Assembly (NCBI GenBank): GCA_028534125.1
Contig: CM052816.1
Span: forward strand, 27,096,001-27,160,000
Source of the DNA: Lama glama
Lineage: Eukaryota
Reading direction: 5' to 3'
Length of the DNA: 64,000 nt
Position numbers and translations under genes: made by a program. The notes below the pieces were generated by a model, which had not been told where the DNA came from, searched no databases, and saw nothing but the letters and a program-made list of their open reading frames with translations. Positions 1-64,000 of the stretch are shown here, piece after piece (positions within the stretch are counted from its first letter, which is position 1; the number at the start of each line of letters is the position of its first letter).

Positions 1-145
1 TTCTATTTAGGCAGCTGTTTTTTGGTAGTAAGTTCATTAGTATAAATTTGTTCTTCATCAGTAGAATTCCAGCTCTATATTATTCCATCTAAAACAAGAA
101 AACTTTTTGGTCAGTAAGAGGAGGAACCAGTTCATCTAATCCTTC

Positions 146-175
146 CTATCTATCTATCTATCTACCTACCTATCT
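146..175. repeat. (CTAT)n/(CTAC)n microsatellite
   Basis: ctatctatctatctatctacctacctatc. Confidence 0.85.
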
Positions 176-254
176 CTGTCCTCTATGTATTTGTCAATTT
201 TGGCTGCCTACCTTTCACTTTCTTCTTCTAATAATACTGTAAGTTTTGAGGGGT

Positions 255-405
255 GAACTTCTCTCTCCATTCTTACCACTGTGATTTGAAAAAGATGTAA
301 CTGACTTAGTTAAGTCAGCCAATTCCATCATCTGGGCCACAAAGACTAGTTAACTATGGGCATGTAACCCATAGGCAGTGAGATGGGAGAAATGTTTGCA
401 GAGCT
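255..405. mobile_element. Old MaLR (MLT1-like) LTR fragment
   Basis: Resembles MLT1J/K-type sequence (tctgggccacaaagactagttaactatgggcatgtaaccc); diverged. Confidence 0.4.
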
Positions 406-419
406 TATATTGGAACCTT

Positions 420-777
420 TTCACATTGGGAGGACCAGCAGTTCAAACTGACCGGCACAGACATATCTAGGTATGAGTTTGCCTTTCCTCTAGTTCCAGT
501 ATCTGGGGACTCATTGTGTTTGATCAACTGGCATTGAATCCCACATCATATTGCATCAGAACAGGGACCCACTTTACAGCAAAAAGGTACAAGAAGTGGG
601 CCCATGATCATGGGATCCACTGGACCTATCACATTCCATACTACCTAGCAGTTGCTGGCCTGATAGAGAGTTAGAAAGACCTGGAGCAGGAGAACTGAAG
701 AATCAGGTAGGAGGCAATACTTTACAAGGACTAAGTGGCATCCCTCAGAACACAGTATATACTTTGAATCAAAGATC
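420..777 (+). mobile_element. ERVL-type internal region, decayed integrase core (5' part)
   Basis: Translates with frameshifts to WEDQQFKLTGTDISRYEFAFP ... IPHHIASEQG ... KWAHDHGIHWTYHIPYYLAVAGLIE, matching the ERVL integrase motif IASDQGTHF...HGIHWSYH...AAGLIE. Confidence 0.85.
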
Positions 778-960
778 TTTTTTTTTAATTGAAGTACAGT
801 AAGTTATAATGTGTCAATTTCTGGTGTACAGCACAATGTCCCAGTCATGTGTGTGTCTGTGTGTCTGTGTGTGTGTGTGTATATATTATATATATATATT
901 TTTTTTTTCATTAAAGGCTATTACAAGAAACTGAATATAGTTCCCTGTGCTATACAGGAT
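778..960 (-). mobile_element. L1 3'UTR terminal fragment (camelid-type)
   Basis: Poly(T) then aattgaagtacagt...atttctggtgtacagca...gaatatagttccctgtgctataca; same 3' end as the other L1 copies in the window. Confidence 0.9.
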
Positions 961-1088
961 AAAATTTCAATTAGTGACCTGTAAGCTTTAGTATAAAACA
1001 TGAAAAACTTTGGTTGAACAACAGTTGAAGAAATAGGACCTTTTTCATGCTACAGTATAAGACGAAACAGATCACAGGAATGTAACAG

Positions 1089-1165
1089 GAGGTCTAATCT
1101 CATTGCTGCTATTAAGACATTCTACAACCTTGGCCAAGTTACATTAACCTCTTCAGGTTTCTTTT
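1089..1165 (+). mobile_element. MIR core fragment
   Basis: accttggccaagttacattaacctcttcaggtttc resembles the MIR core. Confidence 0.55.
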
Positions 1166-1299
1166 CTACTTTTAATATTCTAGGTTTAACCATTTTTTCA
1201 ATTCTAAAATTATAATTATTTTGCTTTATACTCTTTAAAAATATTTAAAAATAAAAATATTTTTTATAAATTGTTCCTATTTATAGCCTATTCTATACA

Positions 1300-1482
1300 G
1301 TTTTTTTTGGTGTATATATATTTATATTTTATTGACATATAGTCAGTTTACATTGCATCAATTTCTGGAAGCTCATACGGTACAGCACAGCGAACTATAC
1401 TCAGTATCTTGCAGTAACTTATGGTGAAAAAGAATATGAAAACGAATATATGTATGTTCATGTATGACTGAAGTTTTATGCT
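1300..1482 (-). mobile_element. Short L1 3' end with inverted 5' segment (twin priming)
   Basis: 1325-1368 is the L1 terminus on the minus strand; 1369-1482 is the adjacent upstream L1 3'UTR in plus orientation. Confidence 0.85.
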
Positions 1483-1575
1483 GATCTTTTAATTGGTTCT
1501 GTTCCTCAATAGGAAGATCATGTGAGTCTGGGAACCAAGGGTGAAAACAGGAGTGGTTCCACTTAAATCACTCAG
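1483..1575 (+). mobile_element. ERVL internal region, continuation after insertion
   Basis: caataggaagatcatgtgagtctgggaaccaagggtgaaaacaggagtgg continues the integrase sequence interrupted at 777. Confidence 0.7.
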
Positions 1576-1579
1576 TGAT

Positions 1580-2580
1580 ATAAAATATACAATATAGTGG
1601 TTTCATCAGAGTCACAAAATTATACAACCATCACTAGTATCTAACTACAGAACATTTTCACTACTCCAGAAAGAAACTCCAGGCAGTCATTCTCCATTTC
1701 CCCCACTTCCATCTCTTGGCAATGACTAATGTGTGTTCTATCTCTACAGACTTCCCTATTCTAGACATTTCATATAAACAGTATCATATAATATGTGGCA
1801 TTTGTTCCCAAAGTATAATGTTTTCAAAGGTCAAAAGTTAGAGCAAATGTAGTATTTCGTTCCTTTTCATGGCTGAATAATATTCAATTGGGTAGATACG
1901 GCACATTTTGTCTATCTGTTCAACAGATGATTAACATTTGGGTTGTTTCCACTTTTTGGCTATTAGAAATACTGCTGCTATATAACCATTAGTGTGTATG
2001 TTTTTGTGAGGACATGTGTTTTCAATTCTTTTGGTATGCACCTAGGAATGGAAATTGTGTGGTTGTGCAGTACCTCTGTTGTTACTCTTTGAGGTACTGC
2101 CAAATTGTTTTTGAAATAGACAAATGTTCTAAAACATTTTATTTTTGTCTTAACTCTGACTTTAATTACATTGTGGTTAAACAATGGTATTTGTTCTTTG
2201 AGTCTTGTTTTATGACCTGATTTAGAGATAACTGTCACAAATGTTCTGTCTAGTTAAGAAGATTGTATATTTTTTATTGTTGCATGTAAATGTCTTTATA
2301 GCTTTGTTAATTCATATTTATATTCATTGCTGAATTTTTTCTGCTAGAATTATCAGTAATTGAGAAAGGTTATGTAAGGATTTGTCAACTTCCTTCTAAA
2401 GTCACATCAATTTTATGACTGTTTCATTACATACATATGTATTTTAAATGTAGTGTACTTCTGGTGAATCAAAATTTTTATCAAGATGGTTTGTTTTAAA
2501 CCTATTTTATCTACCATTAAAATAGCTACTCCAGCTTCCTTTTTGTTAGTAGTTACCTGGAATATAGTTCTCCATCACAT
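1580..2580 (-). mobile_element. Old L1M fragments (L1MB/ME-like 3' end plus older ORF2 remnant)
   Basis: catttgggttgtttccactttttggctatt, caattcttttggtatgcacctaggaatggaaattg; ORF 1978-2238(-) gives the L1 ORF2 C-terminal pattern. Confidence 0.8.
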
Positions 2581-2589
2581 ATCTCATTT

Positions 2590-3910
2590 GACATGCTGAT
2601 AATATGAGCAGCACTAAGTTTGTGCATGCACAAGTAATGACCGCTATGTCATAGGTGTCACCAGACCAACAAGGATTTTAAGACCTCACTGTTTTTTATT
2701 ATTATTAATAAACTTACATTTAAGAAAAAATTTAGGTTCACAGCAAAACTGAGTGGAAAGTACAGACTTACCATATACACAGCCCCTCCATATGCATAAT
2801 CTCGCCTACTACTGACATCCTGCACCAGAGTGATACATCTGTTACAATGGATAAACCTACATCAACATGTCATCATCACCCAAAGTCTACAGTTTACATT
2901 AGGGTTTACCCTTGGTGTTGTACATTTTACGGTTTTGGATAAATGTATAATGACATATATCCACCACTGTAGTATCAGAGTAGTTTCATTGTCCTAAAAA
3001 TCTGTGCTCTACCTTTTCATGCTTCCTTATCCCCAACCCCTGGCAACCACTAATCTTTCATATTGTCTCCAATGTTTTGTCATTTCCAGATAATATAGTT
3101 TTGAAGCACACAGTACGTAGCCTTTTCAGCCTGAATTGCTTTACTTAGTAATATGCATTTAAGATTCCTCCATGTCTTTTCATGGCTTTATAGCTGATTT
3201 TTTTTTTACTGCTGAATAATATTCCATTGCTTGGATGTATCCACAGTTTATCCACCACAGTTTAGCCACAGTAACTGGTTAAACCAAGATAACCAAGGAT
3301 ATCTTGGTTGCTCCAAAGTTTTGGCAATTATGAATAAAGCTGCTATAAACATTTACGTGCAGGTTTTCATGTGGATATAAGTATTCCATTCACTTGAACA
3401 GATACCAAGGAGCTTGATTATGTTTAGTTTTGTAAGAAACCACCAAATCGTCTTCCAAAGTAGCTGTTATCACTTTACATTCCACCAGCAATGAATGAGA
3501 GTTCCTGTTGCTCCACATCCTTGACAACATTTGATGTTGTCAGTGTTCTGGATTTTGGACATTTGAATAGGTCTGTAAGTGGTATCACTATTGTTTTAAT
3601 GTTCAATTCCCTGATTACATATAATGCTGAATATATTTTCATATGCTTACTTGCCATCTGAATCTTCTTTGGTGAGATGTCTGTTAAGGTGTCGGCCCAC
3701 TTTTTAGCTGGATTACTCATCTTATTATTGAGTCTCGAGTTCTTTGTATATTTTAGATAACAGTCCTTTATCAGATGTGTCTTTTGCAAATATTTTCTCT
3801 TAAGCTATGACTTGTCTTAGTTTCTTGAAGATCTCACTGATTTTAAAATATAATTTCAAAGATGTTAAAGTATGAGAAAATACGTATTTTTAGAATCAAT
3901 GAAATACAGT
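2590..3910. mobile_element. TcMar-Tc2 (Kanga/MER104-like) DNA transposon remnant, split by an L1
   Basis: End tagaatcaatgaaatacagta resembles the Kanga/MER104 TIR plus TA; pieces at ~2590-2696 and 3828-3910. Confidence 0.55.
2697..3827 (-). mobile_element. L1MB-like 3' fragment with TSD
   Basis: tttaggttcacagcaaaactgagtggaaagtacag 3'UTR; ORF2 remnant in ORF 3475-3789; TSD aagacctcactgttttt (2680-2696) / aagatctcactgatttt (3828-3844) followed by TTTT/AA. Confidence 0.9.
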
Positions 3911-4059
3911 AGTTCATGCAAAGATCTTAATGAATCTATAATGGTAACCAAGGAGAGGTCAGGCTTTGGTTTATCACGGAAACTGAATGACATAAGGCTG
4001 AGTATTATAGGGATCTGATCCCCAAAAGCAATAGTCTGTAATTATGAGTCAAATATAAT

Positions 4060-4930
4060 AGGAAGAAATATACTAAGAATAAACATAAAATTCTATACTT
4101 AGGTTCAAACAAAATAAAATTGAACAACTCTGGAAGTATAATATAGAATATAATTGATTTAATAATAAGCATTTAGTGATGTTAAAAACTGCCTTTAAGT
4201 TAAAAAATGTGAGGTGACTGCCAAGAAAAAAAAAGATATACAGAAGAGTTGCATCTTATGTGGTTATCAAAAAGTTCAAAAAGACAAGACTGAGTCATAG
4301 GAAATCTAATATTTCCCCTAAAGTATGGCAATGTATTTAGAGTTGAGAAAAATACCTATCTTTAAACTCTTAAATCATATTTAGACTTCACTACAGGAAA
4401 TATTAAATTAATGACCCATGAGTGTCCAGATTCACATTTCTCATCTCATGCTTACTCAGAGGCATATTTTTACTCAGTGGGCAGTATTTTATCTACTTTT
4501 GCTGAAACGGATAGTAGTATTACTGTTTCATGCATGTGAAATGTAGCTTCACTACAATCTCAGACTTGATTAATGTAAGAATAATTTGCACAAGGCAGGT
4601 AAGGGTCCTGTACTCTTTTATGCTACCTATTCTACATCTGGCATTTCATTCAATCCTCTGTGACACATTTACAAAAGAGTTGTTGACAAATGTGTAGAGG
4701 GCAGTGTTATTAACAAGGAATTGTCCTGGTGACACAACACCTTGTTCAATTAAGAAGAGGGATACTTAGCTTGGAGGAGGCAGCTTGAAAGCTATCTTCA
4801 ACTATTTGAAAGGCTGTCATGTTGAAGATGGGTTAGATTTAAGATGTGCTCCCCTGAAGTCAATACAATACTCCACATGTGGTCAACTAGTATGGAGCTC
4901 AGTGGGAAGATATCTTCCCATTTTCTTGAG
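4060..4930 (+). mobile_element. CR1/L3 LINE remnants
   Basis: ORF 4785: AIFNYLKGCHVEDGLDL matches the CR1 ORF2 C-terminal (FKYLKGCH.EEGLDL); 4080 region resembles the KCKVLHLG motif. Confidence 0.7.
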
Positions 4931-4999
4931 AGCTGGAAATGCAAGCAAAGACTGCAGTTGCTTTTTTGGCAGATATATCACACAATTGGCTCATGTTAC

Positions 5000-5800
5000 A
5001 CTTTCAATCAACAAAAAGTCCACTTCTTTCCACAAGATCTATGTTCTTAAACATATCTGCCTAATTCTGTGCATGCAAAGTTAAAATTTGCACTTAGTGA
5101 GGAGTGTACATTTCTCCCTTTTAAGTGAAGTTTTACAAGCTTTGCTCTTCAAATTCAGTTTATAGAGGATTTTTTTCTGGCAATAGTAAATTTGCTCTCC
5201 CATATAGTTTTTTGTTATTCGCAAACGAGGTATAATTGTTCTACACTTTTCATCCAAGATACTAAAGGAAAATATTGGACAAAATGAAACTCAGTGCAAA
5301 TCAGTGAAGGACTTGACTAGAAGCTCCCTCTAATTTGATGGCAATTCGTAAGTTAATGCTATCCTTCATTTCTTCCCATTACAATATCACAAATTAAGAT
5401 AAACCATCTTTATGGCATTTTCTTAAAAAAAATTAAATAGCATGATCCAAAATGAAATTAGCTTTCCTTGTTATGAATTATTCTAAGTACAATCATGCTA
5501 GCTAATCGTAATCATTTCCTAAATGCTTTTAAATTATTTAAATATCCTAAAGTTGTTTTTTGTTGCTAGAGATCAATGTCAAGTAAGTTTTATGGTTTTA
5601 ATTTCTGGAATATATCTTTATCATCCTTTTGAAAACTGGTACATCTTTCTATTTTCTACTCCTCTGGCATCTCTTGCATGTTTTGTGATTCCTCAAACAT
5701 CTCTGGCAGACTGTATGAATGCACCTGCAGAGTCTTTCATTTATTGCAGCTGTAATTTGTCTGAGCTTAGGCACCTAAACTTAATCAAAATAGCATAATT
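5000..5800 (-). mobile_element. CR1/L3 remnant, opposite orientation
   Basis: Diverged CR1-like text (tcatccaagatactaaaggaaaatattggac; cctttgaaaactggtacatc). Confidence 0.45.
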
Positions 5801-8800
5801 ATTACAGTAATCATACACGGAGATTAATTTGTAGAGTCAGTGTGTAAAGCGAAAATTGAGTAGGGCCAATAAGTACTCTTAAAATTTTTTAAATTGCCTA
5901 TACATGATTTTGGTATATAATTCTTTGTATATGTGATATGAATAGGTATACAGTGAATACAGTACATTGTAATCTACATATATGTAATATACACAATACT
6001 ATATAATATAAAATAAAGAGTCTCTATGAAAAAATACAATGCACACAGTATGAGGGAACATAGGGCCGAAATTCACTAAAGGGGCAAAAAACCCCAGCGT
6101 TTCGTGGCAGGCAGACTGTGGAGCTTGAAGTGAATTCAATGAATGAGTGGAAGAGAAACCTGCCATTTTTTCTGACTCTGAGTTTATACAGTTGCATTCC
6201 CATGAATAAAATACCCCTTCATGCCAGTCCACTGTCACTTTTCCTCAATTTTGTGCTTTATTTCTTCCTCCAGCAGGTTTTATTCTTTTCTGATGGAGTG
6301 GTGCATACTAAAATATCTCAAAGGGTAGAAAGTCAGAATATTTGGTAACCTTGAGTCAAAAAGAATCCTGCCTGTCACGTGTGGCAGATTTTATTTCCCA
6401 CAGCATTTCATCCCCTTAAAATCTGTTAAGAATTATCACATGAAGTCTTCATCATTCTGGTATCATGTTGGTCTCTTCCTTGACATCATCTAACCTGTTA
6501 CCCATACTTCAAATCCTGCCTATTAAAAGGAATTCCTTCCAGCTGGAGGATAACATGAAAGAAGAACCTATAGCCCCAACCTCAAGTTTCGTGGTAGTGG
6601 GAGTAAGTGATACAAAAAAAAGTCTTGAAATTTTGTTTAAAGAAAAGAACCAAATGCTGGAAACTTTCAAAGAGATTCAGAAGTAGAGTCTATATAGGAA
6701 ATTCTAGGGGCAAAGGAATGTGAAAACTTGAGAGATTACAAAGATAATTCAGATAAACATTTTCTTATGCCCCTCCCCATGTCAAACTATTGAAAATTGT
6801 ATTTAAAACCAAATCAAGCCCAAGCTATTTGCATTTCCTCTAGTCACCAGTCACTGTAGTTGCTCACTCACTTCTTAGCAAACATGAAGCAAAGAATGTG
6901 GACTGTCCACCTTAAACACTACCCCTGAGACTGAATGGTGTCATATAATGAAAAACCTGGACAGAACCAGTGAACACAGCCCCAACCTCAGTGTAGATCT
7001 GAGACATGTTTGATCTCCTTTGATAACTAAGAGTGAAATTAAGGCCAGTTTTATTTGGAGGTGGTGGGGTAGGGTGGCTGTGGAGGAAGGGGCACGTGCA
7101 GGTGAACCATCACTTTAAAGGAGTCAGTACAGCAGGAAAGAGGCAACAGAGAAAAACCCGCTGTGAAGTATTTCATTTTTGTGATTCTTTAACAATTTAC
7201 AAAAGCAATGGCACATAAGGGAAGTTTCCTTCTCTTTGGGGAATCATAAATAAAAGAGTGGTGTAATCAAAGGACAGAAGAAAAAAGAGACTTCAGGTAT
7301 TTAATTCTTATCTACCTCCTGCTCCATTATGTATAACTCCTGGGCAGGAGGCAGGGTTACAGAAAACAATAACTCAGCCTGCCCTACTTGCCAGAGCCTT
7401 CCAAATTCTGAGCCTGCTGCTCTAATTTACTGCTTTCTGTTCATTGTCTAGAGAAAGGTTTGAAGAGGTCTTCAGAAAAAAAAAAATGGTGATGTTTCTG
7501 CTGGATTTCCTATCAGGGTTTGTTTCTCTCTCTGACTGGTAGCACTTGCCACAGTTTAGGTTTCCAGACAGCCTGTGCTTCTGCTGGGGGAACTTCCAGA
7601 AACTTCTACCTGAAGTAGAGGCTGGGAGTCAGGAATGGAGACGGGGCTTCAACCGGCCCCTCTGCACCTGGGCGGTGTGAGGAGCATTAGGACAACCCAT
7701 GAGCATGAAGAGACCCTTTTCCTCCCACCCCCTAGCCTGGAATCCTGGCTTTAACTCTTATTTCTTTAAGCTTATACAGAACCACTCATGCCACAGCCAA
7801 TGTGGAATGATGTCGGGTGTTGATGCCTTAGCAGTGATCACTAACCGTGGTGAGGAAGAATATAATATGGTGAAGAGAAAGGTAAGCCAGATGGATTCTG
7901 CAGATAAGGACCGATGATTGTGACTCAGATACCTGTCTCAAACCAGAGATGACAAACCCTCACTTCAAGTTGTCACACTCACTCTTGGGAAATGCAACCC
8001 TAAATTCTTCCCCCTGAGAAAATAGCCATTGCTCCCCTATTTGATCTTTTTGAAATGCTTCAGAAACAAACTTTCAAACATTTCTCTCTGCAGGATCCTT
8101 TACTAATAAAGATGGAACACAAAGAAATCTTAATTTATGTTTGTGTCCCTGACTGAACCTTATGCTTTGATTAGAAAGCAATAACTTGCTATAAGAGCAA
8201 TTGCTAGAGGCCCCTTCTAGGACCTTGCAATGACATCACCAATAAATTTCAAACCATAATTTGGTAAGTGTTATTAAAATCAAACACAATATTTTTGGAT
8301 GAAGTCATGTCTTCTAAATGCTCTCACTATTACTTAACATCTTGTTACAGCAAAAGATCCTATCTTTTCATAGATTTATCACTATTTGAGAACACAAAGT
8401 GCAGAAGAATTGTCACTTGCCTGAGGTAATTCCATGCTAAAGATAAATCTAAAAAGGAAGTTTCAACATTAGAAGCAAGCCATGAATATGTATCAATGAA
8501 AGAATTTGTAAGAAGACATGGCATTGTAACTTGTTTCAATCACAACCCGTGACGGAAAAAAGTGACCATTAATCTTGTGGTCAAAGTTTCAGTTTTGACA
8601 TAAACCGTATTATTTCCCTAAGTCATTTGGAAAACAGGATCGAACAATAATTTGCACCCAAGATATTGTCCACACAAAATTAAAAACAAATTTGTCCTAG
8701 GAAAATGATGTGAATTTTCTTTCCATATAAAATAGAAATTACTTGTATAATTCTTAGTCTGCAATTAGAATTTGAAGCCAGTCATTACTATTTTTCACTT

Positions 8801-8912
8801 GGATGGTGAGTAAGGAAGCAAATATAACCAGACACTTGTGACTAAACAAAACAACAGCTATTCGAATGTGAATTTAGCAGACTGGCTATTACTACTGTGG
8901 GGCTGGGACCAA

Positions 8913-9034
8913 TAGGGCTGGGGCAAAGGTGAGGCAAGTAAGGTACCCAGGGTGCAAAGTTGAAGTCCATTCACTTAATTCTGAGTGAGCCTGCCTCCTT
9001 AAGTTTGGCACCTCTCCCCTCAGTCCCAGCCCTG
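8913..9034. mobile_element. MER91-like hAT-Tip100 MITE
   Basis: Terminal inverted repeats agggctgggg ... tcccagccctg; internal ggtgaggcaagt...cagggtgcaaa. Confidence 0.75.
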
Positions 9035-12000
9035 GAGAGAGAGATCAGTTCCAGGAGCTATATATGTTGTCTATGTGTGTGTGTGTATACATATATATGT
9101 ATGTGTGTGTGTGTATATATGTCTGATTGTATGTCAACGATCTGAAAACTGAAACAAAGCCTTGCAAACTGTAATTAATTTTTCTATATTACCCTGTACT
9201 CATGTTAAATTTCCCTCTTTATCATGTAAAAAAGTCTCAGGTTAAATAAGTTAATAAGAAAAATAAAAAAATGCTGTTTGGAGAGAGTTGATGCAGAACC
9301 AAGGGTAGAAAAATGACTGGCTAACATGGTTATTTAAACTTTCTTCCAAAGAACTATTTTGCTAGCATTTCCCCAACAGCCACATATCATGGGTAGAGAG
9401 CAAGCTGATCAAGTCACACTTTTGTAGGTAGAAAACCTACTGATTTAATCTGCTTTATAAATTCTCACCATAATAGTATAAGCAAGTCAGTTGCTTAAAA
9501 AATAACTGTGGAAGTGATTGAAAAAAAAAAATCTTCCTTGAGATTATGCAATGCTGGGATGTAAATTGACCAAGGAGCTCCTCAATGTCTCTCTCCAATG
9601 GTCTAAGAAGGAGTAAGTCCGATGTGGATTATTTCATCGTGAAAGTTGATGGAAAACCTTTGAGGATCTTCTGAAGGTGAAAAATGTTTTCTTGCAAAGG
9701 GCTGATTTTGCATTTACCAGTGGCACCCACAGCTATATGCCAGTGTCACATCGGCACAAATGACTTACATCCATAAATTCTCTTTCATCAGCACAATTGC
9801 CACAACTGTCCATGAAGTACAAAGATGCAGGGCCAAGTTTACAGATGCTCTCAGCATTTTCCTTTCCTTTCTGATTCTTTCTTTCTTCTTTCTTTGGGGA
9901 TATGACAGCCTGAAACCAAGGACTGTCTGCTTTTCTTCGAAGTAGCAAAAGATGTTTGCTATATATTTAAATTTTAGCCTCAGTTAAATTCGTATAGTTC
10001 TCTGATTATGCTTTCTTTCAATTAATAATAAACTGGTAACTGCGAACACTTTAAGGCACCTTACTTGAGTACTGATGTGCTAATTTTCTTTTCATTACGT
10101 TTACAAAACAAAGATGTCTGGCTTCCTACAAAGCCACAAACAACTAACTATGAATCTCTACATTTCAGCAAGCCCAAGGCAAATTACAAACATTGTAACT
10201 ACATATAAGCAAACTTTCAATGTCAAAGGTTCGATACGAGAGGGATGCAATGTGCTGATGACAGCAATAATTCACATTTCCAAGGATGCTTGCCATCTTG
10301 TCTCTGCAGACAGATTTCTTCCTAGCTACCAGTGGAAGTTTCCCAGTGAGATGCGGCTTTATTCCCTCCTGGCAGACTGGAAGAGGACGCTGTGAGGAAG
10401 CCGATGCCACCTGGCAGCAGTGGTGGCACAGACTGCTGGAGAGGCACAGATTGGAACCCAAGCTTCAGCAGAGGGCAGCTGTGACAGCGGCATATTTCAG
10501 AAATGTATTGCAAATTTCACGCAAGGGGTCCTTAAAATAATTTGAAAGTCTCCTTGGATTCATAGACTTTTAAGAGCAAATGCCTTGTCTTTGGAAATCA
10601 AAGCACTCCTCGCCTATTTTACATATCTGAAGGTAGATAAGAACTCCCAGCCACACTGCTTTTTAAAAATGCGCCATTGATTATGCTGTTTTCAAATTTA
10701 ATAAGCTACTGTTGATCATTGGCTTTCTCTAAAAAAAACAAAAACAAAGCCCAAACAAAACTGAGCCTTTTGGTGCTTCACAATGAAAAGAAAAGAATTT
10801 AAGTTATATAACACCACCTTTGAAGCCATCGCCCCCAAGGTCAGCTTTCTTAAACCACTCAGAATCTTTGTAACCAGCTTGACTATTCATCTTGTGCTTA
10901 CCATGATGTCTTCAAAGGAAAGGGAGATAGATGATAATGGAAGAAGTGTATCTTTTGGGATCCCACAAAAAATTCTGAGAAATATCATCTTTCCTATTAA
11001 TTTCTTTAGCTATCCTCTTCCAGAGATGGTTTCTGGATCAATGGGGATGGCTCATCAGGGTAATGAATCCCAGACATAGCAGAAACACAACCTGGGGGAC
11101 TTCTTTAAGCAAAATACTGAGGAATTGCAAATAACAAATTAAATGCAGAGACTTGACGTCCTAAAGCGTAATCTTCATTAGCTTCATGATCAATCCACCT
11201 CAGGGTCTTATACAAATGTATAAGGCCTCCTTCTGACAGGCAGTGTGATGGGCTGGATCGAGTTTTTACATTTATTGAGAGCATGGACAGGGTTTTGTCT
11301 GCATGCAGTTCCTAAGGGTGTGAGGAAGGACCGACCGTAGGGCTTCTTCAAAGGAGTGAGACCTAAAGCCAATGGAGTCAACTTTTAGGGATATGGAGAA
11401 TAGTTGGTCAAATAAGAAGAGTTGACTAGACTTTTACTTCTTTCCATTACTGTCTCTGCAAAATGCAGTTTTAAAAAGTCTGTGAAGCCAAAGAAATGCA
11501 GAGTTCTGACAGCTGTTTGACTCTTTTTAAACCAGCAACCTGGCCACTTGTTTTATCCTTTTAACTAGCCACTCCAATGTGAAAGGGCAATTCCCACTGT
11601 TAGCTACAGGGCTGAGAACTATAAGCAGATTGTTAAACTTGATCATTACAGGTTGACAGCCTATCTATAAATCACTCCAATGGCCACTGCAAAGTAATGC
11701 CATCTCCACACACGGACTATCAAGAACCTAGCATTATGCAGGGGCGTCCATCTCCCAGTGGGTGATGACAAGTCCGTTTAGGGCATGACAATCTCAGACA
11801 CTGTCTTAATCAATTCAGAATCACTATGTCTAAAGTTTTCAGCCAAAGCTGACTCATAGTTCAAAACTGGTAGAAATAGCCCCCCAAATTGGCAAATACA
11901 GAGTGTATTAAATTTCAGCCAGGACGGGGTCAGTACCAGGGCATTTTGTATAGGAAAAAAGCATTCTATTCACCAGCACTTAACTGATTCCCTTGATGGC

Positions 12001-13104
12001 TCAGTGGAATTTGACAGCTCTGTTTTTAGTGCTTTCTCCCACACTTCCTGCCCCTTTGCATCTTCTTAGAGGGCTCTTTTACCCAAATCTCTCCCAATCC
12101 TCACTCTCTCTTATGAAATAAACCCACAATAAAATGTACATGAATATTCCTTTTCTCTAACATGTTTTCCTAGAAGGATAAAAACCCCACAAGGATTGTA
12201 TCATTGCTCTGAACATTATCACTAAGTACTGTATTTTAGCACATTACAGTAGAGATGATCAATACCAACTGGCTAGATTCAAAAGTAGGATCAGGGCTAT
12301 ATGGATGGGAAGGAAATATAAATTAACACTCATACTTTTATGGAACACTGTCAGGAATAAGTTCTGGCTGATGTCAGATACTGGCCAGTGTTGAGATTAT
12401 CCAGCGATCTGTGAATACTAACCAGCCCTGGAACAGTACCGGGAACAAAGCTGTACTTTGCCAAAATGAATGACTGGAATTAAAGACCAGGAAGAGAAAA
12501 GCAGGACAGGGTCACTCTAAACCTGTAGGATCCCCCTTACCTCACAGAGTTGTTGTGAGGATTAATTGAGATTATCTACATGACTGGCTTTTATAAACTA
12601 TAAATCCTTACTTAAAGTTTAGACATTTAAGTTGTCTGAGGCTGGGACATGTTGAAAGGATCATGAGAGAAGATGAGGGAAAGAACTATCCTTAAACTTG
12701 AATCCTAATGTGATACTGATTTCTTCAAGCAAACGTTGACTTGCTTATGGATGGGATCAATGAGAAAACTTCTGCTGAGGGTGGCCGATGAATTCAGGTG
12801 ATGAATAAGATGCAGAGTGGATTAAGCAGTGAATTCTACCATGTGTTTGGATGTAGATCTCACATATGGACCACACATGACTAATTCTTTGATCCATTTC
12901 AAGTAGATATTAAGGACTCAGGCAGATCTTTTACTATCGCCAGGCTAAGCATATGGTGGGGATAGAGTTGTATTTGGTAAACAAATGAATATACATATGT
13001 AGTCCAGCCTGTCCTATTCTGCAGGTAGGGAGTAGTCACAAAAAAGTCCAAAAAATTAAAATTAAAACAATTTCCCTAAAAGGCAGATTTCTCAATAAAT
13101 AATT

Positions 13105-13430
13105 TCTCAATAATTATTGAGCACACGCTACCTCCCAGGCTTTCAGCTGAATTCAGGAGAAACAAAAATGAATGGGACATGATTCTTATCCTTTGTTACC
13201 CTCACAGAGTACCTATTTTTGCTGCAACCATTACACCACTGAGATGAAGGCAATGGAAACGGAAGATGCATGGGAGCATCCATTATCATGGGAGCAGAGT
13301 AAGAAGGCTTTATGTAGTCCCAGACCCTTAAGTATTGGTAGCTGAAATCTAAAACAATAGTCACACCCAACAGGGTAGTTAATTAACGGTGTCACATATG
13401 ATGGAAGGTTTGACCTTAGATATTGCAAAA
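13105..13430 (-). mobile_element. L2 3' fragment
   Basis: caataattattgagcac...ccaggc...aaaatgaatgggacatgattc is an L2 tail on the minus strand. Confidence 0.6.
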
Positions 13431-13759
13431 AGAAAATATGGTTAAGTCATGCGTGCACACACACACACGCGTGCACACACACACACACAGTATGAAAAGG
13501 GGTGGGGGCAAAGCCAGAGACAGATAAGAGAGTAAGCATTTCAGACTCATTCTTTTCTTTTCAATTTATAGTAGACGGTACAGCTAGAGAGTGATGCCCT
13601 ACTCCCTTCACACTACTGTTTAGGAATCTCCCATTAAAATGATCTTGAATTCTACTGAGTATCCTGGTCTACCTCTAAACGGGCATGTAAAATCTCTCAT
13701 GTGGTAGGCATTTCACTGTTTATAAACAGCTTTACTTGTTCCATGGACTTAGTATCTAT

Positions 13760-14065
13760 CAGCAGTCTCAAAACTATTGAGTAAGCTAGGTTTCTGTGTT
13801 TTAGATGGTAAACCATTAGGTCTTAAAAATCAACTTAGTGGGTCAAAACCAGTAACTGAAAAATCAAATAGAATATAATTTTTAAAAAGTGGTGTACAGT
13901 GCATTTGTAGATAGATTTTTTTGTGTGTGGAATCTCTGTTTCAGTATTATGACTGTATGAGTGAGTGACAGAGTGTGTGTGTGTGTGTGTGTGTGTACTG
14001 GATTGTGATGTAAAGTATTTTTTACTGAGTTAATGAGTCAAGGGGAAAACAAACTGAAAGACCCC
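13760..14065. mobile_element. hAT-Charlie-type DNA transposon remnant containing (GT)n
   Basis: cagcagtctcaaact start; aaatcaacttagtgggtc; ends near aaactgaaagacc. Confidence 0.5.
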
Positions 14066-14920
14066 CATGCTGACCCTCCTGGTGAAGCCCCCAGAGCGGG
14101 CCTGGGGCTTCACTCTGCCTGCAGTCTGGCCTCATGGTCTAGCCATACCAAAGTTATGCCACAACTGGGGCTGCAGGCTGTAGGCTGAACATCATATGGT
14201 AGGAAACATGAGCTGGAAGTCACGTGACTTGGGCACTATGCCAACATCCTAATCACACTATTGTTAGCCCTTCAGAATGATGCTTAGAAATTGCAGAATT
14301 TTGCAAGGGCAGTAGGTGGCCATGGTTTCTTGGAAATCTATTTTAATCAGGAACTAAACTGTATGAATAATAATGCATGGGTACTTTTGCTTGTTTCTGC
14401 TTTGCCATCTTGAGGTGGGGCAGGGTGGCTCCAAGAGCCTGGCTTCCAGCTGCCCAGGAGGGCCTCACAAGTCACTGAGAGGCAAAGCTCACAAGAGCCA
14501 GCTTTCGCATGTAGCCCACGCTCTCCATCTTGGTCACTCCCAGCTATGTGTCTTTGAATTAATGCACCAGACTGGAGTCACGCTCTTAGTGGATGAGTTG
14601 GAGTGAAACCAAACACATTGATGATGTACCTACTCCTTGCTTGAGTTTTCAAGTTCAAAGAATTGGGCTGACTGGGAGGACCAAACCAAAAAACCCCTTT
14701 GTTTTCTAGCTTAGCTGTTTCCAGTGGGTGCTTATAAGACTGTTTTGCTGTTGTTAGAAACCATGTCAAATGATTATATCCAAGTAGACAAGACATGATG
14801 GAATGGAGAGTACAATGGTAAAAGAAAGAAGATAATTTAAGTCTCCTACCTCCTTCTCCCCAATAGTTTTTGCTCTGAAGGCGGTAGAGATCTTTTACTG
14901 CAGCACACTTAACACTTCTT

Positions 14921-15025
14921 GGGGGGAGGGTATAGCTCAGTGGTAGAGCGCTTGCTTACCATACAGGAGGTCCTGGGTTCAATCCCCATTATTTCCATTA
15001 AAAAATTTTTAAAAACCCCAAAACA
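14921..15025 (+). mobile_element. Vic-1-type tRNA-derived SINE
   Basis: ggggggagggtatagctcagtggtagagcg (A box) ... gggttcaatcccc (B box), A-rich tail, flanking acttctt repeat. Confidence 0.9.
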
Positions 15026-15423
15026 CATACTTCTTAGTAACGTATTTCTGTGGACTTTGAGAGGCTCTCAGACTCTCTCCCATGATTATGCTTTCCTGTT
15101 CTATGCTGTGTAAGTACTTCAAACCTGTTTTAATGAAGTAAGACTTGATAGATCTAAGAAAGACTTCTTCCTTCTCTTCGTTTCACCATCTTTCAGGGAA
15201 CCCCCACAGCACACTGAACTATTATATTACTCAAAAGTGCTGAGATTAGCTGGAGTAGTTCAAATGTGAAGTCTCTGTAGAAATTATGGGAATATGAGAT
15301 GCTATTAAGCAGAAATAGAATACTTGGTGAGTACTTTGTGTAGGGGGGTTTCCTTTTATAGCTATGAACTCAGTTCATGCACTTCAGTGAGCTTCTTGAT
15401 CCTACATGTTCTTCCTTTAGGCT

Positions 15424-15467
15424 CTTCCTTCCTGAAGGCAGCACCTTCCTTCCTGAAGGCAGCACCT
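15424..15467. repeat. Perfect 21-bp tandem duplication inside an L2 fragment
   Basis: cttccttcctgaaggcagcac x2. Confidence 0.9.
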
Positions 15468-17099
15468 GTGTCTTTTATACTCCCAGCACAGTGCCTGACA
15501 CTTATTGTTTGATGAATGAATGTTTCATCAACTTCAATAGAAAAAATATTGTGATTACTCAACATCTGTCAAAATAAAAATTATTACAAAATCAGTAAGC
15601 TCTTCACTTGAGTATTTTTCTTTGGACTCATCACACAAGTGATAAATATTTGAGAGTGCATTGTTGGGATGTGATTGGTTCTTTTTTTTCCCATTTATAA
15701 AGAATGTAGCTTTTCAAGATGTAACAAATGATATGTGAAAAAGAAAACAAAACATCTAGCCAAAGAAGTGAAGTTTTAACTTCTTAATAATTGTGTGTGT
15801 GTGTGTGGGGGGGAGTTGTCTGTGTGTGTGTGAAAGTGTGAAAAAAATTCTACAAATGGCTGAAAGGAGAGATAAATCCAAAGACAGACAGTGTCTCATT
15901 TACATCAAGCTGTGAGACCAGATATTTGTTATTGAATCCTCGGAATGAGAGTGCAGCTCTTGTTTATTTACATTTGTTCTCAGTTTGAAAGACAGCCGAA
16001 GAGGTAAAATAAAATGAGAGTGCCTCAAATGCCTTCTAAATTTCCCCTTAAATTGAATTTCTTGTTTTATCAGGGAACAATACTTGCACTGATGTTAGCC
16101 AGACAGCTAAAAGGTCAACAAGTTCCCTGGGTTGCCTTTTGTCAAGGGTTTTTGACTTGTCTGTGAATAAAGATCTCCCAGGAGGAAAGCAGACCTGAAT
16201 TTCCTGTCATCTAGAAGACAGCAATGAATTTGAAAATGTTACAAAAAGCATAAGGGACTTCAGGCACACCTTCAGACCCACCGCGGATGCCAATCGCTGC
16301 ACGTGTAAACATGTACACAGAAATGTTTTGGATTTGTTCTGTCAACTTTTGGTTGTGAAACAAATGTTCTACAGCAGCCCACCCTGAATACAGAATGAAC
16401 CCGAAGGCTTTTTTTTTTTTTCTGTTGTTGTTACCACGTCACGTCTAATCTGAGGATAGCATTCTCTCTGTTCACTCACAACGCGAGAAGCATGCTTTGT
16501 TATGAGGAACGGAGGGTATTTGGACCAGCAAAGCTTCATTTTTCTGACCATGTTTCTGGTCCTTGAACCTCCTTGGATCTTCTTCTTGTATTTTTTAAAT
16601 GTCTGAGATTTCTATATATGTGGTAACAGGTAAGTCTTAACTATTAACATCTAGACAAAAATAAATGAAATTTTCCTGTTAGTCATTCTTTGAAACGAGT
16701 GAATTGTTTTTCTTCAAAATAATCTCAATAAGGAATATTTTCCTTCTAGCTTTCTCTATGGAAGTTTGTTCTTAGAAAAGGTAAGGGGACTTTTTTCACC
16801 CCCTTTTAAGCTGGTAGCGAATTGTTATCTGCGCTGAGCCCCATTTAGGTACCTGGAAACACCAAGTGGGAAAGGAGATATTTCCTTTAGGCTATTGAGA
16901 AAGCACACAGTTTCCTTCCTGCATTAATTCCAGTATGATCACAAGTGGATTACAGAGAATTTAAATTCCTTATTTCAAATGTCACTGATCAATACATGAT
17001 TATACATTCATTAGACAAATATTTACTGAGTGCCTTCATGTAAAAGAAATTAAGCCAGGTGCTACAGAGAATAAGACTAACAGCAGCAGCAACAGGGAC

Positions 17100-17310
17100 A
17101 ACTACTATAATGTGAATGTGAACCAAGTGCCAGGCAGTGTGCTAAGCACTTTATATACAGTCTCTTTCATCTCAGAGAAACCCTATTAAATGACGTTCTA
17201 TGAGGAAGTTCAAGCTCAGAGAGATTAATTTTGTGTTCCGTGGTTATACCACTAGAAGGAGATGGAGCTGGAATTCGAACCTAGGACATTCTAAAACAGA
17301 ATCCTGCATG
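17100..17310 (-). mobile_element. MIR
   Basis: gtgccaggcagtgtgctaagcacttt ... tgaggaagttcaagctcagagag ... gagctggaattcgaacctagg. Confidence 0.8.
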
Positions 17311-17533
17311 CATTAGAAGACATTCATTTACAAAGAGAGATTTAGCAATTTCAAGTTCATGTTCTATCATGGCTCACACAGGCCTGCCATGAATAGTGAG
17401 TTATGCTGTGTGTTACTGGGTGGGAAGATTCACTATCATAAACAAGCCTCAATTCCTCCCCTTTTCTAGTTAACCAACAGGTTTTGGTGTTGTTCTTGTT
17501 GCTGTTGTTTCTGTTTTATTTTATTTTTTTTTT

Positions 17534-19430
17534 TGCAATTTCAGTAAAAATTTCTGTTGGTATTTTGAGGGAGAGCAAACAAAGAAATTCTAAAGCTCAT
17601 CACAAAGAGAAAGCACACATGGGATAACTGGACAGCCACATGCAAATCAATGAAGTCAGCACACTCCCTCACACCATACATAAAAATAAACTCAAAATGG
17701 CTTAAAGACTTAAACATAAGACGAGACACTATAAACCTCCTAAAAGAAAACATAAGCAAAACATTCTCTGACATAAATCTTAGCAATCTAGGGCAGTCTA
17801 CCCAGGCAATAGAAATAAAAGCAAAAATAAACAAATGGGACCTAATTAAACTTATAAGCTTTTGCACAGCAAGGGAAATCATAAAAAAAATGAAAAGACA
17901 ACCTATGGAATGGGAGAACATATTTGCAAATGATGTGACAAACAAGGGATTAATTTCCAAAATATACAAACAGCTCATATAATTCAATAACAAAAAAAAC
18001 AAACAACCCAATCCTAAAATGGGCAGGAGACCTAAACAAACATTTCTTCAATAAAGATACACAAATGGCCAATAGGCACATGAAAAATGTTCAATATTGC
18101 TAATTACTAGAGAAATGCAAATCAAAACTACAATGAGGTATCAATTCACACCAGTCAGAATGGCAATCATTAAAAAGTCCACAAATAATCAAAGCTGAAG
18201 AGGATGTGGAGAAAAGGAAACCCTCCTACACTGTTGGTAGGAAAGTAGTTTGATGCAGCTATTATAGAAAACGTATGGAGATTCCTTAAAAAACTAAAAT
18301 TGACTTACTCTATGATCTAGCAATCCCACTCCTGGGCATATATCCAGAGGGAACTTTAATTCAAAAAGATACATGTACCCCAATGTTCATAGCAGCACTA
18401 GATAAAATAGCAAAGACATGGAAACAACCTAAATGTCCATTGAAAGATGACTGGATAAAGAAGTTGTGGTATATTTTATACAATGGAATACTACTCAGCC
18501 ATAAAAAAGAATAAAATAGTGCCATTTACAGCAATATGGATGGACCTGAAGATTGTCATTCTAAGTGAAGTAAGCCAGAAAGATAAAGAAAAATACCATA
18601 TGATATGACTTATATGTGGATTCTTAAAAATCAAAAAGGACAAATATGAATTTGTTTATATAACAGAGATAGACACAAACAAACTTATGATTAATCAGGG
18701 GAGGAAAGGGGTGAGGAGGGATAATTGGAAGTTTGGGATCTGTAGATACTAACTACTACATATAAAATAGATAAACAGCAAGGTCGTATTGTTTAGCACA
18801 GGGAACTATATTCAGTAGCTTGTAATGGCTCTATTATAGTGAAAAAGAAAATGAAGAGAAATATATATACATATATGTGTATGTATAACTTAATCACTAT
18901 GTTGTATACCAGAAATTAACACAATAGTTTAAATTGCCATAATTCAATAAAACAATAAATAACCATCAAAAGCAACATAGAGATCATGGGTTGGATCAGG
19001 GGCTTTTTTGAATGAGAAAGTTCACAATCTGGGGAAAAGGGTGGCAAATGTGTTATGGAAATTTTTATCACAAATCACTGATATGAAATAAACTCATCTG
19101 TAAAAGGCCTTGAAAACAAACAAATAGTAAGCACATAGAAATGGCCAAGGAATTTTTAAAAAATGCAGCAATGACAGAATTGTCTTACTGGATAATGAAA
19201 TATATTATAAAGCTATCATATTTAAATTATTTACTATCAGTACAAGATTAGACTAACCAATGGAACAAACCCAGTCTTAAGAATAAGCAAAATTTTAGGC
19301 TGTGAGAAATGTGACGTTTCAAATCAACAAAGAATAACATGCTGAAACAGTTGCTTCACTAATTGGAAAAAAGTTAAGTTAAATCTTTACCTCACATCCT
19401 ATGCCAAATTAATTGCAGAAGGATGTACGT
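17534..19430 (+). mobile_element. Old L1M ORF2 remnant (17534-17619 and 19121-19430), split by a younger L1
   Basis: aattctaaagctcat ... resumes at aatggccaaggaattttt...atattataaagcta...accaatggaac. Confidence 0.65.
17620..18960 (+). mobile_element. 5'-truncated lineage-specific L1 (ORF2 C-terminus plus 3'UTR)
   Basis: ORF 17650: HSLTPYIKINSKWLKDLNIR...KAKINKWDLIKLISFCTA; complete 3'UTR ending caataaaacaataaa. Confidence 0.95.
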
Positions 19431-19881
19431 AATTTTATTTTCCTTCAACAATTTTTATAGATTTCTGTGTGCAAGATTTTTATAGTTCTCAATATGTCTA
19501 TTTCTAGGTACCTAGGAATTTTTGATGCTGTTATATATAGTATCTTAAAATTGTTAAAATTCTCTAACTGCTTATTCTTGGTCTATAGAAATAAAATTGC
19601 ATTTCATATACTGATCTCATATCCAGTGACCTTGCAAGCTTACTTCCTAATACTAAAATTTATCTATAAATCTCTTATTATTTTTTAATATTCACAAGCA
19701 TGTTAGATTAAGGAAGCTCCCTTCTATTTCTAGTTTGCTAATAACTTTTGTCATAAACAGGGGCTTTTCTACATCTATTGAGATGCTTAAATTACTTGTC
19801 CCCTTTATTCTGTTAATGTGATGAATTATGAAGATTGTTAAATTTTAAATCAGTTTTGCATTCTTGAAATAACTCAATTTG

Positions 19882-20491
19882 ATCCCACTCCTGGGCNNNN
19901 NNNNNNNNNNNNNNNNNNNNNNNNNNNNNNNNNNNNNNNNNNNNNNNNNNNNNNNNNNNNNNNNNNNNNNNNNNNNNNNNNNNNNNNNNNNNNNNNAAGA
20001 TGTGGTATATTTATACAATGGAATACTACTCAGCCATAAAAACCGACAACATAATGCCATTTGCAGCAACATGGATGCTCCTGGAGAATGTCATTCTAAG
20101 TGAAGTAAGCCAGAAAGAGAAAGAAAAATACCATATGAGATCGCTCATATGTGGAATCTAAAAAACAAAAACAAAAACAAAAACAAACAAACAAAAACAA
20201 AGCGTAAATACAAGACAGAAATAGACTCACAGACAGAAATACAGACTTGTGGTTACCAGGGGGGTGGAGGGTGGGAAGGGATAGACTGGGATTTCAAAAT
20301 TGTAGAATAGATAAACAAGATTACAAAGTATAGCACAGGGAAATACACACAAAATGTTATGATAACTCACAGAGAAAAAAATATGACAATGAGTGTGTAT
20401 ATGTCCATGAATGACTGAAAAATTGTGCTGAACACTGGAATTTGACACAACATTGTAAAATGATTATAAATCAATAAAAAAAAGTTTAAAA
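19882..20491 (+). mobile_element. Young 5'-truncated L1 with perfect 15-bp TSD
   Basis: aaataactcaatttg at 19867-19881 and 20492-20506; L1 3'UTR with poly(A). Confidence 0.95.
19897..19996. other. Assembly gap (100 N)
   Basis: Run of 100 n inside an L1. Confidence 1.
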
Positions 20492-20959
20492 AAATAACTC
20501 AATTTGGTGGTGTCCTATCATATGAACCTTTTTATATATCACTGAATTCAGTTTGATAATATTTTAAGATTTTTGTGTATATGTTTTTAGAGAGATGGTC
20601 CCACAATTATCATGTCTTGTAATGTTCTTGTCAAGTTTTACAGAATTAAATGGGTTAGAAAGTGTTCCCTTATTCCTTCTGTTTTAATTTTCTGAAATAG
20701 TTTTGAGCTAGGATGGCATTCTTTCTTTCTTAAATATTTGGTACAATTCAGCAAATGAAGTTATCTGGCCCAAGATTTTGTTAAGAAGTTTTTAAACTAC
20801 AAATCTAATTTTTAAATAATTATAGGACTATTCATATATTCCCTTTCTCCTTATGTCAGTTTGTGTAAATTGTGCTATTCTAGAAATCTGTACATTTTAT
20901 CAAAATTTATAATTTATTGACACTACATTGTTCATAATGTCCTCTTATAATTTTTCTTA

Positions 20960-21390
20960 AGTAAAACTTGAATTTTAGAAAAGCTTTAGATTTATGAAAA
21001 AGTTGCAAAGATAGTAGAAAAAATTCCCATAGCATCTTATACCCCGTTTTCTCTGTTGCTAACATCTTACATCATTATGGTACATATGTCACAACTAATG
21101 AACCAATATTGATACATTATTAACTAAACTCCACACTTTATTTTGATTTCACCAGTTTTTCCCTAATGCCTTTTCACCTGTTCTAGGATCCCCTCCAGAG
21201 TATGTCATTACCTTTAATTGTCATATACCACTTTCCTTGTGTTTGATGACCTTGACCATTTTGAGGAATACCAATCAGTATTTCATAGAGTATCCCTTAA
21301 TTTGAGTTTTCTAATGTTTTCTTGTGGTTAAGCTGGGGTTTTGTGTTTTGGGGAGGAAGAGCCATTCTCATCACATCATATTAAGGGATA
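20960..21390 (-). mobile_element. L1MC/MD-like 3'UTR fragment nested in older L1
   Basis: tttagatttatgaaaagttgcaaagatagtaga...aaccaatattgatacattattaactaaactccacacttta. Confidence 0.75.
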
Positions 21391-23509
21391 TATGTGTAAT
21401 TTTGAAAATACCTGTAGCATCTGTAACAATGTCTCTCTTTTCATCCTTGATATTGATTATTTGTTATTTCTTTAAATTTTTTCTTGATAGTTTTGGTAGG
21501 ATTATTTTTCCTTTTTTTTTTTGTCTTTTCAAAGAACTGACTTTTGTCTTTGAGGATTCTCTCTACCATATATTTGATTGATGAATGACTGATTGATTGA
21601 TTTCCTTTTCCTGTTATTGTGTTTAGTTTCCTCCTTTCTTCCCTTAATTTCTTGAGATTAATTCTTAGTTATTTAATTTTTATCTTTTCTTCTTTTCTGA
21701 TATTTTTAATATTCTAAATTAAAGGCTATAAATTTCTCTCTAAACAATATGTTAGCTGCATCTACACATTTTGATATGTAGTATTTTATTATTATTCACT
21801 TAAAAATATCATCTAATGGCCCTTGTGATTTTCTCTTTGACTCATTGGTAACTTAGAAGTTATTTGCCTTATTATTGAAAAGTATGGGGATTTCAGTTTC
21901 TTTGTTTTGGTTTATAGATCTCTACCTCAATTCTGCTGTATTCAGACATCATATTCTGTAAGATTTAAATACTTTGACATTTATTTAGAGCTGTTTAATG
22001 GGCTAGAATATTGTCAAAATTAGTATGTGTTCCATGTACATTTGCCAAGAATGGGGATCACATTATCAGCTTTCTGCTTTGGATGGACTGTACACCATTC
22101 CTACTGCCCTTTTGTGTTTTTTAAGATTCTACTTTGACACTTGAGCCCACGAGCCACAGACTCCACTAGGGTCCTCCTCCAGACTGATATCCTCCCTCGG
22201 CCTCCACAGCATGAGTTAAAATCACTGTGTTCCCTTTTCATTTCTAGCACACTAAATTTCTCTTTTTAGTCAACCTCAGATATTTATGAAAAAAATCTTT
22301 TTTGTTCTACTCTGTGTGGAATTTCTATGCTCTTTTGGTGGAGAAACTTCTCTGCTACCTTGCCACAAACTTTACCTCCTCCTCTCCACTAAAACGTATT
22401 CTCTTGCATACAAATATTGATTTAGGCTGAATTCTAGATTTTGGAGGTCATATTGAATGATGTTTCCCTATACATATAAATGAAATGATTGCCACCTCCC
22501 CTAAAAGGCTTGGGTGCTACACATGTTAACATCAGCATTTAAAAATGGACTACAGACACTCATCAGAAGAAAGGAACTTTCCTGTTAAAAAGAGAGTTTG
22601 GGACCTTTCAGAAGGCAGAGAAATACGAAATGAAGAACCACTACCTCCAATGGGAACTTGGATTAGAAATGGGAATTTGATTCATTTCACCTCAGTGAAT
22701 GTGAGGGGAAAATGCCAAAGGATCCTTAATGTCAACACATTTCTAAATTGACAGCTGAAAGGCTGAAATGGAACTGTGTGTCCCTTTTAAGTTAGTGAAG
22801 GTTCTTCTTTCACGTATACCAGAAAAGTATACTTCCCTAAGGGAAATGAAAATACATAACAGGGGAGGCTGAAAAGGACAGGTGCTTAAACAAATCTATA
22901 TTTCAAAGTAACAGTCTGCACATCAGCAGTGATAATAGCAATTACTCCAAAAGGGCTTAATCAGTACTGTGATAAGTGTTTTACCTGGATTCTTTTATTC
23001 ATTTTTCATAGTAGCCCTAAGGTTCTCAGGGTTTAGGATGTTAAATGGGAACATATAACTGAAATACCATTATATAATAGGTGCTGCCTTCCAGAGGAGG
23101 GTATAAAAAGGAAACGGGGTTTGAGAATTAGGGAGAGCTGAGCTATAATTCCTATTTTCACTTTCAAGAGGAAGGATGGAGATTGTCTCTCACCTTCAGT
23201 CTGGTGAGAGGGGCTTAACAAGCCCCTGGAGAGCCCAATGTGTGCCTAGGAGTTGGGAAGGCTGGAGTGAGGCAGAGACACAAGCTTGACAAATTTAAGG
23301 GCAAAATCTGTGCCTAGTGTCTGAGGTGGCAGGGAGACAGGACCTAGGCACGCTCCCACAATGGTGAGGGGCAAGAATGCTGGAGCTCTCTTGTGGACCA
23401 GATGCAGGCCAGCTGGAAAGAAGGCCAGTCTAAAGCTCCTTTACGTATTGTTTAAGAAGGCTGCCTGGAAATGCAACGGGATCCCAAAAGTCTGTAGCAA
23501 GTGTAATGT

Positions 23510-23602
23510 TGAAACACTATGCTGTACATCAGAAATTGATACAATATTGCAAACTGACTATACTTCAATAAAAAAAGAACGCAAAAAAAAAATCCAAAAA
23601 AA
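23510..23602 (+). mobile_element. Very short L1 3' terminus with poly(A)
   Basis: gaaacactatgctgtacatcagaaattgatacaatattgcaaactgactatacttcaataaaaaa. Confidence 0.85.
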
Positions 23603-24199
23603 CAGGGACCGAGCAGCTGGAGGAAAACACATTTCCCTGTAAGACAGCAGTGCAGTAGCAGGCCCCCAACAGGGACCTCAGAAGAAGACATCAAAGTGCC
23701 TGCAAGAGTAATGGTCAGCTTTCAATATGTGCTAGGCAGACATTCAGAAAATATAAAGCCACAGCATAATAGTACAGTCAAAAAAGAACTTTCATCCTCC
23801 CTCCCCTATCTCCCCTTCCCTCAAACTATGTAAGAGTCAACACCAATGCTTGCTAAGACAGGGAATAGAGGGAAAAGCATACATCAGACAGTAGGAAAAG
23901 GCCCACGTCCTTACAAGTACACTAAAGGAAGTCTTTAGAAGTCTAGGTTTTGTTCCTGCAGATCACTGGGAAGGTACCATTTCTTCATGGTGCAACCACC
24001 CACTCAAGGGTCCTGCCTCCTTTCTATCCTATTACCATCATACCATGCTAGGGGATCACAGGTAGGATGGAAGGCAAACATTTCCTACCAGAATCAGAGA
24101 TAGGAATTCTGATCTATGGCACTCACTTGAACCACTTGTTCATTCCTCTGTCACTTGACCCCTTGGCCTGGATTCCTTGTTTGCCTAGATCCACAGAAT

Positions 24200-24710
24200 A
24201 TTCAATTCACCAAATATTTGTGGTTGTCTACCATGCATCAAACAATGGGGACCAACAGATGAATAAGGCAGTTTCTGAACTCAAGTAGCTTACCACCTGA
24301 TAGGGGAGCCAGATGTACACACCATGCAGTGTGATAAGGGCAAACAGGAGCAGATAAAAGTGGAGGGACAAGGGAGAAAATGTGAGAAAATGAGAAAAGC
24401 TCAAGTCAACCCTCCTGTACTGTGTCTTACAGGATGAGAGGGAATTTGTGAAATGTAGGGACTTTTGAGGAAAGCTGTGCTGTGTTGAAGATCACAGGCC
24501 ACAGACCTATCAAGGTATCCAATATTTGGATCTGGATGAAGCACTGGGTGCCAGAGCAGAAGTGGTGGGAGTTGAAGCTGAAGAGATGGCAGGTTTTGAA
24601 CTTCTCATTACAGATTTTAGAGAGCCATAGTTACAAGGTTTCGAGAAGAGGATATTATTTTATCAGATATATTTTTAAAGAAGGTGACTCAGGTGACTCT
24701 ATGAAGGATG
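24200..24710 (-). mobile_element. L2 fragment
   Basis: ttcaccaaatatttgtggttgtctaccatg ... cagatgaataaggcag...ctcaagtagctta. Confidence 0.6.
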
Positions 24711-25044
24711 AGGGAGTCTTCGGGGAGTCACTACTTCACACCAATGTTCTACCTATTGTCGGTAGATGGAAGGCAGATGTGAAATTTAGAGGGTTCATTT
24801 TTTCCCTGGCTCATTCCTAATTGCAGTGGAAGTGCCACAGAAATTAATCCAGCAATTACTGACATGCGGTTGTATTTCAGGTATAGATCTCTATGCTACA
24901 TCTGGGGTTGATCCAGCTTTTTATCTTAACTTTTGGGAATTATTTGAATGCCATTAACTCCTCATACATACTGTGCTAGATGGATGCTTGAAGGTCTTCC
25001 AGGAGTCTCAAATGAGATAACTCATGCTAGAGACTAGATAGAGA

Positions 25045-25220
25045 TCTAGGGGCCTTAAATTTTTTTGAGCATAGATTTGTTTGAGAATCCCCTGAAAATT
25101 TCATGTGTGTCTGTGCGTGCAAACACACAACTTTTCTTATGCTCTCATGGTTCACAGACCCACTTAAAATCATCTGTTAATCTCCTACGGACTGTGGACC
25201 CCAGGCACAGGATGCCTGCT
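25045..25220. mobile_element. hAT-Charlie-type MITE remnant
   Basis: tttgagaatcc...ggttcacagaccc...ggactgtggaccccagg pattern. Confidence 0.5.
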
Positions 25221-25291
25221 TTAAAACCACTCAATAAACTGGAGGCTAAAATCTTGGGTTGGTGATCAAGCTCAAAGGGTTAAATTAAAGT

Positions 25292-25420
25292 CCTTTTTCT
25301 TTTTCTTTTTCTTTTTCTTTTTTTTTTGTTTTTGAGAGTTATGTTTCATTCGGAGGATTTCCTGAGGACTCGAGCTGGGGACACAGCATCTCAGATCACT
25401 CTAAGAGGCTGTTCCAAAAA
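25292..25420 (-). mobile_element. ERV LTR 3' fragment ending in a poly(A) tail
   Basis: (CTTTTT)n/T tract then gagagttatgtttcattcggaggatttcctgaggactcgagctggggacacagcatctcagatcactct, resembling an artiodactyl ERV1 LTR R region. Confidence 0.65.
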
Positions 25421-27189
25421 AGTTAAATTTCTTAATTCATCTAGGAATATGTACAGTTCACTAGAAGTCTCCTGGTAGCCCAAAGTTGAAAATAGAAGCA
25501 GGGCTTTGTCTGGGCGCTTTTTGTCACCTGTTATCAATTTTAAGAGTGTCAGTGTTGCCTGCTTAACTTCCTGCTACTTTGGGTATACAGCTGTAGGGGC
25601 AGACGTGAGCCAGGTTGAGTGCTTCCAAAGAAAGGCTGGGAATTCTGAGCGTAAGTGCTCAAGAGAAGGCTTGTCCTTTGTGGTCCAGGGGGCAACAGAA
25701 GTTGTGATAGTTTACTGGTGTGGAGCTCTGGAGGGATATTTTGTATCTTCTACCAATGCTGGCCTTGTGGACCATCTTTGTATAATTCAAGCCAATATAA
25801 TTCCCGTACACTTTATTTTCTCATTTCATTATCAGAAACTTTTTATAGCCCCAAATATGTATTACTCGACTTGTAAAAGAGAAATGTTGAAAAGAAAAGT
25901 AGAAAAGAAAATTATGTCTGATCTCATGTTACTGCCTGCCTGTTATCTGAGACCCATGAGCCACTGAAACTCTACTTTAAGTGTCTTGCTGAGTTACTCT
26001 GCAACGTAAATGTAATTTTGTGTATTTTTGGCACAGTAATTGTTTTAGTAAGTATTTTTTGGCACCTTGGTTTTGGCACTTCAAAATACAACTCATAGGC
26101 CTTAACAATTTTTCAAAGTTGTTTTCCCATGTACTAGTTCTATGTGGCTGCCCGAGAAATCCAGATGCAATGAGTTTCTTTAAAGCTTTGCAAAAGACTG
26201 ATTCTGTGTACACGTGCTTTAGAAAATACCTAGCACCAATATAGTATACACTTGTTTTCTTGAGGACAGAGCAAAACTGCATTTCTTTAAGCATAAGGTC
26301 CACATCTCTTAAGTCTCCAAAGGTCTATACAAAAAGAAACCTTTGAAAATAATTTGCCATTTTAATAACTAATAATAATTATAAAGACAATTAAGAAAGA
26401 AACTGGCCAGTGTATAATCTTATCTGCAAGGGTGGCTAGATTTACTATATTAACATGTGCTGAGACTTTAAAAAAAAGTGATCTTCTGCAATCTGATGAG
26501 TTGTGATTTTTATCATGGCGCCACTGTAGGGCCAAATAAACCGTGGCTCTTGAAAATGTGGGTCTTGGGAACCAACATGGACTATACCTTATCTAGACTA
26601 TGAGACTGATGGACATTATCACTTACTTGTTTATTTTTTAGAGCGAACTGAAGTCAATTTGCCACAAGAATGGGAAGACGCCAGTACCTAGCCATATTTA
26701 TTTCTATACAGTAAAGATTGCTTCCTGAGACCCTGGGATCACTGTGTTCAGCGGTGCGATCCTTGCTATTCTGATATACCACAGCCCCATTCCTTTCACT
26801 TTTAATTTTGCATTTTGTAAAAGAATGCTATTTTGCACTAATCCTGGACATTAAAGTTTAAATTTATAAGAGCTTTCTCTGGCTAAATCCTAAATCTTGC
26901 TTAAAACTCAGTTAAGGCATGCTTCCCCTAGAAAATCATCTTTGACTGTCTTTGGGACAAGCATTGTTGGATTGTCATAAATAAATAGCAATAAATTCAT
27001 GGACAATACATTCAACAAGCACTACAGTAGGAAAGGATGATGCAAAGTTGAGTAAGATATAGTTCACAGCCAACACTATTATATCCTTTTGCTATTTCCT
27101 CTAGATTATCTACTTCTACAAAACATTCAACATTATTTCTTAATAACTGTGTCATATAATTTCTTGTAAATTTCATAATTTTAAGGTTA

Positions 27190-27290
27190 CTTTTATTTTT
27201 TTAATTTTATTTTTTAATGGAGATACTGGGAATTGAACCTAGGATCTCATGCATGCTAAGCATGCACTGTATCACTGAGCTGTTACCCTA
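27190..27290 (-). mobile_element. Vic-1-type SINE
   Basis: T-rich tail, gggaattgaacctagg (B box rc), cactgagctgttaccc (A box rc). Confidence 0.85.
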
Positions 27291-27309
27291 ATTTTAAAAG
27301 AAATTGGAG

Positions 27310-27550
27310 TGAGCAAGAATGCAGCCTTTGAGGTCAGACTGCCTAGGCATGACAATTGACTCTTCTTGTTAAAAGCTGTGTGAACTTGGTCAACTTACTT
27401 AACATCTCTTAGCCTTGGTTTATTTATAAAATAGGAGCAACAGTACTTCCTTCATAATTTTGTTGTGAATATTTGATGTGATAATATATGTAATTTCGCT
27501 TGCCACCAATTAAATGCTCAAATACCTTTGGTTATCACTATTACCATAAT
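27310..27550 (+). mobile_element. MIR
   Basis: ctttgaggtcagactgcctagg...agctgtgtgaacttggtcaacttacttaacatctct...tgttgtgaatatt. Confidence 0.8.
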
Positions 27551-28369
27551 TTTTACTCTTGGCTGTGCAGGCCACTGGGTCCCTCTCTCTTCTCACTGCT
27601 CTTTGTGTTTTCTGAAGAAGTTCAATTTAAAGGGACCACCGCCTCATTCAGAAAAGAACTAATTTTTAGGCACAATGTGTTAGCATTCACATTTCTTTAA
27701 ATGACACAAAATAAGTGGGCTGCAGTGGGTGTCACTTATGCCTTAGTTTGAAGGATCTGAGGGCAGCATATTTTTCTTCCTTTGCATTATGAGCCTAATA
27801 GCTGAAAATGGCCTGGGTCCTAGAGAGTGAAGGCTGTGTAGTAACCATGGTGTACCTTTCATAGCAGGGCATGGGGTAAGGTGAGGGGCAGTATGGTGAG
27901 AGCGGACTCATACCCACAGCACCTGGTAGTACTGGTGCAGAAGAAAGAAGGCAAAGGAAACATCTCAGTGGTGGTCTGGGTTAAGGGGAGTGGTCACCGG
28001 GACCCATCATTTGGTACCTAGAGCTGAAGAGAATGTTCCAAGGCATATTCCAGTGACCTCAGCCATTTCTAGGAATGGGCTAAGGAACCAGAGCTTGGAG
28101 ACTGCCCTAGCTTCTTCTCTGAGAAGCAGACATGTAACCAAGGGAGGAAAACTTCATCCATCCAGGAACCCCGAAGAATTCAGTTTCCTTTGTTCCCAGG
28201 TAGTAATTTCAGGAGCAAAACTTCTGCCAACAGTTGCTTTCTGAGGCCAGAAATTCCATTCAAAAGAGTTGGAACTAAAACAAATGTAAATGCCTAGAAG
28301 TGGTAATGTTTATACTGACACTCATTCAGACCTTAAGAAAAGTATTATTTACTCATTCTTCACAGAGCA

Positions 28370-28932
28370 GCAAAAATAATATTTAAAAAATATAACTCTT
28401 ACTGCATCACTTCCCCATATAAAGCCCTCCAATGGCTTCTTACTGCATTTAGAGTAAAATTCAATAACCAAACACTTGACCTGGGACTACACGAACCTGA
28501 GGGAAGTGTCCTGGCCTCTCTATCCAGTCTCATCTTACACCAATTCCCGCCACAATGTGTTTCTGTTTCCTCAAAGCACCAGCTACTTCTTGCCCCAGAG
28601 CTTTGACACTTGATGCTTCCCAAGGTCCTTGAATGGCTGTGTCCTCCTTCAGATTTCAGTTTAAACATCATGTAGAGAGCCTTGTGTTTCCCAACTAAAG
28701 TAGTTCACCTGTCCTCACTCTTCATTCTGTCATTTCCACCCTAAAACTTGTCATGATCTATGACCACTTTTATTTATTTACATATTTTCCACCTCCCTAC
28801 ACCCCATCATACACATTAGAATTAACTTCTGGGAGAGCAAGGATTTTATTATCTTAGTCGGTCTTGTCTCCTGTATCTAGAACATGCATTGCGCATAGTA
28901 AGTGTTCAATAAATACTTGTTGAATAGATGAG
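28370..28932 (+). mobile_element. L2 3' end
   Basis: aaagccctccaatggcttc ... catagtaagtgttcaataaatacttgttgaatagatga. Confidence 0.85.
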
Positions 28933-29197
28933 CAAACATGTTATTATGAGGTTTCAGAAAATAAGTCTCTTAAAACAAGATATAGAGGCATAGAAACAGC
29001 AAAGGAGTAGAAGGTCATAAAATTAAAATGCTAAAGGTGAACTTTATTATATGTTTTTCTTAATTACTGACCCTGTATACTTTTACCAGATCATGAAAGA
29101 ATAGAAGCTTTATGTATAGGTATCTTTGTAGTTGTCACTTTGAAGAAAAACTCAGTTTCATGCTCTCTTTTTCTAAATATAGCATGTTTGGATATAG

Positions 29198-29436
29198 CAA
29201 TAATAGCTGCACTTACTACATGCCCAATACCCCAACGTGAACGTAAGAGCTATTTGTGCATTAAACTCTATGTCTTCACAATAGGCCTGTAAGGTAGGAA
29301 GTAATACTTTCCCCATTTTACCAGTAAGAAAATTGAGGTATAAAAAATTTTCAACCATCACCCAAGGTCATATAGATTAGAAACAGCAGAGCTGAGATTT
29401 GAACCCAGGGAATCTGGCTCCAGAATCCAAGCTCTT
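29198..29436 (-). mobile_element. MIR
   Basis: ccccattttaccagtaagaaaattgagg...cccaaggtcata...gagatttgaacccagggaatctggctccaga. Confidence 0.85.
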
Positions 29437-30869
29437 TGCTTCTGTGATGTAGCAATATTTGGAACTTTAATTCTTTAATAGACTTGTATTTAAAGAACTC
29501 CTAGAAACATTTATTTACTACCCTTCAGGTACATGGCATCTTCTTTCTAATTCATTTCTGTAGGTCTAATCAGCTATTTGAGTAACCAAACCATTTGTTT
29601 ATGTAATGACATTAAGCCTTATCCCAATCAAGAACACAGCATTGCAGAGCTAGCTTCAGGAATTTTGCCAGAGCCCTGATTTTGCAGAAAAGTGTAAAAA
29701 TGCCCATTTCCCCATGGGTTACAAAATAATAAGGTTTTCCCCCCTTTGTTATCCTTTCAGTTAGTTATTTCAGTATATCACAGCATTAAAACACTTTCAT
29801 AGAAAAGGTCACTCTTTCTCTGATCAAAACATTTCTTTGCTGTTCTCTTCCCAGAGGTGCATGTGGGAACAACAATCAATAAGAGAAACTCGTGGAATGT
29901 TTTGACTTACCTTTGAGAAATAGCCATTAGGTCAACATATTTTGTGGTGGTTTGCAAACAGTAATTTCTCTCAAAATGGCATTTCCTAATCACTGGATGA
30001 CAATAACTATAGTTGCAATAATGGGGCTCCATCAGAATCTTTAGGATGTTTTTCAGAAATTTGACCTTAACATTTTCTTTCCATTTTGACATTTTTTTGA
30101 TAATGTAATGAAAATAACTTGATGTTTCAGACTAAAGGGATGAAACATTTTCCATTATGATATCAGCTGCAAGATAATTAAGAATTATTAACCCATATTC
30201 CTTTAATTTTTTTTTTTTTTACTTTTTAACGTTTATATATTTTAACTACCTATATGGGGAAGGGAGATGTATTTGTTATTATAATTCCTCATGACTTTGA
30301 AAAGTGCCTTTCTCCAGGTTTAAAACCTTGACCACCTATAACCTCTATAAGCTTTCTATCTCATTGAGAAATAAAGATAGGTTCTAGTGCCCTATTTTGA
30401 AATAGAAGAAAATAGCAAAGACAGAGAGCTATGGTGAGAATATAACAGCACTTAAACTGTAGGATTGCCATTGTGAAAATCTCCTTAGTATGTGAGTCTG
30501 CATGCAAAGCTCTGTGAAATCCCTTAGGAGGAAGAAGAACAGATATGAAATTCCAAATGGGAATATGTACAATAGCATTTGATATTTTAAGTATGGCAAT
30601 TTGAGAGAGTTCCTGGAGGCTTTATCAAGTAAATGTGACCCTTAGAAGTTCATTCATTAGCTATGATAGATGTGAAAAAGGCCTATAAAGAACAAGGGAA
30701 AATTTAAAGTAAGACTTGCAGATAAACTCTGCAAATAGTGCTGTGTGTTGTATCGTAATCATGTCTACTCAGCTCTCTCTCCATTGTCAGAATGAGGTCT
30801 ATGTTTATGTAGTTTGGTTAGTTGTCCACTGAGATTTTGTTTTAGGTAAGATTTTCAAAACTGGATGTA

Positions 30870-31490
30870 TTAAATCATGTGAATATTTCATATACACAAA
30901 AGAATATATGTAAATCATGAGACATGGTAATAATTACTAGCACACCTACTACTCAAGTAAAGACCACAAAAATTACCAACACTGTTGTTACTACTCCTCC
31001 CTACACCTACACCATCCTGGAGGTAAATACTTAGATTTTGTTTTTGCATGATTTTGAGCTTTATAAAAAAATAGTATCATTACATGTATACACATACACA
31101 CACACACACACATATATATACACACACACATTGTATAGTTTTCTGACTTGTTTTTTCCATACCCCATTATGTTAATATTGCTATTGTGTGAAGATCAGAT
31201 TTATTCAGTTTTATTGCTTTGTAATAATCCTTTATGTGAAAATACTACAATTTATTTATTTATTCTCCTGTCAGACACTTGGAGAGTTTCCAGGTTTTGT
31301 AGTTAGTGCTGCAAAGGTGATTCTTGTACAGTTCTTTGGGTGCATCAGCAACAAGATCCCCACAGTATATACCTGGGAGTGTAACTGGGTATCTACCTGA
31401 GTCATGCAGAATATGAATGATATGACAGTAACGCCAAGTTACTTTACAAGAGGTTGTACCAACATTCCCTCTCCAGCCAGCAACCCACTT
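30870..31490 (-). mobile_element. Old L1ME-like 3' fragment with (CA)n
   Basis: cagacacttggagagtttccagg...atatacctgggagtgtaactggg...ggttgtaccaacattccctctccagccagca. Confidence 0.7.
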
Positions 31491-32387
31491 TACCATGTGG
31501 GATATGGGAGTGCTGAGATACCTGGCTCTGTACTTAACTTTGGAGCAACTTCACTTTTATACTTAGCTCAACTCCTATGGCTAAAAGAAAAAAATGAAAC
31601 TTATCCATGATGATGCTTCCTGTAAGAAGTGAGCTGAAGGAGGAACCTTTTAGAGAAAGGGTACACCACTGGCCTGTGAACAATCCAGCATACTACAAAG
31701 AAGGTAAGGCCCCTAGAGATTTAGATGCTTGAGCACACCTCAAGATCCCTTACTCAGCAGCTTAAGGTGGAGAAATGAGCTTAAGTCTTTGAGAAACAAA
31801 TGGGTGCCCAGAAGAGTGTTGATGGGCACTGATCTCCTCACTCTTCTCTCTCAGGTAAGACTAGGTTCTTAAAAGTGGAACAAAAGTCACCCATCAGAAT
31901 CATAATTGCCCTACCTCATATGTACTCTGCTTCAATGAATAGATCCAGAGCCAAATATTAAACGTGTCCAGGTAATTAATTTGTTTTTATAAAATCTTCT
32001 TTCCCTAAGCATATTTGTAGAACTGCATCTTCTCAAGTCAAGAAGCTTATGTTCAGTCCAGTCAAAACTTATTAGGGCAGAGTTGATACCTTGATTGAAA
32101 CTGAATTCATTTATGCCCATGTGAACCACGGCAAATAGCGACTCATAATAAATTTTCCTGTCCTTAACTGAATGAAAATAGGTTTTTATAATTGAATTTC
32201 TTTGATGTTTTTCACATTTGCATTCTAGGGAAAATGGAAAGATTTACTATAGGCATGATATGAATTGCCCATCTGTAAAAAATATTTTAATAACAGAGGT
32301 TGCTTCAATGACTGGAAAGGACAGAGAGATAAGAATGGATCTATCAGTCTTCTTTTATGATGAAGTCAATTAAGATAACACACAATA

Positions 32388-32542
32388 GTGGGAGGATATA
32401 GCTTAATGGTGGAGTGCATGTTTAGCATGCATGAGGTCCTGGGTTCAATTCCCAATACCACCTTTAATCAATCAATCAATCAATCAATCAATCCAATTAG
32501 CTCCTCCTCCAAAAAAACAAAAAAGAAAATAAAAAAAGAAAA
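32388..32542 (+). mobile_element. Vic-1-type SINE with (AATC)n and A-rich tail
   Basis: ggaggatatagcttaatggtggagtgcatg...gggttcaattcccaatacc. Confidence 0.9.
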
Positions 32543-32580
32543 GATTCAACATTGTTTTTTTATTAAGATGGTACTGGTGG

Positions 32581-33719
32581 AAGCAAAAGAAATAAAAGCA
32601 AAAATAAACAAATGGGACCTACTTAAACTTTTAAGTTTTTGCATAGCAAAGGGAAACCATAAACAAAACAAAACAAAAAAATATGGACTGGGAGAAAATA
32701 TTTGCAAACAATGTGATAGACAAGGGCTTAATTTCCAAAATATACAAACAGTTCATACAGCTCAATATAAAAAAAAAACTAATCAAAAAATGGGCAGAAG
32801 ACCTAAATATACATTTCTCCAAAGAAGACATACAAATGACCAACAGGCATGTAAAAAGATGCTCAACATCGCTAATTATTAGAGAAATGCAAATCAAAAC
32901 TATAATGAGGTATCACCTCACACCAATCAGAATGGCCATCATTAAAAAGTCTACAAATAATAAATGCTGGAGAGGGTGTAGAGAAAAAGGGACCTCTCCT
33001 ACACTATTGATAGGAATGTAAATTGGCGACACTACTATGGCGAACAGTATGGAGGTTCCTTGAAAAACTAAAAATAGAATTACTATATGATCCAGCAATC
33101 CCACTCTTGAGTATCTATCCAGAAAAGAAAAATCTAATTCAAAAAGACACCAGCACCCCAATGTTCACAGCAGCACTATTTACGATAGCTAAGACATAGA
33201 AGCAACCTAAGTGTTCATCGACAGATGAAAAGAATTAAGATGTGGTGTATACATATACAATGGAATATTACTCAGTCACAGAAAAGAATGAAATAATGCC
33301 ATTTGCAGCAACATGGATGTACCTAGATATTATCATACTAACTGAAGTCAGTCAGACAGAGAAAGACAGACATCATATGGTATCATTTATATGTTCAATC
33401 TAAAAAAAAATGATACAAATGAACTTATTTACAAACCAGAAGACTCACAGACATAGAAAACAAACTTATGATTACCAAAGGGGAAAGGCAGGGAGGGATT
33501 AATTAGAGTTTGGGATTAATAGATGCATACTACTATATATAAAATAGATAAGCAACAATGACCTACTGTATAGCATGGGGAACTATATTCAATATATTGT
33601 AATAACCTATAACAGGAAAGAATCTGAAAAAGAATATATATTTAATGTATAACTGAATCACTTTGCTCTACATCTGAAACTAACATAGCATTGTAAATCA
33701 ATTGTACTTCAATTAAAAA
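32581..33719 (+). mobile_element. 5'-truncated lineage-specific L1 with TSD
   Basis: ORF2 remnant WEKIFAN...[26 protein letters not shown] aagatggtactggtgg (32565-32580) / aagatggtgttggtgg (33720-33735). Confidence 0.95.
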
Positions 33720-34169
33720 AAGATGGTGTTGGTGGAAATTTAAAGAAATCTGAATAACTCTACAAGTGGAGTAAGTGTTTGGCCAAAGAGTCTGAGTCAT
33801 CAGATTTAAGGGATTTCCCAAGATGGTTAAAAATCCAGAAATTCCCCATCCCTTTGAAAACTTATCAGGAGATTTCATAAGAACTTGAGGACTGAAGTTT
33901 TCAGTTGTAATGCTAATCTTCATGACTGTTTAGTTGGTGTATTTGCCATCTCTCTTGTCATTTCTCATAATGCTTGTACATCAAAGACACTTAATAGAGA
34001 TTTATTTAAATAATAAATCAATGTAGTCAACTGACCCACCCTTATTCTGCCACTACTATGATCTATGATAGAAAGTTAAAGTGAAAGACAGTGAGAAAAT
34101 GTCTGCCAATATTTCACATACAGTCCATTCTGGGGTTTCACAAATCATGCTTACATGAATCCAATAGTA

Positions 34170-34380
34170 GTGAAAACAATGAAAGCAACAGTTGGCATTT
34201 ATTTAGTGCCTGTGAATGTTCTAGGTACTGGGTTAGACACTTCATATATAATCTTTGTAACAGGCTTACAATATATACCTCATTATTTCCACTTTATAGA
34301 TGAGTAAACTGAGACTCAAGAGGAAAATGATAGAGACAGCTGTGAAATCCAGATCCAGTTCACTATACTGCACTGCCTCC
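34170..34380 (-). mobile_element. MIR
   Basis: ccactttatagatgagtaaactgagactcaaga core. Confidence 0.75.
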
Positions 34381-34461
34381 CATGAAAAACATTAAAAAAT
34401 CCTTTCCAATGTTGTTTGTAATTGAATTTTAAAGGTAATTTTTGAAAAGTTAAAGATATGC

Positions 34462-34720
34462 CTACTTACAATAGCCAAGACATCGAAACGACCCGAATGT
34501 CCAGCAGCAGATGACTGGATAAAGATGTGGTATGTATATACAATGGAACACTACTCAGCCATAAAAAAGAATAAAATAATGCCATCTGCAGCAATATAGA
34601 TGGACCTGAAGATCATCATTCTTGGTGAAGTGGACCAAAAAGAGAAAGAAAAATGCCATATGACATCATTTATATGAGGAATCTAAAATAATAATAATAA
34701 TGACACAAATGAATTACTTA
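34462..34720 (+). mobile_element. Internal L1 fragment truncated at both ends
   Basis: acaatagccaagacatcgaaacgacccgaatgtcc...gacacaaatgaa; no 3' terminus or poly(A). Confidence 0.9.
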
Positions 34721-35550
34721 TTATTTATAACTTAGATGATTGATTTCTTGAATATGTGTAAGCACATCTGTCTTATGATTGGATTACTGCATTCTGTTGA
34801 TTCTTACTTTGTAGTTGGCTTTATTCCTTTGATAACTACGCAAATTTAAAAAGCTAAAGCTCTAATTTGTTCTTAGAAACAACGATCAGTACATATATGT
34901 AAACTAAAAAAAGTGCATACACTGTAAATATGTATTCATATGCAATATAATGTATTTGTGCAGTAGAACTGTAATAATTCTACCTAATAAAACCGAAAAA
35001 AAAATTAGATACACCTTTGATTCAAAGCAAAGACTATTCCATACACTTTAAAGATTACATGGAGCTTCTGAAAGTTAAAGGGATCATTCTAACATAAACA
35101 GACATCAGAAATAAACTTTTAAGTTGCATTTATTGCCAGAAATACATAGAAAAGCTCAGACTACTTAAGGGACTTAGGGGCCTTAGACAACTCACACTAT
35201 GGCCATGTGCTGGTAAAAATCACATTGTCTGTGTAAGCCATCCTGAGGTATGTTTATTCTGTCCATGTCTGTGCTGGAGTAGAGTTATGCTGTCTGGCTG
35301 ACCACTCATAGCCCTCTGTTTGGAGCAGCAGATTTTGTCCACTGCTGGGACTCGGTAACACAGGGAGAAGGCTTTCTTCAGTTTAAGGACTCAATGCCCA
35401 TCTATCTACTTCAGGAAGTTTTCCTTCATTGAAAATGACACAATAAAAGGTCACTTCCCACAGTTCTCCTTTTACTACCCACCTTTAACATTCATGTATC
35501 CTCTTCTCTTCTTAAAACATAGTTAATCCCTTATTGGTTTAACTAACTTG

Positions 35551-35802
35551 TTTTTTAATTGAAGTGTAGTTAATTTACAACATTGGTTTCAGGTGTATAG
35601 CAAAGCAATTCAGTTATACATATATTTTCAGATTCTTTTCCATTATAGCTTACTACAAGATACGGAATATAGTTCCCTGTGCTATACAGTAGGTCCTTGT
35701 TTATTTTATATACAGTAATGTGTATCTGTTAATCTCAAATTCCTGATTTGCCCCTCCCCACTGCTTTCCCCTGTGGTGACCATGGTTTGTTTTCTATGTC
35801 CG
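35551..35802 (-). mobile_element. L1 3'UTR fragment with TSD
   Basis: TSD taactaactt at 35540-35549 and 35803-35812, followed by TTT/AA on the right. Confidence 0.9.
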
Positions 35803-38800
35803 TAACTAACTTTTTAAAAAATATTGGTTCTTCTTGAGACAAGGTTGATTTTTGTCAGAATGTAAGCAGCTGGAGGTTCTGCCACTGTTCAGTTCTGACC
35901 GGGGCAGAGTCTCTTGAGAGAATTGCTTAACACTATAATCATGTTCTGAGATTTAAGAGACATCGGCTCTTACCTTTATACTATGGGACCACAAATCCCA
36001 AGACCCTGGACATTAATAGCCCACCCCCAACCCATTTGGTTTCCTGCCTTATATCTGGGACCAATAAATGGCAAAGTAAAGGACAGATACAGGGTAATTC
36101 TACACTGTAGCAAAATTTAGCTTGCTATCTTGAAAACAGTCATACTATTTTGGGATTTTACAGTAAACAAAATTCAGACAGCAGACCAGAGGGGCCATTT
36201 ACGAGTGATAAAATTGCCTGGGTGAGATAAGGCAACTCATAAATGATTCAGGGACATGCATGGGATAAATCTCATTTCTCATACACACGATTCCGAGGAA
36301 GATTCTGTGACGTTCTTGGCTGCTGATAATGTAAGAGAGGAACACATGTCATATTAAGAACCTGACATGGCATTAGAGTGCTATAAAATGTTCAATTAAA
36401 CATAGCAACTGCAGGACAAATGGTACCCAGGATACAGTTCTTTGTTTGCCTTTAAGATCTGCAATGTGTCTTATTTATTGAGGGCAAAGAACATAAGGAT
36501 AGTAAAGTGACAGACTCTAACCAGCTGAAAATATTTGTGTTAGTGTCAAGACAAATAATAAATGGGGCTGCCTCAGGATCTTAGCCTTTTCAAAAGATGG
36601 ACAGAGTTGTGTTTGGTGGATTGCACCTTATGGAATTAGAGCCAACTTACAGAAAACTGCTCCAGCATCTGTCTTCTTTCAAGCCGACTGTCAAGAGGGA
36701 AAAATACTGGGGAGGTGGGGGTAATGAAGAAAGGGATAGAAGACGAGTGAGCGTGGTGGATGAGGGGAGGAGAGAAGAATGCAGGAACAGCTTGCATGTT
36801 TTAAACCCTCAAGATCAGCCGTCGCTTAGAACCTTGACTGCTCCAGAACTTGACACTCGCATTGGCTCTCTGGGGGACCTTTTTCATTGCTCTGCCAGCA
36901 GATTACAGCCACTGAGCTGTGACGCCTCGGCACTTGCCTGACCTGATATAATGGGCAGCTATTTACTGCAAACAAGGTAGATGGAAGAACACAGGCTTAA
37001 ATGATGCTCTGGTGTAAGCAGGAATCCACTGGGATCCCTTGCAAACTAGTCAATCTTCTGGGTTTTTTTTTCCTCTCCCCCCACCCCCCTTCTTCTAGGT
37101 TGGGACTATTTATTTCCTTCCCTCAGGACCAAACTACAGATGCCTGACTCTGAGAAATGCTCCTCTTCCATCCAACCCCCTCTGCCTCCCACTCAAGATC
37201 AATAGAGTGGGTTAGAGAAGCAATTGCATGACAATAAATAAAAAAGAAAACTAAGTTTGGATACTACCACTTCCAACTAACTGTTTTCCAGGCTTGTTTT
37301 TATCTATTACTAGGGGGAAAAAAAAAGAACCGCCCCAGGAGGCCTCTTGGTTAGGCTGTCAGATCGCTTCAATGAGAAACCCAATCAAACTTGATTTGTG
37401 AAGAGTGTCAAAAGCTGTAGTGAATCATGCAAGCTGAAGCCTCCTCATGCGTGTTTCTGAAGCCCATGGATGTTTATTTCTGCTGCATCTAAGAACTAAC
37501 GTTTGCACTCTACGTTTCCTGATCAAGGGAACAGTCAAAATGGGAAGCTGGGGGAAGTGCATGTGAGTGAACGCACAGCTGCACAGCCGGGGGGACTGGC
37601 AGTTTTTCCTTCTATCTCCCAGATCTAAGCCCACTGTAGTAGAAGAAATTATCTAAAAGTCTTTCTTTCATAGCACCTTGGTTTCAAGGAGCCAAAGGGA
37701 TTTTATTTCTCTCATTGAATTTATTTCCTGTTAAGTGAGGTTAGACAGGCAGGTATACTAAAAGAAATCTGAGGCTCAGCAATGTTGGGATTCCTTGTCA
37801 AGGTCACGGTATCCATATTTTCCAGCTTCCAAAATTAGTCTGTTTCTCCCATGGACTTAAAAAAAGCGAAAACAAATTCTTTTCTTGAGTCTTACAAAGA
37901 TTTAAGTGCACAAGTAGGCTGAAAAATCCTTAGTTTGGTCTGAGGTCCCTCCTGCCGCCCGGGATGCAATGTGTATCCTTGTGTCTGTGAATTTCTTTAC
38001 ATAATATAAGGAGCTCAAACCAAGAGGCTCTGTTCCTTGGATCTCTACCAGGAATGAAAGCCAGGTTCCTATCGGAAACTGATTCTGGTTTTTTTCTTGT
38101 AAGTAAAGCCCACATTATTTATAGAGGAGAGAGCCATTCTCTAATTTTATTATCACATTGTAATAGCTATGTTGAACATTTACATTATGGTAAATAGAAG
38201 GCCGTATCTGGTTTTCAATGTCACACACCAAAAAGAGTCATCTTTTAACACTGCCAATTCTCCTTATTCATTCTTTCAGATACTTTTATAAAACTTCCCT
38301 GTCACTTGATAATTATTTATGATAAAGTGGAAGTAGAGTGAAACAGACACTTGAAATCCACAGATAACCTCTACCTTCAATGCAGTTGATCCTTTCCAAC
38401 CCATCTTTCCCCAGAACTATTTCCTGGCAGGGAAATTACTTTGCCTCAGTAAAATCCACTGTTCCTTCTCAAATTGGCATCAGTGCAGGCCAGAGGCAGA
38501 GGATCTAACAGGTTTTTCTTTCCTTTTCCTTCTTTTTTCTATTTTGAAAATTTCTCTGTATCTGATTTCTTCTTGTGACCTTGAGCTGAGCTCTTGGAAG
38601 GCAAATCATCGTTTTGCACGTTATGAGCACAAGAGTCAATTCTCTTTCCTTTTTTCAGGCTGCCAAGAGTGATCTCATGTTCTGGGCTACTTTCATATTT
38701 TCAAATAAATTATTTCCAAGACTCGTATTCTCATATCTGTTCTGAGAAATTCCACTCTTGGCCGTGTGTTCTGTCAGTGGACTGGTCAGAGTACATTTTC

Positions 38801-39273
38801 ACAGCTACAGTTTTGCCCTGGAGAAATGGAATAAAGGACCAGTGTTTGGGCTCCTACATAGGAAAAGAAACGCAGGCTTTGTGATCCCCACCCAGAACTC
38901 AAACCTGTTAAACAATTTTGTTTTAAATTAGAATGGTAACTCTGTGAGAAATACTTCGTGTTGCATAGAAAGGTACAATTTTGGGGCCATTTTCTTCTCT
39001 TCTGACAAAAAATGATTGTCATTCTTCAACCTTGCAGTCAAGGAGCACAATATATAGGACCAGGGTACCAATAGCTGGTAGATGAAGCCAGCCTCCTGGG
39101 TGTGTGTGGCATTCTGTCTTCGCTATATGTGTATGTGTGATTTATTTCATAGACTATACACACTGAAATAGGAAGTGAGCAAGGCTTGAAGGTAGAAATT
39201 TGGGTTAACAATGCCATCCAGATGTGCAGTGATATGTCCCATGTGTTATCAGCTGCCCCAATTTGTTGTAAAG

Positions 39274-39450
39274 CAGGTTTCCTCAACGTGAACACTATTG
39301 ACATTTTAAGCCAGATAATTCTTTGTTGTGAAGGCTGTCTTGCGCATTGGAAGAGATTCAGTAGCTTATTTGGCTTCTACTCACTAGATGTCCCCACCTC
39401 CCCAAGATGTGACTATCAAAATCACACTGCCAAATGCCTCCCAGGGTAAT
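39274..39450. mobile_element. MER20 (hAT-Charlie)
   Basis: ctcaacgtgaacactattgacattttaagccagataattctttgttgtg...tctactcactagatg. Confidence 0.85.
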
Positions 39451-39499
39451 ATATGGCATGAGCTCCCAGTAGACTGGCATTCTGAATCACATTTACAAG

Positions 39500-39935
39500 G
39501 AAGTTCTGAAGCCACTATGTAAGCCAAGAAGGTGTGAAGCTCAGATCTCCCTTCCGGAGGGAACCTGCTGGGAGGAGCCTCCAGCTGCCACGGTGGTCAG
39601 GCTGAGGCCATGCCTTGCCCATGCTGTTCTCACTGAGTGACTCAATACAACAGGGCATTGGAGCTGGGCCATGTCTGCCCAACATGGAACCCCTCACATG
39701 AGCAAAGTGTATTCGTGCTGCCCATGGCCTGGCTGAAACCTCCTCAGAGCTGCACTGTAATCTGAGGCTCTTTCTACCTAATCCTCCTTCCTGCTACCTC
39801 TCCTTTCCCAGGTGTCATGATTTACAGATCTCACAGCTTTTCCATGTTCCTTCTCCCCTCTTTATTTCACAGGCACATCTTGCATTTCTCATTTGGTCTT
39901 GGATCTATTTCCTGGATTACCTGACCTGATGCAGC
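39500..39935 (+). mobile_element. LTR16-like ERVL LTR
   Basis: gggccatgtctgcccaaca...ggcctggctgaaacctcctcagagctgcactgtaatctgaggctc. Confidence 0.75.
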
Positions 39936-40201
39936 CGCCATTACATGTGTACAATCCTAGCTTTCACGCTGTCCTCCAAACACTTTGAAATTCTATCTCC
40001 AGCAGTGCCTTTGCAAACGCAGTTTCTTTGTGAAATGTGCTTCTCACTGCTCTTTGCATAGCTTGTTCCACCATTCAGGTCTCAGATTACATGTTCAATC
40101 CTTAGCAAAGCCTTTTCTGACACAATCTAGAACCACCTCCAGGCAGGGTCCATCCTATCACCCACTTTGATGTTCTTCTTAGAATTTTTGGTTGATTTTT
40201 T

Positions 40202-40863
40202 AATGATGCATTTTATTTTATTTTGATTTTTAAAAATTGAAGTATAAGTATAGTCAATTTACAACGTTGTGTTAATTGCTGTTGTATAGCAGAGTGATTC
40301 ATTTATAAATATACAAATATATATATTTCTTTTCATATTCTTTTTCATTATAGGCCATTACAAGCTATTGTATATAGTTCCCTATGCTATATAGTAGGAC
40401 ACTGTTGTCTATCTATTTTATATATAGTAGTTAGTATCTACAAATCCCAAACTCCCAGTTTATCCCACGCTACCCCTTTTCTTCACTGGTAGCCATAAAT
40501 TTGTTTTCTATGTCTGTGAGTCTGTCTCTGTTTTGTAATTTAGTTGTTTGTATCTTTTTTTTTTTTTAAGATTCCACATCTAAGTGATATCACATGATGT
40601 TTCTTTCTCTTTCTGGCTTACTTCACTTAGTATGACAATCTCCAGGTTCATCCATGTTGCTGCAAATGGCATTATTTCATTGTTTTTTTATGACTGAGTA
40701 ATACTCAATTATATATATACACCACAACTTCTTTATCCAGTCATCTGTCAATGGACATTTAGGTTGCTTCCATATCTTGGCTATTGTAAATAGTGCTGCT
40801 ATGAACATTGGGGTACATGTGTCTTTTCAAATTAAGAGTTTCCTCCAGATATATGCCCAGGAG
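40202..40863 (-). mobile_element. Lineage-specific L1 3' fragment with 14-bp TSD, inserted in an L2
   Basis: ttggttgatttttt at 40188-40201 and 40864-40877. Confidence 0.95.
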
Positions 40864-41799
40864 TTGGTTGATTTTTTTGTGTGTGTCTATCTGTTTCCTT
40901 CCTTTAGAAAGTTCCTTCTGTACAGGGACCATGTGTCTTGCTCAACACTGAACTTCTGGTGTCTATGACCTGAAAAATGGGCGGAAACTAGACTCCAAAG
41001 CTCTTGCTCTTAGTCTCCTTCACCTACAAAATTTGTTATCAAGTAATGATTTCAAACTGGGTGGCTCTCCCTGGTTTAGAGGATATTCCTAGCTTGTTTC
41101 TTTGACAAAGATTTAGATTTGGTTATAAATGAATCACATACTTATGGAGAATTCGAAGTGTTTCACAGCACTGGACAAAAGAGAAATATAAAACATAATT
41201 CCTTTCAGAACACACACAGGAATTAAGAAGTTATGCAGAAAAACCCCAATGAAACAGCAAGTGGGCAATTTTAGCTATGGCTCTGCATGGAGGGGAAGTG
41301 GAGCAGGGTGTTTGAAGGACAAGTAAAGATCTGATCCCTAATGGACAGAGCACCTTTGCACAGCATCCAGATCAGAAACATTATTTTGCTAACAGTGATG
41401 AGGAAACCAGATAAGGAGATGGTTGTGGCATGTGCAGGGACCTAGGGAGCATATCTGAAGAACCTGAGAGGAGCCACAGTTGATTCCCCATCCACTTTTC
41501 TGGATTAGCATGATTTTTATAGCAGTGGTGACAAATCATAGCTAGTGAGATGAAGACCTTGTAATTACAGACAGGTATCCAATTCATGATTATTATAAGG
41601 AAGTGGCCATTATGATGTGGTCTAATGTGAACTGGCCTTTACAGGGGCTGGCCTCAAACAGAGAATAGGATAGCAGATGATCTGGGTAAAAGCTAGAGAC
41701 AGAAGGAGACCCACAGCATTTCCCCTAGCTATGCATGAGGGAGGTTTGGAATTCATACAACTGCCTTGATGTTACATCTGTTTATTATTTGTGTCCATT

Positions 41800-42185
41800 T
41801 TGTATGTGTATGTGTTCATAACTATGGCCAACAGAATGAAGAAGTGACAGGGTCCAAGCCAACCCCAGGCCCTGTTCTCTTAAAAGCCCTGCCTTCACCA
41901 GGTGAATAAGCCCTCCAGTCCTGCTAGAGCTTGAGAGCCCTCATGAATCTGATCAGCCAGTTGTCCCAACCAAGACCACAGAGATGTGAGAGAGCCCAGC
42001 CAAGATCACCTGATCCATCTGCCTCTCCTGTAGCTGACTGTCATGAGTTCAGCTGGGTTCAAACCTGGCCCAGATAAGCAGAACCAGACCCCTCACCCAC
42101 AGATTTGTGAACAATGGTAAATGGCTGTTATTTAAGTCACTAAATTTGGGAGTGATTTGTTACACAGCGGTAGATAACTCATCAC
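41800..42185 (+). mobile_element. MLT1 (MaLR) LTR
   Basis: agagcccagccaagatca...taagtcactaaatttgggagtgatttgttacacagcggtagataac. Confidence 0.8.
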
Positions 42186-43539
42186 TGTTCATGTGTGTAC
42201 TTACAATCTTGTTGGGTAGGTTGAATGAATCTGCTCAACAGGAAATCTGACCAGAATGGAGAAAGTGCTTTGAGTGGGTTGCAGCAGAAAAAGGAGATAA
42301 CAAGGAGAAAGGGATTTGGGGTGGACCTTAGTGTCTATGCACGATCTAACTAAGTGGGATTAATGGGTGAAGCCATTCTAGGCAGAGGAAAGATGCAGGT
42401 AAATGTGTGAACTTGAGGTTGAGAGCATAATGTGGGTAGAGGACAGTAACAAGACAGGCCTTGCCTGCAGTGAGTGGCTTCAGGAGGCTACTCTAGTGGT
42501 GGTGGTGGTAGTGGTGGTATGTGTGTGTGTAAGGGGAACAATGGAACCTTGTTTTTTGCCAAAGGTGTACTGTAGATTTAATCTCTGTTGATAGTATCTT
42601 CTGATCATTCAGTTTTCTTCTGCAATGTCTTATCAAGGGGACTTGTGAACTGTCAGTTCTGTCCTCTCAGTTGGCTGGAGGCTGGGTAGGTGCTTCGGCC
42701 CAGCTCAGCATGGCCTCTCTCCAGAGTACACTTGGTTCTTTGGGACAGAAGCATCTCTACTGTGAGGATGAAATTCACGTTGTTTCCTTCCTATATACTA
42801 ATTCTAAGTCACAGACAACTTTTATGTCTTAACATTTTGCTTTTCTGTAGGAATTCAGAGATGAAAGCTGGCAAGGGGCTGCTGTGCTAATGAGCAGCTT
42901 CTCTACAAGGTCCTGGGACCATCACCTGCATCTGCTTTTCTGTCACTGTGGTGGCCATGGTGCCAGCAATCAGTGATGGCCAAGCCTTCTTCCTCTGCCT
43001 ATACAGCCTCTCTAGGAGCATCCTGGTAGCAAAAATTCCAGGAAAAAAATCTAACTCCTTACATTATTAGAAGTGTTTTGTTCTCTAACGGTTTAAGAAC
43101 ACAATCCAAGACGGCTCCACGTTACTGCAGTATAATCCCACTTCTCTGGCAAGTTTCTCCACTGTCAAACAGTCTGAGTCTTTGTCCAAGTTGAAGGTAA
43201 TGCAGAGTCAATGCTGTTCAATGATAAGGATTCATTTCACTCCGGACATAAAACAGGGAGAGCTGATACATCACTATTTAGGTTTCTGGTAGCTACAGAG
43301 AGCCTGCCCAGCTCCCACCACCCTGTTTTCTTACTCTGCCTCTTACTACAGCAAGAGTTTTTAGGAATCCATGCAAGAGGAAGCCACCTGACTTTTGCCA
43401 TTATTTTGATAACCTATTACCACTAATCTGAGATCTCAAAAAAATTGCAAAAGGTTAATAAAGGAGGTGAGTTTGGTGGAGGAGGACAACATACGTACAT
43501 GGTATACGTACATTTTAAAGCTGTTTGCCCCAGGTTGGT

Positions 43540-43985
43540 GTAGCCCCTGTCTAGCCTGCCTGTAGCTCATCTCCTGTTATACGCTTGGCTACTCCCTGTG
43601 TGTCAACCCTGCTGGCTTATCTGAGTTCCTGGACCTGCATTCGTCCCTCTTGCCATGCGAATGACTGACTTGTTCCCTCTTTCCTCTCTGCCCTCTCTGC
43701 CCTTTGTGTGTCAGTAACTCGGGTTTTCAGATCTCAGCTTCGATCTTACTTCCTGAGTGAAATCTTCCCCCGAACTTTCAGTTATAAACTCTTACAGTCC
43801 TCTCATTCAGAGAACTTGCCATATTTCCACTTTATTTGGGTTTATCATTTGATTTATGTCTGTCTCTTATATTAGACTAAATAATCCAGGAGGACAGGTA
43901 TGGCACTTTTTTTCTCATTGTTCCATCTCCAGTGCCTGGTACATAGCAGGTGCTCAGTAAATATGTAACGAATGAATGAATGAAT
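43540..43985 (+). mobile_element. L2 3' end
   Basis: cagtgcctggtacatagcaggtgctcagtaaatatgtaacgaatgaatgaatgaat. Confidence 0.85.
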
Positions 43986-44999
43986 CAAAGATCTTCTCTG
44001 ACAAAGAGCATGAGATACCCAGTGACTATACCTGCTAGAGATTTCTCCTGTATACTTGCCATGACCCTCTACTGATGTCTGAAAAACAGTACAGGTATGT
44101 GAATTTGTTCTGGAAAACTGAGTTTTGCTATTTTCTCAGGATGTACCATGGAAATTCTTCCATGATGAGGTTTTATAAAATGCTTTCTTGAAATCTTTGT
44201 GGAACAAAATCAAGTCTGGGCTTTCACCTTCCTTGAATTGTGCATTTAGCTACTGATTTTGCCCTGGAGGATTTGGATAATAGACATTTTCCTTTAATCC
44301 TTACCCCAGCCCTCCCTCTACATTTCGTAATAGTGAATGATGCAATTCAAAATTTAAATGCCAAACAACAGAAATTATGGACAGCACTTGATGAATGAAC
44401 TTCACAAACTAATGAAATGAAATGTTTTAATTAAAGTTTTCCTAGTGTGATTGAAAACACATTTGCACTGTAAATTTAGGATAAGTTCAAACAACTCAAG
44501 GTGATTTACACATTAGAGAGGATCCAAATAAGATGCAAGATGCTATTGCACAAATGTGAGTACCTCAAATGAACCATGGATTATATTCTTTTAACCTTCA
44601 AAAGACCTCTACAGACAAAAAAATGGACTTCTTCCTCTGTATCCTCCCCGTTTAAGCATTCCAGATCTTCTTTGAACAGATCTATCCATGAGTAGTCAAA
44701 GTCATTTCAGCCCTGGCACTGTCTTGCTAAGCCATGTGGCTTTCTCTAATACATCATTGCCACTGTCAATGACTCTGAGAAATGAGCATCCCCAAGCCTC
44801 CAGCTCCCCTAGCTTGCATAATTTGGCAGTACAATCCCAGGGTGCCCCAGTCTTTTGGTAGGGCTCCCTCAGTCTTTTGTCCTGGTACTTAAGCACTTAG
44901 GACTTTAAGAAAACTCTTACAGTCATTTCCAGCCCTGTGCAAATGATTAAAACACTGGGGCAGAACCTCCTCAAAGACCATAGGTCTAGGGAAGTAGAT

Positions 45000-46200
45000 G
45001 TGAAGTTCAATATTGACAGTGTGTCTGAGTAAACGCCCATCTCTGATGTGGCTTTGGCATCCTTACACAGCCAAACAACGCCCTTCCTGATCAGGTACAT
45101 ATGGTGGGTGAGCTGCTGCCTTGTTTCTTCTTTTGTTCTATTTGGCTGCTCGTCACTTCTTGTACAAACAAGTGCTTATGCTAATGGAAAGATATATCTC
45201 AACTTTAAAAAAGGGTGTAGTGATCAGTATCCATCATCTTTCCAAGTGCCGTGTCACTACATCAATTAATACAATTGAGCAAAAAATGTCACGGGCCCAG
45301 TGGAAAAACCTTTTCACAGCCTTTCAGGGGGAAGTTTACTTGCAGCTTTTTTCCCTTGCATTAGCTCCTGTCATCTACAAAACAACCGACCCAGTGGTGT
45401 CAATTATATTTGATTGACTGAGTAAAGCACACACACAAATAAGCGAAAACAATGGACACAAAAATCTATATATGACTCCCCTTGTCAAAGAGAGTGCTTG
45501 TCTTCTCCATTTTCATGCGCACGGTGTCCTGCTGCTCCTGGCTTAAATGTTTCCTTCAGCCCCCAAACTATCACCAATTAAGTTAGCAGGGTCTTCAAAG
45601 GTGTCAAACGACTCCCTAGGCAATCGGCTCTAACTGCTGTTCAATAAATGAGGTCTAATTTATCAGTTTAACTTCACTTCTAAAAATCTAATGCTTCACA
45701 GTGCTGGGCACTGTTTACCTAGACTGAGTCTCAGTCTTAGCCGGCAGCATGGGCAAAAGTTATGGCAGGTCTCGTAATGATCGCACATTTTGCTGGGTGC
45801 ATACTGTTTGCCCCTTTTGCTAATTTCAGTGTACACTTTCCAACTCTTGCACTTATCACCTGGCACGCATGCATGTGTGAACTCCCCACAGGCCAGCATC
45901 AAACCCGAGTCTGGACTCTCTTTGGTGCCGACAGTTAATAATAGGGGAGGAGAAGCAGAACCTGTCTCTCTTATTTACATTCTGCCTTTGTGTTGTCACT
46001 GTGTAGAGACTCACATTTTTAAAAACTCCAGGAGGTTAACTCTGGCAGCTGAACAGGAAATGAACGTATGGGCTCCTGTTCCTAAGTAAATTAAATAGGT
46101 ACAGATTTGGCAAAAGGACTGTTTAAGTAGAAAGTCTTACAGATACACGGTCCAGAAATTTTAATTAACGACTCGTAAGTGCAAATCATTCAAATCCATT
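45000..46200. promoter_or_regulatory. Repeat-free, enhancer-like non-coding block
   Basis: No recognisable repeat; retained CpGs; dense TGTCA, TGATTGAC and AACAATGG motifs. Confidence 0.45.
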
Positions 46201-47459
46201 GATGAGACAAAGAAAGTGGTAATTTAAAGCTCAACCGTTCTAACTGCATTAGAGTTGTTCATATTTAATGTATCTTATTATCAAATAAACATAATAAGCA
46301 AGATCGATTAAAAATATTTCTTGATGGTTTGGACAGGGAATTAGATGGAGACTTACTGGGTATATATGTATATATATCCTTGTAAATATAGGTTTATTTG
46401 TAGAGGAAGAATATATATAAAAGTTGGGCTGATGTGAATAGGCATGCATTCTATTTTAAAAATGTGCCTGAGTACATGGTGACTGTGGAGATGCTTTCAT
46501 ATTAGTGGGAGGATGTGACATTTGCAAATACTCGTAAATATGCAGCTTTATCTCAGGTAAGGGGTAACTGGAATTTGGATAAAAATCACATTTGTAAGCA
46601 AATTTACATCATAACATTTTTCCACGATCCTAAAGTATTTCTGACAGACACCACACATGATACATAACCAGGGGCAACATTTTATTATTAATATGCTTTC
46701 TCTGGTGCCTCAGTGAGCCCATTAACTTTGCCCTAATCCACCTGAGGAATCCATTTGCCTAAAGGAAAATTAAGATTTGGCTACAGAAAGCAAGCTAGTA
46801 GAAAAAACATATTCTTTAGCTCCTGACATGCACAATAAAATTTTATAGTGGGAAAAATAACCCCAGAAACCAGGCTGCAGATGGGATTTTACCAATTCTT
46901 TTGTTTCCCTATAGCATAGCAAAAACCAGGAGGACCTGGATCAGAGAGTTTTCTTGTGGCATAGAGATCCCATGATGATATGGTAATATACAGACAAGAC
47001 AAGGAAAACTTTTTTCTCTCTCCCACCCCTCTCTCTTTCTTTCTATCTCAAGTTAGAGAAACTGTGGAAGAAAAAGAACATGCGAAAAGAGAGGAAGCTG
47101 ATTCTTCCTTCTGATGCTTTGGCCAGGAGATGGGGAGCTGTGTGAGATAAGAGAGTGTAACAGTGAGGGAAGATGGGGCGCGTACACAGAGAAATTGGGT
47201 GGGCACAGTCAGCTGGAGGGATTCAGCTGTCTTAAGATTTCGTTTTTTCCACCTATCCTCACTTTCCAACTTCAGTCCCCCACCACACAGACCTCTCTGA
47301 CTGTCCTGACCAGTGAAGACTCCCATCACTACCTACCACTTCCAACTCAGTATCATACATATAGTGTGGGGCTTGGTTATTTTCCATGTGCTTTATCTAC
47401 AGTAGTTTTTTAGCTTGTTAATTTATCCATATTGGGGTTCATATTTTATTATCTTATAT

Positions 47460-47620
47460 GAAAGCATAGACTATAAGAGTCAAACAGATGTGTGTTTGAA
47501 CCCCTATTCTGCCAGGTGTTAGCTGTGAAACATTGAACCTGTTTGCTCACCAGAAAATTGGTACAATTCTTATCCCGTAGAGTTGTTTTGAGAAAAGAAT
47601 TAATTTACATAGTGGATTTA
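47460..47620 (+). mobile_element. MIR
   Basis: agcatagactataagagtcaaacagatgtgtgtttgaacccc...agctgtgaaac. Confidence 0.65.
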
Positions 47621-49353
47621 GCCCAGGAACTGATACTCTTCCTTGCTCAAAAATATTTGATGGCTTCTCATTTACCCACAAGAAAGACGTCCAAAAACAT
47701 AACATACATGGTCTTGCCCCTGCCTACCATTCCCATGCCATCTGCCTGTCTCTCTTTACAAAACTAAACTCCAAGCAAGACCATAAAATTTTGTAATCAG
47801 TATCTTTCATAAAATGTGAATAAAAGCAAAGTAGAAAGATTTGTCAAGAGGTTCATTTGACTGAAATATAGCTTTCTACCTACGAAAGTAATCACTACTG
47901 TTATCCTGCCCAGTAAAACCTTATGTTGTGTCTGCACACATATCTATACCAAGGTCTAGGTTTCGAACATCTCACAGTTAATTAAGAATGAGTCAAAAGT
48001 TTCTTTTCCTTCTTGAAAAGGAACAGTGATCCAACAGAGTTAACAAAATATAAAATCTATGATATTTGTGTGTTTGACCAAGGGTACAATAACCTTATTT
48101 TTATACAGTAACAATAGTACATAACATTATTTTCTATTTTATGATGAACTGAACTATTTTATGTCATCATTTTGAAAAAAACTTAAATTGCTAGCATAGT
48201 AAACTTCCCATAGGTCTCTCGATGTGACATGCTGTATCATGCTCCCATCCTTTGCTGTTCTACCCTCTTTGCATTGAAGACCCTTTAAGTATATTGTCTT
48301 TATAAAACTGCAACCTCCCCAAGGCAAAACTGAGCCTCTTCATTGAGAGCATCCCTGGAGCCCATAATGCTCCATAGAACTTCTTCACATTCCTTTTATT
48401 CACATGCCTTGCTCTTGAAAGTCATAAACCTTTGAGGGCAGGGACAGTGTCTTACTCATCTTTATATCTTGAGTACACAGTATCTGGCCACATGGGAAGT
48501 ATTCAGTTAATATGGAGTGAAAAATGATCTTTCCCCAAAAGCAAAAAGAACATAGTAAGTTCTCAGTTAATATTTGATGGACAGAAAGATAAGGTTTTTA
48601 TTAAACTTGAAATTGAGTTGGCTATGTAATCACAAAGATGTGATTGGACAACTCTTACCACCTCAAATTTTAATTTCATAATATTCATCCACTGTCAGTA
48701 TTTCAAATCCTTCAAGGATATGTACTTCTCTCCTCAATAGATCCCAATTAGTACTGTTTGAGTAAATGCTTACAGGAAACAGTTAATCAAATATGTTATT
48801 CATTTGGAACTTTGCCTTACTGTCAACATTAATAATATTAGGTGCTATAGTTCTCTGTATCCTATATGTGTGTATAATTTAGACTCCTGGTTAATAATGG
48901 ACTATGAGCTGCAAACCACAATGACACAGCTGTTATCAGTTTTCATGCCTTTCTTGAGTGACTTGAGGTTATATCTTCTATTTCATAAAAGGGAGGGCAG
49001 CTAACAGATGGAATTTTAAACAAATGGCTGTCCTCAGAATGTCCTGCACAATTAACACCATATTCCTGCTGCAAGGCCAGTGAAGCCCAGCTATAAATGA
49101 TCCTGTTGGAGACAGTTTGGAGGTGCTCTATGTTGGCATTAGGAATTTTTGCAGGCAGGTAGCAGGGCTCAAAGCAACGGCTCAGCTCTGAAGTCAAGCC
49201 TCCATTCTTTCCTGGTAGAAGAACTGAGCAGGACCTGATCCTGAGGGATTCAGAACTAGACAGATTTTCAGACAAAGACCCTAGCCCAGAAGAACACAGC
49301 TTGGACTGACTTCTAAAAATCAACTGGATGTTCTCAAAGATGCAGAGAGAGAG

Positions 49354-49505
49354 CAGAGCTTCCCAGACTTCAGTGTGCATACAAATACTGTGGGGCTCTT
49401 TTTAAAATGCAGATTTTGATTCAGTAGTAGGTGTAGCCTGAGATGCTGTATGTCTAACAAGCTCCCAATAATGCAGGGGATACTCATACTCCTTTGATGA
49501 GCAGG
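49354..49505. mobile_element. MER5-type hAT-Charlie MITE
   Basis: cagtgtgcata...ttaaaatgcagattttgattcagtag...gcctgagatgctgtatgtctaacaagctccca. Confidence 0.8.
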
Positions 49506-50871
49506 AACATAGATGCTGCAGGTTGGGGAAACCTGATTTACGCACTTGCCTTAATTTACAAGGCAAATCAGAAAGTCGAGAGGGACTGCTGAGAATCCTC
49601 AGTAGAACAGACTCCTGCCAATTCTGGATTTGCTCAGGGGCCTAAATGGCAACAGCAGGTGTCTATGGAAGGGAGAAGTTGCTGTGGGTTCTTTCTGTTT
49701 TTTACTTATAGGTTGCAAGATATGTGCAGATTTTTAAAAACACAGATTCTCTTAGACCAGAAATCAGAATATATAAGAGAATGTTCCTATTTATATAGCT
49801 TCGCACATAACTCCAATCATCAGCCAAATGACTCCAGTGAAGCCCTGTCTGCGTGGGGACAGCTGGAGCTGAAGCTTGGCCACTGTGCTGGGAAAGCAGG
49901 ATAGGGGCGAGAGAGTGAAGAGGAGCCTGATGTAGTTTTTATCTTGTGATTTTACTTTATGCACACTGCCATTTTGTGCTTGCAAAAGAATGACTAACAC
50001 TTGGACTTAATTGATTTTTAAGAATTACTATTTCCTGTTTTAGTTTCCTTTAGCCCTGGCTGGCATGTGTGCGCGAGCACGTGTGTGTGCATGTGTGCAT
50101 GTGTGCACGTGCATGCTATAACCTCACTTGTGCTCAATTTCAAGTCCTAGCAAAATGATATCAGAAGCTTCTCGTTTATAGCTTAAGTAAGCATTCTGAA
50201 AACTCAGAACTTACCTTGCCAGAACTCTTAAAGAAGAAATCACTGATCCAAAGAAGTCCAAGGCAAAAGCATGATGTGTCTTATTTGTTTCTTACCTGCT
50301 ATTTACTCCCACTTGGTCCAGAGAATGATTTCCTGGGTCATAATTGAGACCTAATTGAATAAAGAAAAAAAGCCCATTACTCTGAGAGAGCAGGTTATGT
50401 GACCTGAGGATAAGTCAGGATCCAGAAGGCACTTCCTCCAGACTTCTTCTTATGAAGCTGTTACTCAATTTTTCACATTAAAAGACATCCCCTAGGCAGA
50501 ATCAGCAAAGACAGGATAAGACGAAGAAAAATGACACTGCAGTTCTCCAAGAAAACAAAACCCATTTCCAAATGCTGCCCATCAGCTCAAGCCATTAATC
50601 TTCTCAATGCTTTCATGTCATCTTATTTTACTTCAATCAAAAATCCACCAGGCGGTGATATACCTTTCGAATGTCTGGACAGCACCGTAGATGCCATTGC
50701 TACTCAATGATTCTAAGCTTGGAGACTCTAAGTAAAACTGAAGGAAAAGGAAGTTCCAAAAGGGACTGGCGAATTAGGAGATATGTCACCAGATGCTTAT
50801 TGAAGCAAACAGAAATAGTAGAAAAAGTAGACAGAAGTTGAATTATTAGAAGATCAAGAGATCTATTATTT

Positions 50872-51089
50872 TCTTTTTCTTTTCTTTTGCATTTATTTGA
50901 TTATTTATTTTAACATTTTTATTGAGTAATAGTCATTTTACAATGTTGTGTCAAATTCCAGTGTAGAGCACAATTTTTCAGTTATACATGAGCATACATA
51001 TATTCATTGTCACCTTTTTTTCGCTGTGAGCTACCACAAGATCTTGTATATATTTCCCTGTGTTATACAGTACAATCTTGTTTATCTAT
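50872..51089 (-). mobile_element. Young L1 3' fragment
   Basis: Same subtype as 19882-20491 (tgtcaaattccagtg..gcacaatttttcag); imperfect TSD aagagatctattatttt / aagagatttgtatttt. Confidence 0.9.
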
Positions 51090-52260
51090 AAGAGATTTGT
51101 ATTTTTATCCAAAAATGTGATGTGTTTCAGCTATTATACTTCAGTGCTTCGGTTGGAATTCAGGTGAACACTATTTAAAATAAACAGGATATATAATATC
51201 TGTATTTATCCATCAAATAAACTGAAGAGAACCTCTGTTCTGCTTTCTCATCTTTAAAATGAGAACTCTAAGGGTAGTTTCAGGAATTAAGCTAGGTATA
51301 TATACCACTTAGCACATGCCTGGTTCAGAATAGGTGCTCAGTAATTGTTAGCTATTATCAAATATTTAAAAGGATTGCTTCAGTGCACAAAAATAATTAA
51401 CAAAAAATTAATTTAAACTGTGAACTTTCTCAGTATTATAAAGCATGCAAAAATTAGATATATTCTTAAACTTTTAGGATCTAGGGAGCTAAGTTGTAAA
51501 TTTGTAGATGGCTATTCATTCTTAACTCATATTTTGAGTACATGTTATTTTATGAAGTTTCTACTCAAAATTCATTATATCCACCTAATATAATGCCTTG
51601 TGAGTGAAAGAGATTAGTAAACTAAGACTAAAGATATAGTGGGATAAAAGCAAGAAAGAAGTATGGGTAAGAGGATCATTGAGAAGGGGCAACTTACTCA
51701 AATTTTTCTTGGAGGAGAGAAAATTTAGATCAGAAGTCTTGACAGGGAGAAAACTGTCAAGTTGAAGAATCAGCATGTGGAAAATGCAGAAGCAATAAAT
51801 GCACCATGCAATTCCAGGAGGCAAAGCTATTGAACATGGCGAAGGAAAGGCTGCGTGTCTGGTAACAATACAGAAGTAGGGAGCAGTGGGATTCCTGAAC
51901 CAAGTCAAGGCACTTGATGCCTTTAAATCACAAAAATAACATCTTCAACTTTGTATTTTAGTAAGATCACCATGGTGGCAGTATGGAGGATGGGTTAGTG
52001 GTGTCAGTCTCTGGTATAATGACCTAAAAATTATCTATCTGTGAAACGCTGTTCATCTGTATTGCAGCTCCATATAATATAATCAGAATGAAGGTTTCCA
52101 AGTTGATTCTTCAGCAGTATACCCAAGGACATCCAGATAACCTATCTCAATCTAGCTGTAGACAAAAACACGATCTCTGGGTGGGATTTTGAAAATATTC
52201 TCACCTGACAGCCTCTATTCTCTGAGAAGTGCACAGCAAGGAACTTTATTAAGAGTGAGG

Positions 52261-52385
52261 CGGAGGGGAGGGTATAGCTCAAGTGGTAGAGCGCATGCTT
52301 GACATGCATGAGGCCCCAGGTTCAATGCTCAGCACCTCCTCCAAATAGAAATAAATGAATAAACCCAATTTTTTTTTTCAAAAAA
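52261..52385 (+). mobile_element. Vic-1-type SINE with TSD
   Basis: ggggagggtatagctcaagtggtagagcgcatgc...ggttcaatgc; TSD aagagtgagg / aagagtgaag. Confidence 0.9.
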
Positions 52386-52633
52386 AGAGTGAAGCAGATA
52401 GAGTTGGATTCTTGTTTCAGGGCTTAAAAATCTGATGAGTTCACTGAATTAATCATATCAAGAAAGTGTGCTACTGTCCGTGGTAAAAGGATTATTTAAG
52501 ATTTCAGTGACCATTGCATCAGGGTTATTCTTGTCTTTTCAGAGCACCCTGAGGGGTTCCCAACTCTGAAGCCTCTAGACTGCACGACAATGAAAATACA
52601 AAGTGCCCCAGAAACCTATTCTTCACTTCAGTA

Positions 52634-52712
52634 TTAAGTTGAATCATACGAAATCACTGATTTTGTCAGATTTTTAACTTCAGAACTAGCAGTTTTATAT
52701 GGTTCAACCTAG
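52634..52712. mobile_element. MADE2-like mariner MITE (79 bp)
   Basis: TIRs ttaagttgaatcatacgaaat / gttttatatggttcaacctag, flanked by TA on both sides. Confidence 0.85.
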
Positions 52713-52862
52713 TAATGTTTTATATGTACTGAGAACCTCAAATATTTTGAAAAATGAATTGAAGCAAATTCACACCAAGAGATAGCTGCAGACAATTCAC
52801 TTGGCTAGAAAACGGGATTTCTGCATTTCCAGTGCCCCCTCTCATCCCGAGACTGCTGAAGA

Positions 52863-53373
52863 TGTGTCTACTGACAAAGATCGTCTCCCCAACCAAACTC
52901 TAATCAGGCTCCTCTGAGCTGGTTTTCAACTTGGCCTTAATTCTGGACTTCCATGTCTGTCTCAGCATTGTCCACTTTTAGCAAGACTCCTGCTAAATCA
53001 TTTTAGGAAGAATTTCAGCCCTTCAATATTTGATCCCCCGAGATGTGTGATTGGGTTCCTCTCCCCTCCACCATCTCCTCCCTGCCACGGAGGCGATGAC
53101 TGATCACCCTGGATTATCTTCAAGCAACAATCCCTCTAGGTGAATTTAGGCAGAATCCATCCTTACCCCTGATGTTTCCCCTGAGTAATTTTCCATCCTG
53201 CTCCTTAACTATAAATCCCCACTGTTCCTTGTTGTGTACAGAGTGAAACCCAAACTCTGTGTCCCACAGCGAGACCCCACTGCAGTGGTCCCTGCACCTA
53301 TGGCCATAACTCCTCTGAATAAAGTTTGCTTCCCCATTCTTTAACATGTGTCACAAGTAATTTTTCTTTAACA
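52863..53373 (+). mobile_element. MER39-like ERV1 solo LTR
   Basis: accaaactctaatcaggctcctctgagc; TATAAA ~53210; AATAAA ~53318; ends ttctttaaca. Confidence 0.75.
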
Positions 53374-54929
53374 TGGCTAACCACGAGGAAGGGCAAACCA
53401 GCCCAGCCAGAAGCTGCTGCCCTCGGTGAAAATCATGTTCCTGGTTAATTGCTCCCTGCTGTTGACTTTTACTACTAACACTCCTCAACTAACCGTAGAC
53501 TCAAAATTAACCTGCCTGCCTTTAGCTGGACTCTCCCAGGCCTGTGTGTAAGGCTCTAATTTCTGTCAAAATCAGGGCCAAATCCATTCTGCCTCTGATC
53601 TCGTTTCCACAGTCGACTGCACGCCTCTCAGGTCATCTGTCACTGACCATGCTCAACCTTCCACATGTCTGCCTGTCCTCTCCATAGACCCACATCTCTC
53701 CCCTCCTTCCCTTTCTACACCTTTCCAGGGTACTCCTGGGGGCTCCCTCTCAGATCAGCCACCTTCCACATGGATGCTCAAGGCAGTCTGAATCAGGATG
53801 TACATAGTTTAAGCAACCTCCCTGTGGCTGGAGTTCCAAGCTGTGTTTCCCAGCCCAGCTTTATCAGAAATTATTTTCATATTTGAGATCTATTTCAGCT
53901 CTGATGTCCCCCGTAGGGGAACAGTTAAGTCTGACACATCAGTGACTCCAACAAAAATGGACAACCATTAACATCCCCTCATTTCCTGCCATGTTCTATC
54001 CTAAAACCCCTAAGACTTCATTTCCCTTCTTGTTCTGCCTAAATAAAGTTCATGGTTCATCATTACACTAATTCTCTGGAAAATATTCTTGCCCCTTGCA
54101 TTAAAAATATAATTTGATCAAAATAATCAATTCATTATTATCAGCCTAAAGGAAGATTAAATCTAGGGATCTAATTTCTCCCCCATTTGAGGAGAAAAAT
54201 AGGCAGACAATCAGAGACACAAATGGTAGCTGAAAAGTAAATTTTTCTGCCAGAGTCTTGTATTTTTAGATAATATTCTCCATCTTCACACCATCTACTT
54301 AATGACGGGTGGTTTCACAATTTCCTGAGATATTGCCTTTCAGTTAAACACCAAGCCCCGCAGCCAAGCCTTACTTTCTTCTTTCCCAATGGTTTCTCCA
54401 CTTTCAAAGTAGGTTGTGGCTAAGTCAGGGATCACCTTCCAGAATGATGAGACAAGTAAGAGCACCACTTAAATTGGTTTGGGGCCCAAAGGTCTCAGTG
54501 TCTAGAGTGCCTCAAGGTTTCTGTGGTTGAAAATTATGCTCATTGCAAATCATTGCCAAGGTGTCAAATGAAAAATTCTAGGAAGCCCAAGGATTTCAGG
54601 GTACTGTATGGTTAGAGGGAATGGATCTGCCCATATTCTGGCCAAAGACTTTTCTCTGACGCTATCACAAAGCCAGTATGCCTTAAATGGATCCCTTTTA
54701 ATGATTAGCAAAATATTGGAGAAAAAGAATTGCCACAGGGGAGTAACTCTCTGCACCTCGCTCATACTTTGTCAGCTTCATAAAGAACTGGGCATTCTTT
54801 TGGGAACAATGTAGGGTAGGGAAAGCTGCAAATGGAAGGTGGATCATGTCATAGTTTATTTCCCTTCTTGGTCTTATTTCCACTCTACTGTTGGTCCTGG
54901 TACAGAATTTATGTAAGTAGAAATCTTAT

Positions 54930-55320
54930 CTATAGCAGAGAACACTAGCTGTTTATCAAAATTTATGTTCTTTTCTTTCCAACTAGAACCCACTTCCCAG
55001 ACTCTTCTGGAGTTGGGTGTGGCCATGGGCTTAAGGTCTAGACAGTCAAATCAGAGCACATACTGTGCTGTGTCTGGACCATGGTTTTCTAAGAAGAAAC
55101 TTTCTTAGAAAGAAAGCACTTTCTCCAGACGTTTTCCCTTTTCATTGGCTAGGTGGGCCTAAGGGGAAGGCAGAGCCACAGAAGGGAGTCCATGAACCCC
55201 TGTGTGCAGAAGAACCCCCATCAACCAGGAACACTTGGTTGGATTCTTCCATGCACAAGAGAGAAACTTCTATCATATTTATCCTTACACATTTCTGTCT
55301 CTGTGGCCTAGCTTATTCAA
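54930..55320 (+). mobile_element. MLT1 (MaLR) LTR
   Basis: cacttcccagactcttctggagttgggtgtggccatggg...aggcagagccacag...agagaaacttct. Confidence 0.7.
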
Positions 55321-55396
55321 TATGTTTACCAGATTCACTTAACTCCTTATAAAGGTTTAATGGAGATCTTGTATTTATTCAGGAATATTTTGTCCA

Positions 55397-56101
55397 CAAT
55401 TATCGAAAACAGTATGGAGATTACTTGTAAAACTAAAAATAGACTTGCCCTGTGATCCAGCATTCCCACTCCTGGGCATATATATGAAGGAAGCTCTAAT
55501 TCAAAAAGACATATGCACTCCAGTGTTCACAGAAACACTATTTACAACTGCCAAGACATGGAAACAACATAAATGTCCACCAACAGAAGACTGGATAAAG
55601 AAATTGTAATCAATCGCTCTAGCTATACAATGGAATACTACTCAGCCATAAAAAAGAATAAAATAATGCCATTTGCAGCAACATGGATGGATCTGGAGAT
55701 TGTCATTCTAAGTAAAGTAAGCCAGAAAGAGAAAGAAAAATACCATATGATATCACTTGTATGTGTAATCTAAAAAAATTACACAAATGAACTTATTTAC
55801 AAAACAGAAACAGACTCACAGATATAGAAAATAAACTTATGGTTACCAGAGGGGAAAGGGGTTGGGAAGGGATAAATTTGGAGTTTGAGATTTGCAAATA
55901 CTAACTACTGTATATAAAATAGCTAAACAACAAGTTTCTTCTGTATAGTGCAGGGAACTATATTCAATTATCTTGTAATAACCTATAATGAAAAAGAACA
56001 TGAAAAGGAATATATGTTGTATGTACCTGTATGACTGAAACATTACACTTTACACCAGAAACTGAGACACTGTAAACTGACTATACTTCAATAATAAAAA
56101 A
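55397..56101 (+). mobile_element. Lineage-specific L1 3' fragment with TSD
   Basis: ORF2 end [31 protein letters not shown] aggaatattttgtcca (55381-55396) / aagaatactttgtcca (56102-56117). Confidence 0.95.
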
Positions 56102-57326
56102 AAGAATACTTTGTCCAGCTTGAAAACAAAACCACTGGTCCATCTGTGCAGGGGAACTTTTCAAGATTCTGGTTCTTACCATTTTAGTGCTACCATGCAC
56201 AGTCTCATGGTGAATGATTTATTCCGTATAACTATGCTCATTTGAAAAGCTCAGATTTCACACTCAGCTTTATATTCCCTGTTTCAAGTGTTTAGTTGTT
56301 TCAGAATAACTGTTGCTGAACCTGTTTAGGTTCGTAGTAATCCAAACCTAGAAGGGAAGACATTTCGGTAACCACAGTACATATTATCTTTCATAGATAT
56401 GGCTCCTCAACCCAAACCAGAGTATGTGTAAAGCTCTGTTTTTTTGTCAATTGCTTAATTACCATGTTTCATTTGTCTTTGATTTGGTGAATTTTGAGGG
56501 ATGAGAGAAGGGAGGATATGAGGAGCTATAAAACCCAAAACAGGATCTTTTTTCAACTTGAAAGGGCATGGAAACTTCTTGCTATAACTTCATGGTAACA
56601 TTAGACCTTTTTGCTTAGAACATGGGCTAGGGTAATAATGTACTACCAACAACTACATCTGCCAAGCCCTTTATAGCTTTTCTGATTTTATTTAATCTTC
56701 ACAATCTGGGGAGATAGCAGGAAGGGAGCTTTGACTCTGGGATTCCACTTGAAGGAACTGAGATGCAGAGAAAATAAGTGATAAACCTGAGGCAGTGTGA
56801 CGATAACACAGATGGCCTATGTCCACTGTGTTCTTTTTTGTGTTATATGATACAGTGCTTCTCAGCCTCCAAGTGTACCATTCACATGTATGTCCTACGT
56901 TATCATTTTCTCTAAGATGGGGGGATCTGTATGAGCTGATTTCAAAGGTTCCTTCAGTTGATGTGTTTTATGACTGCATTCTGCTATCTGCTTTCCTATA
57001 AAAAAAGACTCTAGGTTTCCATACTGCTGAAGGCCTAGGGTTTTCTTTTCTGCTAATTCTGTCTTCACAATGTTGAAAAGGGTTCAAGTTTTATTTACTG
57101 AAGAGTCCCTTCTTCATTTCTCTTCACTCAACATTGATTTCATGCCCTTAAATACATTATGCTTGAAGCTGTGATTTTCCCCTGGAATCAAGCCAGGAAC
57201 GAAGTTAATCTCAGTCCATTACGCTTCTAATGCTTAGCTTCACCTCAGGATGTTTTCCAAAGTACTTAGAAGTCATTATTCCTTATAGGACCTAGCAGTT
57301 TACCAAGTTTCTACTTTGTTTAAAAT

Positions 57327-57458
57327 TAGTGTGACCATATAATTTATTATGTTAACCAGGATACTTTTAGTGGGAGAAGAGGCTCTATTAATAATTATGC
57401 TGGGACAACTGGCATTAACTGGGACTGTCCCAATCAAATAGGCACATATGTTCACCCA
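57327..57458. mobile_element. MER94-like hAT-Blackjack MITE
   Basis: tagtgtgaccatataatttatt ... gggactgtccc ... catatgttcaccc (inverted termini). Confidence 0.75.
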
Positions 57459-59308
57459 GTTAAAAGGCATCTCTTGGGGGAGGGGCAGGAGGGTGTGCTA
57501 TGGCTCTAATGCCTATCACCAGTCCTCTCCCTTGTTATCTTCTACTTTGGCATCTAGTTATTTTTTCTCATGTCTTTTATCAAAATATATAAGAACAACG
57601 TTTATTTACGTATATCTATATTCCTCACTAGACTTTTTGTTGCATAAGGCAGGAACTAACACCAACCACAGCACTTAACACATAGCGGGTGCTCAATAAA
57701 TGCTTGCTAGATGAAGGAATAAATAAATAGACAAACCTCCTACTCAAAGGCATCTGACTGATTATTCAGGAAGGTCTCAAAATAAGTAAGATTTTTGCAA
57801 AGAAAAGACAATGCCAGAGATTGGGCTACTTTGATAGATTTCATACCTAAATATAGCTGCTTTGTATTTTTAGTGTCTGGAGTAAAACCCACCATTTTCC
57901 TCAACAACGGTCAGCAGTAGGTTTTGTGCTGAGAAACATTTAAGTTCAGCGGCATTTCAAAATGTATTAATAGCAAATGTAAAGTGTAATGAAAATTTTT
58001 TTTCTCTTCAAGTGGAATGGGGCCAGAGTGGTTTCCTGGCTGCTCTGGGAGCTCCCCACCCCAAGGGGAGGGTCAGGCTTTGGGTGCAGAACAAAGGCTT
58101 CAGGGGCCATTCATCACCTGCGATGAGCAACAAAATTCTACCAGATCAATAAACTGCGAAAGTTTTAGAGGACTGACTCATATGACTCAAACTCACAAGA
58201 GCCCAATTAATGGACTGGGATGCCAACTGTAAACTTTACAAATAAAATTAGGCCAGGAGTACCAGAATACTCATGGGTACTGGTCAGCACAATCTCTCCC
58301 GTGGAGATGTGTGAATTGGTGCCCAAAGGCTGCTTAGGATTATAGACTCCAGGTAAGTAGTTGCAAGATCTTAATGCCACTGGAATCAAGCTTTGAGAGT
58401 GTGGAGTGCTCATACTCCAGGGATGTAAATAATGTCAGGGACTTGGAGAGCCAACTTGCAGAAATACTCATATCTGCTCTTTGCAGAACACTCCATACTA
58501 TACAAAGGCAGATAGCGTAAATTTTTCTAGTTTTAATATGTGATTTTAAATTGTATGTAATAACACACACAGTAAACTATGATGAGATTTTTTTTTAACA
58601 TTTTAAACAAGAGAGTAGGATCCAATAAGGGGAGAAAGAGTGGGGAGGACTTGAAGTTTGCATGGAAAATACAAATCTGTGAAAACCCATATGCTTGGCA
58701 GAGATGGGTTGTAAATTTGAGCCTGAGCTTTCCAGTAGCCAGGATAGAGAAAAGAAAACCAAAATTGATCAATTCTTTCTCTCCAGTTCCCATTTATCAT
58801 CTCCTCATGCCTGACATGTCACCAAATAACTAATTAAGTTATATCCTGGTTTCAGAGAGTGGATGGGATTGGAAGACTAGTTTTTCCAGGTACAGGTTTA
58901 CAAATCATCTCCTAGGGAAGGTACTTCTACATGTACATGACTTAATCCTTACTTCAGTTCAGTGGGTGTTTGTTTCTTACTATTTCCAAATTCTGTAAGA
59001 TTATTTCTAAACTTGGAAACAGAGCCCTCTGTACTGACTCTAATAAATTACTTAATAATAATTATAAAGACATGGTATATTCTTAGGTGAAGTATAAGCA
59101 TCTAAGCTTTCTGATATGTAAACCACAGATCTTTTTTTTAAGGAAGAAACACTTTTATCCCCCTACCAACTATAATTGAGGTAATACCCTGACTCATTCC
59201 TCTTTTGCATGGTGAGAAAGTGGAATTCTTTCCATGATGAGCCAGTTCCTTAGATTCCTTCTTAAAACATGATATGGAACATAGGATAAATATCACTTTA
59301 CTACAGGG

Positions 59309-59440
59309 TAGTGATTCTCAACTGCGGTCTTCCTCCTCTCTTCTCCCCATTTTGGAGCCAGATGAGATGCGCTGCTGTGATTTGGGCATGTGTCGTGTTC
59401 CTCAGGTGTGCTGAGGTTGTAACTTGGTTGAAAATCACTG
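59309..59440. mobile_element. Small hAT-Charlie-type MITE
   Basis: TIRs tagtgattctcaac / gttgaaaatcactg. Confidence 0.65.
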
Positions 59441-60412
59441 CCATAGACAACGTGATTTGGGTAAAGACTGACATTTTTAATAATGAAGTCACCTTAACTT
59501 GGCCATTCGCTGAGACTCAGGAATGTTTTTTGTTTTAGTAAGTTTATTCTTAGAACTGTGTTTGTGTTATAGTGATCTAAACTATGTTTTCGAAAAGAGA
59601 ATTACTAAAAGTTCACATTTGTCCAAACTTTAACATACTAAATTTCAAAGCTGTATATGTACAGATACAAAGAACGAAGGAAAGTCCAGCAGCAAAATAA
59701 AGAAAACTCTATGGCAAACACGTGTCAAATTTCCATAAGCTTCTACACCACTAGGAGTTTTCAATGGACATTCTTACTTAAATGGTATGGTTTCATTTGC
59801 AAATTCAGTGTAAAGAAGGTGAAATCTGTGTAGGAAGGAAAACAGGAAGGCACATAAACATACCTGAAAAACATAATAATATGTCACGCAGAAGGTGACA
59901 TATTGCTAACTTCCCCAGCCAAGGATGGAGAACAATCTTCATAATGTTCAGGGACTGCATTCAATTAGACATCAGATAATTCCATCCCTCATTAGAGATA
60001 ATCAGTGTCTAGAGATTAGATTGATAGGTGTTTCTAAAATTTTGGCTAGAGTTAAATAGAAGAAAGTACACTAGAATTATAGAAAAATAATGAAGAAATT
60101 ATTCAGCAAAAACATTCACAATCAGCTTACATGTAAAAACGCTACTCCCTCCTACCTCACTACAGGATCAGGTCTTATTTATAAGAATTTTTTTACTCTA
60201 AAACATACTGTGTCTGAGAGCAAAATGTAATGCAAAAGATCTTATTTATAAAAAATTTAACCAATGCATGGCCCCATAGAGATTTTTATTAGTTTAATAT
60301 TCTGATTTAGTAAATGATGACATTACAGCTTGTGAGGGATGGAGCATGAACTTCAAATCTCCAAAGCCTAAGCTCTAAACTCTTCTGTTATATGGCTACA
60401 ATAAATGCAGAA

Positions 60413-60468
60413 GTGTGTGTGTGTGTGTGTGTGTGTGTTGCGCGCGCGCGCGCGTGTGTGTATGTGTA
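60413..60468. repeat. (GT)n(GC)n(GT)n compound microsatellite
   Basis: (gt)13, t, g(cg)7, tgtgtg. Confidence 0.9.
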
Positions 60469-62226
60469 TTTTCCTAGGACTAGGGTCTTTGTTTTTTATC
60501 AGATTCTCACAGGGTTTGTAACTTTCAAAAGGGTAAGATTTATTGTTTTAATGGCTAATTTGGTAATTTGTATATAGCCACATGGTTAACAGGGTAAGAT
60601 TAGGACAAATATAATTAAAATTCAGAAGCTTAGCTTACTAGTAATAGAGGAAGATGTTTATTGTGTAAAAAAAGAAAACACAGCACAGACTTAGAAAATA
60701 TAAGTTAACAAGAAGTCCTTAGTAACAATCTTACTAAACCAAAACAAGAAATTAATAAGTGAGAATTAGTTGCAGAATTTCCAAGATTCAGAGTAAAGAA
60801 CTGTACGGATAAGTGACTACATATTGGTCAGATAACACAGTATCTCATAGTTTGGAGAGTTTCAGTTCATGACAATATTTAGCATTAGTCTTGTTTAGAT
60901 TGGGATTTGCACGCACCCTTATTGACATCTGGGTAGATATTAGGAAAATAAGGACCTCAGAATGCTGTCAAATTATTATCTATTCTATTCTCAGCTGAAA
61001 TTATTTGAAACTCAAAAATCTAAAAGTATTTATTGGTCTCTAATTTCTATACCCCATACAAGGACTAACATTTTCAGAACCATTTCCATAAGTGAAGAGT
61101 ACTGTGCTTTTCCTGTTCTGCATGTGTAGCATCTGACCTTGCTGATGAAATAAGCAACAGGAATTTGGTGTCATAGGAATGAGGCCTAGAATACGGATTA
61201 CCTATGTGTTTGATCTGTAGACTCACATCCGCCACTTGTGTTAATTTTAGACATAAGTAGGATTAATTAGATAGGAACTAAATGTGACTGGGCAATAAGT
61301 ACTGGTGATCTGCTCATATGACGAGATAGGGATAGAGTTGAAATTAGAATTCCGAATCTTGGCCCTTGTACTGGTTGTTCTTCCTCCTGGTGGCCGTGTT
61401 CCTGCTCATAGATACAAGGGGTTCCAGAGAGACTGTGCTACAGTTCACAGCAAAGAAAGGCAGCATGAAGTGGTCCTCTGATGGCTGATGGTCTGGGGCA
61501 AAACCCACAGCAATTTGTGAGGAACTCTGATACTGTATTAATTTGTCAGCAAATCACTTTTCTTAACTGAGACTTCTCTTTCTAGCTCCTAGAAATCTGA
61601 CTTGCTACATTCTTAGGGAGGGAAATGTGGACCTTCCAGGAGAATTTTTTTTTAAGGGCTGAGAAGTGCCACAGAAAATGTGATTTAAAGCAAAGAAGAA
61701 GGGGGAGAAATAGCACTTGTATGATTTTTATGTGTATGTTAAGCCTGTGTGTGAACTGTTTGGCTATAAAAATAAGCATGAGTACAATATATGAATGTAT
61801 AACCTTCTAAGTGATTATTTTTTTATTAAAGTTGAAGTCAACTTTTCATTCCAATTTTTTGAAGACTTTTTCATTTTATAGTTTGGATTCCAGCATTTCT
61901 GAAGCATTTATTTGTTCATTAGTTATCATAAAGGGAAGGTCAAAAATGATATTTAGCCAAACATCTGCTTTATTCAATATCTATATCTTTATTCAATATA
62001 AAAATATCTAGCATATTTTTAATAAGTATATGCAAGAGCTACAGATATACAGAGCAATAAACAAACTGAATGTTTCATCTCCAAAATTTTAAGCATACAC
62101 CCGTTTTCTTTGCTTTGGGCTGGGGTCACTCCTGACTTCAGTGAGAGTTATCCCGTTTTTCCTCTCTCAGGGCCATACAATAAGTAGGCTGTCAATACAA
62201 TTTATGCATAAATAAAGAAACAGGTG

Positions 62227-62480
62227 CTCCCCACCCTCTTTCCCCCCTGGTAACCATAAGTTTGTTTTCTATGTCTGTGAGTCTGTCTCTGTTTTGTAAA
62301 TAGGTTTATTTGTGTCTTTAAACATTTTTTTAAATAAATGGGGTGGTGAGGGGTAAATTGGGAGTTTGGAGTTTATAGATACAGCTGCTATATATAAAAT
62401 AGATGAACAACAAGGTCCTACAGTATAGCACAGGAAACTATACTCAATAACTTGTAATGGCCTATAATGAATATTCTTTT

Positions 62481-62525
<45 letters not shown>

Positions 62526-62632
62526 TTTTGGTGTAAAGCATAGTGATTCATATATATATATATATATGAATCACTATGCTTTACACCAAAAATTGATACA
62601 ACAGTGTAAACAGTCTATACTTCAATAAAAAA
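62227..62632 (+). mobile_element. L1 3' fragment with 5' inversion and rearranged 3'UTR
   Basis: 62227-62339 antisense L1 3'UTR; 62340-62632 sense L1 to poly(A); possible TSD aaacaggtg / aaaaaggtg. Confidence 0.9.
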
Positions 62633-63518
62633 ATTTTTTTAAAAAGGTGTTGACTATTGTTAAGGAAAAAGAGTATTTTTTTCAAAAAAAATTTGCTTGA
62701 ATCAATGTGTCACAAAATTTCGTGTGTGTGTTTTTTTAAGGATCTGTAAAAAAAATGACACAATGAGTTTGTGTTGCTTATATACTGGTAGATTCACAGA
62801 ATAAAACTAGTGAAGATGTAGTGAAATAATCATCATGGTGCTGGAGAGTCTATTGAAGCTTAGATCACCTAACTCAGTTTCCTACTAGAAACACATAAAA
62901 ACAAACACAATTTCCTATAAAAACATAAAGTACATTAATATAATTTCATGCCTCAAAGGATAACATAAGGTCTGAGTTTAAGGTTACTTTTCATAGTAGA
63001 CAAAATTAACTTTCTGTTAAAAAAATAGCAGAAAATACAGGAAAGCTTGTTATCCTTCTCAGCAAATAGACTAAAGACTGAATTTGTGGTCCCTTTGGTG
63101 ACAAAATATAGACTATGTTTAGATCTAACTTAAACAGGACCTTCTTTCCACGTGGCTAATGAACTTTAATCTTAACACTCTTACGGTAGTTCATTTAAAG
63201 AGTTACCAACCTTTGGTTTCACATTTACAAAATAGGTTAACGACTAGACCAGTGTTTCGCACTGATAAATTATGTAAGTTTCCCCAAATTGTTCACTAAA
63301 TACTGCTGTGGCTTGGAGAATATGGTTTTACACACAATTTTAACCCAAATGGAATAAAAATGGTTGGGGCTTACAATTTTTGTTTTTTCACACTATCTAT
63401 CGTATAGTAACACCTGGGAATAAATTCTCAGGTGATACTGGCATTTATAGTACAAAATCTGCCATAAAACTACCGACCTATTATTGCAAGTTCAGAAGCA
63501 ACTCAGCAGCTATAGAGT

Positions 63519-63980
63519 TATACTAGTTTCCTATCACTGCTGTGACAAATTATCACAAATTTTGTGGCTTAAAATGACACAAATTTATTATTTGACAATT
63601 CTAGAAGGCAGAAGTCACTTGGCTAAAATCAAGCCTGTTGGTTGGGCTACTGTTCCTTCTGAAGGCTCTAGGGGAGAACCTGTTCCCTTGACTGTCCAAT
63701 CTTCTGGGGCTTCCTGATTTCTCAAGTCATGGCCCCCTCCTCCATCTTCAAAATACACAGTGTAGCATCCCTGTCTCTTTCACCTTTAAGGATCCATGCG
63801 ATTACAATGAGCCCACTTAGAAAATCCAGAATAATATCTCCATCTAAAAACCCTCAATTTAATCACACCTGCAAAACCCCTTTTGATAGGTTAGGTAACA
63901 TTCACAAGTTTCAGGGATTAGGACATGCACATTTTTGGCTGGGGGGAGTTGGGCAGGGAGTCACTCTTCTCTTCTTCCTA
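63519..63980 (-). mobile_element. MLT1 (B/C/D-like) MaLR LTR
   Basis: tagtttcctatcactgctgtgacaaattatcacaaattttgtggcttaaaa...gaaggctctaggggagaa...cagggattaggacatg. Confidence 0.9.
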
Positions 63981-64000
63981 GCACAAGAGTGTTGGCAACA

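Follow-up and report, generated by a model that had tools for sequence, protein, structure and literature searches.

Two by-products of L1 retrotransposition are closest to the locus described here: partnered L1 3' transduction, reportedly described by Moran in 1999 and by Goodier in 2000, and the twin-primed, 5'-inverted L1 insertion, which Ostertag and Kazazian are said to have set out in 2001. In human data both mechanisms and their combination are already well described and common, as far as the abstracts and extracts of the literature go. PMC12350158 takes unique DNA enclosed by two A-rich tracts as its working definition of a partnered transduction, and PMC13009371, a human cancer series, reports 5' inversion in 30% of partnered transductions and a poly(A) signal near 79% of 349 end points, with canonical signals often bypassed; PMC8605555 serves as general background only. 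The insert analysed here appears to be one old, neutral case of these two textbook by-products, which are often seen together.

The insert measures 701 bp and lies near the start of the window, the 64-kb stretch of DNA that was analysed as a whole, in AT-rich mammalian DNA (30–44% GC) with many L1 3' ends. It is bracketed by an 8-bp duplication (774–781 and 1483–1490) and very likely represents a single L1-mediated event, twin-primed from one RNA, with its 5' part flipped, inside a dead retroviral remnant. Read on the minus strand, it opens with a 5'-truncated piece of L1 3' UTR that stands inverted relative to the remainder (1482–1369, 114 nt, plus-strand orientation), which is tailless and abuts the right duplication. 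The non-inverted terminus of the same element, L1a, follows at 1368 to about 1328 with an AATAAA at 1333, and then its degenerate A-rich tail (1327–1300), as delimited from the sequence and by alignment to window copies. A non-L1 spacer of 333 nt (1299–967, 27% GC), the candidate transduced flank, leads to a second L1 3' end, L1b (about 966–787), which is 5'-truncated some 180 nt from the L1 end, and the insert closes with a run of nine A (786–778). This order is the one given in the preliminary description, with some limits moved: the homology of the second L1 end reaches about 966 and not 960, and the non-L1 DNA between the L1 ends accordingly runs from about 967 to 1299 and not from 961 to 1300. 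The poly(A) of that account is present as a 9-T run on the plus strand, but 4 of its nucleotides belong to the left duplication and 5 lie beyond it. The ATTAAA of L1b directly adjoins this tail, a TG/TA microsatellite has grown within L1b (848 to about 900), and the spacer holds one ATTAAA that was passed over, at 1176. Rfam and ARAGORN returned no match within the insert; its product is regarded as inert, and no function is suggested.

The ends of the insert carry the marks of an L1-endonuclease-type insertion. The 8-mer gatctttt is found at both junctions, as had been proposed, and AA follows the right copy at 1491–1492, giving a TTTT/AA site at 1487–1492 that corresponds to the endonuclease motif as given in PMC2912911. 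The 8-mer occurs nine times on the two strands of the window; the chance that a random position matches a left-junction 8-mer is 56/62,388 (0.09%), or 157/62,388 (0.25%) with near-poly(T) 8-mers included, computed for a boundary fixed by L1 homology. The last four T of the left copy are shared with the 9-nt tail, which may be the old tail of L1b. A second, 9-bp repeat, TTTTAATTG, overlaps both junctions (783–791 and 1487–1495) and is probably due to chance; TTG follows TTTTAA at 4 of 164 window sites (2.4%). In its place, a duplication of 13 bp with internal priming was weighed and rejected: the T run on the left would have to grow from four to nine, a gain of five, and the TTTT/AA site would be lost, which makes this reading less likely than the 2.4% coincidence.

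The same repeat has a bearing on a stepwise origin, in which a twin-primed L1a transduction came first and L1b inserted into its tail later, or the reverse, since it permits alternative readings of the 3' junction. L1 targets A-rich tails, which also speaks for such a history. A later insertion would have to hit the old junction exactly, however, and neither L1b nor the block 961–1482 has a duplication of its own, nor is there an A-tract upstream of L1b. Scans of four junction pairs for duplications of sub-parts gave no repeat of at least 6 nt in two and only 6-mers or T-runs in the other two, and a search of the insert for an internal poly(A) or duplication pointing to stepwise insertion found none. 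Build-up in steps is therefore considered improbable, and insertion in a single event is preferred.

The target is a decayed retroviral integrase on the plus strand, closest to foamy (class III-type) structures; ERVL is a putative name for it. Its left part (406–773, the left limit being approximate) matches Pfam rve at E=0.0022, under the curated cut-off, foamy-virus integrase structures at E=0.001–0.005 and, in an exhaustive search, 89 library proteins at E<=0.001. A word-index search for homologues of the integrase piece gave no match where the exhaustive search succeeded, and the top structure-library match of this flank, a designed repeat protein, was dismissed as an artefact of summed repeats. 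Stops and frameshifts break the remnant on both sides of the insert, and its right part (1491–1578) ends near 1578; a Pfam match of that part to RBD_RDR6 (E=0.019) is taken as chance. Further to the right lie older minus-strand L1 fragments at 1843–1981 and 3419–3799, 67–70% identical to the long copies of the window.

The preliminary description had the integrase stopping at the left junction and resuming on the right, and had named non-colinearity of the two retroviral pieces as a ground for rejecting its reading; protein-offset and DNA tests both find them colinear. Blind tblastn of the right flank is weak, with 23 of the 89 proteins matching both sides, nearly all of it noise at E>1, and P0075 alone in the right register; for this reason an anchored test was used. 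Eight of the 89 proteins align ungapped to 692–772. Residues +8 to +20, from the seven proteins with enough sequence past the anchor, score at an offset of 709, rank 12 of 127,924 six-frame positions, and residues +21 to +31 (five proteins) score at an offset of 708, rank 48 of 127,936; an offset of 709 equals the insert plus one duplication. The block +1 to +20 ranks below 500, because its first codons, past the duplication, are in another frame than those that follow. At the DNA level the flanks were aligned separately to L001, a metagenome locus: position 777, the end of the left flank, falls on base 902 and position 1490, the start of the right flank, on base 905, with a score of 71 against a best of 54.5 among 399 random window pieces. 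The two flanks therefore belong to one split, colinear remnant that leaves space for a single copy of the 8-mer.

L001 belongs to the six loci of 53 recovered by an alignment query in the metagenome scan. The sixth, L006, has no DNA match, and L001–L005 are near-identical (three distinct sequences) and count as one independent comparator, to which the left part is 68% identical in DNA over 523–771, with a weak match at 406–489. The uninterrupted target is seen in a paralogous relative (L001) only. A scan of the metagenomes with one protein gave 191 pattern matches and 0 confirmed. As an observation in its own right, metagenome assemblies contain retroviral integrase DNA of mammalian type in the near-identical L001–L005, presumably derived from the host.

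Evidence that the insert exists as assembled comes from the shares of its words in sequencing runs. Among 22 listed runs, 19 (7 studies, 4 organism labels) hold 0.81–0.92 of 108 words sampled from 600–1700; the list ranks the best holders, so that empty alleles are hidden, and the top run may be the source of the window itself. Shares of this size need most of the insert, which makes up 701 of the 1101 bases, and the insert is therefore inferred from them to be real DNA common to the four labels and not an assembly error.

The three L1 pieces (1369–1482 on the plus strand, 1368 to about 1328 and about 966 to 787 on the minus strand) match other L1 3' ends in the window. Two window copies sharing those ends run upstream into L1 ORF2 (E=4.5e-56 and 2.1e-40 against human ORF2p), and so the 3' ends within the insert belong to L1; the L1 ends of the window have a look that is taken to be camelid. 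Over some 40 final columns, the L1a terminus shares 89% identity with the window copy at 55925 and 87% with that at 23505. The inverted piece and this terminus are consecutive parts of one L1 3' UTR minus 4 nt; the chance that an unrelated fragment would lie as close as 10 nt is 0.2–3.7%, depending on the assumed span. The loss of about 4 nt (taca) claimed for the inversion junction is seen as a 4-letter gap in nine of nine comparators, seven of which read TACA. With one duplication, a TTTT/AA site and the geometry of twin priming, the earlier reading as an L1-endonuclease-type insertion with a 5' inversion is upheld. The non-inverted arm is 587 nt and the inverted arm 114 nt. At the 5' junction the G at 1483, present in four of nine window comparators, is a possible 1-nt microhomology; comparison with the window copies gives no microhomology at the inversion junction, which when folded as DNA is no better than its shuffles (z 0.8). 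L1a and L1b are identical at 68 of 99 positions, and each is 64–77% identical to other window copies. Subfamily ordering is uninformative, as the window copies cannot show L1a to be younger than L1b.

The favoured reading, held at a probability of roughly 0.6, is that an active donor L1a read through its flank to the downstream L1b in a partnered 3' transduction and that the RNA was then inserted by twin-primed, target-primed reverse transcription. Elsewhere in the genome, L1a would have been transcribed past its own AATAAA and tail and across about 333 nt of flank, the transcript ending at an older, short L1b fragment in the same orientation whose ATTAAA and A-run would have terminated the RNA. 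The TTTT/AA site, seen inside the dead integrase sequence, would have been nicked there, presumably by L1 endonuclease. A first cDNA of about 587 nt may have been copied from the tail and stopped some 41 nt inside L1a, as the anatomy of the insert has it. The second target end, 8 nt away, would have primed on the same RNA 4–5 nt further upstream and copied 114 nt; the geometry is visible at the locus and the priming is deduced from it. Joining the two cDNA ends head to head would yield the 5' inversion, the 4-nt loss and the 8-bp duplication that are present.

In comparing the insert to described partnered transductions (PMC13009371, PMC12350158), an L1 3' end, a first A-rich tail, unique non-L1 DNA and a second tail are all present inside one duplication at a TTTT/AA site; the spacer length lies within the ranges given in these reports, and a variant poly(A) signal stands at the end point. 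Unlike them, the insert ends at the terminus of a second L1 fragment and not in anonymous DNA, it is old with decayed tails, and the candidate transduction is known from the insertion site alone. A final tail of only 5–9 nt also counts against the favoured reading. Searches of the literature, made mostly at the level of abstracts, found no transduction ending at a downstream L1 fragment and no 11-bp inverted repeat of the L1 3' UTR, which is weak evidence.

Similar likenesses and differences are seen with twin-primed insertions (PMC2912911, PMC12016303, 10.1101/2024.08.27.596794). The inverted arm ends at the duplication and a small deletion lies at the inversion point; small internal deletions, with a median of 14.5 bp, are noted in 66% of 1,703 5'-inverted L1s in 10.1101/2024.08.27.596794. 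The 587-nt non-inverted arm fits the human germline median of 571 bp from PMC12016303; a reading with L1a alone would need an arm of about 69 nt. The germline inverted arm has a median of 751 bp in the same source, and the 114 nt found here, far below it, count against the reading. PMC2912911 is likewise unfavourable on two points: duplications of <=9 bp occur significantly less often in L1s with a 5' inversion than in 5'-truncated ones, where this one is 8 bp, and about 70% of inverted copies have 2–5 nt of 5' microhomology, where 1 nt, at the short end, is found here. By the same source, absent microhomology is commoner at the inversion junction than at the 5' junction. The break also lies only about 41 nt inside the L1 end, a difference from described cases that the transduced extension explains. 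A 590-bp requirement for inversions does not apply to the L1 3' end: PMC5668948 gives that figure for the 5' end, and the objection built on it was dropped.

The twin-primed event could have begun from an RNA that L1a did not drive: a transcript of the host (intronic, non-coding or read-through) or of an L1 lying further upstream would have crossed a dead L1a, ended at L1b and been mobilised in trans. Such a 5'-inverted retrocopy would leave an identical structure with the same hallmarks, and at the insert locus alone the two are indistinguishable; 5' inversions are reported in 3 of 23 processed pseudogenes (PMC12016303). Nothing at the locus points to a long or active L1a, and the 5' ends of L1a and of L1b fall at one L1 position, both aligning from 55932, as a pair of short dead fragments would do as well. 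Unlike a typical retrocopy, however, the insert has neither exon joins nor a gene match, and its 5' part is L1: the inverted arm consists of L1 down to its final base and carries no foreign flank, which is what a longer source L1a would give. Partnered transductions are also frequent, 466 of 5,311 polymorphic L1 insertions in PMC12350158 carrying a transduction. Mobilisation in trans is accordingly regarded as unlikely, and a transcript driven by L1a is preferred.

The spacer has no second copy within the 64-kb window. That L1a, spacer and L1b together form a small multi-copy, non-autonomous unit is thought highly improbable. Part of the spacer, near 1125–1160, has a MIR-like look, which stays a putative resemblance because its best local score in the window, 56.5, lies within the shuffled range of 50–58. 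PMC12350158 describes 5' transductions with a splice acceptor; no pyrimidine tract for an acceptor was seen by eye at the junction of spacer and L1b. That junction (966/967) also has no A-tract, which weighs against a template-switch chimera, in which reverse transcription would start on an L1b-type mRNA and jump after about 180 nt to RNA or DNA of L1a and its flank, with twin priming to follow and a source locus that has no L1b past the spacer. Such a jump would produce an identical structure at this locus; it would account for a tail that comes from L1b and for the end of L1b at a point where 5'-truncated copies can stop, and 22 templated insertions are documented in 10.1101/2024.08.27.596794, but these stand among 3,598 insertions there and are rare in comparison with transductions; a switch is judged to have little probability. 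If the source predicted by read-through from L1a were found, the spacer would tag an extinct active L1, and the insert would serve as a clean presence/absence marker for the lineage.

The positions of the breakpoints raise a further matter. It is doubtful, though conceivable, that an 11-bp inverted repeat in the L1 3' UTR of this lineage, with arms about 115 nt apart, sets both the point at which reverse transcriptase stops and the point of second priming. The twin-priming breakpoints 1483 and 1368 lie within the 3' arm or at its edge; breakpoint 1369 and the 5' end of L1b (about 966) both precede the 5' arm by some 8–10 nt. On the L1 map the inverted piece and L1b have their 5' ends at one position, a coincidence noticed post hoc; under simple length models two given ends agree to within 5 nt with a chance of 0.6–1.7%; 3 of 11 ends fall within 12 nt, with a chance of 3–18%. 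Across eight window copies 85% of 88 cells of the 11-pair helix are paired, against 12–56% with slid partners, the helix having been drawn from the same eight sequences used to score it. Its covariation is no better than that of shuffles (115/500), and RNAalifold did not pick the stem, choosing a different local helix. Whole-fragment folding gives z between -2.6 and +1.0 in eight of nine copies, the ninth being driven by a perfect palindrome. If general, the repeat would represent a sequence-encoded hotspot of truncation and inversion about 180 nt from the L1 end; a genome-wide hotspot would matter more because the determinants of L1 truncation and inversion points are called poorly understood in PMC13009371 and PMC12016303.

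The same repeat suggests a DNA-level origin, by later inversion through recombination between the 11-bp arms or by capture of the block at a break, as the repeat spans the flipped segment almost exactly. The flip reaches the duplication itself, however, and takes in bases beyond arm 1, the inner junction does not represent an in-register crossover, and the endonuclease-type site with its duplication favours target-primed insertion, so that this origin is very improbable and twin priming is retained.

Several other features of the window were observed. The longest L1 remnants (17650–18962 and 32583–33721) cover the C-terminal region of ORF2, with stops; Pfam found nothing in any of six frames of the long L1 copies (0/6), where a PDB search matched ORF2. 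A 5'-truncated L1 at 55383–56117 has a 14-bp duplication (13/14), and the copy itself (55397–56103) contains an 18-bp inverted repeat at 55933–55950 and 56046–56063. An L1 3' piece at 62218–62649 has an inverted 5' part (62227–62315) that on the L1 map overlaps the forward part by about 15 nt, and it contains a perfect palindrome of 34+34 nt at 62525–62592; candidate duplications are 62320–62334/62629–62643 (14/15) or 62218–62226/62641–62649 (8/9, by eye). This piece may represent another twin-primed insertion, with a fold-back, or else result from misassembly. A 100-N assembly gap at 19897–19996 adjoins another L1 piece (19997–20484). Four tRNA-like heads, 80–85% alike, at 14926–14997, 27218–27289, 32392–32463 and 52268–52340, are probably tRNA-derived SINEs rather than tRNA genes.
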